A stretch of 61,770 bases of DNA from an uncultured Methanosarcinales archaeon (GCA_964566535.1 CAZMIO010000006.1:1-61770), one strand, 5' to 3'. Shown: positions 1 through 61,770, counted from the stretch's first letter. Translations and numbers: made by a program. Notes: a model not told the origin generated them from the letters alone.

Positions 1-57
1 GATTAGGCTTACTATGAATAATGCAATTACCTTCTTTTTTTTGTTTGTCTTATGCAT
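1..57 (-). CDS. 5' end of a secreted/membrane protein running off the left edge (MHKTNKKKKVIALFIVSLI...)
   Basis: Manual translation: ATG at 57, 11 nt after the stop of the upstream gene; basic N-region followed by a hydrophobic stretch. Confidence 0.7.
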   Translation of the reverse strand, partial: MHKTNKKKKVIALFIVSLI

Positions 58-68
58 TTTGCTTTAAC

Positions 69-2015
69 TTATCGTATGAATTCTGGTTGTGGGATGTTTG
101 AGGATCTTGATTCCATGTTTTGTATGAAGTCGGCTCTTTCTAGGTCGTCAACTGCTGTTATTTCTGCAACATGGAACTTTATCTTGTCGAAGTTGTCTAT
201 TTGGTCTGTGGGGATAGTCCAATCTGTCTTGTATCCTCCTGTGATTGTTCCGTCTTTGATAAGGTTGATTTCTAATTCGTAAGTAAATTCATCTTTGTTT
301 AACAGCTTTAATGGGTATGTGGTGTCTTGGATTACGCCTTGTGGGAATGCACCAAATGTTTCTAACTGGTCTCCTACTACATCTGTTTTTCTTTTGATTG
401 TTATTGCTGCTACTTCTTCGTTTGGGTCTAGGTTTTGCTCAACTGGGTCTACTATATTGTTATTTAGTGAGTGTTTTACTACAATGTAATCTTCTATTTC
501 CTTTATGGGGGTCATATATAAATCATATTCTTTTCCTTCTATGTTTGTTTGGATTGTTGTTAGGGATTCATCATAGCCTTCTTTGTTTCCTTTTGCAAAC
601 CCTATTGTGCAGTAAGGGAAGTCTGTTGTAATGCTTGCTACTGCTCCTCCTGATGCGTACCTGGTCTGGGACATTGGGCAGTTGAATCCTGCGCAGACAA
701 ATGTTATGTTAACATCAGCTATAGGCAGTTCTGTTATTTTGTCATAAGTATGGACTGTTATTTCTGTATCTCTTTCTCTGCAGAATTCTTCGTTTGTTGT
801 GCGGTCTACTGGAGTGTAGATTGAGGTTAGTGTAGATTCACGTGCCGGTTGGTTGTTTCTTATGTTTGTCTTAAAGGCAAAGTTGAATCTGAAGTCTTGA
901 TTCTTTGAAGAGGCTGGGTCTTGTATTGTGACTACTACTGGGAATGATACGTCATATGCGAAGTTCCATATGTGTATACATAGGAATCTTAAGAGATCGA
1001 AACTTCTTTGTGAGTTTGATGAGATTGTGTTTCCTCTGCTTGGTTTTACGAATAGGTCCATTAGCCACGAATCGTCATAAGTGAATGAAACTTTCATCTC
1101 TTCTGGTGGGGTTTCTTGGACTTCCCATATATAGTGGTAATTGAAGTAGGAATTTGCGAATGTTTGGTCAACTGATAGGAAATCTGGTATGCCTATGAAT
1201 CTTTGGTCATTGTAATTCGTTCCTGCTATTTTTATATATTGTAGGTTTGTTCTGAACAATGATTTTAAGGTGTTTTTTATTTGAGGGATTTGCCATTGTC
1301 TGTCATTGCAGCTGATCTCTACGTGTTTCATAGGAACTATGTCTTCTCCTGCTAGAGTCATTAAGTCAACTGTTCTTTCCTCTATGAAGGCATCTATGTT
1401 TTCTCTTTCCATTATTGATTTTGCTAGTTCGTATGCTTTTTTTAGTCTGATTGGAACTAATATTCTGTAATTTTTTAGGCTGTCTCTTGTGTTGTTTGTT
1501 GTTGCTACTATTTCTAATGGGTAATTTACTTCAATTGTGACATCTTCTTGGTTTAGCGAAGTGGTTGTTGTGATGTCTCCCTTTTCTTTGATGTTGTAGA
1601 TGTCTTGGAAAGATTCGAAGTTGTCTAGGCATGTTTTTAGGTTGTTTGTTATGTGGTCGTTGATTTGAGAGGTTATTTCGACTTCTGTTGGGATGTTTGT
1701 TACTCCGTTATACCACCAGTAGGGGTTTGCTATTGCTGGGCCTATTGAATGGTAGCTTAGGGGGTTTGCAGTTATTTCCGGTGGGAAGTCTATGTATCCT
1801 CCGTTTAGTCCTAATTCGGTTATTCCTTCTGTTGCTAATTGTTGAATACAGTTTTCAACGAGGTTTTGGATTGGGACTGACTGAGGTGAAACGGGGGTTG
1901 ATGTTGATGATCTTGCGTTTGATGATTGGAAGTAGAAGATTAAGAGAGCGGTAGCTGCAATCATCACTCCAATAATTATGAAAATGGTTATTTGTGATTT
2001 TTTGTTTTTTAACAT
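69..2015 (-). CDS. Large exported protein with class III (type IV pilin-like) signal peptide, 648 aa
   Basis: N-terminus KKS|QITIFIIIGVMIAATALLIFYF fits the archaeal prepilin-peptidase pattern; paralogous to the next gene (PYW.Y, YP, SFP.VV.I, NIR.N, KE.Y motifs). Confidence 0.85.
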   Translation of the reverse strand: MLKNKKSQITIFIIIGVMIAATALLIFYFQSSNARSSTSTPVSPQSVPIQNLVENCIQQLATEGITELGLNGGYIDFPPEITANPLSYHSIGPAIANPYWWYNGVTNIPTEVEITSQINDHITNNLKTCLDNFESFQDIYNIKEKGDITTTTSLNQEDVTIEVNYPLEIVATTNNTRDSLKNYRILVPIRLKKAYELAKSIMERENIDAFIEERTVDLMTLAGEDIVPMKHVEISCNDRQWQIPQIKNTLKSLFRTNLQYIKIAGTNYNDQRFIGIPDFLSVDQTFANSYFNYHYIWEVQETPPEEMKVSFTYDDSWLMDLFVKPSRGNTISSNSQRSFDLLRFLCIHIWNFAYDVSFPVVVTIQDPASSKNQDFRFNFAFKTNIRNNQPARESTLTSIYTPVDRTTNEEFCRERDTEITVHTYDKITELPIADVNITFVCAGFNCPMSQTRYASGGAVASITTDFPYCTIGFAKGNKEGYDESLTTIQTNIEGKEYDLYMTPIKEIEDYIVVKHSLNNNIVDPVEQNLDPNEEVAAITIKRKTDVVGDQLETFGAFPQGVIQDTTYPLKLLNKDEFTYELEINLIKDGTITGGYKTDWTIPTDQIDNFDKIKFHVAEITAVDDLERADFIQNMESRSSNIPQPEFIR

Positions 2016-2099
2016 TTTTGATTATGATTTTTTAAATTATTATCAATTGAACTTTTTCCAATGATTAATTTTTTAATAAATCAAAACTAATCTATACTA

Positions 2100-2137
2100 G
2101 CATTTTCCCATTCATCCTTTAGGGAGAGGGAAAATGC
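2100..2137. repeat. 38-bp hairpin GCATTTTCCC-N18-GGGAAAATGC
   Basis: Perfect 10-bp inverted arms; related copy at 21904-21941. Confidence 0.7.
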
Positions 2138-2173
2138 GTAAATGGATCACTTGGTTGTGGTATGTTTGTGTTG

Positions 2174-4450
2174 TTAGTCTATTTTTGGTCTTATTGCATA
2201 TTTTAGGTCTTCTGAGTATTCTTTGTATATCTCTAGTTCTGTCAAATGTTGGTGACGAGTTGGTAGATCGTGTCTGAAGAGATAGAAAATGGCATTGTCT
2301 CCGCTGGTTAACTGAGCCTGGTTGACTGTCCATTCATCATAGATTACTCCTCCATGAGGGATAGCAATAGTTTCGGTTGATTCTTCCAAATCAAAGGTTT
2401 CTTCCGATTCGCAAGCTTTGCCTAATGCATTACCTTCACAGGTGTAGCCTTGGGTATAGCATTCTGGATTAGTTGTTGTTTCGAAATCAGTATCGTGGCA
2501 GTTAGGGGATACTGGTGTTTTCTCGCATTTGCCTAATGATAATGGAGTTTCAATGCAGTATCTGTCATGCTCTTCTGGTAAGGTAATCTCTTTTTCTATG
2601 AAAACTTGTGCTGAGATGTTATACGTTCCTGGGATTAAGGATAATGTTTCTGGCTGTATCTCTCCATTAATGAAATTAACAACTTTATCAAACTCAATGT
2701 CTAAAGGTGTCTCTTGCAATCTTCTAACTCTTAGCATAATTGTATCTTCTGCTGTTGGAGGCTTGATGTTTCTGCTTAGGATGTCTGCTGCTTGTCCTGG
2801 TCCTGTTGAAACTTTTAGCTGTCTTACAGTGTTAGCATCAATCATCTTGAATTGTACGTTCTTTTCTTGTATTGGTACGATTTTAGTTGAGGTTGTAGTT
2901 GATATGTCTGGTTCGAATAGAACTTTTGTTTGGTAATCCTCCTTATTTATCACAATCATCCCATCATTTTGGTCTGGATAAGTTGTTGTTAAGATTCCAT
3001 TTTGGTCTGTTCTTCCTAGAGGGCATCTTTCATTTCCAATTTCATAAGAAACTTCTGCTCCTTGGATTGCATTTAGGGTGAAGTCGTCTGATACATCTAT
3101 TGTTAATGGTTCTGTTCTTTCTGCTTCTGTGCATAGTAAGGAAGGGAATAAGCTAGTTGAGTGGACTATGTTCATTCCTGATTGGAAGCATCTATTTCCT
3201 CTTATATTTGCTTCTAATGCTATTCTGAAAAGTTGTTCGTTCTTGTTTCTATCGTCTTTTCTTATTTCAACTACAGTAGGGAATGAATATTGGTAATCGA
3301 AGTTATAAGTTCTTGAGTTAACTAACCTAGTAAATACTGCAGATGGTCCTCCTCCGCCCCCAAATTCTGTTGGTAAGAGTGCTCCTCCTTGGTTAGGGGT
3401 AATGTCTACATAAGGATTCCATCTTGGATTATATTCCAGCCTGATGTTTGCATCATGGTATCTTTTTAGTGGGAAAAATACTCTTTGGTCTAGAAGTGCT
3501 TGTTTATAGTCAGCATTAGGGTCAGTCGGGTTATCATAGATTGGCCATATGAATCCTGAATTGTTGAAGATTCCTATGACTTGCATTGCATCTGATATTC
3601 TTTGTTTCATTTGAACCTTAACTTCTGGTATGGACCATATTCTTGTTGGACCTGGTCCAATTGTTGTTTCCGATATTGGTGGAAGTTGGTTTGGTGCTAG
3701 TCCTTGATCTTCTCCTAACTCTTTTATTACATGACCTTCTATCATGCAGTTGTTTGAATGGTAGTTTGTCATGTCCAAAGCAATTTCGTAAAGTTCTGTT
3801 AAGTCTGATTCTTCAATTACTTGGAATTGTTTTACTGTGAATGTTTGACCTCTTTTTACTTTTATGGGGTATTCTATGTAGAAGATTATGTCTTTGTCTC
3901 TTATTGTTACTTCTACGTCTTGGAGGTTTTCTATTGTTATCTCATATCCTTGGCTTTGGAATATGTTGAGGTCTAGTTTTGTTGGTAGTTTTTGTTTTAT
4001 GTATTCTTCTAGTTGGAGTTCAATTGAGTTATCTCCTGATGTTAAGCAATTTCTTCCTGTTTTGCATAATTGAGGCATTTCTGAGCCGAATTGACAGTTA
4101 GTGCAATCGTTATCGCTTTCCATGTAATACCAATAAGGGATTTTGAAATTTGTTACGAACTCTAGCGCATTTCCACTTGTATGTTGTACAGGGTTTGATG
4201 TTAGGGTATTGAGGTTTAGATATCCTCCATGCTGTCCTAGTTCGTCTATTCCTTGTTTTGCTAGCTCACTTATTGTTTCTTCTATGTATAGTTTGATTGG
4301 GAGCATTTCAGTTGGGACTTCTTCTAATGCTTTTATGCCCACTTCTGCTTCATCTGTAACTTTTGAAACTTGTAAGTAGACTAAGATTCCTGCTGCTGCT
4401 ATTATAATTATTCCAACAATTATAAATACGCTAATTTGTGCTTTTTTGAT
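2174..4450 (-). CDS. Large exported protein with class III signal peptide, ~758 aa (extended 36 codons beyond the ORF-track start at 4342)
   Basis: Frame is open upstream of 4342 and reads (I)KKA|QISVFIIVGIIIIAAAGILVYL; the apparent start codon is ATC at 4450 behind a GAGGGA SD-like site. Confidence 0.8.
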   Translation of the reverse strand: MKKAQISVFIIVGIIIIAAAGILVYLQVSKVTDEAEVGIKALEEVPTEMLPIKLYIEETISELAKQGIDELGQHGGYLNLNTLTSNPVQHTSGNALEFVTNFKIPYWYYMESDNDCTNCQFGSEMPQLCKTGRNCLTSGDNSIELQLEEYIKQKLPTKLDLNIFQSQGYEITIENLQDVEVTIRDKDIIFYIEYPIKVKRGQTFTVKQFQVIEESDLTELYEIALDMTNYHSNNCMIEGHVIKELGEDQGLAPNQLPPISETTIGPGPTRIWSIPEVKVQMKQRISDAMQVIGIFNNSGFIWPIYDNPTDPNADYKQALLDQRVFFPLKRYHDANIRLEYNPRWNPYVDITPNQGGALLPTEFGGGGGPSAVFTRLVNSRTYNFDYQYSFPTVVEIRKDDRNKNEQLFRIALEANIRGNRCFQSGMNIVHSTSLFPSLLCTEAERTEPLTIDVSDDFTLNAIQGAEVSYEIGNERCPLGRTDQNGILTTTYPDQNDGMIVINKEDYQTKVLFEPDISTTTSTKIVPIQEKNVQFKMIDANTVRQLKVSTGPGQAADILSRNIKPPTAEDTIMLRVRRLQETPLDIEFDKVVNFINGEIQPETLSLIPGTYNISAQVFIEKEITLPEEHDRYCIETPLSLGKCEKTPVSPNCHDTDFETTTNPECYTQGYTCEGNALGKACESEETFDLEESTETIAIPHGGVIYDEWTVNQAQLTSGDNAIFYLFRHDLPTRHQHLTELEIYKEYSEDLKYAIRPKID

Positions 4451-4469
4451 TTTCTATCCCTCTCTTTTT

Positions 4470-7400
4470 TTAACTACATAAAGGCGATCCTACTAATGCT
4501 GGAGGACAACCTGATGATGCTCTTCCTGCTGTTGGCTCTGAGCCAGTTCCTGAAATTGGTGTAAAGCCTCCTGAAGTTGTTTGTGATACTGCTGATGTTG
4601 TTCCTTCAGGAAGGAATGGGAAGTTTGCTGGAGCTTGTTGAGCATCTGAGTTAACTGGTTTTTTGCAGTTCTTTGGATATGTTAAGTCATCACCGTTATA
4701 TTTCCAGTCTTTGAACTCTATGCAGAGGTTTTCAATGAATACTAAGTCGTAATAGGCTAATCTTTGGTCATCTGCTGTTCCAGCTGTTATTTGATAGTAT
4801 GAATCCTCTGATGGTAATGTATATTCTGAGCTTGTGTCTGAACAGCCTGTGCCTTTCATTATAACTCTATAGTATATTGATCCGTTGTTCTTGTCAATTC
4901 CTAATTGTTCTCTTTTCCAATCTGGCATTTCTTCTACTTGAGCTTCTGAGTATGGATTTTGGATACGCCATTGGAATCTGTATAGGAATCCTAATGGTTC
5001 TGGATCTGCGTCTGTTGTTACTGGGAACCATTTTGGGTTGCCACTTTGGAAATAACAATCTGATCTAGTAAAGTTTCCTGCTAAATATTCACTTCTTAAT
5101 CCAGTTAGCGTTATTGGTGAGCCTAATGGCGGCAGGTTTGTTCCTGATGATGGTGCTCCTGGGTAATCGTTAAGTAAAAGCTCTTCTCCTCTGTGTATCC
5201 GTTTGCAAATTGCTGTTGAGACTCCTCCTTCTAAGTTTCTATAGAAACCATCTATAGCACTGCTGAAATCGTCTCCTAATAATTGGAAAGCTGATATATC
5301 TTTACCACGCCAGTTTTCTGCTAGTGATTCTAATTCTAATGCTGCTTTTGTTGGGTGTAAGATTGCTCCAAAGATTAATGCTTTTTCTCTTCTGGATTGT
5401 TCTGAACTGATTAGTGCTTTATTGGCGTTTGCTTCATCTATGTTTTCGAACTCATCTAGGTTTTCTCCGATTGGTTGGTCTACTACTCCTTCTTTTTCTT
5501 TTTCTGTTTGTTTTATTATGCTTGCGTCTACTGGTTGTGGTCTACCATGCTCATCCATCAACATTAAACTTCCGGTTGAGGGATCGAAAACATATTCTTT
5601 ACCGTCTTCTGTTGTGTGGTAATATCTTCCACCTCTTAATTCTAATGCTGGACCTCCGTCTCCAAAAGTATAACTAGCTGGAGTTGTTCCAATTTCATAT
5701 AAGTTACCTGTACCTGGGTAGAATCTAACTCTTCTCTTGTTAGTTCCCTCTCCCATTTCACCGTCGTAGAAGACACCAAATTCATCAACGTCTGGACTTG
5801 ATAATGCTATACCTTCGCCATTGAAGAAGACGTGAGTGTCTGTAAGTTGTGTGGCTGCACCGCTTCTTAGACTTTCTAGTGCGATGCCAGTAGTTACAGC
5901 CCAACTACTTCCTGGTGTGGTTAATGATCTGCTATATACAGTATACCCTCCACCTACAAGAGGAACAACTTTGAAAACAGTATCTCCATCTTGGTAAAGT
6001 TCAGTATCGGTTGGTAATGTTGTTCCTGCTGCTACGTCTAAAACTCCAGCATCTGCTGGTAGTGTTATTGTTGCGTCAAGCGGGACTGCGATTAGAACAC
6101 CTCTGTTAGCTAATTCCGCTTCAATCCTTGCAATCCTTCCTCTAAGTCTAGGAATCTCAGGATTTCCTGGATCTCCTTCTTCTATCCTTNNNNNNNNNNN
6201 NNNNNNNNNNNNNNNNNNNNNNNNNNNNNNNNNNNNNNNNNNNNNNNNNNNNNNNNNNNNNNNNNNNNNNNNNNNNNNNNNNNNNNNNNAAGTCTAGGAA
6301 TCTCAGGATTTTCTGGATCTCCATCTATTATCCTTTGCAATTCTTTTTCTAAATTATCTTGTAAAGTGGTTAAAGTCTCTGATGATGCTTCATCTACATA
6401 AGTTGAGAAACCCTGATCTGGTGGGGTAGTGGACCTACTATTTAACTCTTCTTCAATCCTTGCAATCCTTCCTCTAATCCTTGGAATCTCTTGATTGTCT
6501 GGATCTCCAGTTAGTAATCTCCTTAACTCACCTTCTAAGTTATCTTGTAAGGTTGTTAGAGTTTCTGTTGATGTATCATCGACATAGGTTGAGAAACCCT
6601 GATCTGGTGGTATAGTAAGTTCTATAGTTATACCTAAGTTTCTAGCAGCAATACCCTCTGTTTCACTTAACCATTCTTCAGTTTCTGTTGGCAGGTTTTC
6701 TCTGGGGATTTCTTCACCATTAGCTAAAATTCTAATGATTGCCCCTTCACCATCAAATTGTACTTCGTAATCAACACCGTCTTCTTCATGTGTGGGGGAC
6801 CAAAATGCTAATTGGATAGGCCTATTGTCCAATTCTATCTCAATCCTTGCAATCCTTCCTCTAAGTCTAGGAATCTCAGGATTTCCTGGATCTCCTTCTT
6901 CTATCCTTCGCAATTCTCTTTCTAGATTATCTCGTAAAGTTGTTAGAGTTTCTGGTGAAGCTTCATCAACATAATTTGAAAAATCCTGGTCTGGTGGAGT
7001 ACTAGACCTATCACTTAATTCTACATTAATCCTTGCTATTCTCCCCCTAATCCTTGGAATCTCTGGATTTTCTGGATCTCCATCTATTATCCTTTGCAAT
7101 TCTCTTTCTAGATTATCTCGTAAAGTTGTTAGAGTCTCTAATGATGTTTCATCATTAGTTACATAATCTACAAAACCTTGATCTGGAGGGGTGGTAGCTG
7201 TTCTATCGTTTATTTCCTCTTCAATCCTTGCTATTCTCCCTCTAATCCTTGCAATTTCTGGATTTTCTGGATCTCCATCTATTATCCTTTGCAATTCTCT
7301 TTCTAAATTATCTTGTAATGTGATTAAAGTATCTAATGATGTTTCATCGACATAAGTTGAAAAACCTTGATCTGGCGGGATGGTAGATCTTGTATCAATA

Positions 7401-9976
7401 GTAATTGGAGGTCTCCACCTTACCCTACTTTGACTTCCACTTGTTCCTCCTATGTGAACCCATCCTTCTTTAGAACCATCTAATGATCTAATATAAGCCA
7501 GTACTATTGGTTTGCCTTCAGTGTCTAGCACTGGTTGCCCGTCTCTTAATAGAGGTTTAATTTCAAATAATTCATAAGGAGTATTATGTGGTACAGTAGT
7601 ACCTATTGAATCTCCATTTTGATCTCTTAGCTGATACACGCCACCATAACCACTTACATCAGCTAATGTTATGTATGCATTTACTGGAAGATTGTCTCCA
7701 GCTAATTCAGATACTTGAGCATCTTGTACATTTGCACGAGCTCTTGGAGGACTGTTGTCTAGTGGAACACCCCCTAAACTACTTATGAAGTCTGTTCCCG
7801 TTGTATGTGCAGCAATGAATGCAGGCAATCCACCTAATTTATCTACTTCTTCCTGGATAAGTCTTAATTCTCCGATAGTGCCTACTTCTCGACTAAATGC
7901 TGAAAGTAATAGCGTATCAAATTCAGCTTTATAACCGACCATATCTTGGGCTGACATATCTGGAACAATCTGTCGGAATCTAGCGACTTCGTCATCTGCT
8001 ACATTTCCATTTTTAAGGGTTATAACTTCACTAACTGTGAATGCTTGAGCTGGAGTTCCATCTCCCTGGTAGGCAACAAATAGATCACTTTCTACTTGTG
8101 CTACAATAAGATCAACTACATCTTGATTACTTAGGATAGTAGGATATGTTGCAGCTTCACTAGGCGGACTACCCATAGTGTGTAGAGTTACTATTTGTTC
8201 TGTACTGAATCCTTGAGTCTTAAATTCTTGAACATCATCGGGATCTGCGCTTTGTAGTGCTATTACATCTCCTCTGTTACCTATCGCCCCTGTTCCAACT
8301 AAGGCTAAAGTTTTCTCAATTGATATGCCTAATCCTGTAAGAACGTCTAAGTCATCTGGGTTTAGATTGCTTAAACCTAACGCTTGTCTATTTTCAGGAG
8401 TATTTAATGTTCCTGTTAGTCCTGCTGATTCGAAAGCAGATTCTGATATGTCTGGATGGAAATTACCTTGTATGCCATCGGCTACTATTAAGAGATCTGC
8501 GGCATCAGTGTTGTCAGCAGAGAAGCTTCCTTGTATTAATCTCTTTAATACTTCTGCTGTTTGATCACCGTATCTGTCACGGTTTACTCCAGCTGCAATA
8601 ATTCCTCTTAGATCATCAATCTGCTCCCCTGTTAGGGTGCTTAACTCTCTAATATCGTCTAAATCAGTTACTCCTGCTTCAACTAAGTCCACAACTTTCC
8701 AGTGAGGGATAGTTCCATCTCTGGTTAATTCATTGAATTCAGCATCTGTCATGGCTCCTAGTAATAAATCTGTATGTTCTTCATTCTTAAATTCGTTATC
8801 TAAGTTAGTAGTGGTTTGGAAACTTTCTCTACGGGCTGCTTGAATTCCATTAGCATCATTACCTTGTATACCTCCTTCTGCAAGGCTAGTGATTAATGCT
8901 GTATCACTGGGATCAACTCCGTTTGCAATATATCCTGCAACTTGATGAAGCTGAGTTTCTGATAAGTCTTTTAATCCCCTAATATTTCTTACTCCTGTGA
9001 CTCCTGCTTCAACCAAATCTACAATCATCCATTGAGGGACTCCTTCACTAACTAATTGATTGAAATCTCCTGGACTTATAGAATCTACTAGTAAACCCAA
9101 ATGTCCAGGATCTCTAAATCTGCTGTCTAGTTCCAATCCTAGATCTAATAAATCTATAACGTAACCTGCTCTTGCTTGCTCTGGTGTTTGAGGTCCAGCT
9201 ATTACTGGTGTTGAGCCTACTTCTTCATGACGGCCTTCAGCAGCTCTTCTCCGAGAGAGTGCATTTAGGTCAACACCCATTGCATTGGCTCTTTCTACTG
9301 CAACACCCCAATCTCCTGTCCTATCAAAGTCACTACCTTCCCCACCCATGAAATAATTAATTAGTTCTTGAATACTTAATTCACCATTTGCTGATTGTCC
9401 AACTGAACTACCATCGATTGAGGCAGGGATAATAATGCCTTCTTGATCAGTAACCTCTGGGGATAGTTCGAAGCCATCCGTTTCTCCTGGTCTTGGAGTA
9501 ACAGCAGCTAAACGCTGATTTCTAAGTGTAATGAATTGCGGTGCACCGTTTGATGTTTGAGCTGTGTCTTCAGTACCTTCTGTAGTACTGTCTATCAGAT
9601 ATTGAGTACCTTCTCGGTTAACTCTGATTCCAAAGCTATTCATAAATACTCCAGGAGTACTTTCACTTTCCCAAACACCTACTACGCCTGTTGCAACATA
9701 TGTTCCTCCGTCAGTTACTAGTTTTTCCCCTATAGTCCATTCCATTCCTTGGAAGGCACCTGTAATGGAGGCATCTCCGGTAAGTGAGACATCATCGGCT
9801 TCTGCAGCAGGTGCGGCGGCAAGAGCACCAGCAGCCGTTATTGCATCGATTACGAATCTGGTTGCTTGGGCAGTTCCAACACCTTCATCTGCAACCCCTA
9901 CCACAATCATGGAATTCAGCATAACTAAAACTATTAAAATTGCAATCATTCGGATTAATTGGGGTTTGTTATTCAT
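4470..9976 (-). CDS. Giant secreted repeat protein (>=1800 aa) interrupted by an assembly gap; ORF-track entries 6182-9976 and 4470-5756 are probably one gene
   Basis: Signal peptide at 9976; the frame of the 428-aa ORF stays open from 5756 to the gap and begins with another copy of the repeat (RIEEGDPGNPEIPRLRGRIARIE). Confidence 0.8.
6100..7380 (-). repeat. Intragenic tandem repeat, ~62-65 aa unit (PPDQGFSTYVDE...LTTLQDNLERELQRIIDGDPENPEIPRIRGRIARIEEEL), 5 copies before the gap and at least 1 after
   Basis: Visible in protein and DNA; 6122-6189 is identical to 6841-6908. Confidence 0.95.
6190..6289. other. Assembly gap (100 N)
   Basis: Run of N inside the repeat array. Confidence 1.
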
Positions 9977-9978
9977 CT

Positions 9979-10521
9979 TTAACTTAACCTGAATTCTGAG
10001 TTATGGTTTATTACCTCGCCAATATTTTTATCAGTTAATGCCATATTTACCTTGTAAGCGCCTAAATCATCGCTGTTATCAGTGCTAAGATGGTTCATGA
10101 TGTTTACATCAAAATAACCGTCGTAATTAAATGACATTTCTTCATCGACAATCTTACCGCTTACAATACCAATCAAACTATTGTCAGGATCAAATATCTC
10201 CCTTCCCTGTGAATAGCTTACAAAATACTTATCCCCTCTAATTTGGGCTTTAAGATTATTCAACTTAATCAAAATCCAAACATCATCTCCTCTTTTGAAA
10301 ACATTATTCCCTTTGTCTTCGCAATTGAAATCATCATCTATATGACTGCAGAAATCTACATTAATGCCGAATTCTGGATCAGGTAAATCTGCTGCTAGAC
10401 TATCTTTTATAGATTCTGGAGTTTCTTCCCTACCAACAAAGAAGAATGTTGCTATGAGTGCTATAATAATAAAAATAATTACAAACACTGCTTTTCCGAA
10501 GTGGACTGCTTTTTTATTCAT
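9979..10521 (-). CDS. Membrane-anchored exported protein, ~180 aa (start revised to MNKKAVHF at 10521)
   Basis: ATG overlaps the stop of the upstream gene; N-terminal TM helix, beta-rich C-domain. Confidence 0.75.
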   Translation of the reverse strand: MNKKAVHFGKAVFVIIFIIIALIATFFFVGREETPESIKDSLAADLPDPEFGINVDFCSHIDDDFNCEDKGNNVFKRGDDVWILIKLNNLKAQIRGDKYFVSYSQGREIFDPDNSLIGIVSGKIVDEEMSFNYDGYFDVNIMNHLSTDNSDDLGAYKVNMALTDKNIGEVINHNSEFRLS

Positions 10522-13500
10522 CATCTTCTGGTTCCTCTTCTGGTTCATCTTCACTATCATCACCATCATCCTGATCATCTTCTTCTCCATCGCCATCAGC
10601 GTCTAATAGCATCATACAATAATCAACTTCTGGTTCAAAGAGAGTATCTTTTGTTTTTACAAAGTTTGAAATTTCAAGGCCTGCTTCAGCTAAGATCATG
10701 GCTCCGTAGACACCACACTGGCTGCCCCAGTTCCATGCACATGAAATTGATCTATCTACATCAACTTCTGATGAAGGTGTTGGATCTTGGCAATGTTTTG
10801 CGCAAGCAATTGCTTTTTTAGTTCTGTAATACATGTATCCTGAAGCAACTGGGTTTCTAAGGACGTTTAGGATTTTTTTGATTGGCATGAGGAAATATAA
10901 TCCTGCATCAAACCCAGTTAACCATGCTATAGCTCCTTGAGTTTGACCGCTCCAATACAAACAGTTATTGTACCTGTCTCTATCATCGCAAGAGGATTTT
11001 GGCCAGCCTAATGGAATCATATCTCTATAGCAAACCGCTTTTTGGCAGTCTATCTGATTTTTCTTATGAAGATTGTAGATTATTGCTGGAATGCATCTGC
11101 ATGATATTGCGGCTGCCCAGCTTTGTTTTGCATAATCTAATGTGTCCATGTTGAATGATTGGGCGTTTGCTGAGGCTAATGCTCCTGCAAGTGTTGGTGC
11201 TCCTTTTGAATCAGTGAATTTTGAGTCAGGTGTATCTCTTATAATGTTACTCCACATATCTTTTGCATGATCTTGTACTGAAGTGCAGAAACCTCCACCA
11301 AATTGGACTTCATTATCAGTAAATGGAATTTTGGTTTTTTCTCCTCTACAAGTTATAAAGTTGCAGAAGCTGTCTATTATTGGCCTTAGTCCTTCTCCGG
11401 ATGATATTGTTGAGATTTCAGATACTTTTAAGGTGCCTTCAGTTGCATGAGCCGTTCCTAGTGATGCAGCGGCAGCAACTTGAGTGTCAATCACAGCCCC
11501 CATATTTCCTCCTAAAACTGCCAATGCGGAAGTAACTGTGCCGTAAACTCCTTTAAGTCCGCAGATTGTCTCTCCATATTTTAGATATTTGTTTAATGTT
11601 CCGATTGTTTTGTCCATGTCGGAGATATCATCTATGATATTATCAACTTCATCCGTTATCTCTTTGCCAATCTCAGCTGTTTCGATTATTGGGATGTTGA
11701 CTCTAACTGCTTCAACTTCTGCAGTAGTATAGAGTTTTTCTCCGCATCTTGTTCTAAATTTGATGTTACATGGCTGGTTAACTCCAACATCATATTCTGT
11801 CCATTGTTCTGGGACTGAGAGTGGATTCATAGCTAATTGAATAAATCCACTGTAATCATTTCCAACTTGGTTATAATTTATTGTAGATCCTTGAGCACAA
11901 GCATCTCCTTCTAATTCCATACTAACAATCTCAACATCGTCTCCACAACCGCCATCATAATTTAGATCAAATGGTAATGTGTAATAGTAAACAGGACTGA
12001 CAAAAAATCTGAGAGTTTGCCTGTCAATTGGCTGAATTAAGCTAGTGTCAAAGGATAGATGGTATATTTCTGAAGGGGTTCCATCTACATTTTCATAAAC
12101 AGTAATTTCTTTTCTGGACTCTACTTCATTTCCAGAGTAATCTATGAATGTGAATAATAGATCTTTTTGGATAAAGCCAGGTTTTGTTATAGTAATATCA
12201 GTCCAAGTACAGATTACATAATTACCCTCCTTCTCACAAGGATTAGATATTTCTGAGACGTATTCATCGCCTAAGATTTCAAAGTTTCCAACTGCTTCTT
12301 TAATTCCAGATGGTTCAGAGAGGTTAGCTTTGATTGTTAAGGTATCTCCTGTTGAGATTCTGCCTTGAATTGAAACTATATTATTCTTCTGTGTTGCTTG
12401 CTCAATTTTGATATTGTTAACAACAGATCTTGAATTGTCAACCATAACTTCTTTCTCAAAATTAGTAGTAAAAGCATTTCCTAAGGCATCTTTGGAATCG
12501 GTTCCAATTGAAACAGTTAGTGTTCCAATGTTTAATGGAATACTATTAAATTCACATATCCAATTTGCTTCTTTATTACAACTAGATGCAGTATAAGTTC
12601 TTCCTGGAGTGTTAAGTTTAATCTCATCTTTTCTTAAGCCAGCTCCGTCTTCTCTTATTTCAGCTGTAAATGCGTTATCTGCTGATCTTGCAAAGAGTTT
12701 TCCTTCATTGTTTTCTGAGCCAGTTGTTAATGAAGTTACGGTAGGACCTTGGTTATCATAAGCTAAAGGAATATTGATTATCTGAGTTCCTAGGTTTCCA
12801 GCATTATCTAAAGCAGTAATTGTAACTTCTTTTGTTCCAGAATCTGATTCAGCTAATGAGATTGTTAATGGAGGGAATTTACAATTTTTTATTGCAGTAT
12901 CAGATGTAGTGGTACAAGTTGCTTTCAAGGCAGCACCTTGATTTAAGGATGAAAAGTCTCCTCGAACTGAAGCAGTATCTAAGTCAGCTCCAGAGATATT
13001 AACTGAAAATTCTCCAGTTATAGGAGAATCTTTGTATGCAGTAATGTCTAATCCTGAATTGTCAACTAACTTAAATGAAGTTGATATGATATCAACGCCT
13101 TGTTTGTCAATTATAATATCTACGCACATATCTTCATCTAATCTTGATTGTCCAGTTAAATCCCAAGGTTGAGGGCATAAGGAAATTTCTCCTTCTAATG
13201 AAGAGATATCAATTTCTTCCTGTCCAATCCATGTGCAGCTAGGAGCAGAGTTTTCAATTGTGGCAATAGGAGTATTTTGATTAGTGTTATCATAGATCTC
13301 TAGTTTTTCTATTCCTGAGCATTTTGAGGTGTCTCTATCTCTATTTGCATAATCTTCGATATTAAATGTAGCTACTACATTATCTCCGGATGTTATTTGA
13401 GGATTAATTGTAAATACAACTACTTGGGGTTCTAGATTGTCAATAACATAAGAGCCAGAATACGAATCAGCTAGGGTTAATAGTGCATCATCAGTGTAAG

Positions 13501-13822
13501 CATAGATATTGTAGGAATGAGCATCTTTTTCACCTGTTTCTGTAAATGAATAAGTACAAGCAATACCTTGGTCAATTGCGTGACATTCAGTAAATTCAGT
13601 TGAAACTGAATCATCCTGGTCTTTATATCTTACTCTTTGACTGTTTATTTCGTCAGCTACAATATCAGTGATAACTACGCTAACTTCTACATTATCTGAA
13701 GGTCTTACGATACCTTCCATATCATCTTGACCTTTAAGGGAAACTTCCCTTATATTTACAGCAAATGAGAATGGCATACTGAATATCAAAATTGCCATTA
13801 ATATTGAGATTATTTTTTTCAC
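10514..13822 (-). CDS. Large secreted protein, 1102 aa: Ig-like repeats, Cys-rich C-terminal domain, acidic tail
   Basis: Signal peptide; repeated D..GN / D...P.V Ig-type motifs; many Cys in the last ~350 aa; GTG start overlaps the upstream TGA. Confidence 0.85.
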   Translation of the reverse strand: MKKIISILMAILIFSMPFSFAVNIREVSLKGQDDMEGIVRPSDNVEVSVVITDIVADEINSQRVRYKDQDDSVSTEFTECHAIDQGIACTYSFTETGEKDAHSYNIYAYTDDALLTLADSYSGSYVIDNLEPQVVVFTINPQITSGDNVVATFNIEDYANRDRDTSKCSGIEKLEIYDNTNQNTPIATIENSAPSCTWIGQEEIDISSLEGEISLCPQPWDLTGQSRLDEDMCVDIIIDKQGVDIISTSFKLVDNSGLDITAYKDSPITGEFSVNISGADLDTASVRGDFSSLNQGAALKATCTTTSDTAIKNCKFPPLTISLAESDSGTKEVTITALDNAGNLGTQIINIPLAYDNQGPTVTSLTTGSENNEGKLFARSADNAFTAEIREDGAGLRKDEIKLNTPGRTYTASSCNKEANWICEFNSIPLNIGTLTVSIGTDSKDALGNAFTTNFEKEVMVDNSRSVVNNIKIEQATQKNNIVSIQGRISTGDTLTIKANLSEPSGIKEAVGNFEILGDEYVSEISNPCEKEGNYVICTWTDITITKPGFIQKDLLFTFIDYSGNEVESRKEITVYENVDGTPSEIYHLSFDTSLIQPIDRQTLRFFVSPVYYYTLPFDLNYDGGCGDDVEIVSMELEGDACAQGSTINYNQVGNDYSGFIQLAMNPLSVPEQWTEYDVGVNQPCNIKFRTRCGEKLYTTAEVEAVRVNIPIIETAEIGKEITDEVDNIIDDISDMDKTIGTLNKYLKYGETICGLKGVYGTVTSALAVLGGNMGAVIDTQVAAAASLGTAHATEGTLKVSEISTISSGEGLRPIIDSFCNFITCRGEKTKIPFTDNEVQFGGGFCTSVQDHAKDMWSNIIRDTPDSKFTDSKGAPTLAGALASANAQSFNMDTLDYAKQSWAAAISCRCIPAIIYNLHKKNQIDCQKAVCYRDMIPLGWPKSSCDDRDRYNNCLYWSGQTQGAIAWLTGFDAGLYFLMPIKKILNVLRNPVASGYMYYRTKKAIACAKHCQDPTPSSEVDVDRSISCAWNWGSQCGVYGAMILAEAGLEISNFVKTKDTLFEPEVDYCMMLLDADGDGEEDDQDDGDDSEDEPEEEPEDDE

Positions 13823-13980
13823 AGTTCTTTCAACTCTTTTTGTATTAAATCTAAGTCATACATCTTTTGTTCCATTAGTTCTCTAGCTAGCATTGATTTT
13901 TTCTTGCCTAGTTTTTTAGCTACTTTCTCAAGAAGTTCGTTTATCTCTTTTGATACTGTTATCCTTACTTGTATACTCAT
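13819..13980 (-). CDS. Ribbon-helix-helix (CopG/Arc-like) DNA-binding protein, 53 aa, absent from the ORF track
   Basis: MSIQVRITVSKEINELLEKVAKKLGKKKSMLARELMEQKMYDLDLIQKELKEL: alternating beta strand, helix, G.x.S turn, helix; TGA overlaps the next GTG. Confidence 0.85.
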   Translation of the reverse strand: MSIQVRITVSKEINELLEKVAKKLGKKKSMLARELMEQKMYDLDLIQKELKEL

Positions 13981-14001
13981 TTTGCCCTTTTTTTGTTCTA
14001 G

Positions 14002-14211
14002 ATTTGTACTTAATAGTGTACAAATATTTAAATGTTTCTATTGAAAGTTTGGTAGTTTATCCATTTTTAAGGATAAATGAAGTATATATGTGACTTTAAT
14101 TGTACTTAGTTTATACTTAATAGTGTATAAATTAGAATTGAACATGGTTTACTCTTAATATATATGGCTACAATTATACTTAGTTTATGCTAAATAGTGT
14201 ATAAATTAGAA
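14002..14211 (-). promoter_or_regulatory. Promoter (BRE/TATA AGAAAC-ATTTAAATA, ~14025-14039, minus strand) with three related palindromic operator-like sites (14002-14025, 14109-14132, 14183-14206)
   Basis: Consensus TTTRTRC-TWAATAGT-GTAYAAAT; copies 2 and 3 lie in 40-bp direct repeats. Confidence 0.75.
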
Positions 14212-14281
14212 ATGAAGTTGTTTTTAGAACAATAATGGGATTAGGTGTAATCGTTTGAGAACTAATTGGGAAAGGAGTTTT

Positions 14282-14497
14282 TTATTGTGCAGTTGCTAAC
14301 AAATTCTTAACATTTATCTCAGAAAGAGATTTAATAGGTATTCTCTTGCTAACATTAAGAAGCTCAATACCTAATATATTGTCTTTATCATCCATATCTA
14401 TAACTGTAAAATCATCTATTTTCTTATTTTTATTGAATTTTTCCTTTTGGAATTCAATATACATTGCATCTGCTTCCTTATCATAGCTTATTTCCAT
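14282..14497 (-). CDS. DUF2283-family small protein
   Basis: Signature ISYDKEADAMYIEF...VIDMDDKDNILGIELLNVSKR. Confidence 0.85.
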   Translation of the reverse strand: MEISYDKEADAMYIEFQKEKFNKNKKIDDFTVIDMDDKDNILGIELLNVSKRIPIKSLSEINVKNLLATAQ

Positions 14498-14550
14498 TTT
14501 GTGTTATAATCATATCTCTTTTATTAAATTTTTTGGTAATGATTGTTATC

Positions 14551-14814
14551 TTATGTAACTCCTTTTTCAACTTTTAATCTTAATTTATGACTTATATCTT
14601 CTTTGTAGATCCAGATTATTCCTTCTTTTAGAATAGCTATTTTACCACTCTTTTCTAAATATTCCAATATGGTGTTTAAAGTTGGCCTCATAATTTTTTT
14701 TGAAAGCCTTCTGTCTATTTCATTTTTTGATAGTGGTTCTACAGCTTTTTTAATTATTTTTTCTACATTTAATATTGTGTCAAGTCTTGGGTAATGTAGC
14801 ACTTCTCTTTGCAT
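14551..14814 (-). CDS. Small winged-helix DNA-binding protein (start probably ATG 14814)
   Basis: HYPRLDTIL...LSKNEIDRRL...TLNTILEYLEKSGKI...IIWI wHTH pattern; GGTGA SD precedes the ATG. Confidence 0.7.
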   Translation of the reverse strand: MQREVLHYPRLDTILNVEKIIKKAVEPLSKNEIDRRLSKKIMRPTLNTILEYLEKSGKIAILKEGIIWIYKEDISHKLRLKVEKGVT

Positions 14815-14825
14815 ATTTATCACCT

Positions 14826-14855
14826 TATAAGTATATACTATAGTATAAACTTATA
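14826..14855. promoter_or_regulatory. 30-bp near-perfect palindrome (putative operator)
   Basis: TATAAGTATATACTA|TAGTATAAACTTATA, one mismatch, directly upstream of the wHTH gene. Confidence 0.7.
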
Positions 14856-14928
14856 TAATATATAAATCTTTTGGTTCATTCCGTTAAAAACAACAACTTT
14901 TAAATATATTACAACTAAAAGTTAGAAT

Positions 14929-16077
14929 ATGGCAGATAAGAGACTGGTTTCTTACATTCAGGATAATCTAAAGAAAGGTTATGATATCAACACATTAAGG
15001 AAGTTTTTGTTCAAGAGTGGATATGCTAAGCAGATTATTGAGGGCGCAATCAAGGAAGCTTATTCTCCCACTATCAAGCATGAGATACATCTGTCCAAAT
15101 CTGCTTTAATTGGGATAAGTATATTTGTTATTGGATTAATTATTGCTTCAACTGTTTTGATTTTTAGGACTGATGGAGGAAGCAAACAATTATTAGATCT
15201 AAATTTGGATGTTATAACAAAAGTGGTTGAGGCGGAGGATGATGTTGAGTTTAATGTTAATCTGGTTAGTTTTGGAACTGATGAAAGGTATGATGTTGTG
15301 CTGAATTATAATATAGTTGATGATAATAACAAGATAATCACATTTAAGACAGAAACAGCTGCTGTTGAGACCAGGTCTTCTATCAGAAGCAAAGTAAATG
15401 TTCCTTCTGATATATCTCCTGGAAATTATATGTTAAAAGTAATTGCTAATTATAATGATCAAAGTGCAACTGCTTCGGATAGTTTTAGGGTTGTTGAGAA
15501 AAGTGTGAGTACAGCTCCTGTTGAATTAGACTGTGATGATGGAGATGTATGTACAAGAGATTCAATCTTTGAAGGAAGATGCGCTTATGATGTTATAAGT
15601 CCATGCTGTGGGGATGATGTTTGTGAAGGAAGTGAAGATTTTAATTCATGTTCCAGTGATTGTGAAGAGACTGTTGTTGTACCTTCAGTTCCCAGGGATG
15701 TGGAATTACCTCCAACTATACCAAGTTTAGAGAGGGCAAGGGAGTTAGCAGAGAGAAATCCTAATTCTGCTGTTAATTATTGTAATGGGTTGACTAACAG
15801 GGATAAATGTTATGCGGAGATAGCTAAGGTTGCAAAATCAATCAGTTATTGCGAAGATATTAGTGATGAGGATGATAGGGATGAGTGTTATTCAGATATT
15901 GCTGATATTAAGGGCGACAGTGATATATGTAAGAGTGTTGTTAGTTCAGCTACTAAGGATATCTGCTTTATGAACTTTGTTTCAGATGGAGATTATACAG
16001 TTTGTGGTGAGCTTACATTGAACTATCTAAAGAGTTCATGTATTCAAATGAAAAGGATATCAGAACTTAGACCATGA
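14929..16077 (+). CDS. Single-pass membrane protein: cytoplasmic 3-helix domain, TM, Ig-like domain, Cys-rich repeats
   Basis: TM at ~aa 58-80; CCGDDVCEGSE and repeated RD.CY...A......C..I motifs. Confidence 0.85.
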   Translation: MADKRLVSYIQDNLKKGYDINTLRKFLFKSGYAKQIIEGAIKEAYSPTIKHEIHLSKSALIGISIFVIGLIIASTVLIFRTDGGSKQLLDLNLDVITKVVEAEDDVEFNVNLVSFGTDERYDVVLNYNIVDDNNKIITFKTETAAVETRSSIRSKVNVPSDISPGNYMLKVIANYNDQSATASDSFRVVEKSVSTAPVELDCDDGDVCTRDSIFEGRCAYDVISPCCGDDVCEGSEDFNSCSSDCEETVVVPSVPRDVELPPTIPSLERARELAERNPNSAVNYCNGLTNRDKCYAEIAKVAKSISYCEDISDEDDRDECYSDIADIKGDSDICKSVVSSATKDICFMNFVSDGDYTVCGELTLNYLKSSCIQMKRISELRP

Positions 16078-16858
16078 ATTTTTCTTTGTTTTTTATCTTG
16101 CCTATTATTTCTGAGATGTAGAATCTTAGCCAAGCTATAGAGATTAGTACGATGATTGTGTAGATGATTATCTGGGGCCTTTTGTATGAGATTATGAATG
16201 GGTTTATTATGAAATAGATTATTGTAAGGATGACAATGTTAATTAAGTAGGGTAGGAATAGTAGGTGGAATTTTTTGATTCCAAGTTTTATTGTTTGGGC
16301 TATTGTTTTGAAAATCTTTTTTTCTTTGTTAAATGTAGTTAATAAAATCATTGTGAAGTATAATAATAAGATTGAAAAAATAATGATTGAAGATGTTTGT
16401 GTTTGGGTGTTTACTAACATGTACACTGCATAGAATATCAAAGCCCAGATTGCATACCATGTTAACCTTAACAGTAGGAATTTTTTGTAGAACTTTTTGT
16501 CCAACTTTGTTTTATGGATAATGCTCCAGATCTTTCCTTTGAAGTAAGTTGCAACTAGGTAAGTTGAGATTAAAGCAAGTAGGAGTGTGGCTACTATCTT
16601 TACAGTTATCATTCTGAATGTAGATAATGCTTCTTCGGCTTCTGGTTGAAGTGAGTTTAGTTTTGTAATATCTGTTGTTTGTATCTTTGCCATCAAGGTA
16701 GATGTTTCTTGAAGTTGGTAGGCGAAGAAAATTATTGAGAAATAAGTTAGGCCGATAATTAGGATTAATATTATGTAGAAGATGATGTCATTGAGAATAG
16801 TTAGTAGAAACTTTCTATCTAGGCTTTTGAAAGTTTTGGAAAATACTGAGTTTTTCAT
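16067..16858 (-). CDS. Polytopic membrane protein, 263 aa
   Basis: About 6 hydrophobic segments; starts 1 nt after the metG stop. Confidence 0.8.
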   Translation of the reverse strand: MKNSVFSKTFKSLDRKFLLTILNDIIFYIILILIIGLTYFSIIFFAYQLQETSTLMAKIQTTDITKLNSLQPEAEEALSTFRMITVKIVATLLLALISTYLVATYFKGKIWSIIHKTKLDKKFYKKFLLLRLTWYAIWALIFYAVYMLVNTQTQTSSIIIFSILLLYFTMILLTTFNKEKKIFKTIAQTIKLGIKKFHLLFLPYLINIVILTIIYFIINPFIISYKRPQIIIYTIIVLISIAWLRFYISEIIGKIKNKEKFMV

Positions 16859-16859
16859 C

Positions 16860-18833
16860 TTAACTTATCTTTGTGTTATCTTTGAATTTAGCTTCTTTGT
16901 CTGCTTTGATGTCTTCTTTGTCTGTTGCTAGAACTTGGTCATTGTATGTAATCTTATTGTCTTTTAGCAGGATTTCTAATTTAAGGAAATTGTCGAATGT
17001 GATTTGTTCTTCTGAAGATTCTAAGTCTCCTGCTTTTACTTTTGTTCCTGGTTCTGAGCCTTTTGCTAGTAGGACTCCACAAGTTTCTTTGTTCGATGCT
17101 GCTAGAAGCATGCCTTGGCTTTCTACTCCTCTGAGTTTGGCAGGTTTTAGGTTTGTTACTACAACTATCTTTTTACCTATTAATTCGTCTTTTTTGTAAT
17201 GTTCTTTTAGTCCTGCAACTAACTGCCGTTTTTCTGTTCCTAAGTCTATTTTTAGGACTAATAGTTTGTCAGCATCCGGATGGTCATTTACTTCTTTTAT
17301 TTCTGCTACTTTTAGGTTTAGCGGGAATTGTTCTTGTTTTGTTTCTTCCATTTTTTTGAATAACATCTCTGCTTTGTTGACTTTATGATTTTTTAAGTTG
17401 AAATTTAAGTCTTTCCATTTTAGGTCTGCTACATTTAGTTGTTTTTGTAGTTCTTCTGAAAATTTAGGCATGATAGGCCCTATTAGTATTGATAGATTCT
17501 TTGCAATGTTTATGCATGTTCCTAAAACTTTGTTTACTTTTGCTTTGTTTTTTTGTTTCCACGGTTCGTTATCTTGGAAATATTTGTTTCCGATTGCCGA
17601 TACTGCTAGAATCTCGTCAATTGCTTTTTTGAAATCAAATTTTTCGTAGGCTTTTTTAATTTGTTTTATTTTTTCTTCAATTTCTTTTGTTACTTTATTT
17701 TTGTTAATTGTTTTGAATTTTGAGTCATGGTTTTTGTTTGTGAATGAAATTACTCTGTAACAGAAATTTGATAGGTTGCCAACTAATTCGGTGTTTATTC
17801 TATCTACTAATATGTCTTCTGAATATTCTCCATCTCCTTCTAATGGCATTGCACTTAAGATGTAGAATCTTAATTGGTCTACTCCATATTTTTTTATCTG
17901 CTGGAATGGCTCAATTACATTACCTGTTGATTTGCCCATTTTTGTTCCTTTTGAAAGTATGAAACCGTGGACAAACAGTTTTTTTGGCAGTTGCAGGTTT
18001 GCTGATATTAACATTGCTGGCCAAAATGCTGCGTGGAACCTTAAGATATCTTTTCCAATTATGTGGATGTCTGCAGGCCATGTTTTTTTGAACTGTTGTT
18101 GGTCGGTTGAGTAGCCAACCCCGGTTATGTAGTTTGAGAGAGCATCGCACCAGACGTACATTATCTGGCTAGGGTCTTCTGAGACTGGGATTCCCCATGG
18201 TAAAGTTGACTTTGGTCTTGAGAATGAGATGTCTTTTGCTTCCTTTAGGAAAGATAGGATTTCGTTTTTTCTTGATTTTGGGATTACTTTGTAAACGTCT
18301 GATTGAATTATTTTTATAACTTTTTCTTTGTATTTTTCAAGTTTGAAGAAATAGTTTTCTTCTTCAACAGATTCAATGTCTCTTGTTGGGTGGTTTGGAC
18401 ATTTTCCATTTTCTAATTCTTTTTCTGTTTTGAATGCTTCACAGCCAGTGCAGTAAAGTCCTTTATACTTCTTTTTGTAGATGTCTTCTGATTCTACTAG
18501 TTTTTTCCATAGCTTTGTTGCGCCGGTGTAATGGACTTTTTTGTTTGTTGTTCTGATGAAGTTGTCGTATTCAATATTTAGCTGTTTGTATAGGTCTTTG
18601 AATACTGCAACGTTATTGTCTAAGAATTCTAATGTATCTTTTCCTTGTTTTTGAGCTGTTTGGTAGTTTTTTAATCCGTGCTCATCAGTGCCTGTCTGGA
18701 AGAATACGTCTTTGCCTAATAGTTTGTGGAATCTTGCCAGAGCATCTGCTTGGACGATTTCTAATGTATGCCCTAGGTGGGGCGATGAATTAGGATATGC
18801 GATAGCAGTAGTAATATAAAATTTCTTAGCCAT
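16860..18833 (-). CDS. metG: Methionyl-tRNA synthetase with C-terminal tRNA-binding domain
   Basis: FYITTAIAYPN, HLGH, GTDEHG, CxxC...CPNH knuckle, YVWCDAL, IGKDILRFH, KMGKS, HPDADKL...RGVESQGMLL. Confidence 0.98.
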   Translation of the reverse strand: MAKKFYITTAIAYPNSSPHLGHTLEIVQADALARFHKLLGKDVFFQTGTDEHGLKNYQTAQKQGKDTLEFLDNNVAVFKDLYKQLNIEYDNFIRTTNKKVHYTGATKLWKKLVESEDIYKKKYKGLYCTGCEAFKTEKELENGKCPNHPTRDIESVEEENYFFKLEKYKEKVIKIIQSDVYKVIPKSRKNEILSFLKEAKDISFSRPKSTLPWGIPVSEDPSQIMYVWCDALSNYITGVGYSTDQQQFKKTWPADIHIIGKDILRFHAAFWPAMLISANLQLPKKLFVHGFILSKGTKMGKSTGNVIEPFQQIKKYGVDQLRFYILSAMPLEGDGEYSEDILVDRINTELVGNLSNFCYRVISFTNKNHDSKFKTINKNKVTKEIEEKIKQIKKAYEKFDFKKAIDEILAVSAIGNKYFQDNEPWKQKNKAKVNKVLGTCINIAKNLSILIGPIMPKFSEELQKQLNVADLKWKDLNFNLKNHKVNKAEMLFKKMEETKQEQFPLNLKVAEIKEVNDHPDADKLLVLKIDLGTEKRQLVAGLKEHYKKDELIGKKIVVVTNLKPAKLRGVESQGMLLAASNKETCGVLLAKGSEPGTKVKAGDLESSEEQITFDNFLKLEILLKDNKITYNDQVLATDKEDIKADKEAKFKDNTKIS

Positions 18834-19926
18834 TTTTATTCCTCCTAATTCTTAATAGAATGTTTTCTTCTGCTGTTTTTAAATCTTCGCATCTTTTCTG
18901 ATGTTTCATGAAGGGTTTGATTAGTTTTAATATTCTTAGAAGATCTTGTTTCTTATTGATAGAAACTCCCCACATGTCTTGATTTTGATTATATTTACCA
19001 GCAATTGCTTCTAATTTATATATGCTATGAATGTTTAGTGTTTTTAGTTTTTTATGGGTAATCCTTAATAGATTTTTATCATATGACCTTATTCTTAGTC
19101 TTGCCCTACTGGAATAAACTCCTATGTTTCCTTCTGCATCGATGTAACCAGCTAAGAAAGCAAGAAAATATTTATCCTTTCTTAAAATCCAATCTTCGAC
19201 ATTATCTTTTTTAGGTAACAAGAAAGAGAAACTTTTGTTTAATAAGATTTCAAAACGAAAGACACCATTCTTATCTTCTTTGATATTGGGCTTACCATAT
19301 TCTCTAAAGATCCCATGAAGGAGATTAACCTGTTCAATCTTTGTAGTATTTGTTTTAACTTTAATTAATTTGTGATCCCTTTTTACATTTAAGTCACCCA
19401 ATCTAAATCCAATTAGGTATGCTTTTTCAATTAAATATCCACTGAAATCTTTTTTTGGATAAATTGTACAAGCTTCACTTAGGCTTCTTGTAGTTATCTT
19501 ATGATCCTTCATTTTGTCAAATATAATGCTAGGAGAGCAAGAATATTTCTCGGCTATTTTTGAATATGACAGTTTTTTATTGTGATAAAGATCAATCAAT
19601 CTTTCTTTTTGGATTGGTACTCTTTTGATTGGACGTGTTTTGATATTATATTTCACAAGTTTGCTATAAACTGTACGTGGACCACAATTCATAATTTTAG
19701 CAATCTTATATGTGGATAAGCCTTTGTTTATGTATAAATTCTCAAGAAGCTTTTTACTTGTCTTAATTGCTTTCTTTGGATATCTAATCTCTATTTTGTA
19801 TTCTTTTAATCTTTTCTGAATAACTGTAGGATCACATTTTAAGATTTTAGAGATGGTATATGTACTTAGTTGTTTATCCTCATATAATCTAACTAATTTT
19901 TTCCTTGATATTATTATTTTTTTCAT
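18826..19926 (-). CDS. LAGLIDADG homing-endonuclease-like protein with three N-terminal HTH repeats (start probably ATG 19926)
   Basis: Three L..LY....LS...IA.....S/P..V/I...L....I..R repeats; motifs AYLIGFRLGD and AFLAGYIDAEG; GGAGG SD; stop overlaps the metG start by 8 nt. Confidence 0.9.
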   Translation of the reverse strand: MKKIIISRKKLVRLYEDKQLSTYTISKILKCDPTVIQKRLKEYKIEIRYPKKAIKTSKKLLENLYINKGLSTYKIAKIMNCGPRTVYSKLVKYNIKTRPIKRVPIQKERLIDLYHNKKLSYSKIAEKYSCSPSIIFDKMKDHKITTRSLSEACTIYPKKDFSGYLIEKAYLIGFRLGDLNVKRDHKLIKVKTNTTKIEQVNLLHGIFREYGKPNIKEDKNGVFRFEILLNKSFSFLLPKKDNVEDWILRKDKYFLAFLAGYIDAEGNIGVYSSRARLRIRSYDKNLLRITHKKLKTLNIHSIYKLEAIAGKYNQNQDMWGVSINKKQDLLRILKLIKPFMKHQKRCEDLKTAEENILLRIRRNKNG

Positions 19927-19956
19927 TATAAACTCCTCCAGAGAACCCATCTTTGT

Positions 19957-20066
19957 GAGATTTCTTTCAAGTTTTAAAGAAATCTCTTCTGGGAAAAAAG
20001 GGATGTTTAGCGAAACTCCATAATTGATTTTTGATGTAGTCGAAAATCATTATTTGGGAGTTTTGC
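19957..20066. other. Two hairpins in the leader of the endonuclease gene
   Basis: GAGATTTCTTT-N8-AAAGAAATCTC (19957-19986, perfect 11 bp) and a long imperfect stem at 20010-20066. Confidence 0.75.
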
Positions 20067-20094
20067 GTGTCCTCTTTTTAGAATTAGTCTACCT

Positions 20095-20190
20095 TTAAAT
20101 ATCTTTGTTGTAAGTGTCCAGTACTAAAAATCTGTTAGGATATGCTATTGCTGTTGTTATGTAAAATTTTTTGTTTTTTAGTTTAACCAC
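20095..20190 (-). pseudogene. metG: Stranded original 5' end of metG (VVKLKNKKFYITTAIAYPN, then unrelated sequence and stop)
   Basis: 13/13 aa identity to MetRS residues 3-15; TATA box ATATATAAATA ~24 nt upstream of GTG 20190. Confidence 0.9.
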
Positions 20191-20269
20191 CTAATAAATA
20201 AGTAGAAATTAGGTATTTATATATGTTGCTGAAAAATGAGAAAATTCTTATATCCACTTAAATTTCCAA

Positions 20270-21127
20270 TTGAAAATGAATGCATGGAGCTTTTTGCAGC
20301 TTGAAGGATTAGGAAGATCAGATGTACCTGATGAAGAATTACATTATAAATTATCATCTCAGACATACAATAATATAAGAGATATTACTTTGAGAGCAAC
20401 AGTATTGGAAAACGGAATGCGTGTAATTCTACCTTATAAAAATGGGCAGCTTTGGGTACCAGATCCTTTTTACCCTGACAATCAAGGTGCTCAAACAAAA
20501 GAAATGAATGTAAGCCTTGATTGGTCTGATACAGGTTTTAATAGGGTACCTATCAGTGAAGATCCACTTATCACTGCTAAACGCATGAAATTTATTGAAG
20601 CAGGGGAGGGAAACCTCCTTCTAGGAACAACTTATGAATATGGTTGGGTTAGTGTAGCTACATTTAAAGACCTTGAAAGTGATAATCCAGTTGATTCTGT
20701 AGAAAATATCAATATCGAAGGAGGCTTAATGTATGATGGAGAAAATAATTTAGCTAGATATGAATTCCTTTGTCCAGGTTTAACAAGTTTTCCGTTTAGA
20801 GGTACAATTTATTATAGTGGTTGGAATGGAGTTGGATTTGGGTATACATCACATCATGAGCGAGGGCAAATTCCAGAAGAATTTACACTTGAAGCTTGTC
20901 CAATTGGAAGTAGCAGTGAGGCTAGGCAGCTAGAAAGTGAAGTTCTTAGGTCAGAGCAAAAAAGAAGAGAAGTAACAGAAGAAACACTTCCAAGAATTGA
21001 AGGAGCGCAAGATTTACCAGAAACAATAACAGTTCCAGAGTTGGAGTCTGTAATCTCAAAATTACTTAGAGATGTTGCTCTGGGTGAACCATCAGATCCA
21101 TTTGACTATTTTAGAGAAGTTAGATAA
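20270..21127 (+). CDS. Hypothetical protein (ORFan), ~285 aa
   Basis: Long ORF with natural composition; no recognised motif. Confidence 0.7.
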   Translation: MKMNAWSFLQLEGLGRSDVPDEELHYKLSSQTYNNIRDITLRATVLENGMRVILPYKNGQLWVPDPFYPDNQGAQTKEMNVSLDWSDTGFNRVPISEDPLITAKRMKFIEAGEGNLLLGTTYEYGWVSVATFKDLESDNPVDSVENINIEGGLMYDGENNLARYEFLCPGLTSFPFRGTIYYSGWNGVGFGYTSHHERGQIPEEFTLEACPIGSSSEARQLESEVLRSEQKRREVTEETLPRIEGAQDLPETITVPELESVISKLLRDVALGEPSDPFDYFREVR

Positions 21128-21138
21128 TAAAAATGATA

Positions 21139-21375
21139 TTATGTTTGAAGAGCGAATTTCTTTCCAATAAACTTTTCTTTAACTTGTGCAGGAATACCAG
21201 ATGGTTTTTCAGTAAATCCTAGATTAAAGGCTGTTTGTGCTGAAATCCAGACTGCATCCTTGCTTTTTTGTGCAACCTTTTTAGACTTTTCTACGAAGAA
21301 GAGTAAATATCCTGTAATATTATCAATTGTCTTAGTTTTAACATCAGTTATTTTTCCTAATTCTAATCCACTCAT
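21139..21375 (-). CDS. Hypothetical protein, 78 aa
   Basis: GGTGA SD; follows the zinc-ribbon gene. Confidence 0.65.
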   Translation of the reverse strand: MSGLELGKITDVKTKTIDNITGYLLFFVEKSKKVAQKSKDAVWISAQTAFNLGFTEKPSGIPAQVKEKFIGKKFALQT

Positions 21376-21394
21376 TTTAGATCACCTTTTTATT

Positions 21395-21793
21395 TTATTT
21401 TTTCTTAGGTACTTTCATCTTTTTTGTTATGGCTATTTTTTCTCCACAGGCACCACAGGGGAAGACATAGGATTTAACTCCTTGGTAAGTTTTTAATTTG
21501 TATTCTGTTTGGGCTTCTCCGTCTTTTTCGCAGTGTGGGCAGGTGTATTTGACGCTTACTTTTAGTTTTTCTTCTGCTTCTTCATTAGTCATCTGTGCTT
21601 TACATTTAGGACATTCAAAGTATTCTGCTTTTTTGTCTGGTTTTCCGTTCTTTTTTATTGGTTTACCGAATCTTCCTTCATTGCACTTTTCGCATAGGGG
21701 TCTTAGTACCCATGCCATTGTTTTTCCGCCGCCTATTGTTCTGTTTGTAAAGTATAAGCAATCATCCATTGATTTTGGTTCTTCTAAAGTCAT
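21395..21793 (-). CDS. Multi zinc-ribbon protein (start revised to MTLEEP at 21793)
   Basis: Four CxxC pairs (CEKC, CPKC, CPHC, CGAC); GGAGG SD before ATG 21793. Confidence 0.85.
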   Translation of the reverse strand: MTLEEPKSMDDCLYFTNRTIGGGKTMAWVLRPLCEKCNEGRFGKPIKKNGKPDKKAEYFECPKCKAQMTNEEAEEKLKVSVKYTCPHCEKDGEAQTEYKLKTYQGVKSYVFPCGACGEKIAITKKMKVPKKK

Positions 21794-21903
21794 TTTATTG
21801 TTCCTCCTTAGTTGATTTTTAATTAGTACTTTTTCCAATACGGTTAAATTTGTTTTCCATTAGTTGAAATTGTTTAATTTTAAATAAAGACGGTTCCATA
21901 CTT

Positions 21904-21941
21904 GCAATTTTCCTTGCCTAAATTTGTGAAGGGAAAATTGC
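21904..21941. repeat. 38-bp hairpin GCAATTTTCCTT...AAGGGAAAATTGC
   Basis: Inverted arms related to 2100-2137. Confidence 0.65.
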
Positions 21942-22006
21942 GGATTACATCTCGTTTTTTTGATTTAATTTAAAAGTTTTTAATGATTAGTTTTTTATTG
22001 GAAAAT

Positions 22007-22819
22007 TTATTCTTTTCTTTTTATTTCGATACTGATTGCTTGTTCTTCTACTCTTATATACCTCGGGCATTGCGTGAATTCTAGATTATGTTTTCTGCAG
22101 TAGTTTATAATCTTTTCTTTTTCTTGTTCAGTTGTGTATTTTACTACTACGTTTAGTCCGTTGTGGTCTTTGTGGAGAATGTTTAGGTCTTTTAAGTCTT
22201 GTTTTACTTTTTTGTTTAGTTTGTCGAAGAGTTCGTATCTTTTTTCTAGATTGTTTAGGTTTTTCAGTAATTGTGGAAGTTGTTTTTCGTCGAAAGTTGT
22301 GGTGTTGAAAATTTCTTTTGGCAATTCGAAGTTTTCTTTTTTGTTTGTTGAGACGAATCCGCCGTACTTTAGATTTACTGGTTTCCATTTGCCGAATGAT
22401 GCTAACATGAAGTCTGAGTTGTTCTTTGTTTTTCCTAACGCTGCTGTTATGTCTAGGATCACTAAGCAATTATTTTTTTTGCAGATGTTGTAGATTTCTT
22501 TTACATCTTGGTTTGCGAAGTAACCAGCAGGTTCTGAGTAGATAATTGCACAAGCTGTCTTTGACTTATTTTTTAGGTCTTTTAGGTCTATTACCCCATA
22601 ATCTGTTTTTATTTTTTCAGTCTTTAGCCCTAGCATCTTAGGATATTTTAGGTAAGTAAACCAACCGCCTTGGTCTGGAACTAGAATTGTCTTTCTTTTT
22701 GGATTTAGTTTTCTTACGCAGTATAATGCTGCAAATATTGCAGTATTTCCTCTAGAAGTTAACTTTATGTAGTTATGTGAAGTTAGTTCTTTTAGTTTGG
22801 TTATTACTTTATCTTTCAT
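22007..22819 (-). CDS. PLP-dependent aminotransferase-like protein (DegT/DnrJ/EryC1/StrS-like, short)
   Basis: TSRGNTAIFAAL, ILVPDQGG, LVILDITAALG, SFGKWKPV...GG motifs. Confidence 0.75.
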   Translation of the reverse strand: MKDKVITKLKELTSHNYIKLTSRGNTAIFAALYCVRKLNPKRKTILVPDQGGWFTYLKYPKMLGLKTEKIKTDYGVIDLKDLKNKSKTACAIIYSEPAGYFANQDVKEIYNICKKNNCLVILDITAALGKTKNNSDFMLASFGKWKPVNLKYGGFVSTNKKENFELPKEIFNTTTFDEKQLPQLLKNLNNLEKRYELFDKLNKKVKQDLKDLNILHKDHNGLNVVVKYTTEQEKEKIINYCRKHNLEFTQCPRYIRVEEQAISIEIKRKE

Positions 22820-22861
22820 AGGGTTATTTGGTTTCTATTCATTTAAATTACTTTCTTTAAT
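22783..22861. repeat. Direct repeat copy 1 (promoter plus first 12 codons of the aminotransferase gene)
   Basis: Aligns with 23776-23855. Confidence 0.9.
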
Positions 22862-22928
22862 GTCGGAACAAAAAATTTATATAATTTATTGGGTTTTTGA
22901 TATTATTAGAACGAAAGGAGGCAGTATT

Positions 22929-23771
22929 ATGGTTGAACCAATTTCATATCGCGAGGTAAAAGGAAGGGACATTATAATTGGAGCTACTTTGCCAGAAGGA
23001 GTTGTGCAGTCTCATGGGGTGTTTGCTTCTTATTTTGAAGGAACTTTTCCAGATATTGCGGGAGAGGGTAGAGAGTTTTACAAAGAAGTTGCTCTTTTAC
23101 AACCAGATGACGAACAAGCAGGTTTTGCGTTACAACACCTAGGATCACTTAGCGATGATGTAGATGCACAGCTTAACATAGGTGTTGGAGCTACTGATTC
23201 CGACATTAGTAGATTGACAGTGTCAGGTCATGTTAATATCAGGGGTAATCTTCGGGATACAAAAAAAGGATATTATCCTTCTGATGTTGTTTCTTCGGCA
23301 CTATATGCGTTGGTTACAGGAGAACCATTTTTATTTGAACCTGATCAAGAAAATGAAGGTGGAGGGTTTGGAACTTGTTCTGATACTATTTCTTATGTGG
23401 AAATACCTATTCCAGTAGCTAATCCAACTCTTGCAAGAATGGAGAAAGCATTAGGACATGCTATAGAGACTCATAATTACTTGAATGGGGATGTTCGAGA
23501 ACAAATTGTTGAAGCTATATCTGGATTAGAGGGGCATTTTGAGCATAGACATGAGGTTGTTTTAGCACACGCACCATATAAAGATGCAGTTAGTGGAGCA
23601 TTAGGTGGAAAGTTGTTTTCAACTTTTGGCGGTGAACATGGAGCTATTTTATCTATTTTATCCGATCAGATTAGATTGGAAAGACGTGGAATCGATCAAA
23701 GGTTTGAGGAGCTTCGATTAGAACATCCTACTCTTCAACAACTTCTTACATATGCTAGACTAGACGGGTAG
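22929..23771 (+). CDS. Hypothetical protein (ORFan), 280 aa (start revised to MVEPIS)
   Basis: GGAGG SD before ATG 22929; the longer ORF call overlaps the divergent gene. Confidence 0.75.
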   Translation: MVEPISYREVKGRDIIIGATLPEGVVQSHGVFASYFEGTFPDIAGEGREFYKEVALLQPDDEQAGFALQHLGSLSDDVDAQLNIGVGATDSDISRLTVSGHVNIRGNLRDTKKGYYPSDVVSSALYALVTGEPFLFEPDQENEGGGFGTCSDTISYVEIPIPVANPTLARMEKALGHAIETHNYLNGDVREQIVEAISGLEGHFEHRHEVVLAHAPYKDAVSGALGGKLFSTFGGEHGAILSILSDQIRLERRGIDQRFEELRLEHPTLQQLLTYARLDG

Positions 23772-23775
23772 AGAT

Positions 23776-23855
23776 TTAGTTCTTTTAGCTTAGTTATTAC
23801 TTTATTTTCCATTAGATTTAATTGATTATTAATCATTTAAATTACTTTCTTTAAT
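23776..23855 (-). pseudogene. Direct repeat copy 2: stranded promoter and 5' end (MENKVITKLKEL) of the aminotransferase gene
   Basis: MENKVITKLKEL versus MKDKVITKLKEL; the terminal 23 bp including the TATA element are identical. Confidence 0.85.
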
Positions 23856-23931
23856 TGATCTTTAAGTAGAAATGTTTTTATAGAAATAATCGTTTCTCGT
23901 TGTAATATTAGTAATAGAATGGGGGAGAAAA

Positions 23932-24315
23932 ATGGAAAAAAATGTTCAAGGACCAATTAGTGAAGGTGTAGGTGTTTTAGATAATATTCGGAGTTCGGTA
24001 AGAGTTGTAGGTTTAGCATTGTTAGCAACAGTTGCTGCTGGATGTGCTTCGCTATCAAGTGGAACTGGTTCAAACCCATTTCAAGTTGGAGACACGGGAT
24101 ATTTTGCAGATACAACTAGAAATGCTAGTTTATTGAGACTGGCTGCTTATAATAAATATGATTTAGCAAAACTAGATAGGGATTGGGATATGGTAATAGA
24201 TGAAGGTGAATTTGGTACCATACATGATCATCCTGAACTTGAAAATAGGATGTACGGAGATAGAAGTGCAAGTGGTAGGATAGCTGAATACGCTCCGCCT
24301 CCAAGAATTGATTAA
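23932..24315 (+). CDS. Putative lipoprotein, 127 aa
   Basis: Hydrophobic stretch ending in lipobox-like VAAGC. Confidence 0.65.
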   Translation: MEKNVQGPISEGVGVLDNIRSSVRVVGLALLATVAAGCASLSSGTGSNPFQVGDTGYFADTTRNASLLRLAAYNKYDLAKLDRDWDMVIDEGEFGTIHDHPELENRMYGDRSASGRIAEYAPPPRID

Positions 24316-24420
24316 GGGAAATCCATAATTTTTATTTCTTATTTATTTTCTAAATTTAAGACTATTGATTATTTTATTCTTAAAGCTTAAGATATTTCCA
24401 TCTAACGAAAGGTTTATATA

Positions 24421-24440
24421 ATGTAGGTATATACCTGTAT
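24421..24440 (+). promoter_or_regulatory. Palindromic operator (core AGGTATATACCT) between TATA box and leaderless ATG
   Basis: Perfect 12-bp palindrome just downstream of TTTATATA (24413-24420). Confidence 0.6.
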
Positions 24441-24445
24441 ATACA

Positions 24446-25216
24446 ATGATTAAGTTAACTAAGACTGTACAAGAATTAGGAAATGGAGGGCATATTTACT
24501 TGCCTAAGGAACTTATTGGGCAACAAGTGGTAGTTATTGCTACAAAGTCTGAAGAAGAGATAAGAAAAGAAGTATTGAACATTTTATTTCCCTATCTTTC
24601 TCATGTTAAAGGGGTTTATTTGCATGGTTCTTATGCACGTGGAGAACAAACTCCAGAATCTGATATTGATATTTTGGTTGTGGCTGATAAGAAGTTGAGT
24701 ATAGATTGTAGAGTTGGGCGATATGATATAACTACAACTACATTAGAAGGTATTAAGAAAACAATTGATAAGAATGCACCCTTAATACTTCCCATGGTTA
24801 AGGAAGCGAAGGCAATTATTAACGATAGTTTGATAGATTGGTTAAGGAAGGAGAAGATTACTAAGAAGAATATTAAGTGGTATGTAGAAACTACTGGGAG
24901 TGCATTAAAAGTGGTTGAGATATTGGTTGGGGATGAGATGAAATCCTCCATCCCTAACATTGTATATACTTTGATGTTAAGGTTGAAGGGGTTGTTGTCT
25001 ATTAAGCTGTTGAAGGAAGGCAGAGGATATTCGAATAAGGCTTTATTTCAGTATTTGGCTGGAAATGGGATTGAAGAAGGTAAGGAATTATATCATATTT
25101 ATTCTATAACTCGGGATAGGAAGAGAATACATTATGAATTGGATGATTATTCCGAAATTAGTAAATTATTAAAATTAACCAAGATTCTTCTGAAAGAGGT
25201 TAAGAAGTATGGGTAA
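24446..25216 (+). CDS. DUF2080/AbrB-like domain fused to minimal nucleotidyltransferase and a helical (HEPN-like) domain
   Basis: KTVQELGNGGHIYLPKELIGQQV; GVYLHGSYARGEQTPESDIDILVV. Confidence 0.85.
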   Translation: MIKLTKTVQELGNGGHIYLPKELIGQQVVVIATKSEEEIRKEVLNILFPYLSHVKGVYLHGSYARGEQTPESDIDILVVADKKLSIDCRVGRYDITTTTLEGIKKTIDKNAPLILPMVKEAKAIINDSLIDWLRKEKITKKNIKWYVETTGSALKVVEILVGDEMKSSIPNIVYTLMLRLKGLLSIKLLKEGRGYSNKALFQYLAGNGIEEGKELYHIYSITRDRKRIHYELDDYSEISKLLKLTKILLKEVKKYG

Positions 25217-25418
25217 GAAGAAGTACAAAAAGGGGATTGACAGTTTAGATGGGGAGCTGACGAAGCACATTGACAAGTTTAAGGAAGCAATGGATAGGGA
25301 TGATGAGGGTGCTATGAGTTACATGGCAAGAGAGATGGATGCTTTGATTGAGGAGAAAAAGAAAAGGGAAATTAAACTGTTGCCTAGAGACAAAAGAATA
25401 AAATTGAAGAAAAAATGA
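25209..25418 (+). CDS. Small charged helical protein, 69 aa
   Basis: Overlaps both neighbours (translational coupling). Confidence 0.7.
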   Translation: MGKKKYKKGIDSLDGELTKHIDKFKEAMDRDDEGAMSYMAREMDALIEEKKKREIKLLPRDKRIKLKKK

Positions 25419-27337
25419 ACTATAAAAACTTTAAATTAGATGAGTTTCAGATAAAGGCGATAGAAGCGATAGAAAACAATCATTCTGTTGTAGTCTCTGC
25501 TCCGACAGGTTCTGGGAAGACATTAATTGCTGATTATATTATCAATAAGGATGTTAAGAAGGGGATTAAGGTAATTTATACTGCTCCTATTAAGGCGTTG
25601 TCTAATCAAAAGTATAAGGATTTTTGTGAAGAATATGGTAAGGATAAGATTGGGCTTTTGACTGGTGATGTTGTTAAGAATCATTCTGCTCAGATTTTGA
25701 TTATGACTACGGAGATTTATCGAAATATGGCACTTACAAATGATCCTATAATGGAGGAGATCTCTTATGTGGTGTTTGATGAGATTCATTACATAAATGA
25801 TATTGAAAGAGGTTATGTGTGGGAGGAATCTATTATCTTTTCTCATGATAAAGTAAGGTTTCTTTGTTTGTCTGCAACGATTCCAAATGCAAAGGAGTTT
25901 GCTTCATGGATTGAGTCTATAAAGTCACATAAAGTAGAGGTGGTAGTTCAGAACAAGAGGGAAGTTCCGCTTGAGAAAAACTTTTTTGATACTGAGCTTG
26001 GAATTACTTCTTTAGAGGGCATAAAAGATGTTGCAGATATTCCTAGTTATGGTTATGTTAGGGGGAGAAGACGGTCTAGGGTGCCAAGGATGAAGCCCCC
26101 TTCGCATGTGCACTTGATCCAGGAGATTATGGATAAATTGCCTTGTTTGTTCTTTAATTTTTCAAGGGCTAAGTGTCAGGATAGTGCTAATGAACTTGCT
26201 AGAGCAAATTTGTTTAAGCTTAATCCTAAAATAAGTTCTTATGTTAGGAAGAGGCTGGAAGGGTCGCCTCCTGAAGTGAAGGAGTTAGGGTCGTCAAAAA
26301 TTCTTTTGAGAACGCTACCTTATGGTATTGCGTTTCATCATGCAGGGCTTTTGCCAATAATGAAGGAGATTATTGAGGAGTTATTTGGAGAAGGTCTGAT
26401 TAAGGTTTTGTATACTACGGAAACATTTGCAGTAGGCATAAACATGCCAGCAAAGACTGTTTGTTTTGAGTCTCTACGGAAATTTGATGGAGCTAACTTT
26501 CGTTTCTTGAATTCGAAAGAATATTTTCAGATTTCTGGAAGAGCTGGTAGGAGAGGGATAGATAAGAAAGGTTATTCGTATGCGATGATTAATCGGAGAG
26601 ATTTTGATTATGGGGTTATTAAGAGAATAACTGATGTTGATAAGGATCCTATAAAGTCGCAGTTTAAGTTGTCTGTGAATACTGTATTGAATTTAATTAA
26701 GAATCATGATCGAGGGGAGATTGATACTATACTTCGGAATAATTTCTATACTTTCCAGAGATATGGGAAGGGTTTGGCTAAAGTTAGGAAAAATACTTTC
26801 TTTTATAGTTTTGAGAAAACGAAGAAGAAGTTAGAGAGATTAGGTTATGTTAGTGAAGGTAAATTAACTGATAAGGGAGAGTTTTCTTCTAAGATTTATG
26901 CTGATGTGATTATGATTGGAGAGATATTTTCAACAGAATTCTATTTGGATTTGAATGAGTATCAACTTCTTTTGCTTCTTGCTTGTCTTTGCTATGAGCC
27001 AAGAGAGAAGACTGAACTTTATGAGGAATATCATTCTAAGTTTTTGAGTGACCTGAAAAAGGCAGTTAAGATGGATAAGTATATTGGCAGTGATCAGAGA
27101 TTTAGGAACCTTGATTCTATAACTGCATTAATGCATCCTTGTTTTAAAGGAGAGTCTATCTTTGAGGTTATGAAGAACACAAATCTTCTTGAGGGTGATT
27201 TGATAAGGTTCTTTAGGCAGATACTTGATAGGATCAATCAGATAAAGAAAGCAACTGAGGATAGACGGCTTAAGCAGATTGTTAGGAACTGTCAAGACTT
27301 GGTGTTGAATTGTTTGAAGGATATTGATGTGGTATGA
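25415..27337 (+). CDS. Ski2/HelY-like DExH RNA helicase with DSHCT-like C-terminus
   Basis: APTGSGKT, PIKALSNQK, DEIH, LSAT, HHAGL, TETFAVGINMPA, QISGRAGRRG, EGDLIR. Confidence 0.93.
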   Translation: MNYKNFKLDEFQIKAIEAIENNHSVVVSAPTGSGKTLIADYIINKDVKKGIKVIYTAPIKALSNQKYKDFCEEYGKDKIGLLTGDVVKNHSAQILIMTTEIYRNMALTNDPIMEEISYVVFDEIHYINDIERGYVWEESIIFSHDKVRFLCLSATIPNAKEFASWIESIKSHKVEVVVQNKREVPLEKNFFDTELGITSLEGIKDVADIPSYGYVRGRRRSRVPRMKPPSHVHLIQEIMDKLPCLFFNFSRAKCQDSANELARANLFKLNPKISSYVRKRLEGSPPEVKELGSSKILLRTLPYGIAFHHAGLLPIMKEIIEELFGEGLIKVLYTTETFAVGINMPAKTVCFESLRKFDGANFRFLNSKEYFQISGRAGRRGIDKKGYSYAMINRRDFDYGVIKRITDVDKDPIKSQFKLSVNTVLNLIKNHDRGEIDTILRNNFYTFQRYGKGLAKVRKNTFFYSFEKTKKKLERLGYVSEGKLTDKGEFSSKIYADVIMIGEIFSTEFYLDLNEYQLLLLLACLCYEPREKTELYEEYHSKFLSDLKKAVKMDKYIGSDQRFRNLDSITALMHPCFKGESIFEVMKNTNLLEGDLIRFFRQILDRINQIKKATEDRRLKQIVRNCQDLVLNCLKDIDVV

Positions 27338-27816
27338 CGTATTACGATGAGATTTCTGAAGGGTATGAAGAGTTGCATAGTGAGGAGCAGTTGAAGAAGG
27401 TAGCTTTGATTAAGGGGAAGTTGGAGTTGAAGAAATCTGATAAGTTGTTAGATGTTGGTTGTGGTACTGGGTTGACAACTGAACCTTGGTCATGTGAAAG
27501 GTATGGTGTTGATCCTGCTAAGCAGTTGCTTGCTAAGGCTAGGAATAAGGATGAGATTGAGTATAAGTTAGCACCTGCCGAGGATATTCCTTATGATGAT
27601 AACACCTTTGATGTTGTTATTTCGATTACTGCTATACAGAACTTTGCTGATGTTGAGAAGGGGCTTAGCGAGATTAAGAGAGTTGGTAAGGATAGGTTTG
27701 TACTTAGTTTTTTGAAGAAATCAGCTAAAAAAAGGGAGATTGATAAATTGATTAGGGAGATGTTTGATGTTTCTGAGGTTGTTGAAGAAGAGAAGGATAT
27801 GATTTATTTTTGTTGA
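27334..27816 (+). CDS. Class I SAM-dependent methyltransferase
   Basis: LLDVGCGTG, GVDP, AEDIPYDDNTFDVVIS. Confidence 0.92.
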   Translation: MTYYDEISEGYEELHSEEQLKKVALIKGKLELKKSDKLLDVGCGTGLTTEPWSCERYGVDPAKQLLAKARNKDEIEYKLAPAEDIPYDDNTFDVVISITAIQNFADVEKGLSEIKRVGKDRFVLSFLKKSAKKREIDKLIREMFDVSEVVEEEKDMIYFC

Positions 27817-27878
27817 ATATTCTTATAGTAATAATTTATACAGAACATCTTAAAAATGAATAAATAACCCTTTTTCTA

Positions 27879-28646
27879 ATGGGAATTGATGTTAATGTTG
27901 AAGTTGAAAATGCAAGGTTTGCAGGGTTAGATTATGAAGGCAGGTTTAGGAGGGCGCTTGAGTTATTTGGAGATGGACTTTACTTGATGACTAGTGCAGG
28001 ACAAGATTCTGCTGTTATTCAGTATTTGGCTAGGGAAGCTTTGGGAAACGATATGCCCCCTACACTCTTTATTGATACTGGGTTTTATCCAGATTCTACT
28101 CATGAGCAGTTGGGGTATCTAGATGGGCTATGTAGTGAAATTGTTGAACGTAGACCAACTATTGATCCCGGTGTTGCAAAGAGGGAATGGGAGGCTATTG
28201 AGGCAGAGAGATACGATTTTGTTTGTTTAATGGATGATAAGTATGATGGTTTTAAGTTTATTGGGGCTGATAGGAAAGCTATTGCTAAATTAATGAGTGA
28301 TGATGAGTATGTACACTTGACTGAAAGAGTGGATGCTTTGCAGAAAGATTATGATGCTTTTTGCAGGAAGATTAAAGGAGAACCAACTACTGAGGCAATT
28401 GAGGAGTTAGGTATAACTGCTTTTGTTAGAGGAGTAAGGAGAGATCAATCTTCAGATAGGGTGGATACTCCATTTATATCTGAGGGGAGGGAGGCGTATT
28501 CTATTTCCCCCATTGCTGATATGGGACATTTTGATGTTATTGGTGTTAAAGGAGATAATGGTTTGAGAACAAATAATGATCATTATGATATTACTAAAGG
28601 ATTGTGGGATAATAGACAGGAATGTCCTTTGTCTTTTGTTATTTAA
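27879..28646 (+). CDS. PAPS/APS reductase (CysH)-like PP-loop protein, divergent
   Basis: TSAGQDSAV, FIDTGF, GVRRDQSSDR, SPIAD, terminal ECPL. Confidence 0.75.
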   Translation: MGIDVNVEVENARFAGLDYEGRFRRALELFGDGLYLMTSAGQDSAVIQYLAREALGNDMPPTLFIDTGFYPDSTHEQLGYLDGLCSEIVERRPTIDPGVAKREWEAIEAERYDFVCLMDDKYDGFKFIGADRKAIAKLMSDDEYVHLTERVDALQKDYDAFCRKIKGEPTTEAIEELGITAFVRGVRRDQSSDRVDTPFISEGREAYSISPIADMGHFDVIGVKGDNGLRTNNDHYDITKGLWDNRQECPLSFVI

Positions 28647-28682
28647 CAAAATATAAATAGTTGTTAATTTGTAAATGATATT

Positions 28683-29174
28683 ATGCCTTCTGTGAATAAG
28701 CCAACACAGGTTATTTTAGTTACTAGTAGGGCTGATACTAATATTCTTGGGAAGGACGTTGTTAAGGACAACATTATAACAGTTGCATGGCATATGCCTA
28801 CTTCATTTGAGCCTTTCTTGTATGCTGTTTCTATTGGAAAGACTCGGTTTTCTGCTAAATTGATATCTCAGTCTAAGGGTTTTGTTGTTAACTTTATATC
28901 ATATGAACTGAAGGAGAAAGCAGTGCTTGTTGGAACTAAAAGTGGGGAACATTTGGATAAGTTTGTTGATTCTGGATTTACTAAAGAGGACTCTGAGAAG
29001 ATTGATTGTCCACGGATAAAAGAAGCTATGGGTTATGTTGAATGTGAAGTTATTGATGAGATTGAGACTGGTGATCATATTATCTATATCGGTAAAGTGG
29101 TACATTCTGAAGAGAAAACAGTTGGTCAAAGATTATTGCAAGGGGGGCATTCTGATTTTACGACTACGATATGA
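28683..29174 (+). CDS. Flavin reductase-like FMN-binding protein
   Basis: NIITVAW..PTSFEP, FVVN, GTKSG..DKF, ECEV....TGDH. Confidence 0.92.
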   Translation: MPSVNKPTQVILVTSRADTNILGKDVVKDNIITVAWHMPTSFEPFLYAVSIGKTRFSAKLISQSKGFVVNFISYELKEKAVLVGTKSGEHLDKFVDSGFTKEDSEKIDCPRIKEAMGYVECEVIDEIETGDHIIYIGKVVHSEEKTVGQRLLQGGHSDFTTTI

Positions 29175-29383
29175 CTGATAATAAATTAAAGGAATTGGCG
29201 GAGTCTCTTAAGAAGACTGGTTTAGCACTTACGGATGCTGAGGCTTTTGAGAAAGCTAGAGGGATGATTGAGACTGAAAATAAGGTTGAGAAGGTTGTTA
29301 ATGAGAAAGGGGTTAAGAAAGGTAAATTGATTCCTGGGTTTGATGAGGATAAGCCGATAAGCGAAGTTCTTGATGAAGATTGA
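29171..29383 (+). CDS. Hypothetical protein, 70 aa
   Basis: ATGA overlap with the upstream gene. Confidence 0.7.
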   Translation: MTDNKLKELAESLKKTGLALTDAEAFEKARGMIETENKVEKVVNEKGVKKGKLIPGFDEDKPISEVLDED

Positions 29384-29453
29384 AGTTAAATTGTTACTGT
29401 TAAGTAGTTAAGATTAGAAAGATTTATATAGGCCAAATTGTTCTAACGTTGCT

Positions 29454-30509
29454 ATGGAATTATCAAAGTTAGTAAATTCAGGACTAGATTATTTACATGA
29501 TAGGTATGAATCTATAAGTGCAAATAGAGAACTATTGGTAAATAGGGCTCGTGCAAGTATATCATTAGGAGTGGTATTAGCTAGTCTACATATTGGTTGT
29601 TCCCTGAACTATTTTGCTAATAATCCAGATGAACCCGATGATACTGTGGCTGAATCGGTAAGGACTACTAATACTCTTGATCTTACTAGATATGGGATTC
29701 CTGAGCAAGTTGAAATACATGGAGAGATTGAATATGGTGAACTTGGAGAGAAAGGTGTTATAATTATTTTTGGTGAGGACCATGGTTCACTTGAAGGACA
29801 ACTATCTGTAGTAAAGTCTGTACATCATTTGATAGAAGCAGGTATTACTGACCATATTCTTATTGAAGATGTTGTTAAAGACTGCAGTCTGTCTGACAGT
29901 AGTTATAACTTAGATGGGCCTATACGTGATTCGTTAGCTGATTTAGAAAAATGGAGAGTTTCTTGGTTGGATGATTCTACTTCTGAAGTTACTGATCAAA
30001 GAGATGAGCTTGATGACAAAATTAAGGAATATATAATGGAGTTTGGAGTGACTCTTGTACTAGAAATAATGTACAGGGATAGATTAAATATGCAAGGGAT
30101 AGAGGATTTTGATTTAAGGGAGAAGGCCCTTATACCTTATCAAGAAGGGTACAGAATAAATGAACAAGTGGATGTGCTTACAAAGATGCCAGAGGAGTAT
30201 GAGGGATCAATGTATGGAGATGTACCTACTACAATAAGTAGATTACGAGAAACAATGTCTGACTTAGCGGAAAAATTACGAAAAGCAAATGGTGCTAGAA
30301 ATGAACATTATGCAGGTCAAACTAGTGAATATATGGCAGAAATTGGCAGTTTGGTTTCTGTTGTGAATTTGGGAGATTATCATGTTGGAGCGACTGCTGA
30401 TTTCCTACAAAAGATGGGTCACCCTGTGATTAGAGTAACTCCTCATGGAATGGATGTTGAAAACGCGGATATGGTTGCAAGGTATGAGGCGGATGTAGTT
30501 GGTGAATAA
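29454..30509 (+). CDS. Membrane-anchored protein with TIKI/TraB/ChaN/EreA-like motifs
   Basis: IIFGEDHG, ILIED, ARNEHY, VNLGDYHV in the expected order; N-terminal hydrophobic segment followed by Cys. Confidence 0.55.
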   Translation: MELSKLVNSGLDYLHDRYESISANRELLVNRARASISLGVVLASLHIGCSLNYFANNPDEPDDTVAESVRTTNTLDLTRYGIPEQVEIHGEIEYGELGEKGVIIIFGEDHGSLEGQLSVVKSVHHLIEAGITDHILIEDVVKDCSLSDSSYNLDGPIRDSLADLEKWRVSWLDDSTSEVTDQRDELDDKIKEYIMEFGVTLVLEIMYRDRLNMQGIEDFDLREKALIPYQEGYRINEQVDVLTKMPEEYEGSMYGDVPTTISRLRETMSDLAEKLRKANGARNEHYAGQTSEYMAEIGSLVSVVNLGDYHVGATADFLQKMGHPVIRVTPHGMDVENADMVARYEADVVGE

Positions 30510-30631
30510 TCTTGTGGATGTTTTGAAGTCATCATAACTCTTATATATAGTACTGGATTCTTTGCTTGATATAGGTGAAAATAGTAAACTTTATATATAA
30601 TTGATTACCACTGTATAATAAAGACAAATTT

Positions 30632-32743
30632 ATGGTTTTACAAAAAATGGTTAAAAAATTACTACTATATATGGTGATGTTATTTGTTTTAGTTAGCGGA
30701 GTGAGTGCTGCTTTGGACGTTAGTGGTGATTCTAGCTTAACTATTGCTGATCTAGCAACATCTGTTGATGTAAGTTTAACTTTGACAAATGATGCTGTTG
30801 ATGATATAACAGTTACTGGTTTTGAGATAATTGGATTTGAATTATCACAATATACTATTCCTGCTGATAAATTCAGCTTTGATCCTGCTACTTTAACACT
30901 TGTACAGGATGTTTCCCAGGATACTACGTTGACAGTTGATTTAACTGGAACAAATGCTTTTGCTGGTACATATACTGGACAAATAAATGTTACAACTGAT
31001 GATGAAGCAATCTTTAATGAATATGACTTTAGTGTTGTTGTTAGTGAAGCTCCAAGTTTAACTGCTTCAGATGTTTCTTTTAGTGCTGTTCAAGGACAGT
31101 CAGGGGAAGCTACTCTAACTTTAACTAATGGTGGGAATACAGATATTGATGCTACTTTGACTTCACCGCTTACTTTAACAAGCACAACTGATCCTAGTAA
31201 TACAATTGATGTTACAATTGCTGATGGATCATTAACTGTTGATTATGGTACAGATAATACAACTACAATTTCAGTTGATGTTGCAACTGATGCTCCTGTT
31301 GAAACTTACACTGGAACTTTAAATGTTGGTGGGGATTCCCCTATTGATGTAGAAGTTTCGCTTACCGTTGTTGCTGAATCATTTAGTATTAATGTTACAG
31401 ATGTTCTTTTTAATGATGTTGACTGGGAAGAAACAGTTACTAAAACAGTTACAATTGAGAATGATGGAAATTCAGATTTAACTGGTATTACTCTTTCAAG
31501 TACAATTCATGCTAAGTACAAGCTTAGTTTTAATGTAACTGAAGCTTTTGATTTAGCTGCAGGTGAGACTAAAGATGTTGTTATTAGTGTTTTTGTTCCT
31601 AAGGATCAGAGAATTGGCACTAGGTCTATAGGGGATGTTGGTGTTGAGACTGACCAAGATGATTTTACATTCCCACTTTCAATGCATGTTACTGAGAAAT
31701 TGGTAATTTCAGACTTTGAAGTTATTGTTGATAAGAATATCGATGGAGAAAGGAAAACAGATAATGATGTTAAGGATGGCGATAAAATCAATGAAATTGC
31801 AAGACCTGGTTCTAAGGTTGAGTTTGAGTTTAAGCTTAGGAATCAATTTGATAGCGGTTCTGATATTGAGATAAAGAATATTAAGATTGAAATCAAATCA
31901 GATGATATTGGTGAGGATGGTATTGATGTTGAACTTGATGATGAATTTGATATTGAGGCTGATGAAGATTCAAACAGAAAGACAGTTGAATTCTTTATTC
32001 CTTTGATCGTAGAGAAAGAGACATACGATGTTGAGATTCATATTGAGGGTGAAGATAAGAACGATAAAACTCATGAGATTGACATGATTGTAAAGTTAGA
32101 AGTTGATAAGAAAACTCACGATGTTATAATTCACGAAGCTAGGTTATTATCGGACACTGTAGAGTGTGAAAGAAAAACAAGTCTTATTGTTGAACTGATG
32201 AATATTGGGGATACAAATGAGGACAGGGTTAAGTTAGATGTTAAGAACAGTGCTTTAGGTATTGATTATTCACAGACTAAGATAAAGATTGATGAGGCTA
32301 ATGATCCAGATGAAATAATTGAACTTAGCATTCCTATTGAAGTTGATGATGATGTTGATGAGGGAAATTATCCTTTGACATTGAAGGCTTATTATAGAGA
32401 TACAATTTTAGATAATAGTAGGATAATTGATTTTAATGTTGAAGATTGTAGTGTGGTTCAGAATACAGTAGATAACACAACTGTTAATTCAGGTGATGAT
32501 GATCCTGATGATGATTCTTTAGAAACTACAAATACTACAACTACTACTCCCACAACTACTGATGATGGTGAAGGGATTGATTTAGTTTTGGATGGAGTTC
32601 CAACTGATGGCGATTTTGATGAATCAGTAGAAGGTTCAGTGAACTTAGGTTATGTATTTACGTTGTTATTTGTTAATTTGATTGTAATTGTTGGAATACT
32701 TGGAATGGTTTATCGGTCTTTGATGAAAGGTCCTGAGCTTTAG
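30632..32743 (+). CDS. Acidic S-layer-like surface protein with Ig/CARDB-like domains, Thr-rich linker and C-terminal TM
   Basis: Signal peptide, repeated beta-sandwich motifs (LTN.GN, GTYTG), C-terminal hydrophobic helix. Confidence 0.85.
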   Translation: MVLQKMVKKLLLYMVMLFVLVSGVSAALDVSGDSSLTIADLATSVDVSLTLTNDAVDDITVTGFEIIGFELSQYTIPADKFSFDPATLTLVQDVSQDTTLTVDLTGTNAFAGTYTGQINVTTDDEAIFNEYDFSVVVSEAPSLTASDVSFSAVQGQSGEATLTLTNGGNTDIDATLTSPLTLTSTTDPSNTIDVTIADGSLTVDYGTDNTTTISVDVATDAPVETYTGTLNVGGDSPIDVEVSLTVVAESFSINVTDVLFNDVDWEETVTKTVTIENDGNSDLTGITLSSTIHAKYKLSFNVTEAFDLAAGETKDVVISVFVPKDQRIGTRSIGDVGVETDQDDFTFPLSMHVTEKLVISDFEVIVDKNIDGERKTDNDVKDGDKINEIARPGSKVEFEFKLRNQFDSGSDIEIKNIKIEIKSDDIGEDGIDVELDDEFDIEADEDSNRKTVEFFIPLIVEKETYDVEIHIEGEDKNDKTHEIDMIVKLEVDKKTHDVIIHEARLLSDTVECERKTSLIVELMNIGDTNEDRVKLDVKNSALGIDYSQTKIKIDEANDPDEIIELSIPIEVDDDVDEGNYPLTLKAYYRDTILDNSRIIDFNVEDCSVVQNTVDNTTVNSGDDDPDDDSLETTNTTTTTPTTTDDGEGIDLVLDGVPTDGDFDESVEGSVNLGYVFTLLFVNLIVIVGILGMVYRSLMKGPEL

Positions 32744-33009
32744 TTTTCAATTTCGTTTATTTCTTTTAACTTTTCGTTGTTTAGGCTGCAATGTTGTTCT
32801 CCAACTGATTTTTTATTGATTAGAATATCTTTTTTGAACAAATCTGAAATTGCTTCATCAACAACTTTTTGTCCTCTTAGATGTCTTGGGACACAATTTT
32901 TTAAATGGATTGTTTCTGTGTGTGCACCACCGTATTTTTTCTTGTTCTTAAGCATCCTGATTATTTTTCTTTGGATGAACTTCATTTCTTTGATATCTAT
33001 TTTTGTCAT
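32740..33009 (-). CDS. Small basic winged-helix-like protein, ~89 aa (start revised to MTKIDI)
   Basis: YGGAHTE..HL...VP...AISDL.K..IL..K......HCSLN pattern; basic composition. Confidence 0.65.
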   Translation of the reverse strand: MTKIDIKEMKFIQRKIIRMLKNKKKYGGAHTETIHLKNCVPRHLRGQKVVDEAISDLFKKDILINKKSVGEQHCSLNNEKLKEINEIEN

Positions 33010-33104
33010 ATTGGCTACATGGTGGTGCCTGTTTATATGTGTATGTTGCAAATTAGTAATACTTATATTACATTATAGAAACATTTAAATATTAGTTATG
33101 CCCT

Positions 33105-33431
33105 ATGATTGATATGCACGATGAAATAACATTGTTTAGAGAATTATTTGGGGATACGCCCAAAATAAGGGTGTTGGAGTACTTATTGGAAGGACGCGAA
33201 TTAGACCATTCTATAGGAGATATTGCAGAGGGAGCATGTATCAATAGGGTTACGTTGTTTAGAATGTGGGATGAAATAATGAAATCAAAGATAATAGTAC
33301 ATACAAGGGACATAGGTAATGCTAAATTATACAAACTCAATATGACCAATCCTTATGTTAAGATTTTAGTTGATCTTTTTGATAAAATAATAAATGTTGA
33401 TTTTCAAGAAGTTAAGGAAGTTGAAGTTTAG
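33105..33431 (+). CDS. Winged-helix (ArsR-like) transcription regulator
   Basis: FGDTPKIRVLEYLL..., SIGDIAEGACINRVTL, TRDIGNAKLYKLN. Confidence 0.85.
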   Translation: MIDMHDEITLFRELFGDTPKIRVLEYLLEGRELDHSIGDIAEGACINRVTLFRMWDEIMKSKIIVHTRDIGNAKLYKLNMTNPYVKILVDLFDKIINVDFQEVKEVEV

Positions 33432-33440
33432 AGTTATATT

Positions 33441-33599
33441 ATGATAAAGGAAGCTGAATTGGATGAAGATTTATTGTTATCCTTAGTTAAAGGTCTTGAA
33501 GATGTTAAGGATGGAAGAATAAAACCTTGGAAGAAATCTATTTATCATCAACTTTGTCACACATTGGTGCGGAATAATTCTTTACTTTTTGTAATATAG
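33441..33599 (+). pseudogene. Possible antitoxin-like fragment (MIKEAELDEDLLLSLVKGLEDVKDGRIKPWKK...)
   Basis: Manual translation; GLEDVK.GRI resembles antitoxin C-termini; the tail looks non-coding. Confidence 0.4.
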
Positions 33600-33682
33600 T
33601 TTAGAATGTATAAATGTTTTTATATGGGTGTTATGTTTCTTAGGTTATACTATTTATTATAAGGATAATGAGGTGGATTTGG

Positions 33683-36600
33683 ATGGAAAAAAAAGGTTTG
33701 ATTAAAAATATGGTTTCTAGATTTATGGTTATGGTAGTTATGATTTCACTTGTTAGTGGGATGGTGTTTGGTGCTCCTAGTATTAATGTTGTTACTCCTG
33801 TGGCCGATGATTATTGGGCTGGAACACAGACTATAACATGGACTTCTTCTGAAATGCTTGCATCCTATGAATTCTTTGTTTGGGTACGATTGAATGATAG
33901 TGCAGGAACTGAATATGCTGTAGATGTTACTGGTTTAGGATTTGAGTCAACCGAAGCGGAATGGGATACTACAACATTTGTTGATGGAAGATATAATGTA
34001 AGGGTTGGTGCTTATGAGGGTGGAAGTAATTTTATTACAGAAGCATTTTCAGGTGTGATGTTTGTTGATAATACGCCTCCTTCAGTTATCTCTATCACTA
34101 CTTTGGATACAGATGGTGATGGTAATGTAGATACTGCTTCAATTGTTTTTGATGAATCTATTGATGATTCAACTTTTGATGCTGCTGATTTTTCAATAGG
34201 TGGAAGTCCTGGAACTGAATTTTCTGGCACTTCTGATGATAGTACTCTAGATGTTACTGTTAGTGGTGTAACTGGTACTGATGTTAAAGATGTTACATAT
34301 ACAAAGAATCTTGGGGCTGGTGCTGATTTAGCTGGTGCTTTGGTTACTGATATTGCTACAGGTGATATTACTGAGGTTGATAGTGCTGCTCCTGTTATTA
34401 CTGTCGCTTCAACTATAGATGCTGATGCAGATGGTTCCATTGATGGTTATGCAATAACCTTTAGTGAAAATGTTGATGATGGTACATTAAATATTGGACT
34501 TCTGTCTATTGGTTCAGAAACAAACCCAGTTTATGTAACTGGAACTGGTGATGATTCATCAGCTACAATAACATTTGATGATGGAACTTCTGATACAGCT
34601 ACAACTCCTGACATTACAACTTCTGGTGCTGGTTTGATTGATGATTTTGCAACAACTCCTGTTTCAATGGTACAAATTGCTGCTGATACTATAACAGAAA
34701 CTGATGGTGCAGCACCTGCTTTACTTACTGCAGTTGCTTCAGACAATACAAATGATATTGATGGTATTGATTCAGATGATACAGTTGTTTTAACATTTAG
34801 TGAAGCAATTTCTGATCCTTCAATTACTAATTTAAATATTGATACAATATTGGGGCTTGGAGGTAGTTCTTGGTTAGATGACTCAAGTGCCATTGGATCT
34901 GCTGTTTGGAGTTCTGATACTATTACAGTAACCTTAAACGATTTTTCGGGTAGTTTACCAGATGTTGCTGTTGGAGATACGATTACCCCTACTAGTGTAA
35001 TTACTGATGGAACAAATGCTATGGGTGGAGATACAGCAACAATAAGTGGGAACTTTGATGATATAACTGCTCCTGAAATTTCTTCAGCATCTACAGTTGA
35101 TGCTGATGGTGATGGAGATATAGATGGATATTTATTAACATTTGATGAAGGTATTGATGATAGTACTTTTGATGATACGAATCTTGCTATTGCGGGGCAA
35201 TCTACTTTTGCGTTTGATACAGGTAATACTCCCGATGATAGCACAGGAACAATTACATTTACTGATGGGGTGTCTAATTCTGGTGTGATACCTGATTTAA
35301 CAACTTCAGCTGCTGGGTTATTTGATGACCTTGCAAGTATAGGCGGTCCAAATGAAATGTTGACTGTGGGAACAGGTGCTATCACTGAAACTGATGGTGC
35401 TGCTCCAGTAATTACTGCTGCGTCAACTGTTGATGCTGATGCAGATGGAACTATTGATGGTTATGATATTACATTTAGTGAAGATGTTGATGATAGCTCA
35501 GTTGACTTGAATGTATTATCTATTGGTTCAGAAACAAATCCAGTTTATGTAACTGGTACAGATGATGATTCATCAGCTACAATAACATTTGATGATGGAA
35601 CTTCTGATACAGCTGCAACTCCTGACATTACAACTTCTGGTGCTGGTTTGATTGATGATCTTGCTACTACACCAAATGAAATGGCTCAGATTGCAACAGG
35701 AGATATTACAGAAACTGATGGTGCTGCTCCTGCTTTATTATCTGCTATTACAGGAGATTCTCAGACTGGAGATAGTACAGCTACTACAAAGGTTTTAGCA
35801 ATTTTTAGTGAAGATTTAGATGCTACAACAATTGCCACAGCAGATATTTTAGTAGATAATGTTGAACCGGACACAGAATCAGAAGTTGCTGCAGGCGTTG
35901 TCGAATTAACAATGGGAAGTGCATTGTCCACTTCTGATACTCCTATTATATCTATTAGTAATAATGGGATGGAAGATAATACTCCTGCTGGTAATACTAT
36001 AACGAGTGGAAGTGTTACAGCATCAGATGGGTTATCGCCATCCCTAACTTCAGCAACTTTTACAGATATAAATACTTTAACTGTTGTATTGAGTGAAGCA
36101 GTAACTGCTGTCGAAGGTGATTTTACAAGCATTACTTCAGATACTGGAGGTAATACTGCAGATAGTTTGACTGGAAGTGGGACAACTACTATTATAATTA
36201 CATTAGGAACAACTTTAACTGCAACAGATGATACAGGAACTTTTGATATTGGTGCTGGAATTTATGATAGCTCTGATAATAATTATGCAGCTTCAGTAGG
36301 AGATACTATTGCTGATGGAGTTGCTCCAACATTTTCTGTTACGTATGATAAAACAAGTCCTGTTCCAGCTGGAACTTTGCAGATAACTGTTGTTGCGAGT
36401 GAAACATTAGGGGCTGAACCAACTTTAAGTCTTGATCAACAAGGATCAACTGACGTTGCTGATGTGGCAACTACTTGTGGTAGTCCTTTTACAAGCTGTA
36501 CTTATGATTATACGGTTATGACAGCTAATGGTGGTACGTATATTGATGGATCTGCAAGTGTCACAGTTAGCGGTGCTGATGATGATGCAAATGCAGCTAC

Positions 36601-38062
36601 TGATGTGACACCTACTTCAGGAGATACCTTTACTATTGATACAACCTTACCAGTAGTTGATGTTACTTATCCTGATGGAGGAGAATTTTTTAATGATACT
36701 TCTGTTGAAACTATAACATGGACTGCGTCAGATACTAATCTTGATGCCAATTCAATTAATCTTTCATATTATGATGGAAGTGTATGGGTAATTATAGCAA
36801 CAAGTGAAGCAAATGATGGTTCTTATGATTGGACTGTCCCATCACTTGATATTAGTACTGCTTTAATTAGAGTAACTGCTGAAGATGATGCAGGAAATAC
36901 TGGAACTTCAGATAGTGCTGCAACATTCACTATTGACTCAACTGATCCAGCAGTTAGTGTTGTTGAACCAAACGGTGATGAAGTATTAAAAGGTGGAAAC
37001 GATTTCTTAATTGAATGGACAGTATCAGATACTAACCTAGAAACTACTCCAATTACAATTGAATATTATGATGGTGCAAGTTGGCAAAGTGTTGCATCTG
37101 GTTTAACTGGAACTTCATATACTTGGACTGTTCCAAATGAAGATTTATTAAATGCATTGATCAGAGTATCTGCTATTGATAAAGCAGGCAACTCCGGAAG
37201 TGATGATAGTGATGCAGACTTCACAATTGACTCAACAGCACCTTCAATTTCTTCTGAGGCCGTTGTTACTTCATCTAAGGTAGGAGATGCAATACCAATA
37301 AATGCAACAATAGTAGATCTGATAAGTGGCTTAAATGTGACTGAAATATACTTGAATTACTTTGATGGAACAACTTTGACATCATTAACGATGGCTAATG
37401 CTACTGATGCAGCATCTAGATTTAACGCAACAATTCCGGCACCTGCTGACAATGGGACCATAGTCTATAACCTTTCAGCAAAGGATATAGCAGGGAATGA
37501 ACAAATAACTACAACTTATTCAATAACTGTGAAGGATTTTGTCTTGAGTTTGAGTGCAGGTTGGAATCTAGTGTCTGTTCCAAAAACATTGAATGATGCT
37601 ACTAAAACAATTGTGTTTGATGATGATAAGACCTGGTATTATGACATTGGGGTAAGTGATTGGGATGAACCTACTACAATCAATCCTGGATATGGTTATT
37701 GGGTAAATTCGAGCGAAATGGACTTAAGTCTTAATTATGCGGTTGCTGAAGGTCAGGGTTGGGTACCTCCAAGTATAACAATACAAGATGGATGGAATCT
37801 AATGGGACATATGTGTCCTACTGCTCAGGATATTGATGAGATGACTTCGCTTTATGATGATGCGAAGTATATCTACAACTATGGAGCGAATGGATTTGGA
37901 TTCTGTTCTAAAGACCCTGTTGGTGGTACTTGGAGTTGTGATAGTAATTATTACAGTAATCATGCTGTAGCAGGAGAAAGACTAGAACCCGGAAAAGGAT
38001 ATTGGATCTCTTTTAAGGAAGAAGCAGGAGATACCTATACACATGGTTGTTCAGAACAATGA
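33683..38062 (+). CDS. Giant acidic Ig-repeat surface protein (~1459 aa) ending in two GWNL motifs, no C-terminal TM
   Basis: Signal peptide; repeated T.DAD.DG.IDGY..TF.E units; GAGGTG SD before ATG 33683. Confidence 0.9.
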   Translation: MEKKGLIKNMVSRFMVMVVMISLVSGMVFGAPSINVVTPVADDYWAGTQTITWTSSEMLASYEFFVWVRLNDSAGTEYAVDVTGLGFESTEAEWDTTTFVDGRYNVRVGAYEGGSNFITEAFSGVMFVDNTPPSVISITTLDTDGDGNVDTASIVFDESIDDSTFDAADFSIGGSPGTEFSGTSDDSTLDVTVSGVTGTDVKDVTYTKNLGAGADLAGALVTDIATGDITEVDSAAPVITVASTIDADADGSIDGYAITFSENVDDGTLNIGLLSIGSETNPVYVTGTGDDSSATITFDDGTSDTATTPDITTSGAGLIDDFATTPVSMVQIAADTITETDGAAPALLTAVASDNTNDIDGIDSDDTVVLTFSEAISDPSITNLNIDTILGLGGSSWLDDSSAIGSAVWSSDTITVTLNDFSGSLPDVAVGDTITPTSVITDGTNAMGGDTATISGNFDDITAPEISSASTVDADGDGDIDGYLLTFDEGIDDSTFDDTNLAIAGQSTFAFDTGNTPDDSTGTITFTDGVSNSGVIPDLTTSAAGLFDDLASIGGPNEMLTVGTGAITETDGAAPVITAASTVDADADGTIDGYDITFSEDVDDSSVDLNVLSIGSETNPVYVTGTDDDSSATITFDDGTSDTAATPDITTSGAGLIDDLATTPNEMAQIATGDITETDGAAPALLSAITGDSQTGDSTATTKVLAIFSEDLDATTIATADILVDNVEPDTESEVAAGVVELTMGSALSTSDTPIISISNNGMEDNTPAGNTITSGSVTASDGLSPSLTSATFTDINTLTVVLSEAVTAVEGDFTSITSDTGGNTADSLTGSGTTTIIITLGTTLTATDDTGTFDIGAGIYDSSDNNYAASVGDTIADGVAPTFSVTYDKTSPVPAGTLQITVVASETLGAEPTLSLDQQGSTDVADVATTCGSPFTSCTYDYTVMTANGGTYIDGSASVTVSGADDDANAATDVTPTSGDTFTIDTTLPVVDVTYPDGGEFFNDTSVETITWTASDTNLDANSINLSYYDGSVWVIIATSEANDGSYDWTVPSLDISTALIRVTAEDDAGNTGTSDSAATFTIDSTDPAVSVVEPNGDEVLKGGNDFLIEWTVSDTNLETTPITIEYYDGASWQSVASGLTGTSYTWTVPNEDLLNALIRVSAIDKAGNSGSDDSDADFTIDSTAPSISSEAVVTSSKVGDAIPINATIVDLISGLNVTEIYLNYFDGTTLTSLTMANATDAASRFNATIPAPADNGTIVYNLSAKDIAGNEQITTTYSITVKDFVLSLSAGWNLVSVPKTLNDATKTIVFDDDKTWYYDIGVSDWDEPTTINPGYGYWVNSSEMDLSLNYAVAEGQGWVPPSITIQDGWNLMGHMCPTAQDIDEMTSLYDDAKYIYNYGANGFGFCSKDPVGGTWSCDSNYYSNHAVAGERLEPGKGYWISFKEEAGDTYTHGCSEQ

Positions 38063-38469
38063 AGGGACTTTTTTTAATTTTTTTTTTAATTATTTTGAGC
38101 TTTAGTCTAGTTTATGGGACTCCTCAGTTGCCTTTAACTGTTGATGGGCAAGTTGTAATCAATGGCAATACTGCAAAATCTGGAACTAAAGTTGAATTAA
38201 AAATTGATGAGAAGGTTGTAAAAACTCTTGAGATTGGTAAGAACGGAAGGTTTGTAACTCCCATTGAAGGTTCATCTGGAGATGTTGTTGAGATTTATGT
38301 TAATGGAATAAAGTCTTCTGAAGTTATATTTGAACATGGAAAAATTGAGAAAATTAACTTAGATGTTGAAGATTATAGATTACTTTATATTTTAGGTGGT
38401 ATTTTGTTTGTAGTTATTGTAGGGGTTGTATGGTTTGCTAAATTTCGAAAGATATATAAAAGGAATTAA
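38059..38469 (+). CDS. Small membrane-anchored exported protein, 136 aa (start revised to MKGLF)
   Basis: ATGA overlap; signal peptide, one PQLP..VDG.V.ING domain, TM and basic tail. Confidence 0.8.
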   Translation: MKGLFLIFFLIILSFSLVYGTPQLPLTVDGQVVINGNTAKSGTKVELKIDEKVVKTLEIGKNGRFVTPIEGSSGDVVEIYVNGIKSSEVIFEHGKIEKINLDVEDYRLLYILGGILFVVIVGVVWFAKFRKIYKRN

Positions 38470-38497
38470 AAATTCTTATTCAGAGTGGTTAAAAAAG

Positions 38498-39901
38498 ATG
38501 AAATATCTAAAACTATTGGTTTTCTTGTTATTCTTGGTCTCATTTGTTTCAGCATTCTCTCCTATCCCAGATACTTTTAGTGGAAGTGTGAAGATAAGTG
38601 GGGAAGATGCACCTATCGGAACTGAAATAGAACTATATGTTAATAATGATTATATCATAACTTATCCCACTACTGAGGTTGGGACTTATGAGATAGATGT
38701 AAAGAATGGTACAACAGGCAATCCAATAGCATTTAAAATATTGAATCAAATTGCAGAAACTGCAACAAGAACTGGTGGTTTAATAACCACTTTACCTTTA
38801 AGTGTTGAAGGCGATTTAGATGAAGATGGTGTGAATGACGGTGAAGATAACTTAATTGGTGATGCAACTAATATTGATAATAATTATGATAGTATTAGTA
38901 CTGTAGTTAATGGTACTAGTACGTTACCCGGTACTATGTCTGGAACTCAGACAGTTGAGATTAAAGATGGAGATGATGTGATCTTATCATTTAATTTTGA
39001 CTTTGATAGTGCTAATCTAAACTTTTATGACTTAGTTGTTCAGAAAGGGACTGGAGATCTTGGTTCTTGGTTGGTAAGTGGAATACCTGATGATGGGTTA
39101 GTTGGAACTAAATCTGCTTATGTTAACAAGTTAAATGATACTTCGGGTTATGTTTGTATTAAGGATTCTGCTATTACTGATATTGATGTAATTAGTGCTA
39201 AGTGTAATTCTACTGATGCTACAGAGACTCTTGTAAGATGTGATGGTGCTGAACATGATGATTATACGTGTACTGAGTCGGATGATAAGTATTATATTAC
39301 TGGATTAAGCCACTCCGGTGTTAAGGAATATGCTTGTACTGAGGCTTGGTCTTGCGGTGGTTGGTCTGGTTGTTCAGGTGGAACACAAACAAGAGGCTGT
39401 TCAGATACAAATAACTGTGGTACTACTCTTAGTGTACCTCCAACATCGCAAAGTTGTGATTCTGGTGGTGGAGATAATCCTGGTGGTGGGAGTCCTGGTG
39501 GAGGCAGTGGAATACCTGCTGGATTAAGGAATTTACCTCCTCCTGAGGATGAAGAGGAAGAAGTTGAGGAAGCAGTGGATGATGGTGAGGATGTTGTTGA
39601 AGATACTAGCGATGATTTGACTGAAGAGATCAGTGATTCTGAAGAGACTGTTGATTTAGAGCAGCCACCAGGGTTCTTACAGAATTTATGGGATGGGATA
39701 ACAGGGATGTTTACTGGTGGTCCAACAGGAGCAGTAGTTGTTGAAGGTGATAGAAACGCGAATCCTTTTATTGGTATAACTCTAATATTTGTAGTTATTG
39801 GATTAGGGACACTTTTCGTTAAGAGAAAGTCAATTTCTAAGTATTTTAAGGGGCGGGGAGAAAAGAAGATTTCGGAAGAGGAAACCGAAAGCTTTAAATA
39901 G
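38498..39901 (+). CDS. Surface protein with thrombospondin-1-like Cys motif, Gly/acidic linker and C-terminal TM (start revised to MKYLK)
   Basis: CTEAWSCGGWSGCSGGTQTRGCSDTNNC; signal peptide begins at 38498. Confidence 0.85.
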   Translation: MKYLKLLVFLLFLVSFVSAFSPIPDTFSGSVKISGEDAPIGTEIELYVNNDYIITYPTTEVGTYEIDVKNGTTGNPIAFKILNQIAETATRTGGLITTLPLSVEGDLDEDGVNDGEDNLIGDATNIDNNYDSISTVVNGTSTLPGTMSGTQTVEIKDGDDVILSFNFDFDSANLNFYDLVVQKGTGDLGSWLVSGIPDDGLVGTKSAYVNKLNDTSGYVCIKDSAITDIDVISAKCNSTDATETLVRCDGAEHDDYTCTESDDKYYITGLSHSGVKEYACTEAWSCGGWSGCSGGTQTRGCSDTNNCGTTLSVPPTSQSCDSGGGDNPGGGSPGGGSGIPAGLRNLPPPEDEEEEVEEAVDDGEDVVEDTSDDLTEEISDSEETVDLEQPPGFLQNLWDGITGMFTGGPTGAVVVEGDRNANPFIGITLIFVVIGLGTLFVKRKSISKYFKGRGEKKISEEETESFK

Positions 39902-39988
39902 GGGTAATGGTTATCACTCCTAAATAGATAATAAAAAAAGAAGTGGGTGGTATTAATATCATAAATATGGCTGTGGGGCTGATATAAA

Positions 39989-42900
39989 ATGAAAAACATA
40001 AAAAAAATATTTACATTAATTTTAGTTAATTTGATACTATTGAGTTCTTTTGCGGTAGCTGAAGTGCCTACACCGCTATCATTTCAAGGTGACGTAACCA
40101 TAGATGGTGAGTCTGCTGATCTTGCTTATATGGTTGAAGGTCATATAGATGATGCTCAGAGAGAGATTATTACCGTTGAAGAGTATAATGCTCCAGGACT
40201 TACTTTTGATGTACTTCTAGAGGATGTTGGAAAACTAGTTTATTTTAAGGTTAATGGTGAGAGAGTTGATCAATCTGATTACACTATTCCTGCTATTGAT
40301 TCAATCCCCCTGGATGATCCTATAAGTTTAGATTTATCAGTAAGTGCCCCTACAATTGTTTCAGCTATTACAACTTCTGAAACTACTATGACTATTACTT
40401 ATAGTGAAGAAATAGATCCTTTAACTGTTGATGAAGAAGATTTTATTGTTGATGGAGATGTTGCTGTTGATAGTGTAGATGCAGGTAGTAATGTTGTTGA
40501 ATTGACATATTCTGCAGGAATATTTGGAACTGCTGCTACTCCTAATGTTGTTTATACACAAGGTGGTTTGACTGATTTAGCTGGTAATTCAGCTGAAGAT
40601 CAAACTTTTACTGGAACTGAAGATGGAGTTGCTCCTACAATTTCAAGTGCAATTACAGGACATATTCCAAATTTTGGCTCTAGTACAATGGCTGATAAGA
40701 TTGTTGTTAAATTTAGTGAAGATTTAGATGAAGTAAGTGTTGTTGATACTGATTTTACAGTTTATGATAGTGTTGTAACTGGTGCTGAAGAGACTTTAAA
40801 TGGATATGTTACTTTAACATTGGAAACAGCTATTGCTACTGATGCAACTCCTTTGATTTCTATTGTAGGTGATGGTGTTGATGATTTAGCAGGTAATAGT
40901 ATTACTTCAGGAAGTGATACGCCTTTTGATGGTCTAAGACCACTTATTACTATAGAATCAGAACCAAGTCCAACAAATTTAGATACTATTCCAGTTACAA
41001 TTACATTTACTGAAGAGGTATGGAGTGATGAAACTTCAGAAACTATTGTAGTTTTTGAAGAAGCAAATATTGATGTTGTAAATGGTGCTGTAGAGGCAGA
41101 GTCTCTTAGTACAGAAGATAATATTGTTTATACGGCTAACATAATTCCTACTGCAGATGGAGAAGTTACTGTTAGCATTATAGCTGGTGCTGTAGAAGAT
41201 TTAAGTCCTAATCATTATGGTAATCTTGCTACTGGACCGTTTTTAATTAGTTACGATGGAACTGATCCTGAAATTTTAACAATTATGGTTGATGGAGATG
41301 CAATTTACAAAGCTGGAGATACAATTACAATTGATGTTGATGCACAAGAAACAGGTTTGACTGTTTCAGCTGAATTAAATGTTCTTGATAGTACTCTTTC
41401 AGCTGTAATATTAAATGATGATGACAATGATGAAACATATTCAATAACAACTTCTGCATTGGTTGAAGAAACTATGAATGAAGGAGATATTGAAGTTACT
41501 GTGACTGCAGTAGATGCAGCTGGTAATGTTGATAGTAAAACTTTTTTAGTAGTTCTTGATAAAACTGCTCCAACATATTCTGATCTAACGAATAATGGAG
41601 ATGTTGTATTTATTAATGGCAATATTGAATGGACTGTAACTGCAAATGATGCTGTTTCAGGAATTGCAGGTTATACATTTAGAGAGGATTCTTCAGGTGT
41701 TGAAGATGTTAGTGATGTTAGTGTGGGAGATGCCTTACTAACTTATGACATAATTGAAGGAGCTACTGCAACTGTTGCTCATGCTTACGTTTGTGGTGAA
41801 TTTACTATAGAAGATGCAGCTGGAAATTCAGTCGATACAGAACAAAGCTGTTTTACAGTTTTAAATAGTATACCTACAGTTCCAGATGCTGGTGATGTTA
41901 CTATAACTAAGAAAGTAGGAGATGACATCACTGCTGAATGTGTTGGTTCAACAGATGCTGATGGAGATAATATTGTATATTATTATGAGTTTGCAAATAC
42001 AGTTGATAATGTTGCACATATAACTTTTGAAGTTGATACTTATACAATTGAAGTTGCTGATGCACATGATGAGATTAGTGTAAGCTGTTCAGCACATGAT
42101 GGTATTGATTCCTCTGTTGGAAGCGCAGTAATCGGTGTTGTTACTATAGAAAATTCAGTTCCAGTAATTTCAACAATACCTACAGTTACATTTGGTGAAG
42201 ATCTTGAAGGTACTGTGACAATTACTGATTATGTGAGTGATGCAGATGAAGATGTTTTAACTTATTCAACTACAGTTGCTGAATTAGGTAATGTAGATGT
42301 AGTTGTTGTGGACGATGTTATAACAATCACAAGCAATACTGCTGATTGGAATGGCCAAGATGTATTTGATTTTGTTGTTAAAGATGATTTTGAAGGAATA
42401 ACTGTTCAGGAAGTTGATGTTGATGTTACTCCTGTTAATGATGTCCCTGATGTTGCTGATGATGTTAAAACAACTGATGAAGACACTGCTGTTGAAATTG
42501 ATGTTTTAGCTAATGATGAAGATGTTGATAGTGTTTTGACTATTGGAGAAATTATAACTCCTGCAAGCAATGGATTTGCTGCAATCATATCTCCTCTACC
42601 AGGTGAAATACAAAAGATTCAATACACACCTAATTCAAACTTCCATGGAGTGGATACTTTTGAATATAAAGTTAGTGATGGAAATGCACTAGGAATTGGT
42701 ACAGTAACAGTTACTGTTACTTCAGTAAATGACGTACCTACAATTGATTCAGATGCAGTAATAACTGTTGAAGAAGATAGTCACTATATATATGTTGTAG
42801 ATGCTAATGATGAAGATGTTGAAGATAGTACTTTAACATACGAGCTTACTACAAGTCCAGAAGGGATGAACGTTAATGAAGACGGAGTAATCTCATGGAT

Positions 42901-45900
42901 ACCGACAAATGAGAATGTTGGAAGTCATGATGTTGTACTTCAGGTTAGCGATTTAAGTGATGGAGTTATAACTCAATCATTTAGTATTGAAGTAACTAAT
43001 TCAAACGATGCTCCAACAGCTACAGTTTTGACTGAGCCTGTTGAGGGAGCAGAGATAATTATAAATTCAGTTACTCTGAAATGGGAAGCTTCAAATGATG
43101 TAGACCCAACTTCAGATACAATTACTTATGAAGTATTCCAAGGAATTGGAGATACTCTTGAGTCAGTTGGAACAACTGATCAAACTGAACTTACAGTTAC
43201 TGATTTAGTAGAAGGAACTTATAATTGGTATGTAAGTGCTAGCGATGGTACAACTACAACCGATAGCGCAACACAAAGCTACAATGTTGTATTGCACACA
43301 GCTCCTAGTATTACATTATCAACACCAGTTGATGATTCAGTAACTGTTCAAGAAGGTTCGAACTTAGTATTTCATGTAGAAGTTCTTGAATCAGATACTC
43401 CAGGGGATAAACCATTTGCAACTACATGGAAAGTTGATGGTGTAGATATCTTGATAGGGGAGAGAAGTGATTCAAATGAATTTTTTGAAGAGTTTGTATA
43501 TACTCCTCAAGCAGGAGATAGAACAGAACCTCATACAGTTAGCTATGAAGTAGTAGATAGTACTGGTATGTCGGATGAAATAAGCTGGGATGTCGAAGTT
43601 ACTGCTTTGAATAGGGCTCCTTCAGTAGATGCTATTGATGAGATACCTGATGCAACTGAAGATGAAGAGTATACATTAATCGTAACTGCTACAGATGAAG
43701 ACCTTGAATTAGGAGATTCATTGACATTTGCTATTGATAATGAAGCATTTACATTAACTCAAGATGATGGTACAACTGCAACTTTAACATTTACACCTAC
43801 AGATGAAGATGTTGGACCTGTTTTGGTTACTGTAACTGTTACAGATGAAGCTACCGCTGTTGGTTCACAAACATTTACAATTACTGTTGTTAATGTAAAT
43901 GATGAACCTGTTGCTGTTGATGATATAGCTGAAACTGATGAAGATGAATTTGTTATAGTTGATGTTTTGGCAAATGATGAAGATCTTGAAGATACCTCAT
44001 TGGAATTAACACAAATAACTGTACAACCAGAAAATGGATTTGCTGCTATTGATATGGGGGAGACTAATCTACCAGATGGTATTCAAAAGGTTAGGTATAC
44101 ACCTAATGCAAACTTTAGTGGTGAAGATACATTAACTTACGAAGTTATTGATGATGATGGAAGTAAATCTACTGCTGTTGTTACAATTACTGTAAATGCA
44201 GTAAATGATGCACCTGTTGCTGAAGATATCGAAGCTCAAGAAGTTAACGAAGACGAAGAATTAGTAGTTGAAGTTACTGTTGAGGATGTAGATATTGAAT
44301 CTGGAGATACGATAGATTTCAGCATTGGTAATGAAGATATAACTGGAATTACAATAACAAAGGACAGTGAAGAAGAAGACACTGCTACTGCTACAATTAG
44401 ATGGACACCTACAAATGATGACGTTGGTGAACATGAGATAATTGTTAATATAGAAGACAGTGAAGATGAAGATGATCCAAAAACATTTACAGTAACTGTT
44501 GCTAATGTAAACGATGTACCTACAATAACTGAATTCGGTCCTGAATTTGATGCTGCTATTGGACAAACAGAAACTATCCAATTTAGCGTAACTTATGAAG
44601 ATGTTGATGCTGTTAATGCTGCTGAAGTTAGTGCGGTATGGACTGTTGAATGGGCTGACTCAATCTTAGAGGTTGAAGCTGACGGAACATCAACAATAAC
44701 TGTTAATGGAGCAGATATTACAGAAACAGGAACTTATGATGTTGATGTAGTTGTAAGTGATGGATCTGAAGATACAGCTGAACATTCATGGAAGTTAAGA
44801 GTTGATAACAAACCAGTTTCAGTTGGAAATATGTTCAGAGGAACAATCTTCTCTATACCTGAAGCTGAGTTAGGAGCTGCAACTGGAGTTACAATTGAAG
44901 AAACAACTTATGGTAAGATTGACTTTGGTGAGAATGTTCTTAACTTAGTAAATGTTGTTGATATTAACAATGTTGTAAGAATCAGCAAAGGAAGAATTGG
45001 AATCGATACTGATAGATACGATGCATTTGATATAGATGCTGGTGATGAAACACCTATTACATTGACTATGGAAGGGCTTGATTTAACAGTAGCTCCTGAA
45101 GAGATACATTACACATCTGTATTTGGAGACTTAGACAGGGGATCTGTATGTGATGATTGTGAGATTATAAGCTTTAACAATGGAGATCTTGTAATTAGTG
45201 TTCCTGGATTTTCAGAGTATTTTATACCTGATGTAAACAGAGAACCAATTGCAAGTGCAGGTGAAGGAGTAATTGTATTTGAAGATGAAGAAGTTACATT
45301 ATTCGGTTCAGGTTCAGTTGATCCTGAAGGTAGTGATTTAACTTATGCATGGACACAAGATTCAGGTCCTACTGTAAGCCTATCATCTGTTACAGCAACT
45401 AATCCAAAATTCACACCTACAGAGATTGGAGATTATATCTTTAGTCTTATTGTAAGTGATGGAGACCTTGAAAGTGAGGAAGCAACAGTTACAATTACTG
45501 TTGTTGAAAGTAACTTTGGACAGTTGTTAGAAATCAAATCTGTTGATGTGAAGTCCTCAGGTGCGGATGATGAACTAAAACCAGGTGAAAGTTTAACTGT
45601 TGTTGTTAAGGTTAGAAACAAAGATGATGACATTAACTTAAATGATGTTGACTTAGACCTTTGGTTTGAAGATGATGAAGGTAAAAGACTTGAAGATGTT
45701 GACGGGGATGACTTAGGGGAAGAAGAAGAGTTTGACCTTGACAATGATGAAAGTGATTCATTTACCTTTGAATTTGATGACATTACACTAGATGTTGAAG
45801 ATGGAGATAAGTATACCATCCATGTAACTGTTGTTGGAGAGGATGAAGACAATAGAACAATGAAGTACCGTGATGAAGACTCATCTGAAGAGATTGAGTT

Positions 45901-46468
45901 TGTAAGAGAAAAGCACGAAACTGAATTGTTTGATGTTAGTGTTTCTCCAAACATCGTTAGATGTTCAAGAAACATAAATCTTGAAGCTAGTGTAAGAAAC
46001 ATTGGAAAAGACAATTCAGAAGATGTTACTTTAACTGTTAAGAGTCCAGAACTAGGAATCAGCAAGAGCGAAGATTTCGAGCTTGATGATGACTTAGATG
46101 ATAGTGACAGTGTTGGAGATATTGACTTTAGTTTTAATATTGGAGACGATATTGAGGCTGGTTTTTATCCGGTAACTATAGAAGCAACTTATTACAGAGG
46201 AAAAACAGAAACTGAACAAGTTGAAGTTGAAGTTGAAGATTGTACAAGGCAAGGATCATCCCAACAGAGTGAAACACCTCGAGTTGAGAGAATACCTTTT
46301 GTTCCACCTACTACACCAGGAACACAAGTAAGCCAAGAGCCTGTAACAATCTCATTCAAAGACAGCTCAACTTATGCAGTATTGTTGATAAGTGCTTTTA
46401 TCATCATAACTGGATTAGTTATCTTTGCTTTTGGTGCTATGATAATCATGGCAACTAGAAGAAGATAA
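39989..46468 (+). CDS. Giant adhesin-like surface protein, 2159 aa (Ig-like, cadherin-like/tandem-95, PKD-like domains, C-terminal TM)
   Basis: Repeated VNDxP.A.DD...T.ED....IDVLAND motifs; GSVDPEG..LTYAWTQ; terminal TM plus RRR. Confidence 0.92.
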   Translation: MKNIKKIFTLILVNLILLSSFAVAEVPTPLSFQGDVTIDGESADLAYMVEGHIDDAQREIITVEEYNAPGLTFDVLLEDVGKLVYFKVNGERVDQSDYTIPAIDSIPLDDPISLDLSVSAPTIVSAITTSETTMTITYSEEIDPLTVDEEDFIVDGDVAVDSVDAGSNVVELTYSAGIFGTAATPNVVYTQGGLTDLAGNSAEDQTFTGTEDGVAPTISSAITGHIPNFGSSTMADKIVVKFSEDLDEVSVVDTDFTVYDSVVTGAEETLNGYVTLTLETAIATDATPLISIVGDGVDDLAGNSITSGSDTPFDGLRPLITIESEPSPTNLDTIPVTITFTEEVWSDETSETIVVFEEANIDVVNGAVEAESLSTEDNIVYTANIIPTADGEVTVSIIAGAVEDLSPNHYGNLATGPFLISYDGTDPEILTIMVDGDAIYKAGDTITIDVDAQETGLTVSAELNVLDSTLSAVILNDDDNDETYSITTSALVEETMNEGDIEVTVTAVDAAGNVDSKTFLVVLDKTAPTYSDLTNNGDVVFINGNIEWTVTANDAVSGIAGYTFREDSSGVEDVSDVSVGDALLTYDIIEGATATVAHAYVCGEFTIEDAAGNSVDTEQSCFTVLNSIPTVPDAGDVTITKKVGDDITAECVGSTDADGDNIVYYYEFANTVDNVAHITFEVDTYTIEVADAHDEISVSCSAHDGIDSSVGSAVIGVVTIENSVPVISTIPTVTFGEDLEGTVTITDYVSDADEDVLTYSTTVAELGNVDVVVVDDVITITSNTADWNGQDVFDFVVKDDFEGITVQEVDVDVTPVNDVPDVADDVKTTDEDTAVEIDVLANDEDVDSVLTIGEIITPASNGFAAIISPLPGEIQKIQYTPNSNFHGVDTFEYKVSDGNALGIGTVTVTVTSVNDVPTIDSDAVITVEEDSHYIYVVDANDEDVEDSTLTYELTTSPEGMNVNEDGVISWIPTNENVGSHDVVLQVSDLSDGVITQSFSIEVTNSNDAPTATVLTEPVEGAEIIINSVTLKWEASNDVDPTSDTITYEVFQGIGDTLESVGTTDQTELTVTDLVEGTYNWYVSASDGTTTTDSATQSYNVVLHTAPSITLSTPVDDSVTVQEGSNLVFHVEVLESDTPGDKPFATTWKVDGVDILIGERSDSNEFFEEFVYTPQAGDRTEPHTVSYEVVDSTGMSDEISWDVEVTALNRAPSVDAIDEIPDATEDEEYTLIVTATDEDLELGDSLTFAIDNEAFTLTQDDGTTATLTFTPTDEDVGPVLVTVTVTDEATAVGSQTFTITVVNVNDEPVAVDDIAETDEDEFVIVDVLANDEDLEDTSLELTQITVQPENGFAAIDMGETNLPDGIQKVRYTPNANFSGEDTLTYEVIDDDGSKSTAVVTITVNAVNDAPVAEDIEAQEVNEDEELVVEVTVEDVDIESGDTIDFSIGNEDITGITITKDSEEEDTATATIRWTPTNDDVGEHEIIVNIEDSEDEDDPKTFTVTVANVNDVPTITEFGPEFDAAIGQTETIQFSVTYEDVDAVNAAEVSAVWTVEWADSILEVEADGTSTITVNGADITETGTYDVDVVVSDGSEDTAEHSWKLRVDNKPVSVGNMFRGTIFSIPEAELGAATGVTIEETTYGKIDFGENVLNLVNVVDINNVVRISKGRIGIDTDRYDAFDIDAGDETPITLTMEGLDLTVAPEEIHYTSVFGDLDRGSVCDDCEIISFNNGDLVISVPGFSEYFIPDVNREPIASAGEGVIVFEDEEVTLFGSGSVDPEGSDLTYAWTQDSGPTVSLSSVTATNPKFTPTEIGDYIFSLIVSDGDLESEEATVTITVVESNFGQLLEIKSVDVKSSGADDELKPGESLTVVVKVRNKDDDINLNDVDLDLWFEDDEGKRLEDVDGDDLGEEEEFDLDNDESDSFTFEFDDITLDVEDGDKYTIHVTVVGEDEDNRTMKYRDEDSSEEIEFVREKHETELFDVSVSPNIVRCSRNINLEASVRNIGKDNSEDVTLTVKSPELGISKSEDFELDDDLDDSDSVGDIDFSFNIGDDIEAGFYPVTIEATYYRGKTETEQVEVEVEDCTRQGSSQQSETPRVERIPFVPPTTPGTQVSQEPVTISFKDSSTYAVLLISAFIIITGLVIFAFGAMIIMATRRR

Positions 46469-46481
46469 TAATTTATTTTTT

Positions 46482-47297
46482 TTATTTATTTTTTTTGACT
46501 TCTATAAACTTTCTCATCCTATTTACAAACATTTCTGCTTCTCTGTAGTATTTGTCGTATTCTGCGCCTTTTATTTCTTTGATCTCTCTGTAAGTTATCA
46601 TCTTCATCAGTGAGTAGAATTTGCTCATTGTTTTTACATAACTTGGTTCTAAATGTCTTTGTTTGACCATCTTTTCTTGCAATAAGTCTGCTACGTGTGA
46701 GGGTGTTGGAGGAATTTCCCCAATCTTCATCAAAGCTGCATGAGCTGAGTCAATAACTGCCCAGTAAAGGTCTAATGTGGCCTGTAGGATGTGCCATTTA
46801 GAGTTGTGTAGTGTGTTTGGAGCTCTTACGAAATAAGTCCATATACTCTCCTGTGTAGGCCTTATTCTGCCTCTTTTAAGCAATGATTGTAATGGGTCAA
46901 AGAAACCAGTGTCAATTACTGCTACACCATCTCTTAATATGTTGATTCCTATTGGATCTCCATTCCTTATGTACTCCCAGAATGAAGTAAATCTTAATGA
47001 GATTACATGAAGTTTTGTGGAAACTTTTACTATTGTCTTTTGAATTATTATCCTGTATGCTTCTACAAGGTCTTTACTTAGAACTATTGAGAGATCATCA
47101 ACAACGATCATTACATCAATGTCTGAACCTTTCTTTCTTCTTGCTTTTCTTGTTGTTGAGCCGAATATTACTATTGCTTTTATGAATGTTCCTAGCTCTT
47201 CTTTTAGTTCTTTTGAGAATTTATAGACTAAGTCTAGATCATCCCTTGGATAGTGTTCTATATTTGGATTCTGCCTTCTAGGAATATCGAACTTCAT
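46482..47297 (-). CDS. Nucleotidyltransferase fused to a HEPN-like domain
   Basis: AIVIFGS...SDIDVMIVVDD; DLYWAVIDSAHAALM..GE.PP.P.H. Confidence 0.85.
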   Translation of the reverse strand: MKFDIPRRQNPNIEHYPRDDLDLVYKFSKELKEELGTFIKAIVIFGSTTRKARRKKGSDIDVMIVVDDLSIVLSKDLVEAYRIIIQKTIVKVSTKLHVISLRFTSFWEYIRNGDPIGINILRDGVAVIDTGFFDPLQSLLKRGRIRPTQESIWTYFVRAPNTLHNSKWHILQATLDLYWAVIDSAHAALMKIGEIPPTPSHVADLLQEKMVKQRHLEPSYVKTMSKFYSLMKMITYREIKEIKGAEYDKYYREAEMFVNRMRKFIEVKKNK

Positions 47298-47392
47298 ACG
47301 GGGATTATTAGGGATTAGGTATATAAAGATTTGTCACTTTTATGAAATGGTTACTGGAAAGGTTTATAATGGTAAATTCCTTACTTTTTTAT

Positions 47393-47974
47393 ATGGGGGA
47401 AATAACTTTTGAGGAAGTAAATTGGTATAGGGATAATCCATCTACTTTGACAACTAAAGAAATGGCTGTTTACAAGGGGATGTCAGTTGAGCAAAGAAGA
47501 GAAGAAGAAGACTTAGGGGAGATTACTAGAAAAGAATCACAAGAATCAAGATATTTTCTTAGAGGTAAAGCAGAAGCAATTGCGTTTATTAATGGAAGTC
47601 ATCCTGGATATGGCTATGGTCAGAGGTATATAGAAGCAGAAAAAAGTAATGAAGCGGTTACCTCTATTGGCTCTGGGCAAACTCAGAGACTAACAGAAGA
47701 GATTGTTCGCCCAGGAATGCATGCTCCTGCCCATAAAGTCTTTCCAGCATCATCTTTTCCTCGTAAATACGGTGGTCCTACTGCGATTGCTATTGAAGAT
47801 CCATTTTTTCCAAGTTCTGAAGATTTGAGTCCTATATTACGACCTTCTGAAAGACGGGATGTAGGTAGATTACATAGAACAACACTGGATGAGAAGGTAT
47901 TTGATAAATCTACTCTCCAGCCAGCTAAAAAACCGACTCTGGATCAAAACTTTAAAGGGGGATATAAATTGTGA
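47393..47974 (+). CDS. Hypothetical protein (ORFan; start revised to MGEITF)
   Basis: TATA TTTATAAT ~23 nt upstream of ATG 47393. Confidence 0.6.
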   Translation: MGEITFEEVNWYRDNPSTLTTKEMAVYKGMSVEQRREEEDLGEITRKESQESRYFLRGKAEAIAFINGSHPGYGYGQRYIEAEKSNEAVTSIGSGQTQRLTEEIVRPGMHAPAHKVFPASSFPRKYGGPTAIAIEDPFFPSSEDLSPILRPSERRDVGRLHRTTLDEKVFDKSTLQPAKKPTLDQNFKGGYKL

Positions 47975-48029
47975 TTGGTATTTTGATTTGATGACAAACT
48001 ATTTATAACAACAATCTAATTCTTTTGGT

Positions 48030-48863
48030 ATGTTAGATGAATTACAGGCTATATGCGGCTCATATATCAAGGCTTTGGACGTTTTGTATGTTATTGAGGA
48101 TTTAAAGCCTGTTTCTAGGGTTATGGTTAATGAGGAAGGGTATTTGCCATTAGTTGATCTTCTTAAAAAGAATAAGCTAGTGTTCGAAAGAGCTGATTTT
48201 AAGATTCAGAAGATGGACAAAACTAATTATTCTGATAAGGGGCAGAAACTGCCTATGAATTTTGAGAAGAAAGGCGACTATTTTCTATATATCTCTAAAT
48301 CTAAGGATATGGCTGCTAAGGCTAAGGAGTTAGAGGGGAAGGAAGACCATATTGAGTTTGGAAAGATATTGGGATATCCTGAATGTTGCGTTAAGTTTTT
48401 TAATCAAGAATTTCCCCAAGAGTCTAAGGGGAATAATGATTATGTTTATCCTGCTCTTAGGAATTCAGAAGGGTTTAGATTTCCTTTCTTCAATAATGTT
48501 GTTGCAAGACATCTTGATTTGAACTTGATAAGTCATTTTCCATGTAATTTTAATTGTAAGGCTTCTATTGAGATAGGCAAGAAGAATTTGGAGTGTATTA
48601 AAAAAATCTCACCTGACATTAGTATAATGAGTATAGGTATGCTTAAGGGAGGGGTATTGTATAATAAGAAGAGGGAATTGTTTTTGTTACGTGATTTTAG
48701 GGTTGATGGGAATAAGGTTTACTATAATAATGCGATAACTAGTGTTAATAATGAGTTGTTTGCTAAGCTGAAGGAGAATGAGTTTGTTGAAGTTTTGAAT
48801 CAGAATACTGTTATGGTTGGAGATATGGAGCTTAAGGATGTTGCTTTTATGGTTTTTGAGTGA
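48030..48863 (+). CDS. DUF483-like protein
   Basis: FGKILGYPECCVKFF and SHFPC.FNC..S. Confidence 0.75.
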   Translation: MLDELQAICGSYIKALDVLYVIEDLKPVSRVMVNEEGYLPLVDLLKKNKLVFERADFKIQKMDKTNYSDKGQKLPMNFEKKGDYFLYISKSKDMAAKAKELEGKEDHIEFGKILGYPECCVKFFNQEFPQESKGNNDYVYPALRNSEGFRFPFFNNVVARHLDLNLISHFPCNFNCKASIEIGKKNLECIKKISPDISIMSIGMLKGGVLYNKKRELFLLRDFRVDGNKVYYNNAITSVNNELFAKLKENEFVEVLNQNTVMVGDMELKDVAFMVFE

Positions 48864-49388
48864 TTATCTAGAATAAAGCGCAGCAAAAGTTCCGTTAAGA
48901 TTGAAGTCTTGTTTTTTTCTTAATTGAGTTGGATGGAAATGTGGGTTGTAGACAATGAGATTGCCCTTTAGTTCGTTTAAGAACTTAGTTTCCAATCCTC
49001 TGTGCATTGGTTGGTCTGGGTTAATGAATATGATGTCGTGGGCTGAGATGTTGTAATCTAGGAAATTGTGTTGTAAAAATCTTGCATTTAGCCCTAATCT
49101 TTGATTCATCTGTGTTGAGATTGAGGTGAGTTTAGGATCTATCTCAATTCCAGATGCATTTGTGAATAACGATGCTGCTAATACAATTCGGCCATCACCT
49201 GAGCCTAAGTCTATGAAGTTTCTATAGTTTTGTAGGTTGATTTTTTTGAATAAATCGAATGCTTCTGTTAAGATAGCAGGAGAATAGAATCCAACACCTG
49301 TATCCCACATAGGGAGTTGACCTTGCTTGAGCATATGATTATCAAAGTTATCGTACTCCCTTTTTAACTGAAGAAATTTATTTTCCAT
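48864..49388 (-). CDS. Class I SAM-dependent methyltransferase
   Basis: FIDLGSGDGRIV, GIEID. Confidence 0.88.
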   Translation of the reverse strand: MENKFLQLKREYDNFDNHMLKQGQLPMWDTGVGFYSPAILTEAFDLFKKINLQNYRNFIDLGSGDGRIVLAASLFTNASGIEIDPKLTSISTQMNQRLGLNARFLQHNFLDYNISAHDIIFINPDQPMHRGLETKFLNELKGNLIVYNPHFHPTQLRKKQDFNLNGTFAALYSR

Positions 49389-49443
49389 TGGATTAACTTA
49401 TTTGATTAGAATTATTTAAAGTTACCGATTTTCATTTTAACTT

Positions 49444-49544
49444 TCTATTGAGAGTTTTGAATAACCGGTTAATTTAGTTCAAAACCCCAATAGATTACTT
49501 TGAAAACCCCATTATTTAATGGATTTTGAGGGGTTATTCAAAGT
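49444..49544. repeat. Two tandem imperfect hairpins sharing TTTGAA(T)AACC(CC)
   Basis: 49444-49494 and 49497-49544; the second overlaps the stop of the 1005-aa gene. Confidence 0.65.
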
Positions 49545-52500
49545 CCTCTATTAATCGATTTGAATTTTGAGATTCCTTCATTGACTAATTGTTGAGGGTA
49601 GCCTTTTTTTGTTGTTAATGTTGTTCTTATTTCTTCTATTTGCATACCTTTTCTTGAGAGTTTTCTTATCTTGGATAGTATGGTTCCTAAGTGAAGCTGA
49701 ATCCTATTGTGTTCTTCCCCTTCAACTGAGATGAATGCAGAACTGATTGCAGGATTTGGCCATCCTTGTTCTGCCATGTATTTTCTGATTGCATCTTTTT
49801 TCATTCCTCTGTTTTGAAAGTTTTTTATCAGTTGTATTGCTTGGTATAATGATCTAGGGATTTTTTCTGTTTCTTCACCTGCGAATTTGTTGTAATAGAT
49901 TAAGATTCCTCCAATTAATGGAATCATTAAGATGGGGAATAGGAAGCTGAAAAATGAAGGGGGTTCTTTTTTTGACTCTTTGATTATTGAATCTTCTGCT
50001 ACTGCTTGGGTTGAGATCTTGTTTGCAACTGAAACTGTTACTGCTTCTTCTATTGTTTCTACATTAACTTTTTTCTTTACTTCGTATGAGATATCTATTG
50101 GTTTGTCTACTTTTACGAAGTGCCACATTATTAATGGGTCGGCATCAATTACTACATAGTTTTCATTGAAGATTGTTATCTGGCTTATGTCTTTTGCTAT
50201 TTCTTTAGGAATTTCTTCGTATATTGTGAAGTCTTCTAAAGTTTTAGAAGGAGTAATTGTTAGTGTAATTATTGTGTTTTCTTTGTTTTCTTCTTCATAG
50301 TAGTTTGCTACTTTTTCTATCTTAACTACTTCTGCTGTTTTGTCAACATTATCTTTTGCTGTTTCTACTTTTTCATCAATTTGTTCTGATTCTTCTTCTA
50401 TTTCTTGCTCCAATTTTTCAATTTCTAAGTTTAGTTCTTCTGTTGTTAACTCTTTTTCCTTTTCTTTTATGTTATTGATGATTGCTTCAGTTTTTTCTTT
50501 TTGTAGAATTCTTTCGAATATGTTAGCTAATGTGTCTTTTGCTTTTTCTTTTGATACTTTTAGTTTGACTCCTGGGGCGTCTTTTATCTTTTTGATTATT
50601 TCTTTTTTGTCTTCTAATGTTGGAGTTGATGTTGTTAGTTTATTTGAAATAACATCTTTTACATGTTCAATTACTTTTTTTCTGATTTCTTGTTTGATTA
50701 CTTTGTTTTTAATTTCTTTAACTTCTTTCTCTTTTTCTTTTAGTAATTCTTTTGCTTCTTTTATTTCTTGTTTTATATTTTCTTCAATTGTTTTAATTTG
50801 AGTGATTTGGTCTTTAAGGGAGTCCTTTTCTTGTTCACTTGCATCTTTTAATTCATTTTCAAGTTCTTTTCTTAACTCTTTTTTTTCTTTTAGTTCTTTC
50901 TTTGCTTTTTTGATGAACAATCTGATGCTTTCTTCTTCAGCTTTTTTTGAATCTTTTTCTGCATTGAATTCTAGTGATCTGAAATGTTCAATTTCTCTTT
51001 GGATTGTGATTCTTTGATCTTTTGGAGTATCTTCTAATGTTTGTTCTAGTTGGTCTGCTGCATTTTGGTTGTTTTCAACTGTTTGTTGGGTCTGTTGGAT
51101 TGTAGTGTCTATGTCTTCTTGTTGGGCTGTAATGTCTTCTATCGTTTGAGTTTCACACTCATCTCCAACATAGTTTTGGTCAATATCTTCTTGGTTAGGG
51201 TTTGAGGTAGTTGGGCAGTTATCTACTTCTCCACAGATATTGTCTCCATCTACGTCATTGTTTGAGTCGTTTGGGCAGAAATCACATGCATCTCCATATC
51301 CATCGTCATCAGAGTCTTCTTGATTAGGGTTTGATTCATGAGGGCAGTTGTCTCTATTGTTATTGATCCTGTCTTCATCTATATCATTATTGGTTGAATC
51401 ACATACATTGCCTATTCCGTCACCATCAACGTCTTGTTGGTTTTTGTTGTTCTTGTCTGGGCAGTTATCTATGTCTCCACAGATTTCATCTTCATCAACG
51501 TCATTGTTTGAGTCATTTGGGCAAACATCACATACATCCCCTATTGAATCTTGGTCTAGGTCGTCTTGATTTGAGTTCTCTATTGTTGGACAATTGTCAG
51601 TATCGTCTGAGATTCCATCATCGTCAGCGTCATTGTCTTTTGTTTGCTGACAATCTGAGCTTTCTTGTATAGTTGGAGTACAGTCATATTCTATGCATAT
51701 TCCTGCGTCATTACAGGCATCATGTCCTTCTTCTGGATAGCTGTAGAATTTTGTTCCAACACAAGTATTATCTGGACATTCACGTTCATTACCACATTCT
51801 GTGTTTGATGGTTGGTTTGTGTAGGTGATTAGTCCACCTTCACACGAACTTTCTGAGCACTGATGAGTTTCTACTGTTAGTTGAGAACAAGAGCAGCCTA
51901 GTTCATTTGCTGTTTCATCAGTTGGAGTGTTGGGACACGAATCATCAGGATTATTAATTCCGTCACTATCTATGTCTGTTCCGATTCCTATAGGGGAGAT
52001 AATAGTTGGTTCTTTACACCTATCTTGGGTTGTGTGACATCCATCATCGCATGTTTCTTGGTCGTATTCACATACTCCTTCTTCACATTTACCCATCCCA
52101 TATAGAATATTATCATCACAATACTTGGGACAAATTATATCTGCGCATGGATCATCAGATTCGTAAGGTATTATTTCCATGTTAAGGTTTACTTTTCTTT
52201 CTACGTCTCCTACTTTTAGGTCTAATTCTACTTCATAATCTCCTTCTTTGGAATATGAATGAGTTATTTCTTGATTGCAGGGTCTGTTTACTTTAGCATC
52301 ATCATCAAAATCCCACTTACAATGGATGATTGGACGTGAGAAAAAATCTCTTACTCTGAAAGTTATTTGTTCATCAATGTGGAATGTTGTGATGTCTGGG
52401 CTGGCTATTACATCTTCAATGTTGAATCTTTCTATTAATGTATCCCTTCCTGTGGCATCGACATTTCTTCCTCTGGATGGTACTGCGAAACTTAAGCTTA

Positions 52501-52555
52501 TCAATATAATAGTAAATAATGTAGCAATGACTAAGAATTTTTTGCTAAACCTCAT
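49538..52555 (-). CDS. Surface protein, 1005 aa: PKD domain, Cys-rich region, thrombospondin type 3 repeats, coiled coil, TM, two cytoplasmic helical domains
   Basis: WDFDD...HSYSKEGDYEV; repeated DNCP...N..Q.D.D.DG.GD.CD; EK-rich coiled coil. Confidence 0.92.
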   Translation of the reverse strand: MRFSKKFLVIATLFTIILISLSFAVPSRGRNVDATGRDTLIERFNIEDVIASPDITTFHIDEQITFRVRDFFSRPIIHCKWDFDDDAKVNRPCNQEITHSYSKEGDYEVELDLKVGDVERKVNLNMEIIPYESDDPCADIICPKYCDDNILYGMGKCEEGVCEYDQETCDDGCHTTQDRCKEPTIISPIGIGTDIDSDGINNPDDSCPNTPTDETANELGCSCSQLTVETHQCSESSCEGGLITYTNQPSNTECGNERECPDNTCVGTKFYSYPEEGHDACNDAGICIEYDCTPTIQESSDCQQTKDNDADDDGISDDTDNCPTIENSNQDDLDQDSIGDVCDVCPNDSNNDVDEDEICGDIDNCPDKNNKNQQDVDGDGIGNVCDSTNNDIDEDRINNNRDNCPHESNPNQEDSDDDGYGDACDFCPNDSNNDVDGDNICGEVDNCPTTSNPNQEDIDQNYVGDECETQTIEDITAQQEDIDTTIQQTQQTVENNQNAADQLEQTLEDTPKDQRITIQREIEHFRSLEFNAEKDSKKAEEESIRLFIKKAKKELKEKKELRKELENELKDASEQEKDSLKDQITQIKTIEENIKQEIKEAKELLKEKEKEVKEIKNKVIKQEIRKKVIEHVKDVISNKLTTSTPTLEDKKEIIKKIKDAPGVKLKVSKEKAKDTLANIFERILQKEKTEAIINNIKEKEKELTTEELNLEIEKLEQEIEEESEQIDEKVETAKDNVDKTAEVVKIEKVANYYEEENKENTIITLTITPSKTLEDFTIYEEIPKEIAKDISQITIFNENYVVIDADPLIMWHFVKVDKPIDISYEVKKKVNVETIEEAVTVSVANKISTQAVAEDSIIKESKKEPPSFFSFLFPILMIPLIGGILIYYNKFAGEETEKIPRSLYQAIQLIKNFQNRGMKKDAIRKYMAEQGWPNPAISSAFISVEGEEHNRIQLHLGTILSKIRKLSRKGMQIEEIRTTLTTKKGYPQQLVNEGISKFKSINRGL

Positions 52556-52650
52556 TTTTAATTGAGATGGGGTTTTTAAGTTTATATATCTTTGTTATTA
52601 TTGTCCAGGTATAACTAAGATTTAAATATTAATTAAGTTAAAGGAGTGTT

Positions 52651-52905
52651 ATGGTATCTAATTTTAGAAGACATGAGATTGTTGGAATGATACAGATATT
52701 CCTGGCTGCTACTTTTTTTGGTATTGGTTTGTATATTACTTTTTGGACTGCTTTGCGGCCATTGTACTATGGAAGTCTTGATTATATGATTAGTGGCAAG
52801 GAGATATTATTGTTTCCGTTGTTCTATGGGGTTTCGGCTCTGCTCTGGATTTTAGGTAAGATTGAATTAAAAGAGGCGCTTCCAGGCAGAGGGAAGAAAT
52901 GGTAG
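52651..52905 (+). CDS. Small two-TM membrane protein
   Basis: Two hydrophobic segments; TATA and GGAG upstream. Confidence 0.8.
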   Translation: MVSNFRRHEIVGMIQIFLAATFFGIGLYITFWTALRPLYYGSLDYMISGKEILLFPLFYGVSALLWILGKIELKEALPGRGKKW

Positions 52906-53042
52906 CTAAGAAGTCTAACCAGAAAATACTAACTGAGCTTAAGAGGATAGAGGCAGTCGAGTATGGTTTGAAAGAATTTATCCATGGAGTATTGATTGGA
53001 CTTATAATTGGTTTTTTTCTAGCGATGATTTTTTTGAAGTGA
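52899..53042 (+). CDS. Small single-TM protein, 47 aa, absent from the ORF track
   Basis: MVAKKSNQKILTELKRIEAVEYGLKEFIHGVLIGLIIGFFLAMIFLK; overlaps the upstream stop. Confidence 0.7.
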   Translation: MVAKKSNQKILTELKRIEAVEYGLKEFIHGVLIGLIIGFFLAMIFLK

Positions 53043-53111
53043 GTTGGTGTTGGTGCTATGAGGGTATTGTTATTAGAAACTCTTTTATACTAATTTATTA
53101 AATTGTCAGTT

Positions 53112-54593
53112 ATGGCTAAGATTCAGCATATAATTGAGAATGCAATTCTTCTAACTGTTATATTGATGGGGATATTTGAGTTTTTTGATGTGTTGCCTGG
53201 TTCTTTGGGATATATTAAGAAAGTGATATCATGGATTGTTCTTGGCTATTTGTTGTATAAAGTTAGTTTGACTACTGTTTTCTTTAATGACAAACGGACT
53301 CACATTGACTTGATGATTATTATTGCTTATTTTCTGATGTCATTTAAGAATGTTGTTGCCTATATGTTGTCAGCTGTTGGAGGGGTTGAAGCATTTAAGG
53401 GTTTATTCTTGTTTATTGTGGATAATGCTTTTTGGCTTGAGCAGTGGACTTTACACATTGGGTGGGGAATTTTACTCTTACTTTCTATCTATATGGCTTA
53501 CAGGTTGAGTATTGGAAGGCCCAGTTTAATGGATGTTTTTCACGAAACTGGATTACCTACTGATTTTAAAGATCTTGTTTTTAGGCTCGTAACAATATTT
53601 GTTGTTCTTATCAGTTTCTTTGTTGTTGTGTTTAATTTGATGTTTGAGTGGTTGATATTTGCGGTTGAATCCCCATTACTTATAATTGGTATACTGGCTT
53701 ATTTGTTCGTTGTTTTAAGGCACCATGAGAAATTTGATACTGACCATATCGTGAATAAAATTGGTTCTTTTGGGGATAAATTTTACGAGGAGTTTATTGG
53801 TTTATTTCATTATAAGGAGAGGATTTGGTTGGGTATAATTGGGATGTTGGTTTTTCACATGTTGACTGATGTTGGGAGCTTTATCGTCCCTTATGTCACT
53901 GGATTTAGTGAGACTGTTTATATTTCTCAGTTAGGTGTTGGACATGAACCCTTGATTAAATTATTGTTTTCTGATTTGGCTATGGTTTCTGGAGTTGAAG
54001 GAGTAGGAGTTGTGTTGGTTTATTTGTTTAACTTGACTGCTATGTTGTTTTTTCTTCTTATGCCTTCTTTTATTTGGTATAGGTTGTTTAAAGGAAGTGA
54101 GATTCATGTTAGCTCTATTTCGTTGAGTATAATTGTTACTTCTATCTTTGGGTTTTTGGTAATGCCTAGTTTTAGTATAAAGAATATATCTAATGGGAGT
54201 ATTGTTGGAGTAGATATATTGACTAAGAGTATAATGTCTGGTGGTTTTTTGAATTTAGGAGTTTTATGGGTTGCTTTGTTTGGATTAGTGTTGGGAGGGG
54301 TGCTGTTCTTTTTGGATTTAGATAAGGTTAAAAGAAAGAAAGTTTTTATGGCGGCTGTATTTGGGGGGATGGGGTTCTTTTTCTTTTACATCTATAATTT
54401 CTTATCGAGCATAATCGGTTATTATATTTCAGTAATTTCCTTGTTGTTTAGTTCTGGTAGTTTTATGTTGTTGTCTTATTTTGTTTTGTTCTTGATTATT
54501 AATTTGGTCTTTTATATATTTGGTAGTGTGCTGTTTGTATATGAAGTGATTAAGAACCATGTTTTTTATAGAAGTTATCAGGAGATGAATTAA
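53112..54593 (+). CDS. Polytopic membrane protein (~12 TM)
   Basis: Many hydrophobic segments; ATG 53112 lies ~23 nt after a TATA box. Confidence 0.85.
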   Translation: MAKIQHIIENAILLTVILMGIFEFFDVLPGSLGYIKKVISWIVLGYLLYKVSLTTVFFNDKRTHIDLMIIIAYFLMSFKNVVAYMLSAVGGVEAFKGLFLFIVDNAFWLEQWTLHIGWGILLLLSIYMAYRLSIGRPSLMDVFHETGLPTDFKDLVFRLVTIFVVLISFFVVVFNLMFEWLIFAVESPLLIIGILAYLFVVLRHHEKFDTDHIVNKIGSFGDKFYEEFIGLFHYKERIWLGIIGMLVFHMLTDVGSFIVPYVTGFSETVYISQLGVGHEPLIKLLFSDLAMVSGVEGVGVVLVYLFNLTAMLFFLLMPSFIWYRLFKGSEIHVSSISLSIIVTSIFGFLVMPSFSIKNISNGSIVGVDILTKSIMSGGFLNLGVLWVALFGLVLGGVLFFLDLDKVKRKKVFMAAVFGGMGFFFFYIYNFLSSIIGYYISVISLLFSSGSFMLLSYFVLFLIINLVFYIFGSVLFVYEVIKNHVFYRSYQEMN

Positions 54594-55021
54594 CCCTTGC
54601 TGTATTTTTTTATTTTCTTAATTGTTTCTCTTGTTGCTGTTCCGCTGTCTGATTCTTCATGTGTTGGTGTGTAGGTAGTGCTGTCATCAGCTTTTACTAT
54701 TGGCCCTTCTGGTTTTACGTCCTGAGATTTATAATCTGAGTCGGAAGGGTTGTATTTAACATCAGTTTCTTGTTCAGGTGTAGATTTTTCTACTGAGCCT
54801 TCTAAGTTAGATTCTTTTTCAAAAAGTTTGCTGATGTCAACTGGTTCGATAGGAGGAGCTTCAATCTCTACTGGTGGTTCTTTTAGTTCTTTTTCTACCT
54901 TTTTTATTAGTTCTTCTGTTTCTTGAAGTTCTTCTTTGTCCTCCTCTTCAATTTCTTTGAGCTTTTTTAATCTTTGAGCTGGAGGAAGCTTGTTTAGCTC
55001 ACTTTTGTTTAGGCGCGCCAT
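54590..55021 (-). CDS. Hypothetical charged/coiled-coil protein, 143 aa
   Basis: GGAG SD; EK-rich N-terminal half. Confidence 0.75.
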   Translation of the reverse strand: MARLNKSELNKLPPAQRLKKLKEIEEEDKEELQETEELIKKVEKELKEPPVEIEAPPIEPVDISKLFEKESNLEGSVEKSTPEQETDVKYNPSDSDYKSQDVKPEGPIVKADDSTTYTPTHEESDSGTATRETIKKIKKYSKG

Positions 55022-55168
55022 TTTGACTCCTGATTAAGCTATAAACAGTGCTCTAGACTTTATATTTTGTGGTTTTGTTGGATATAATTAGTAATTATTG
55101 ATAGTTTCTTTCTCTGTCACGATTGGGCGAATTGGACTAGTATTAAGAAAAGAACAATAATTAAATAT

Positions 55169-55609
55169 ATGTTTAGCATTATAGCCCGTATGGATACAAT
55201 AGGACTAAAAATAAATAAGAGAACGGGTAAAGTCGATATATATGTTAATGATGAGAACTTACTCAAAATTGTAAAAAAGATTGAATCTAAACATTTAAAA
55301 TGGTGGCAGTCTAAAGACCTTCGTGCTGGTGCGTATGTAGGACTTCCTCCGGAAGCAGTTTTTTATCCATCAACACGTTTTTTAATTGAACCAAATAAAG
55401 ATATTGATGACTGGGAGGATAAAATTGTAATTTACCAATGTCATTGCGGTCATGAAGGATGTTGGCCATTATTGGTAAAAATACAAATTAAATTAAAGGA
55501 AGTAACTTGGAGTGATTTTGAACAACCTCATAGAGGGGAATGGAAATACGATTTAAAATTTACTTTTGATAAAAAACAATATGAAGCAGAGATTAAGAAA
55601 AAAATTTAA
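55169..55609 (+). CDS. Hypothetical protein with CxCGxxGC motif (start may be ATG 55190)
   Basis: YQCHCGHEGCWPL...VTWSDFEQPHR..W.Y...FTFDKKQYE. Confidence 0.7.
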   Translation: MFSIIARMDTIGLKINKRTGKVDIYVNDENLLKIVKKIESKHLKWWQSKDLRAGAYVGLPPEAVFYPSTRFLIEPNKDIDDWEDKIVIYQCHCGHEGCWPLLVKIQIKLKEVTWSDFEQPHRGEWKYDLKFTFDKKQYEAEIKKKI

Positions 55610-55690
55610 GGAATTTCTTTTTTCTAAAATCTAAAACTAATCTATGCCATACTCAAACGTTATGTTTGCAGTTGATAAATCCTAACCATT

Positions 55691-57874
55691 TCACTCCATC
55701 GGAACGGCTGACCAGAGTGTCCAGTCATTAGAAGGGGCATAGCCGCCGAACATGTAATTAGGTGGTTGGTTTTGACCGAAATAAGAGTGTTGTACATCTG
55801 CCCATGTTTGAGGGGCGCCTATTTGCATTCCAGCTCCATAAACTGGACTTCCGAAATGTTTCCAGGTTTTCATCAATCCATGGAAGTCGGAGACATCAGT
55901 TGATGCGTCTGCGCCAGGTTCTACTGTGATTGCTTTGTCGTAACCATGTTTTTTTAGCATAGCTACTACTTCTTTTATAGGAACATTTCCTTGTCCCGGA
56001 GCTAGATGGTCATCCTGATAGCCGAAATTGTCTGTTAGGTGAACGTTTCCAACCATCTTCTCTTTGGCTAAACCTTCAACTTGTTTTAGATACCATGCTT
56101 TGAAGTCACTATCACTTTCTTCGGCTGTTTGTCCTTGTTTGGGCTGCCAGAATTTTTTCCATATATTTGCATGTCCGGTGTCTAATGTTGCTTTGATGTG
56201 TTTTTCTGCTAATTTTTCAGCTTGCTCTTTTGAGATACCTTCTTTGTAGAATGGATTTGTCGTTGCGGTTAATCCCATTCTTCCTAATTCATCTACTCTC
56301 TCAGTTGCTTCTTCTCCTGGTGCTACTCCGGTTACTTTGTATTTTGGTTCAGTTACTAATGTTACAAATGATTCTCTGGCTTTTTTAATCAGCCATTTTA
56401 ATTCTTCTGGATGTCCTCCGAATTTTTCTGGAAATATGTTTTCCATAGTGACTACTACTGGATTATTAGGGTCTTTTGACTTGTCCATAGCATGTATTGC
56501 TGCTTCGCTATAGCCTCTTATTGATTGGCTTTCAATATATTTTATTGGTTCTACGATATGAGATTTTGTTTCAGCAGTGTCTAGTGCCTGCTGTTCTTGT
56601 GAAGATGAGGCTTGACGGGCGAACTCTATTTCTTTTTGTTGTTCATTGATCATCCTGTCTATGACTATTAAGGGATTTGCAGTTTCTGCAGGAACGAATT
56701 GTTCAGAAACGTATCTTCCAAATCTGTGGTCACTTACCATCATCTTCCATTTTTCATCTTGGGGAAGGTTTTGATCTAATTCTTCGTAGAATTTCTTTGC
56801 ATCCCTTAGTTTTTTTAGGACTTCGATGTGTTCACCAGCACTTCTTCCATACTGCAATGCCCAACCCCTTGAATGTCCTTCGTTTGTTTCTAATGTTGCA
56901 TGAAGGAATGCTTCGGCTGGAGTTACTTTTTTGTAATAATCAGGGTCTTCACCATATTTTTCTTTGTACAATTGATTTTTCTCTTCGGCAACATTTACGA
57001 AGTCGTCATAGCTTAGATATTTTGTTTTGAACCTTCCTGTTTCTTCGTCATATTCTGGAACACGTCCATGTGTAGGGTCTAGTGGGTCAATAATCTTATT
57101 GCCTTCGTAATCAACATAATCTCCTTTTCTAATCCTAACAGTTGTTCCACATCTTGGGTCAGATCCTCCTTTCTGAAAGGTTCCATCTTTGTCTTCTTCT
57201 GCAATTTTCCATACTGGTTGGGCAACTAATCTGTCTTTTTGAACTGTCTGATGGCATTGACCTGTTCTATCGTCAACGAGTTGGAATTGTGCATCAGCAG
57301 CTTCTGTAATACGTTTTTTGAATAAGAGCCTTCCATCTTCTCCTCTTGACAGATTCTCTCCCATCTGGTCCATATCAGTTAATGGACGTTCAAATTCTCC
57401 AGTGTGAACAACTACAGAGCCTCCACCGGATACATCAGCTGCAAAATCAATTGCTCTTTCTAGTTCATGTTGTGAAACTCTTGCTCTTGTTAATGCGAAA
57501 TTTCCTTGTTGGTCTTGACCAGTCATACCCATCATATTATATGCAGAGTGTGTTGTAAATTCTACTTCGTTGATTGCTGCTAATTCCCTTAATGCTTGTC
57601 TTTGGTCTTTACCATACATGCCAGGAGTTTGTGCTTGTCTTTGGCCTGATACTGCTCCTGGAAATCCTAGTTCAATCTTTCCTGCTCCCATCCTTATCTT
57701 TGAATAGACTCCTGCTACGTTTTGGGCTGAAATACCTAGGGGAACGCTCATCCCTATGTCTTTGATTCCTAGTTGGCCTTCTCCTGGAGCTTCCTCTCCG
57801 TAACTATCAGGGTCCATTGTACTTCGGTAATCCGCCATTGCGTGATGACCTGTGTAGTCGTTTGAGAATTGCAT
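55691..57874 (-). CDS. Xylose-isomerase-like / AP endonuclease 2 TIM-barrel metalloprotein with a large insertion
   Basis: TTHS, VVVHTGE, TMENIFP, TLDTGHAN, VHLTDNFG..DDHLAPGQGN, ITVE. Confidence 0.85.
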   Translation of the reverse strand: MQFSNDYTGHHAMADYRSTMDPDSYGEEAPGEGQLGIKDIGMSVPLGISAQNVAGVYSKIRMGAGKIELGFPGAVSGQRQAQTPGMYGKDQRQALRELAAINEVEFTTHSAYNMMGMTGQDQQGNFALTRARVSQHELERAIDFAADVSGGGSVVVHTGEFERPLTDMDQMGENLSRGEDGRLLFKKRITEAADAQFQLVDDRTGQCHQTVQKDRLVAQPVWKIAEEDKDGTFQKGGSDPRCGTTVRIRKGDYVDYEGNKIIDPLDPTHGRVPEYDEETGRFKTKYLSYDDFVNVAEEKNQLYKEKYGEDPDYYKKVTPAEAFLHATLETNEGHSRGWALQYGRSAGEHIEVLKKLRDAKKFYEELDQNLPQDEKWKMMVSDHRFGRYVSEQFVPAETANPLIVIDRMINEQQKEIEFARQASSSQEQQALDTAETKSHIVEPIKYIESQSIRGYSEAAIHAMDKSKDPNNPVVVTMENIFPEKFGGHPEELKWLIKKARESFVTLVTEPKYKVTGVAPGEEATERVDELGRMGLTATTNPFYKEGISKEQAEKLAEKHIKATLDTGHANIWKKFWQPKQGQTAEESDSDFKAWYLKQVEGLAKEKMVGNVHLTDNFGYQDDHLAPGQGNVPIKEVVAMLKKHGYDKAITVEPGADASTDVSDFHGLMKTWKHFGSPVYGAGMQIGAPQTWADVQHSYFGQNQPPNYMFGGYAPSNDWTLWSAVPME

Positions 57875-57888
57875 TTTTTATTACCTTT

Positions 57889-59313
57889 TTACCAGTTCAA
57901 CATATTATGATGTTTTTTGAAGTGATGATAAATACTCCACATACTTTTCTTTACATCTGTCTTTGCTTTGCTTCTTGCTTCATCTAAAAGGAATACATCC
58001 TGTCTTGTTCTTAGATCTGGTTTTACTTCTGCTTTCTTTGGTCTTTTGTTTAGGAATGTTCTGAATATGGATGTTGCTTTATTTACTGGATTTGGTTTAG
58101 TAGGTTCTTTTTTTGGTTCTAATTCTTCACCAGCTTCTGAAAGGTATCTCATTAACTCATCACCTAGTGCTTCCATTGCAGCTTTTACAGATGAGTCTAC
58201 AAGGCCAAGTAGTTTTAAGTCTTCTAGTTCTCTCATCTTCTTGTAATTGGTGATTTCTTTTTCACCCCAAACATAAGCTCTATATGTAGTGATTACTCTT
58301 CCTATGTGCAGTGGTCCTCTTTGATAACCTTCTTGTTGGTAAGACATCTCTGGACGAGTACGGAAAAGGAAATGCATCAAGATAATCTGGTATACTTTTT
58401 CTGAGGAGCCCGATTTTAATTTTATATCTTTTCCAACTTTCTTTGCCATTATTTCAATCTCAATCATAGATGTTTCGAAAGCAGTAAGTAAATCTGGGCT
58501 TTTCATCTTACTTTGGTCCATTTGTAGTCTTTGGATGTTTTTAAGATAAGGTTTTACCCAAACCATGTACATCTTTATGATTTCATAATGTTGTCTTAAG
58601 TATTTTAGAGTGAAGACTCTTCTGTTTTTGACCTCTTCATAAGTATGTTCTTTCCAGGCTAGGAAAGTTCTTAGTTTTCTTTTAAGGACTTCTCTAACTT
58701 TTCTGTTGAACTGAGCTCTGTCTCGCTCAACAACTTCATCTACATCTTGCTGAGTTCTTGGATGTGTTGAGAAGAAAAGGTCTGGTAAAGTAGTGAATTG
58801 AACTTCACGGGACATTCCGTAAACTGAGGCAGGATTTTTTGCTCCTTGTTCAACCATATCAACCCATATACCTTTTAATGTTATCTCAGCAGATTCTGAA
58901 CTTCTGCTGTCTGTATATGAGTCTGCGTAGTAGCCTATCCTTTCGTCGAGAACTCTTAATTCTCTAACTAATTGGAACAGTTCTTTTACCATCTTTCCAA
59001 TTGTTGCTAGAAATTGTGAGACTTTGTCTTGTTGGAGACCTATTCTTTGTTGGGATGCTCCGAAGAATGCTGAGTTTTCAGAAGCTGCAAATATGTCGGT
59101 TATCTTTTCGATATCTCCAAAGCCATGGAAGTATCTGAAGTAGTCAAGATGCCAAAAGTAGGGCTCTTCAATTGAGATGTTGAAGCCTTCTACAATCATC
59201 TTGTAGCTTCCGAGAGGTTTAGGATAGTCAGTTTTGAAGAATACTTTTCTAGATTCTTCTACCTCTTCCCTATCCTCAAATCCATATTTTTTGAAGTCTT
59301 CTTCGGTTAACAT
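57889..59313 (-). CDS. Hypothetical protein, 474 aa, helical/coiled-coil, co-oriented with the TIM-barrel gene
   Basis: Long ORF ending 14 nt before the next start; no motif recognised. Confidence 0.85.
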   Translation of the reverse strand: MLTEEDFKKYGFEDREEVEESRKVFFKTDYPKPLGSYKMIVEGFNISIEEPYFWHLDYFRYFHGFGDIEKITDIFAASENSAFFGASQQRIGLQQDKVSQFLATIGKMVKELFQLVRELRVLDERIGYYADSYTDSRSSESAEITLKGIWVDMVEQGAKNPASVYGMSREVQFTTLPDLFFSTHPRTQQDVDEVVERDRAQFNRKVREVLKRKLRTFLAWKEHTYEEVKNRRVFTLKYLRQHYEIIKMYMVWVKPYLKNIQRLQMDQSKMKSPDLLTAFETSMIEIEIMAKKVGKDIKLKSGSSEKVYQIILMHFLFRTRPEMSYQQEGYQRGPLHIGRVITTYRAYVWGEKEITNYKKMRELEDLKLLGLVDSSVKAAMEALGDELMRYLSEAGEELEPKKEPTKPNPVNKATSIFRTFLNKRPKKAEVKPDLRTRQDVFLLDEARSKAKTDVKKSMWSIYHHFKKHHNMLNW

Positions 59314-59347
59314 TTTCTCTTTTTTTTGTTTTCTTTTTTTGTTTTGT

Positions 59348-59791
59348 TTATAATCTTATCTGTTTCTCTTTAATTACGTTTAATACTAATTTTGTGTTTG
59401 TTTTTTCAACAAAATCGAAGGTTTGGATCTTTTTTAGGAAAGTATCCATAGTTCTTGTTGATTTGAATCTGGCAAAAACTGTTGTATCGTATTCTCCGGT
59501 TGTATCATAGACGGCATAGACAGCTGGATTTTTTGCAATCTTGCTTTCTAGTTCGAAAAGTTTTCCTTTTGCAATCCTGATTTCAATTAAGGCGTTTACT
59601 CCGTATCCTAGTTTTTCGTAGTCAATCTTTGCTTCGTATTGGTTAATGATATCTTCTTTTTCTAAGCGTTTAATTCTGTTCATCACTGTTACAAAACTTA
59701 CTTTTAGCTTTGTAGCAATCTTTCTTAAGGGAGTTTTTGAGTTATCAATTAGTTCATTGATTATTTGTTCGTCGTATTTGTCTATTTGCAT
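59348..59791 (-). CDS. Lrp/AsnC-family transcription regulator
   Basis: IDKYDEQIINEL..NSKTPLRKIATKL.VS..TVMNRIKRLEKEDII, TGEYD. Confidence 0.95.
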   Translation of the reverse strand: MQIDKYDEQIINELIDNSKTPLRKIATKLKVSFVTVMNRIKRLEKEDIINQYEAKIDYEKLGYGVNALIEIRIAKGKLFELESKIAKNPAVYAVYDTTGEYDTTVFARFKSTRTMDTFLKKIQTFDFVEKTNTKLVLNVIKEKQIRL

Positions 59792-60175
59792 GGTTTTAGA
59801 TATGTCTGAATTCCACCAATAATTATTGTGTTTTAGAGTGGAATTCTGAGCATTTTCAAAAACAATCTCATATATTTACGGCGTGGTTGTTTTTGACAAT
59901 GTTAAATTTTTAAGGTTTGTAAGGTATATATACTTAACAAATATATAAAGATTTGCTTTTTTTCTTAAATTTGTTAAGAAAAACGTGATAAAATTTTATA
60001 TAGCTGTTGATGATTAATAGTTTTATATGTCGGGATACCACCATTCTTGAGAATGGTGGTTTACTACGTAAACCACAAATATATTGGGTGGTATTCTGAG
60101 CATGCTCAAAAACCACTTTATATGTTAGTGGCATGTGAGCATGCCACCCTGCTTTAGCATGGTGGTTTTTGACAA
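59790..60175. promoter_or_regulatory. Divergent lrp/amt control region with a nested array of palindromes and a TATA box at 60117-60123
   Basis: Alternating CCAC/GTGG motifs; perfect palindromes at 60037-60060, 60056-60076, 60097-60108 and 60128-60147; related copy at 59838-59865. Confidence 0.75.
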
Positions 60176-60194
60176 AATTATGGGGTTGTAAAAT

Positions 60195-61535
60195 ATGATA
60201 AAAAAAATAACAAGCTTAAGTTTGATTGGTGTTATCTTAATAATTATTTTTTCTACGTCTGTTTTTGCAGAAGCAACAGCAGAGAGTAATGCGGTAGCAA
60301 TTAATACTATGTGGACGTTGATTGCAGCATTCTTAGTTTTCTTTATGCAGGCAGGATTTGCAATGGTTGAATGTGGTTTTACCAGGGCAAAGAATGCTGG
60401 TAATATTATTATGAAGAACTTGATTGATTTTGCGGCAGGTTCACTTGGTTACTGGGCTATTGGATTTGGCATAATGTTTGGAGCAGGTACTGCTTATTTT
60501 GGAACTTCTGGATTTTTTCTTTCAGCTGGTAATCCACTTACTCCAGATGGATTATGGCAATATGCCTTTTGGATGTTTCAAGTAGTATTTGCTGCAACTG
60601 CTGCTACTATTGTTAGTGGAGCTATGGCTGAGCGAACAAAGTTTTCAGGTTATATAATATATTCTTTTATTTTATCAGCTATTATTTATCCTGTTGTAGG
60701 GCACTGGATATGGGGAGGAGGTTGGTTATCAACTTTAGAGGTTCCTATGATAGATTTTGCAGGTTCAACAGTTGTTCATTCAGTTGGTGGATGGGCCGCA
60801 CTTGCTGGAGCTATAGTTTTGGGTCCAAGAATTGGCAAATATATCAATGGGAAGGCTCAGGCGATAAAAGGACATTCTTTGACACTTGCTGCATTAGGAG
60901 TTTTTATACTATGGTTTGGATGGTTTGGTTTTAATGCAGGTTCGACCACTTCAGGTACTAACCTTTCGATTGCAACAATTGCAGTTACAACAAATTTAGC
61001 TGCTGCAGCTGGTGCTATGGTTGCGATGTTTTTATCGTGGATGAAGTATGGTAAATCCGATATTGGGATGAGTTTAAATGGGGCTTTAGCAGGGCTTGTT
61101 TCAATTACTGCTGGTACTGCAAATGTTAGTCCAACAAGTGCTGTTATAATTGGAGGACTTGGTGGGATTATAGTAATTTATGCTGTAGAATTTATTGATA
61201 AGATCTTAAAGGTTGACGATCCAGTTGGAGCGGTTGCTGTTCATGGTGTATGCGGGGCATGGGGTACCCTTGCTGTTGGATTGTTTGCTCAAAGTGCGTT
61301 TGGCGGAGTTGATGGATTGTTTTTTGGCGGAGGATTTGGCCAGTTAATAAGCCAGATAATTGGGGTTGTATGGGTATTTATATGGGTATTTGGGACAGCT
61401 ATGATTATGTTTAAAACGATTGATATGGTGATGGGATTAAGAGCTAGTAGAGAAGACGAACTAAAGGGAATGGATTTGTCGGAACATGGGGCAGAGGCGT
61501 ATGCTGACTTTCCGATTAGTGCTTCGACAAACTAA
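60195..61535 (+). CDS. amt: Ammonium transporter (Amt family)
   Basis: FFMQAGF, FQ..FAAT...IVSGAMAER, DFAGSTVVH, LWFGWFGFNAGS, NGALAGLV.IT, DDPVGAVAVHG. Confidence 0.98.
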   Translation: MIKKITSLSLIGVILIIIFSTSVFAEATAESNAVAINTMWTLIAAFLVFFMQAGFAMVECGFTRAKNAGNIIMKNLIDFAAGSLGYWAIGFGIMFGAGTAYFGTSGFFLSAGNPLTPDGLWQYAFWMFQVVFAATAATIVSGAMAERTKFSGYIIYSFILSAIIYPVVGHWIWGGGWLSTLEVPMIDFAGSTVVHSVGGWAALAGAIVLGPRIGKYINGKAQAIKGHSLTLAALGVFILWFGWFGFNAGSTTSGTNLSIATIAVTTNLAAAAGAMVAMFLSWMKYGKSDIGMSLNGALAGLVSITAGTANVSPTSAVIIGGLGGIIVIYAVEFIDKILKVDDPVGAVAVHGVCGAWGTLAVGLFAQSAFGGVDGLFFGGGFGQLISQIIGVVWVFIWVFGTAMIMFKTIDMVMGLRASREDELKGMDLSEHGAEAYADFPISASTN

Positions 61536-61580
61536 TGAATGTTTAGTAAGGGTGATTGTATAATAGAAAGGTGATATACT

Positions 61581-61770
61581 ATGAAAATACTAATAGCAGT
61601 TGTAAGGCCTGAGAAGTTACCAGATGTAAAACAGGCCCTTTTGAAAGACGATGTACACATGATGACAATTGTAGATGTGAGGGGATGTGGACAGCAGAAA
61701 GGGTTTGTTGAGGAGTACAGAGGAATAGTAGAAGAGGTTCAACTGCATCGTAAGGTTATGCTTTTTATTG
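61581..61770 (+). CDS. glnK: P-II nitrogen regulatory protein, truncated by the window end
   Basis: Manual translation MKILIAVVRPEKLPDVKQAL...MTIVDVRGCGQQKG..EEYRG......RK; GGTGA SD; follows amt. Confidence 0.93.
   Translation, partial: MKILIAVVRPEKLPDVKQALLKDDVHMMTIVDVRGCGQQKGFVEEYRGIVEEVQLHRKVMLFI

Follow-up and report, generated by a model that had tools for sequence, protein, structure and literature searches.

Intron-less homing is known from phages. In systems of the T4 SegF/SegG/MobE type, a free-standing endonuclease gene adjoins its target, spreads by double-strand-break repair, and co-converts the flanks. These phage enzymes are of the GIY-YIG or HNH type, lie between genes, and strand no gene end, whereas the locus described here combines a LAGLIDADG enzyme with a stranded gene end. 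According to a 2026 paper, free-standing homing endonuclease genes (HEGs) are generally restricted to intergenic sites (PMC13619312); the element described here lies outside that restriction. The mORFs of fungal mitochondria offer another parallel. As described in the available text of the source, they make gene hybrids of atp6 in Allomyces macrogynus and of atp6, atp9, cox2, and nad3 in Glomus sp. (PMC3630166). As at the present locus, an intron-less endonuclease reading frame lies in a protein-coding gene, a foreign gene end is joined in phase, and the gene's own end remains as a displaced duplicate. The inserted ends diverge more in DNA than in protein, which that text reads as horizontal transfer (PMC3630166). 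The mORFs described there concern the 3' (C-terminal) end of genes in mitochondrial genomes, while here the 5' end, promoter and start codon included, is affected in an archaeal chromosome; the cassette must therefore also supply translation start signals. Further differences from those mORFs are the three N-terminal HTH repeats of the enzyme and the occurrence of its family in DPANN archaea and CPR bacteria. By analogy, the metG cassette may best be read as a mirror image of the mORF gene hybrids.

The enzymes I-DmoI, I-Tsp061I, and PI-PfuI share with the present one a monomeric double-LAGLIDADG fold and have highly conserved targets, but they are encoded within inteins or within BHB or group I introns of rRNA genes, and rely on splicing; no intron or intein signature was found here. 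Insertion sequences bearing LAGLIDADG have also been described in rRNA genes of CPR bacteria (PMC11270868). Their host groups and highly conserved LAGLIDADG sites are as in the family studied here, but the inserts are intron-like and are removed from transcripts, and the accessible parts of that paper do not treat the ends of protein genes. Our literature search found no description of such a cassette for an archaeal or bacterial aminoacyl-tRNA synthetase gene.

The window, that is, the whole stretch of DNA analysed, comprises 61,770 nucleotides from a DPANN-type marine archaeon; ribosomal protein S8e is present, and this control matches archaea alone. We interpret the locus of metG, its essential gene for methionyl-tRNA synthetase (MetRS), with a probability of about 0.8, as invaded at the 5' end by a free-standing, intron-less and intein-less LAGLIDADG cassette that carries a foreign gene start and has left the native start stranded. 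All features described below are located on the minus strand. The cassette as a whole (18789..20133, 1345 nt) consists of a left end, a spacer, the endonuclease gene, and a replacement metG 5' end. A 39-nt repeat is present at both ends, so the cassette boundaries are ambiguous by the repeat length. The insertion point lies just 5' of the HIGH-motif codons of metG, and the genes on either side, both upstream and downstream, are in synteny with those of HEG-free relatives.

The stranded 5' stub, apparently of native metG, occupies positions 20095..20190. It begins with GTG at 20190 and comprises 31 codons ending with TAA (20097-20095). The metG N-terminus is repeated in codons 7-19 (20172-20134), which read KKFYITTAIAYPN. 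A TATA-like box (20215..20224), the putative native metG promoter, is located about 30 nt before the GTG and aligns with the box preceding the GTG of metG in the HEG-free relative G023, which has the same TATA-plus-GTG arrangement. All coordinates given in the earlier note for a stranded metG start with its own TATA box hold. When scanned with a position matrix of the metG N-terminal motif, the stub scored 40.5; the highest value among 114 control scans of the reverse strand and shuffled sequence was 4.3. The stub shows no decay, and its codon choice agrees with that of the metG body (sum of log ratios, 9.56).

The working metG starts with ATG at 18833, encodes 657 aa, and ends at 16860. Its native body (16860..18788) specifies a MetRS with the HIGH motif and with anticodon-binding and C-terminal tRNA-binding domains (Pfam); this is the sole metG in the genome. 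The first 15 codons (18789..18833) form the foreign-looking replacement 5' end. They are preceded by the presumed ribosome-binding site, AGGAGG (18841..18846), which lies 7 nt ahead of the ATG, still inside the coding sequence of the endonuclease. As had been observed previously, metG and the endonuclease gene share 8 nt, from the metG start (18833-18831) to the endonuclease stop (18828-18826). The 13 residues encoded by 18827-18789 are identical to those of stub codons 7-19. Homology between the two copies stops after the Asn codon, three codons ahead of the His in HLGH.

The two copies differ in 8 of these 13 codons, each by one synonymous third-position change, with no non-synonymous differences; our codon comparison agrees on this with the previous description. 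T-ending codons make up 10 of the first 15 codons of working metG, but 2 of codons 16-30 (n = 15) and 94 of the 642 codons in the rest of the gene (Fisher p=1e-5), and the switch in codon usage coincides exactly with the repeat end. These figures uphold the earlier view that the stub has body-type codons while the working start looks imported. By its codon usage, the working 5' end looks foreign. The empty allele of G023 agrees, with an identity of 33/36 to the stub and 29/36 to the working copy; that of G038 does not discriminate, the identity being 30/36 to both. The earlier note also proposed that the element is immune through recoding. Since the two copies differ at just 2 positions within the 14 nt 5' of the break, immunity of this kind is left without explanation. 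More simply, the "recoded" end may represent the allele of the donor lineage.

Short direct repeats can also be made by replication slippage or by metagenome mis-assembly. On such a view, the metG start would have been duplicated locally in tandem, or would merely seem so through an assembly artefact, and an unrelated endonuclease gene would happen to lie between the two copies. We consider this extremely unlikely. The synonymous share of single substitutions in the repeated stretch is 21%, and 8 synonymous changes out of 8 are unexpected for a duplicate freed from selection (P ~4e-6 under neutral drift). The arrangement is present in 20 sequencing runs from 16 studies, and both junctions are spanned, with 0 differences, by contigs of two independent studies other than the source, which excludes an assembly chimera, an explanation that the earlier note had kept in view. 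Moreover, the layout recurs in other species. The endonuclease family comprises 634 homologues; metG is directly downstream in 58 of 80 species-level homologue loci, and a metG stub is found upstream in 18 of 57 testable ones. The duplicated 5' end that the earlier note proposed to look for beside homologues is present at these 18 loci.

The stubs of these relatives do not all end at one point; their ends range between the Asn codon and the HL codons. Some relatives combine a stub of one MetRS type with a working gene of another; stubs can thus travel with the cassette, and a native origin of the stub is not general. In the HEG-free genomes G023 and G038, stub-like sequence continues straight into the metG body, so that the empty alleles predicted earlier do exist. 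The metG body of the window clusters (98) with those of HEG-free G038 and G023 and HEG-bearing L042 and L049. In this MetRS clade of five, the element is present in three members and absent from two, and none of the 60 order-level relatives has it at metG. The hosts of the endonuclease clade to which this locus belongs do not form one MetRS clade (AU p=3.7e-84). The endonuclease tree is in conflict with the MetRS tree, and presence of the element is patchy among close relatives.

The free-standing endonuclease gene (18826..19926) is present in one copy in the genome and encodes 366 aa from ATG 19926, with three HTH repeats and a double-LAGLIDADG region. The frame is open from 19950, but the start is most likely ATG 19926, judging from GGAGG 8 nt upstream and from the N-termini of homologues. 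The gene thus has a start codon of its own and stop codons on either side. Pfam searches identified HTH families and LAGLIDADG_3, the latter at 30.4 bits, above the cut-off. The AlphaFold2 model (pLDDT 90.8) contains two alpha-beta-beta-alpha-beta-beta-alpha half-domains at residues about 173-373, and Foldseek matched it to PI-PfuI, I-Tsp061I, I-AniI, and I-DmoI with a probability of 1.00; a profile match to 1dq3 was also obtained. The motifs LIGFRLGD (D186) and AGYIDAEG (E273) contain acidic residues that do not vary among the aligned homologues (46 of 46) and that we take to be the catalytic residues of the LAGLIDADG family. From its motifs and predicted fold, the protein would be a monomeric double-motif LAGLIDADG homing endonuclease, presumably active. 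Enzymes of this type cut a long target at a specific site and leave 4-nt 3' overhangs. Its closest homologues are P0002-P0009 (64%). A search of metagenome contigs with the protein returned two identical copies and one remote match. The viral-contig search gave two distant matches only (29-30% identity), hence no sign of a viral carrier.

A left-end motif, GGACAC, directly follows the stub and is common to homologous loci. A second TATA-like box (20093..20102) overlaps the stub stop codon, and its position is conserved in this locus, L044, and L049. It is possibly the cassette promoter; relatives with a short spacer have a TATA-like run after the GGACAC motif. The spacer contains a conserved hairpin (19995..20079) that ends in a U6 tract (MFE -20.8 kcal/mol, z -4.9). 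L044 and L049 have this hairpin as well; 3 of its 25 predicted pairs are compensatory, and pieces of it, 33-39 nt long, recur in other metagenome contigs. A perfect 11-bp palindrome, or second hairpin, with a TTTAAAA loop (19957..19986, z -3.0) is located just before the endonuclease ribosome-binding site, and could possibly serve as a promoter or operator. At the equivalent place, L044 carries a palindrome that differs in sequence. No second copy of the spacer was found elsewhere in the genome. Scans with bacterial models, which are not informative for an archaeon, gave three sigma-70 promoter sites vs 9.1 expected and no intrinsic terminators. The AGGAGG and ATG inside the endonuclease 3' end, together with in-frame fusions in five relatives, suggest that metG may be transcribed with the endonuclease gene.

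Could the stub be an exon 1 or N-extein that is spliced to the metG body, the element being a group I, group II, or archaeal BHB intron or a decayed intein? In favour of this, the stub is in frame with the endonuclease (20190-19950 = 240 nt), the intein endonuclease PI-PfuI is the nearest match among solved structures, the spacer is structured, and in L054 the stub reaches exactly to a frameshifted junction that splicing would bypass. However, the frame between the stub and the endonuclease is interrupted by four stops, and the working copy is equipped with an AGGAGG and an ATG of its own. A permissive Rfam scan of positions 16500-21500 (E<=1) yielded no intron family and one chance lncRNA match only, and no Hint/intein families were matched in Pfam (E<=0.01). 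BHB-like pairing between the junctions was not found; the duplex energy was -9.9 kcal/mol vs a shuffle mean of -8.5, and 30% of the shuffles were as good. Among testable relatives, 39 of 57 have no stub above the control maximum, with metG intact, and an equivalent layout occurs in bacteria, where BHB splicing is lacking. An intron or intein is therefore very unlikely, and the intron-less and intein-less character attributed to the element in the earlier note is supported.

We retain the cassette with a foreign gene start as the main reading and suggest the following course of events. Insertion would have severed the native promoter, the GTG start, and the first 19 codons from metG, leaving them as a dead stub. 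The metG body would now be translated from the imported start, with its own Shine-Dalgarno sequence and ATG, so that neither RNA nor protein splicing would be needed. The enzyme would cut uninvaded metG within the highly conserved Y-x-N-x-x-P-H-L-G-H coding stretch. The break would then be repaired from an invaded allele, with the stub plus upstream DNA and the gene body as homology arms, and repair would copy the cassette into the broken allele.

An alternative is that the endonuclease has been domesticated as an immobile DNA-binding protein that acts as a regulator or partner of metG, the stub being a fossil of an old insertion. Several observations are in line with this. Namely, 77 of 81 homologue match regions are without stops, the position relative to metG is constant, the gene being always just before it, palindromes precede the endonuclease start codon, and in-frame endonuclease-MetRS fusions occur at five loci and in 13 database proteins. 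The stub-body joint of an empty allele (20134 to 18788) was found in none of the contigs from four sequencing runs of this population, although contigs drop rare variants, so absence is not implied. Against domestication stand the invariant catalytic acidic residues, the patchy distribution and the tree conflict described above, the undecayed state of the stub, and the occurrence of sister clades at unrelated genes. On balance, domestication is unlikely.

The sister clades are located at the ends of groEL, lepA, uvrA, and iscU, with target-specific clades for groEL, lepA, and uvrA. Duplicated gene ends were found for uvrA and iscU, and a second cassette in the genome studied here is accompanied by a duplicated 3' end of an Nre gene. 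The stub search gave no significant result in the lepA clade (0/5; L118 was suggestive, 34 vs a control maximum of 37) or in the ileS clade (0/1), and in the groEL clade 2 of 8 loci were marginal, in low-complexity tails. The codon CGG is rare, though not absent, in the six frameshift loci, which is not decisive for a hungry-codon mechanism. As a tentative generalization, which we regard as possible but rather doubtful, these genes could belong to a cross-domain superfamily, in DPANN archaea and CPR bacteria, of active HTH-LAGLIDADG cassettes that invade the ends of metG, lepA, groEL, uvrA, iscU, ileS, and nre and bring a replacement gene end. In some lineages, this would have led to endonuclease-MetRS fusion or to a conserved one-base insertion at the HIGH codons (CUU-CGG-C) that would protect from cutting and force programmed +1 frameshifting.

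If the cassette reading is correct, a spare gene end would be a third route for free-standing HEGs in prokaryotic chromosomes, besides intergenic sites and hiding in introns or inteins. This route would expose the ends of essential, highly conserved genes to invasion, and the cassette would leave an essential gene with a rewired promoter and start codon. Gene ends of foreign origin, in some cases probably along with a large part of the gene, would have moved between lineages and even domains. Such cassettes would account for annotation oddities in metagenome-assembled genomes of ultra-small archaea and bacteria, such as short "pseudo-starts", over-long fused "MetRS", and apparent metG frameshifts. 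The family would also represent a large natural panel of LAGLIDADG enzymes with guessable targets, HIGH-motif DNA among them.

The endonuclease locus lies on the minus strand of the window. A TATA-like box (20224-20215) precedes a stub ORF of 31 codons, which starts at GTG 20190 and stops at TAA 20097-20095. It is followed by a spacer of approximately 170 nt, an endonuclease ORF (open from 19950; likely start, ATG 19926; stop, 18828-18826) and metG (ATG 18833 to 16860; 657 aa). The peptide KKFYITTAIAYPN is encoded twice, by stub codons 7-19 (20172-20134) and by metG codons 3-15 (18827-18789). Eight codons of the repeat differ, each by one synonymous third-position change, and no non-synonymous change was found. 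The duplicated, recoded metG start, as reported in an earlier note on this DNA, is thus confirmed, as is the 8-nt overlap of the metG ATG with the endonuclease stop. Synonymous changes make up 21% of single substitutions in the repeat, and eight of eight have a probability of ~4e-6 under neutral drift; therefore, the two copies appear to have diverged while both served as working gene starts in separate lineages. AGGAGG is located 7 nt upstream of the metG ATG and GGAGG 8 nt upstream of ATG 19926, while no such ribosome-binding-type site accompanies the native GTG of the stub. The stub ORF (20095-20190) and the endonuclease ORF (18826-19950) share a reading frame, 240 nt apart and separated by four in-frame stops; the shared frame may have arisen by chance, with a probability of 1 in 3, or be left over from a former fusion. 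A 147-aa zinc-ribbon protein with a weak DUF7560 match is encoded at 21395-21838; many DPANN-type genomes have its gene upstream of metG, whether or not they carry the endonuclease.

Pfam analysis of the endonuclease revealed several HTH families at residues ~20-145 and LAGLIDADG_3 at residues 263-344. The AlphaFold2 model (46 homologues; pLDDT 90.8) comprises three three-helix repeats followed by two alpha-beta-beta-alpha-beta-beta-alpha half-domains, with PI-PfuI, I-Tsp061I, I-AniI, and I-DmoI as the closest solved structures. The acidic residues closing the two motifs, D186 and E273, are invariant in all 46 homologues. The endonuclease gene and metG are each present as a single copy in the 1.45-Mb genome, which is archaeal, as it encodes ribosomal protein S8e and as the control matched in archaea only.

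The metG body, i.e., the gene beyond the replaced start, prefers A- and C-ending codons (ACA, 75%; GCA, 79%; TAC, 76%; AAA, 91%). All eight stub variants are the codons favoured by this body; their log ratios sum to 9.56 with the body as reference and to 0.02 when all long ORFs of the window are used instead. T-ending codons account for 10 of the first 15 codons of metG and 2 of codons 16-30, while the 642 remaining codons include 94 (Fisher p=1e-5). The switch in usage coincides with the end of the repeat. These values agree with the suggestion that the stub has body-type codons and the T-rich working start looks imported. No endonuclease homologue occurs in G038 (locus L013) or G023 (locus L014), the two genomes of the sample that are closest by MetRS. 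In their metG loci, stub-like sequence runs straight into TCA…CC.CAT.TAGG.CAT, as does the working copy, so that stub-like sequence is joined directly to the body, as had been predicted for empty alleles. G023 also resembles the stub in its start region, where a TATA-like box precedes a GTG start codon located six codons ahead of KKFY. Over 36 nt, the stub shares 33 positions with G023 and the working copy 29; because G038 matches both copies at 30 positions, this comparison gives only modest support to the view that the stub is the native copy. The downstream 263-aa and 382-aa genes have counterparts in G038, and the neighbours are syntenic with the HEG-free relatives.

As regards an intron between stub and body, a permissive Rfam scan of 16500-21500 yielded a single chance lncRNA match, and the junctions pair no better than shuffled sequences (-9.9 versus a mean of -8.5 kcal/mol; 30% of shuffles were as low). 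An intein is argued against by the lack of a Hint domain in the Pfam search and by the four stops after the stub. The earlier view that no splicing is needed is in line with these results. Nor is the locus a chimeric assembly. The stretch occurs in 20 sequencing runs, contributed by 16 studies of marine, seawater or vent metagenomes; three of these runs may be the source. The endonuclease/metG junction is bridged by contigs in two non-source runs (18360-19808; 18000-19804), and so is the stub/left junction (20013-20800; 19973-20157), all with 0 differences. No contigs joining the stub straight to the metG body were seen in the runs compared.

Taken together, the data support the reading of this insert as an intron-less, intein-less homing cassette, which carries a replacement metG 5' end. 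The 1345-nt cassette is placed after codon 19 of native metG and gives the gene another ribosome-binding site and start codon (ATG), along with 15 codons of probably foreign origin. The enzyme would cut HEG-free metG in the DNA for Y-x-N-x-x-P-H-L-G-H, and repair would copy from the invaded allele, homology being provided on one side by the stub and the DNA upstream of it and on the other by the gene body. Because the working 5' copy has diverged, deletion between the repeats would be less likely, as would repair that bypasses the cassette. The divergence might also confer immunity, but within the 14 nt 5' of the break, stub and working copy show only two differences. The spacer contains a hairpin at 20079-19995 (-20.8 kcal/mol; z -4.9), which ends in U6 and is kept in loci L044 and L049 with 3 compensatory pairs among 25, as well as an 11-bp palindrome around TTTAAAA at 19986-19957. 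As a guess, these could be a promoter, operator or attenuator. The first of the two hairpins in 19957-20079 is more conserved among the window, L044 and L049 than the endonuclease protein (about 55% identity), and its 33-39-nt pieces reappear in otherwise unrelated metagenome contigs.

Of 8000 candidates scored in the protein search, 634 were homologues; those with a named source were assigned to Woesearchaeota, Nanoarchaeota, Patescibacteria, and Nealsonbacteria. Scanning one genome per species gave 80 loci, and internal stops were absent in 77 of 81 match regions. At 58 of the 80 loci, metG comes next in the same orientation; for 57 of these, the distance from the endonuclease match is no more than ~170 nt. 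When the 450 nt upstream were scanned with a position matrix for a metG N-terminal stub, 18 of the 57 loci that could be tested, including the window, scored above the maximum of 114 control scans; the duplicated 5' end expected beside homologues was thus found at these loci. Weaker, decayed stubs are visible by eye in L055, L061, L068, L049, and L110. Stub ends range from the Asn codon to the HL codons. Immediately past the stub, the window and several sub-lineages share a short …GGACAC… motif. In L057, L052, and L048, stub and working metG are of unlike MetRS N-terminal types (TTPIYY versus TTAIDY, in either direction). Because these loci mix types, the cassette may bring stubs along with it; alternatively, invasion may replace long 5' tracts or even the whole gene.

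In five loci (L048, L052, L055, L061, and L085), no stop separates the endonuclease ORF from metG, which gives joint ORFs of 806-1014 aa. Likewise, 13 database proteins (P0121-P0133; 666-1004 aa) join HTH/LAGLIDADG and MetRS domains, some being annotated merely as methionine--tRNA ligase. These in-frame ORFs, the embedded start signals and the lack of a terminator-like site in a weak test suggest that metG may be expressed from the endonuclease transcript.

Loci L047, L050, L053, L054, L058, and L063 form one endonuclease clade (support 96), sister to that of the window. In all six, metG contains one extra base within the HIGH-motif codons, after HL and before GH (CAT CTT C GGC…; for example, L054:4659-4680); it is T instead of C in L053. 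Read in the +1 frame, their body ORF continues without a stop for 270-699 aa. The repeat of stub and working copy ends exactly at this base in L054. The CUU-CGG-C context is like the known +1 frameshift sites CUU-AGG-C of Ty1 and CUU-UGA-C of prfB. We can only guess that the extra base reflects programmed frameshifting and is perhaps also an immunity mark.

The MetRS tree was built from bodies only, with the N-terminus through the HIGH motif removed; loci with <250 residues of body were omitted, and only nine HEG-free relatives were added. In this tree, one group (support 98) unites the window with two HEG-free genomes, G038 and G023, and two HEG-bearing loci, L042 and L049. The endonuclease of L043 belongs to the window's clade, while its MetRS is placed elsewhere, with a HEG-free genome (support 100); L044 and L045 have a different MetRS type. 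Forcing together the six hosts of the window's endonuclease clade, a group fixed in advance from the endonuclease tree, cost 951 log-likelihood units (AU p=3.7e-84).

The 22 non-metG loci among the 80 are located at other gene ends: the 3' end of convergent groEL (eight: L079, L082, L091, L096, L098, L100, L108, and L112), the 5' end of lepA (five: L087, L109, L113, L118, and L120), the 3' ends of uvrA (L099 and L121) and iscU/nifU (L106), and the 5' end of an ileS-like gene (L097). The remaining five have other or unclear neighbours. The loci at named genes belong to sister clades of the endonuclease; in its tree, groEL, lepA, and uvrA loci form one clade each (support 99, 94, and 94). Duplicated ends are clear for uvrA (2/2) and iscU (1/1) and marginal for groEL (2/8), with none significant for lepA (0/5).

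A second end-replacement cassette is present in the same genome as the window (G000, contig C2; L135:1183-2608, minus strand). Here, an archaeal Nre gene ends in a 21-residue tail followed by a 381-aa HTH-LAGLIDADG gene, and a diverged tail copy (12/21 identical) lies four codons past the endonuclease stop. LAGLIDADG_3 matches occur at 15 places in this 1.45-Mb genome. Several, in very long open frames (1140, 857, and 1231 aa), look like inteins, and about nine others, whose frames span 224-426 aa, are candidates for additional free-standing endonuclease genes. The only clear flank duplication besides that of metG was at C2:114263-115414. In G027 (contig C60; L005:1304-2445), a decayed homologue (37-45% identity, frameshifted, one TAA) sits just past the end of a gene that we take, by its motifs, to be membrane pyrophosphatase-like; no room for a stub was seen there.

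Among described systems, the closest is the mORF hybrid of fungal mitochondria, in which an endonuclease ORF carries a foreign C-terminal gene end and the native C-terminus is displaced (PMC3630166). The L135 layout is of this 3'-end type; the window cassette is its mirror image, at a 5' end and on a prokaryotic chromosome. The latter also resembles intron-less homing by free-standing phage endonucleases; these are said to be restricted to intergenic sites (PMC13619312), whereas the window cassette lies within metG. LAGLIDADG genes of CPR and archaeal rRNA genes are described as intron-borne (PMC11270868, PMC6125680). Full-text literature searches yielded no report on metG, or on the ends of protein genes in DPANN or CPR, consistent with the earlier note, which knew of no such description for an archaeal aminoacyl-tRNA synthetase gene. 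The comparative data extend a single locus to a large, apparently undescribed cross-domain family.
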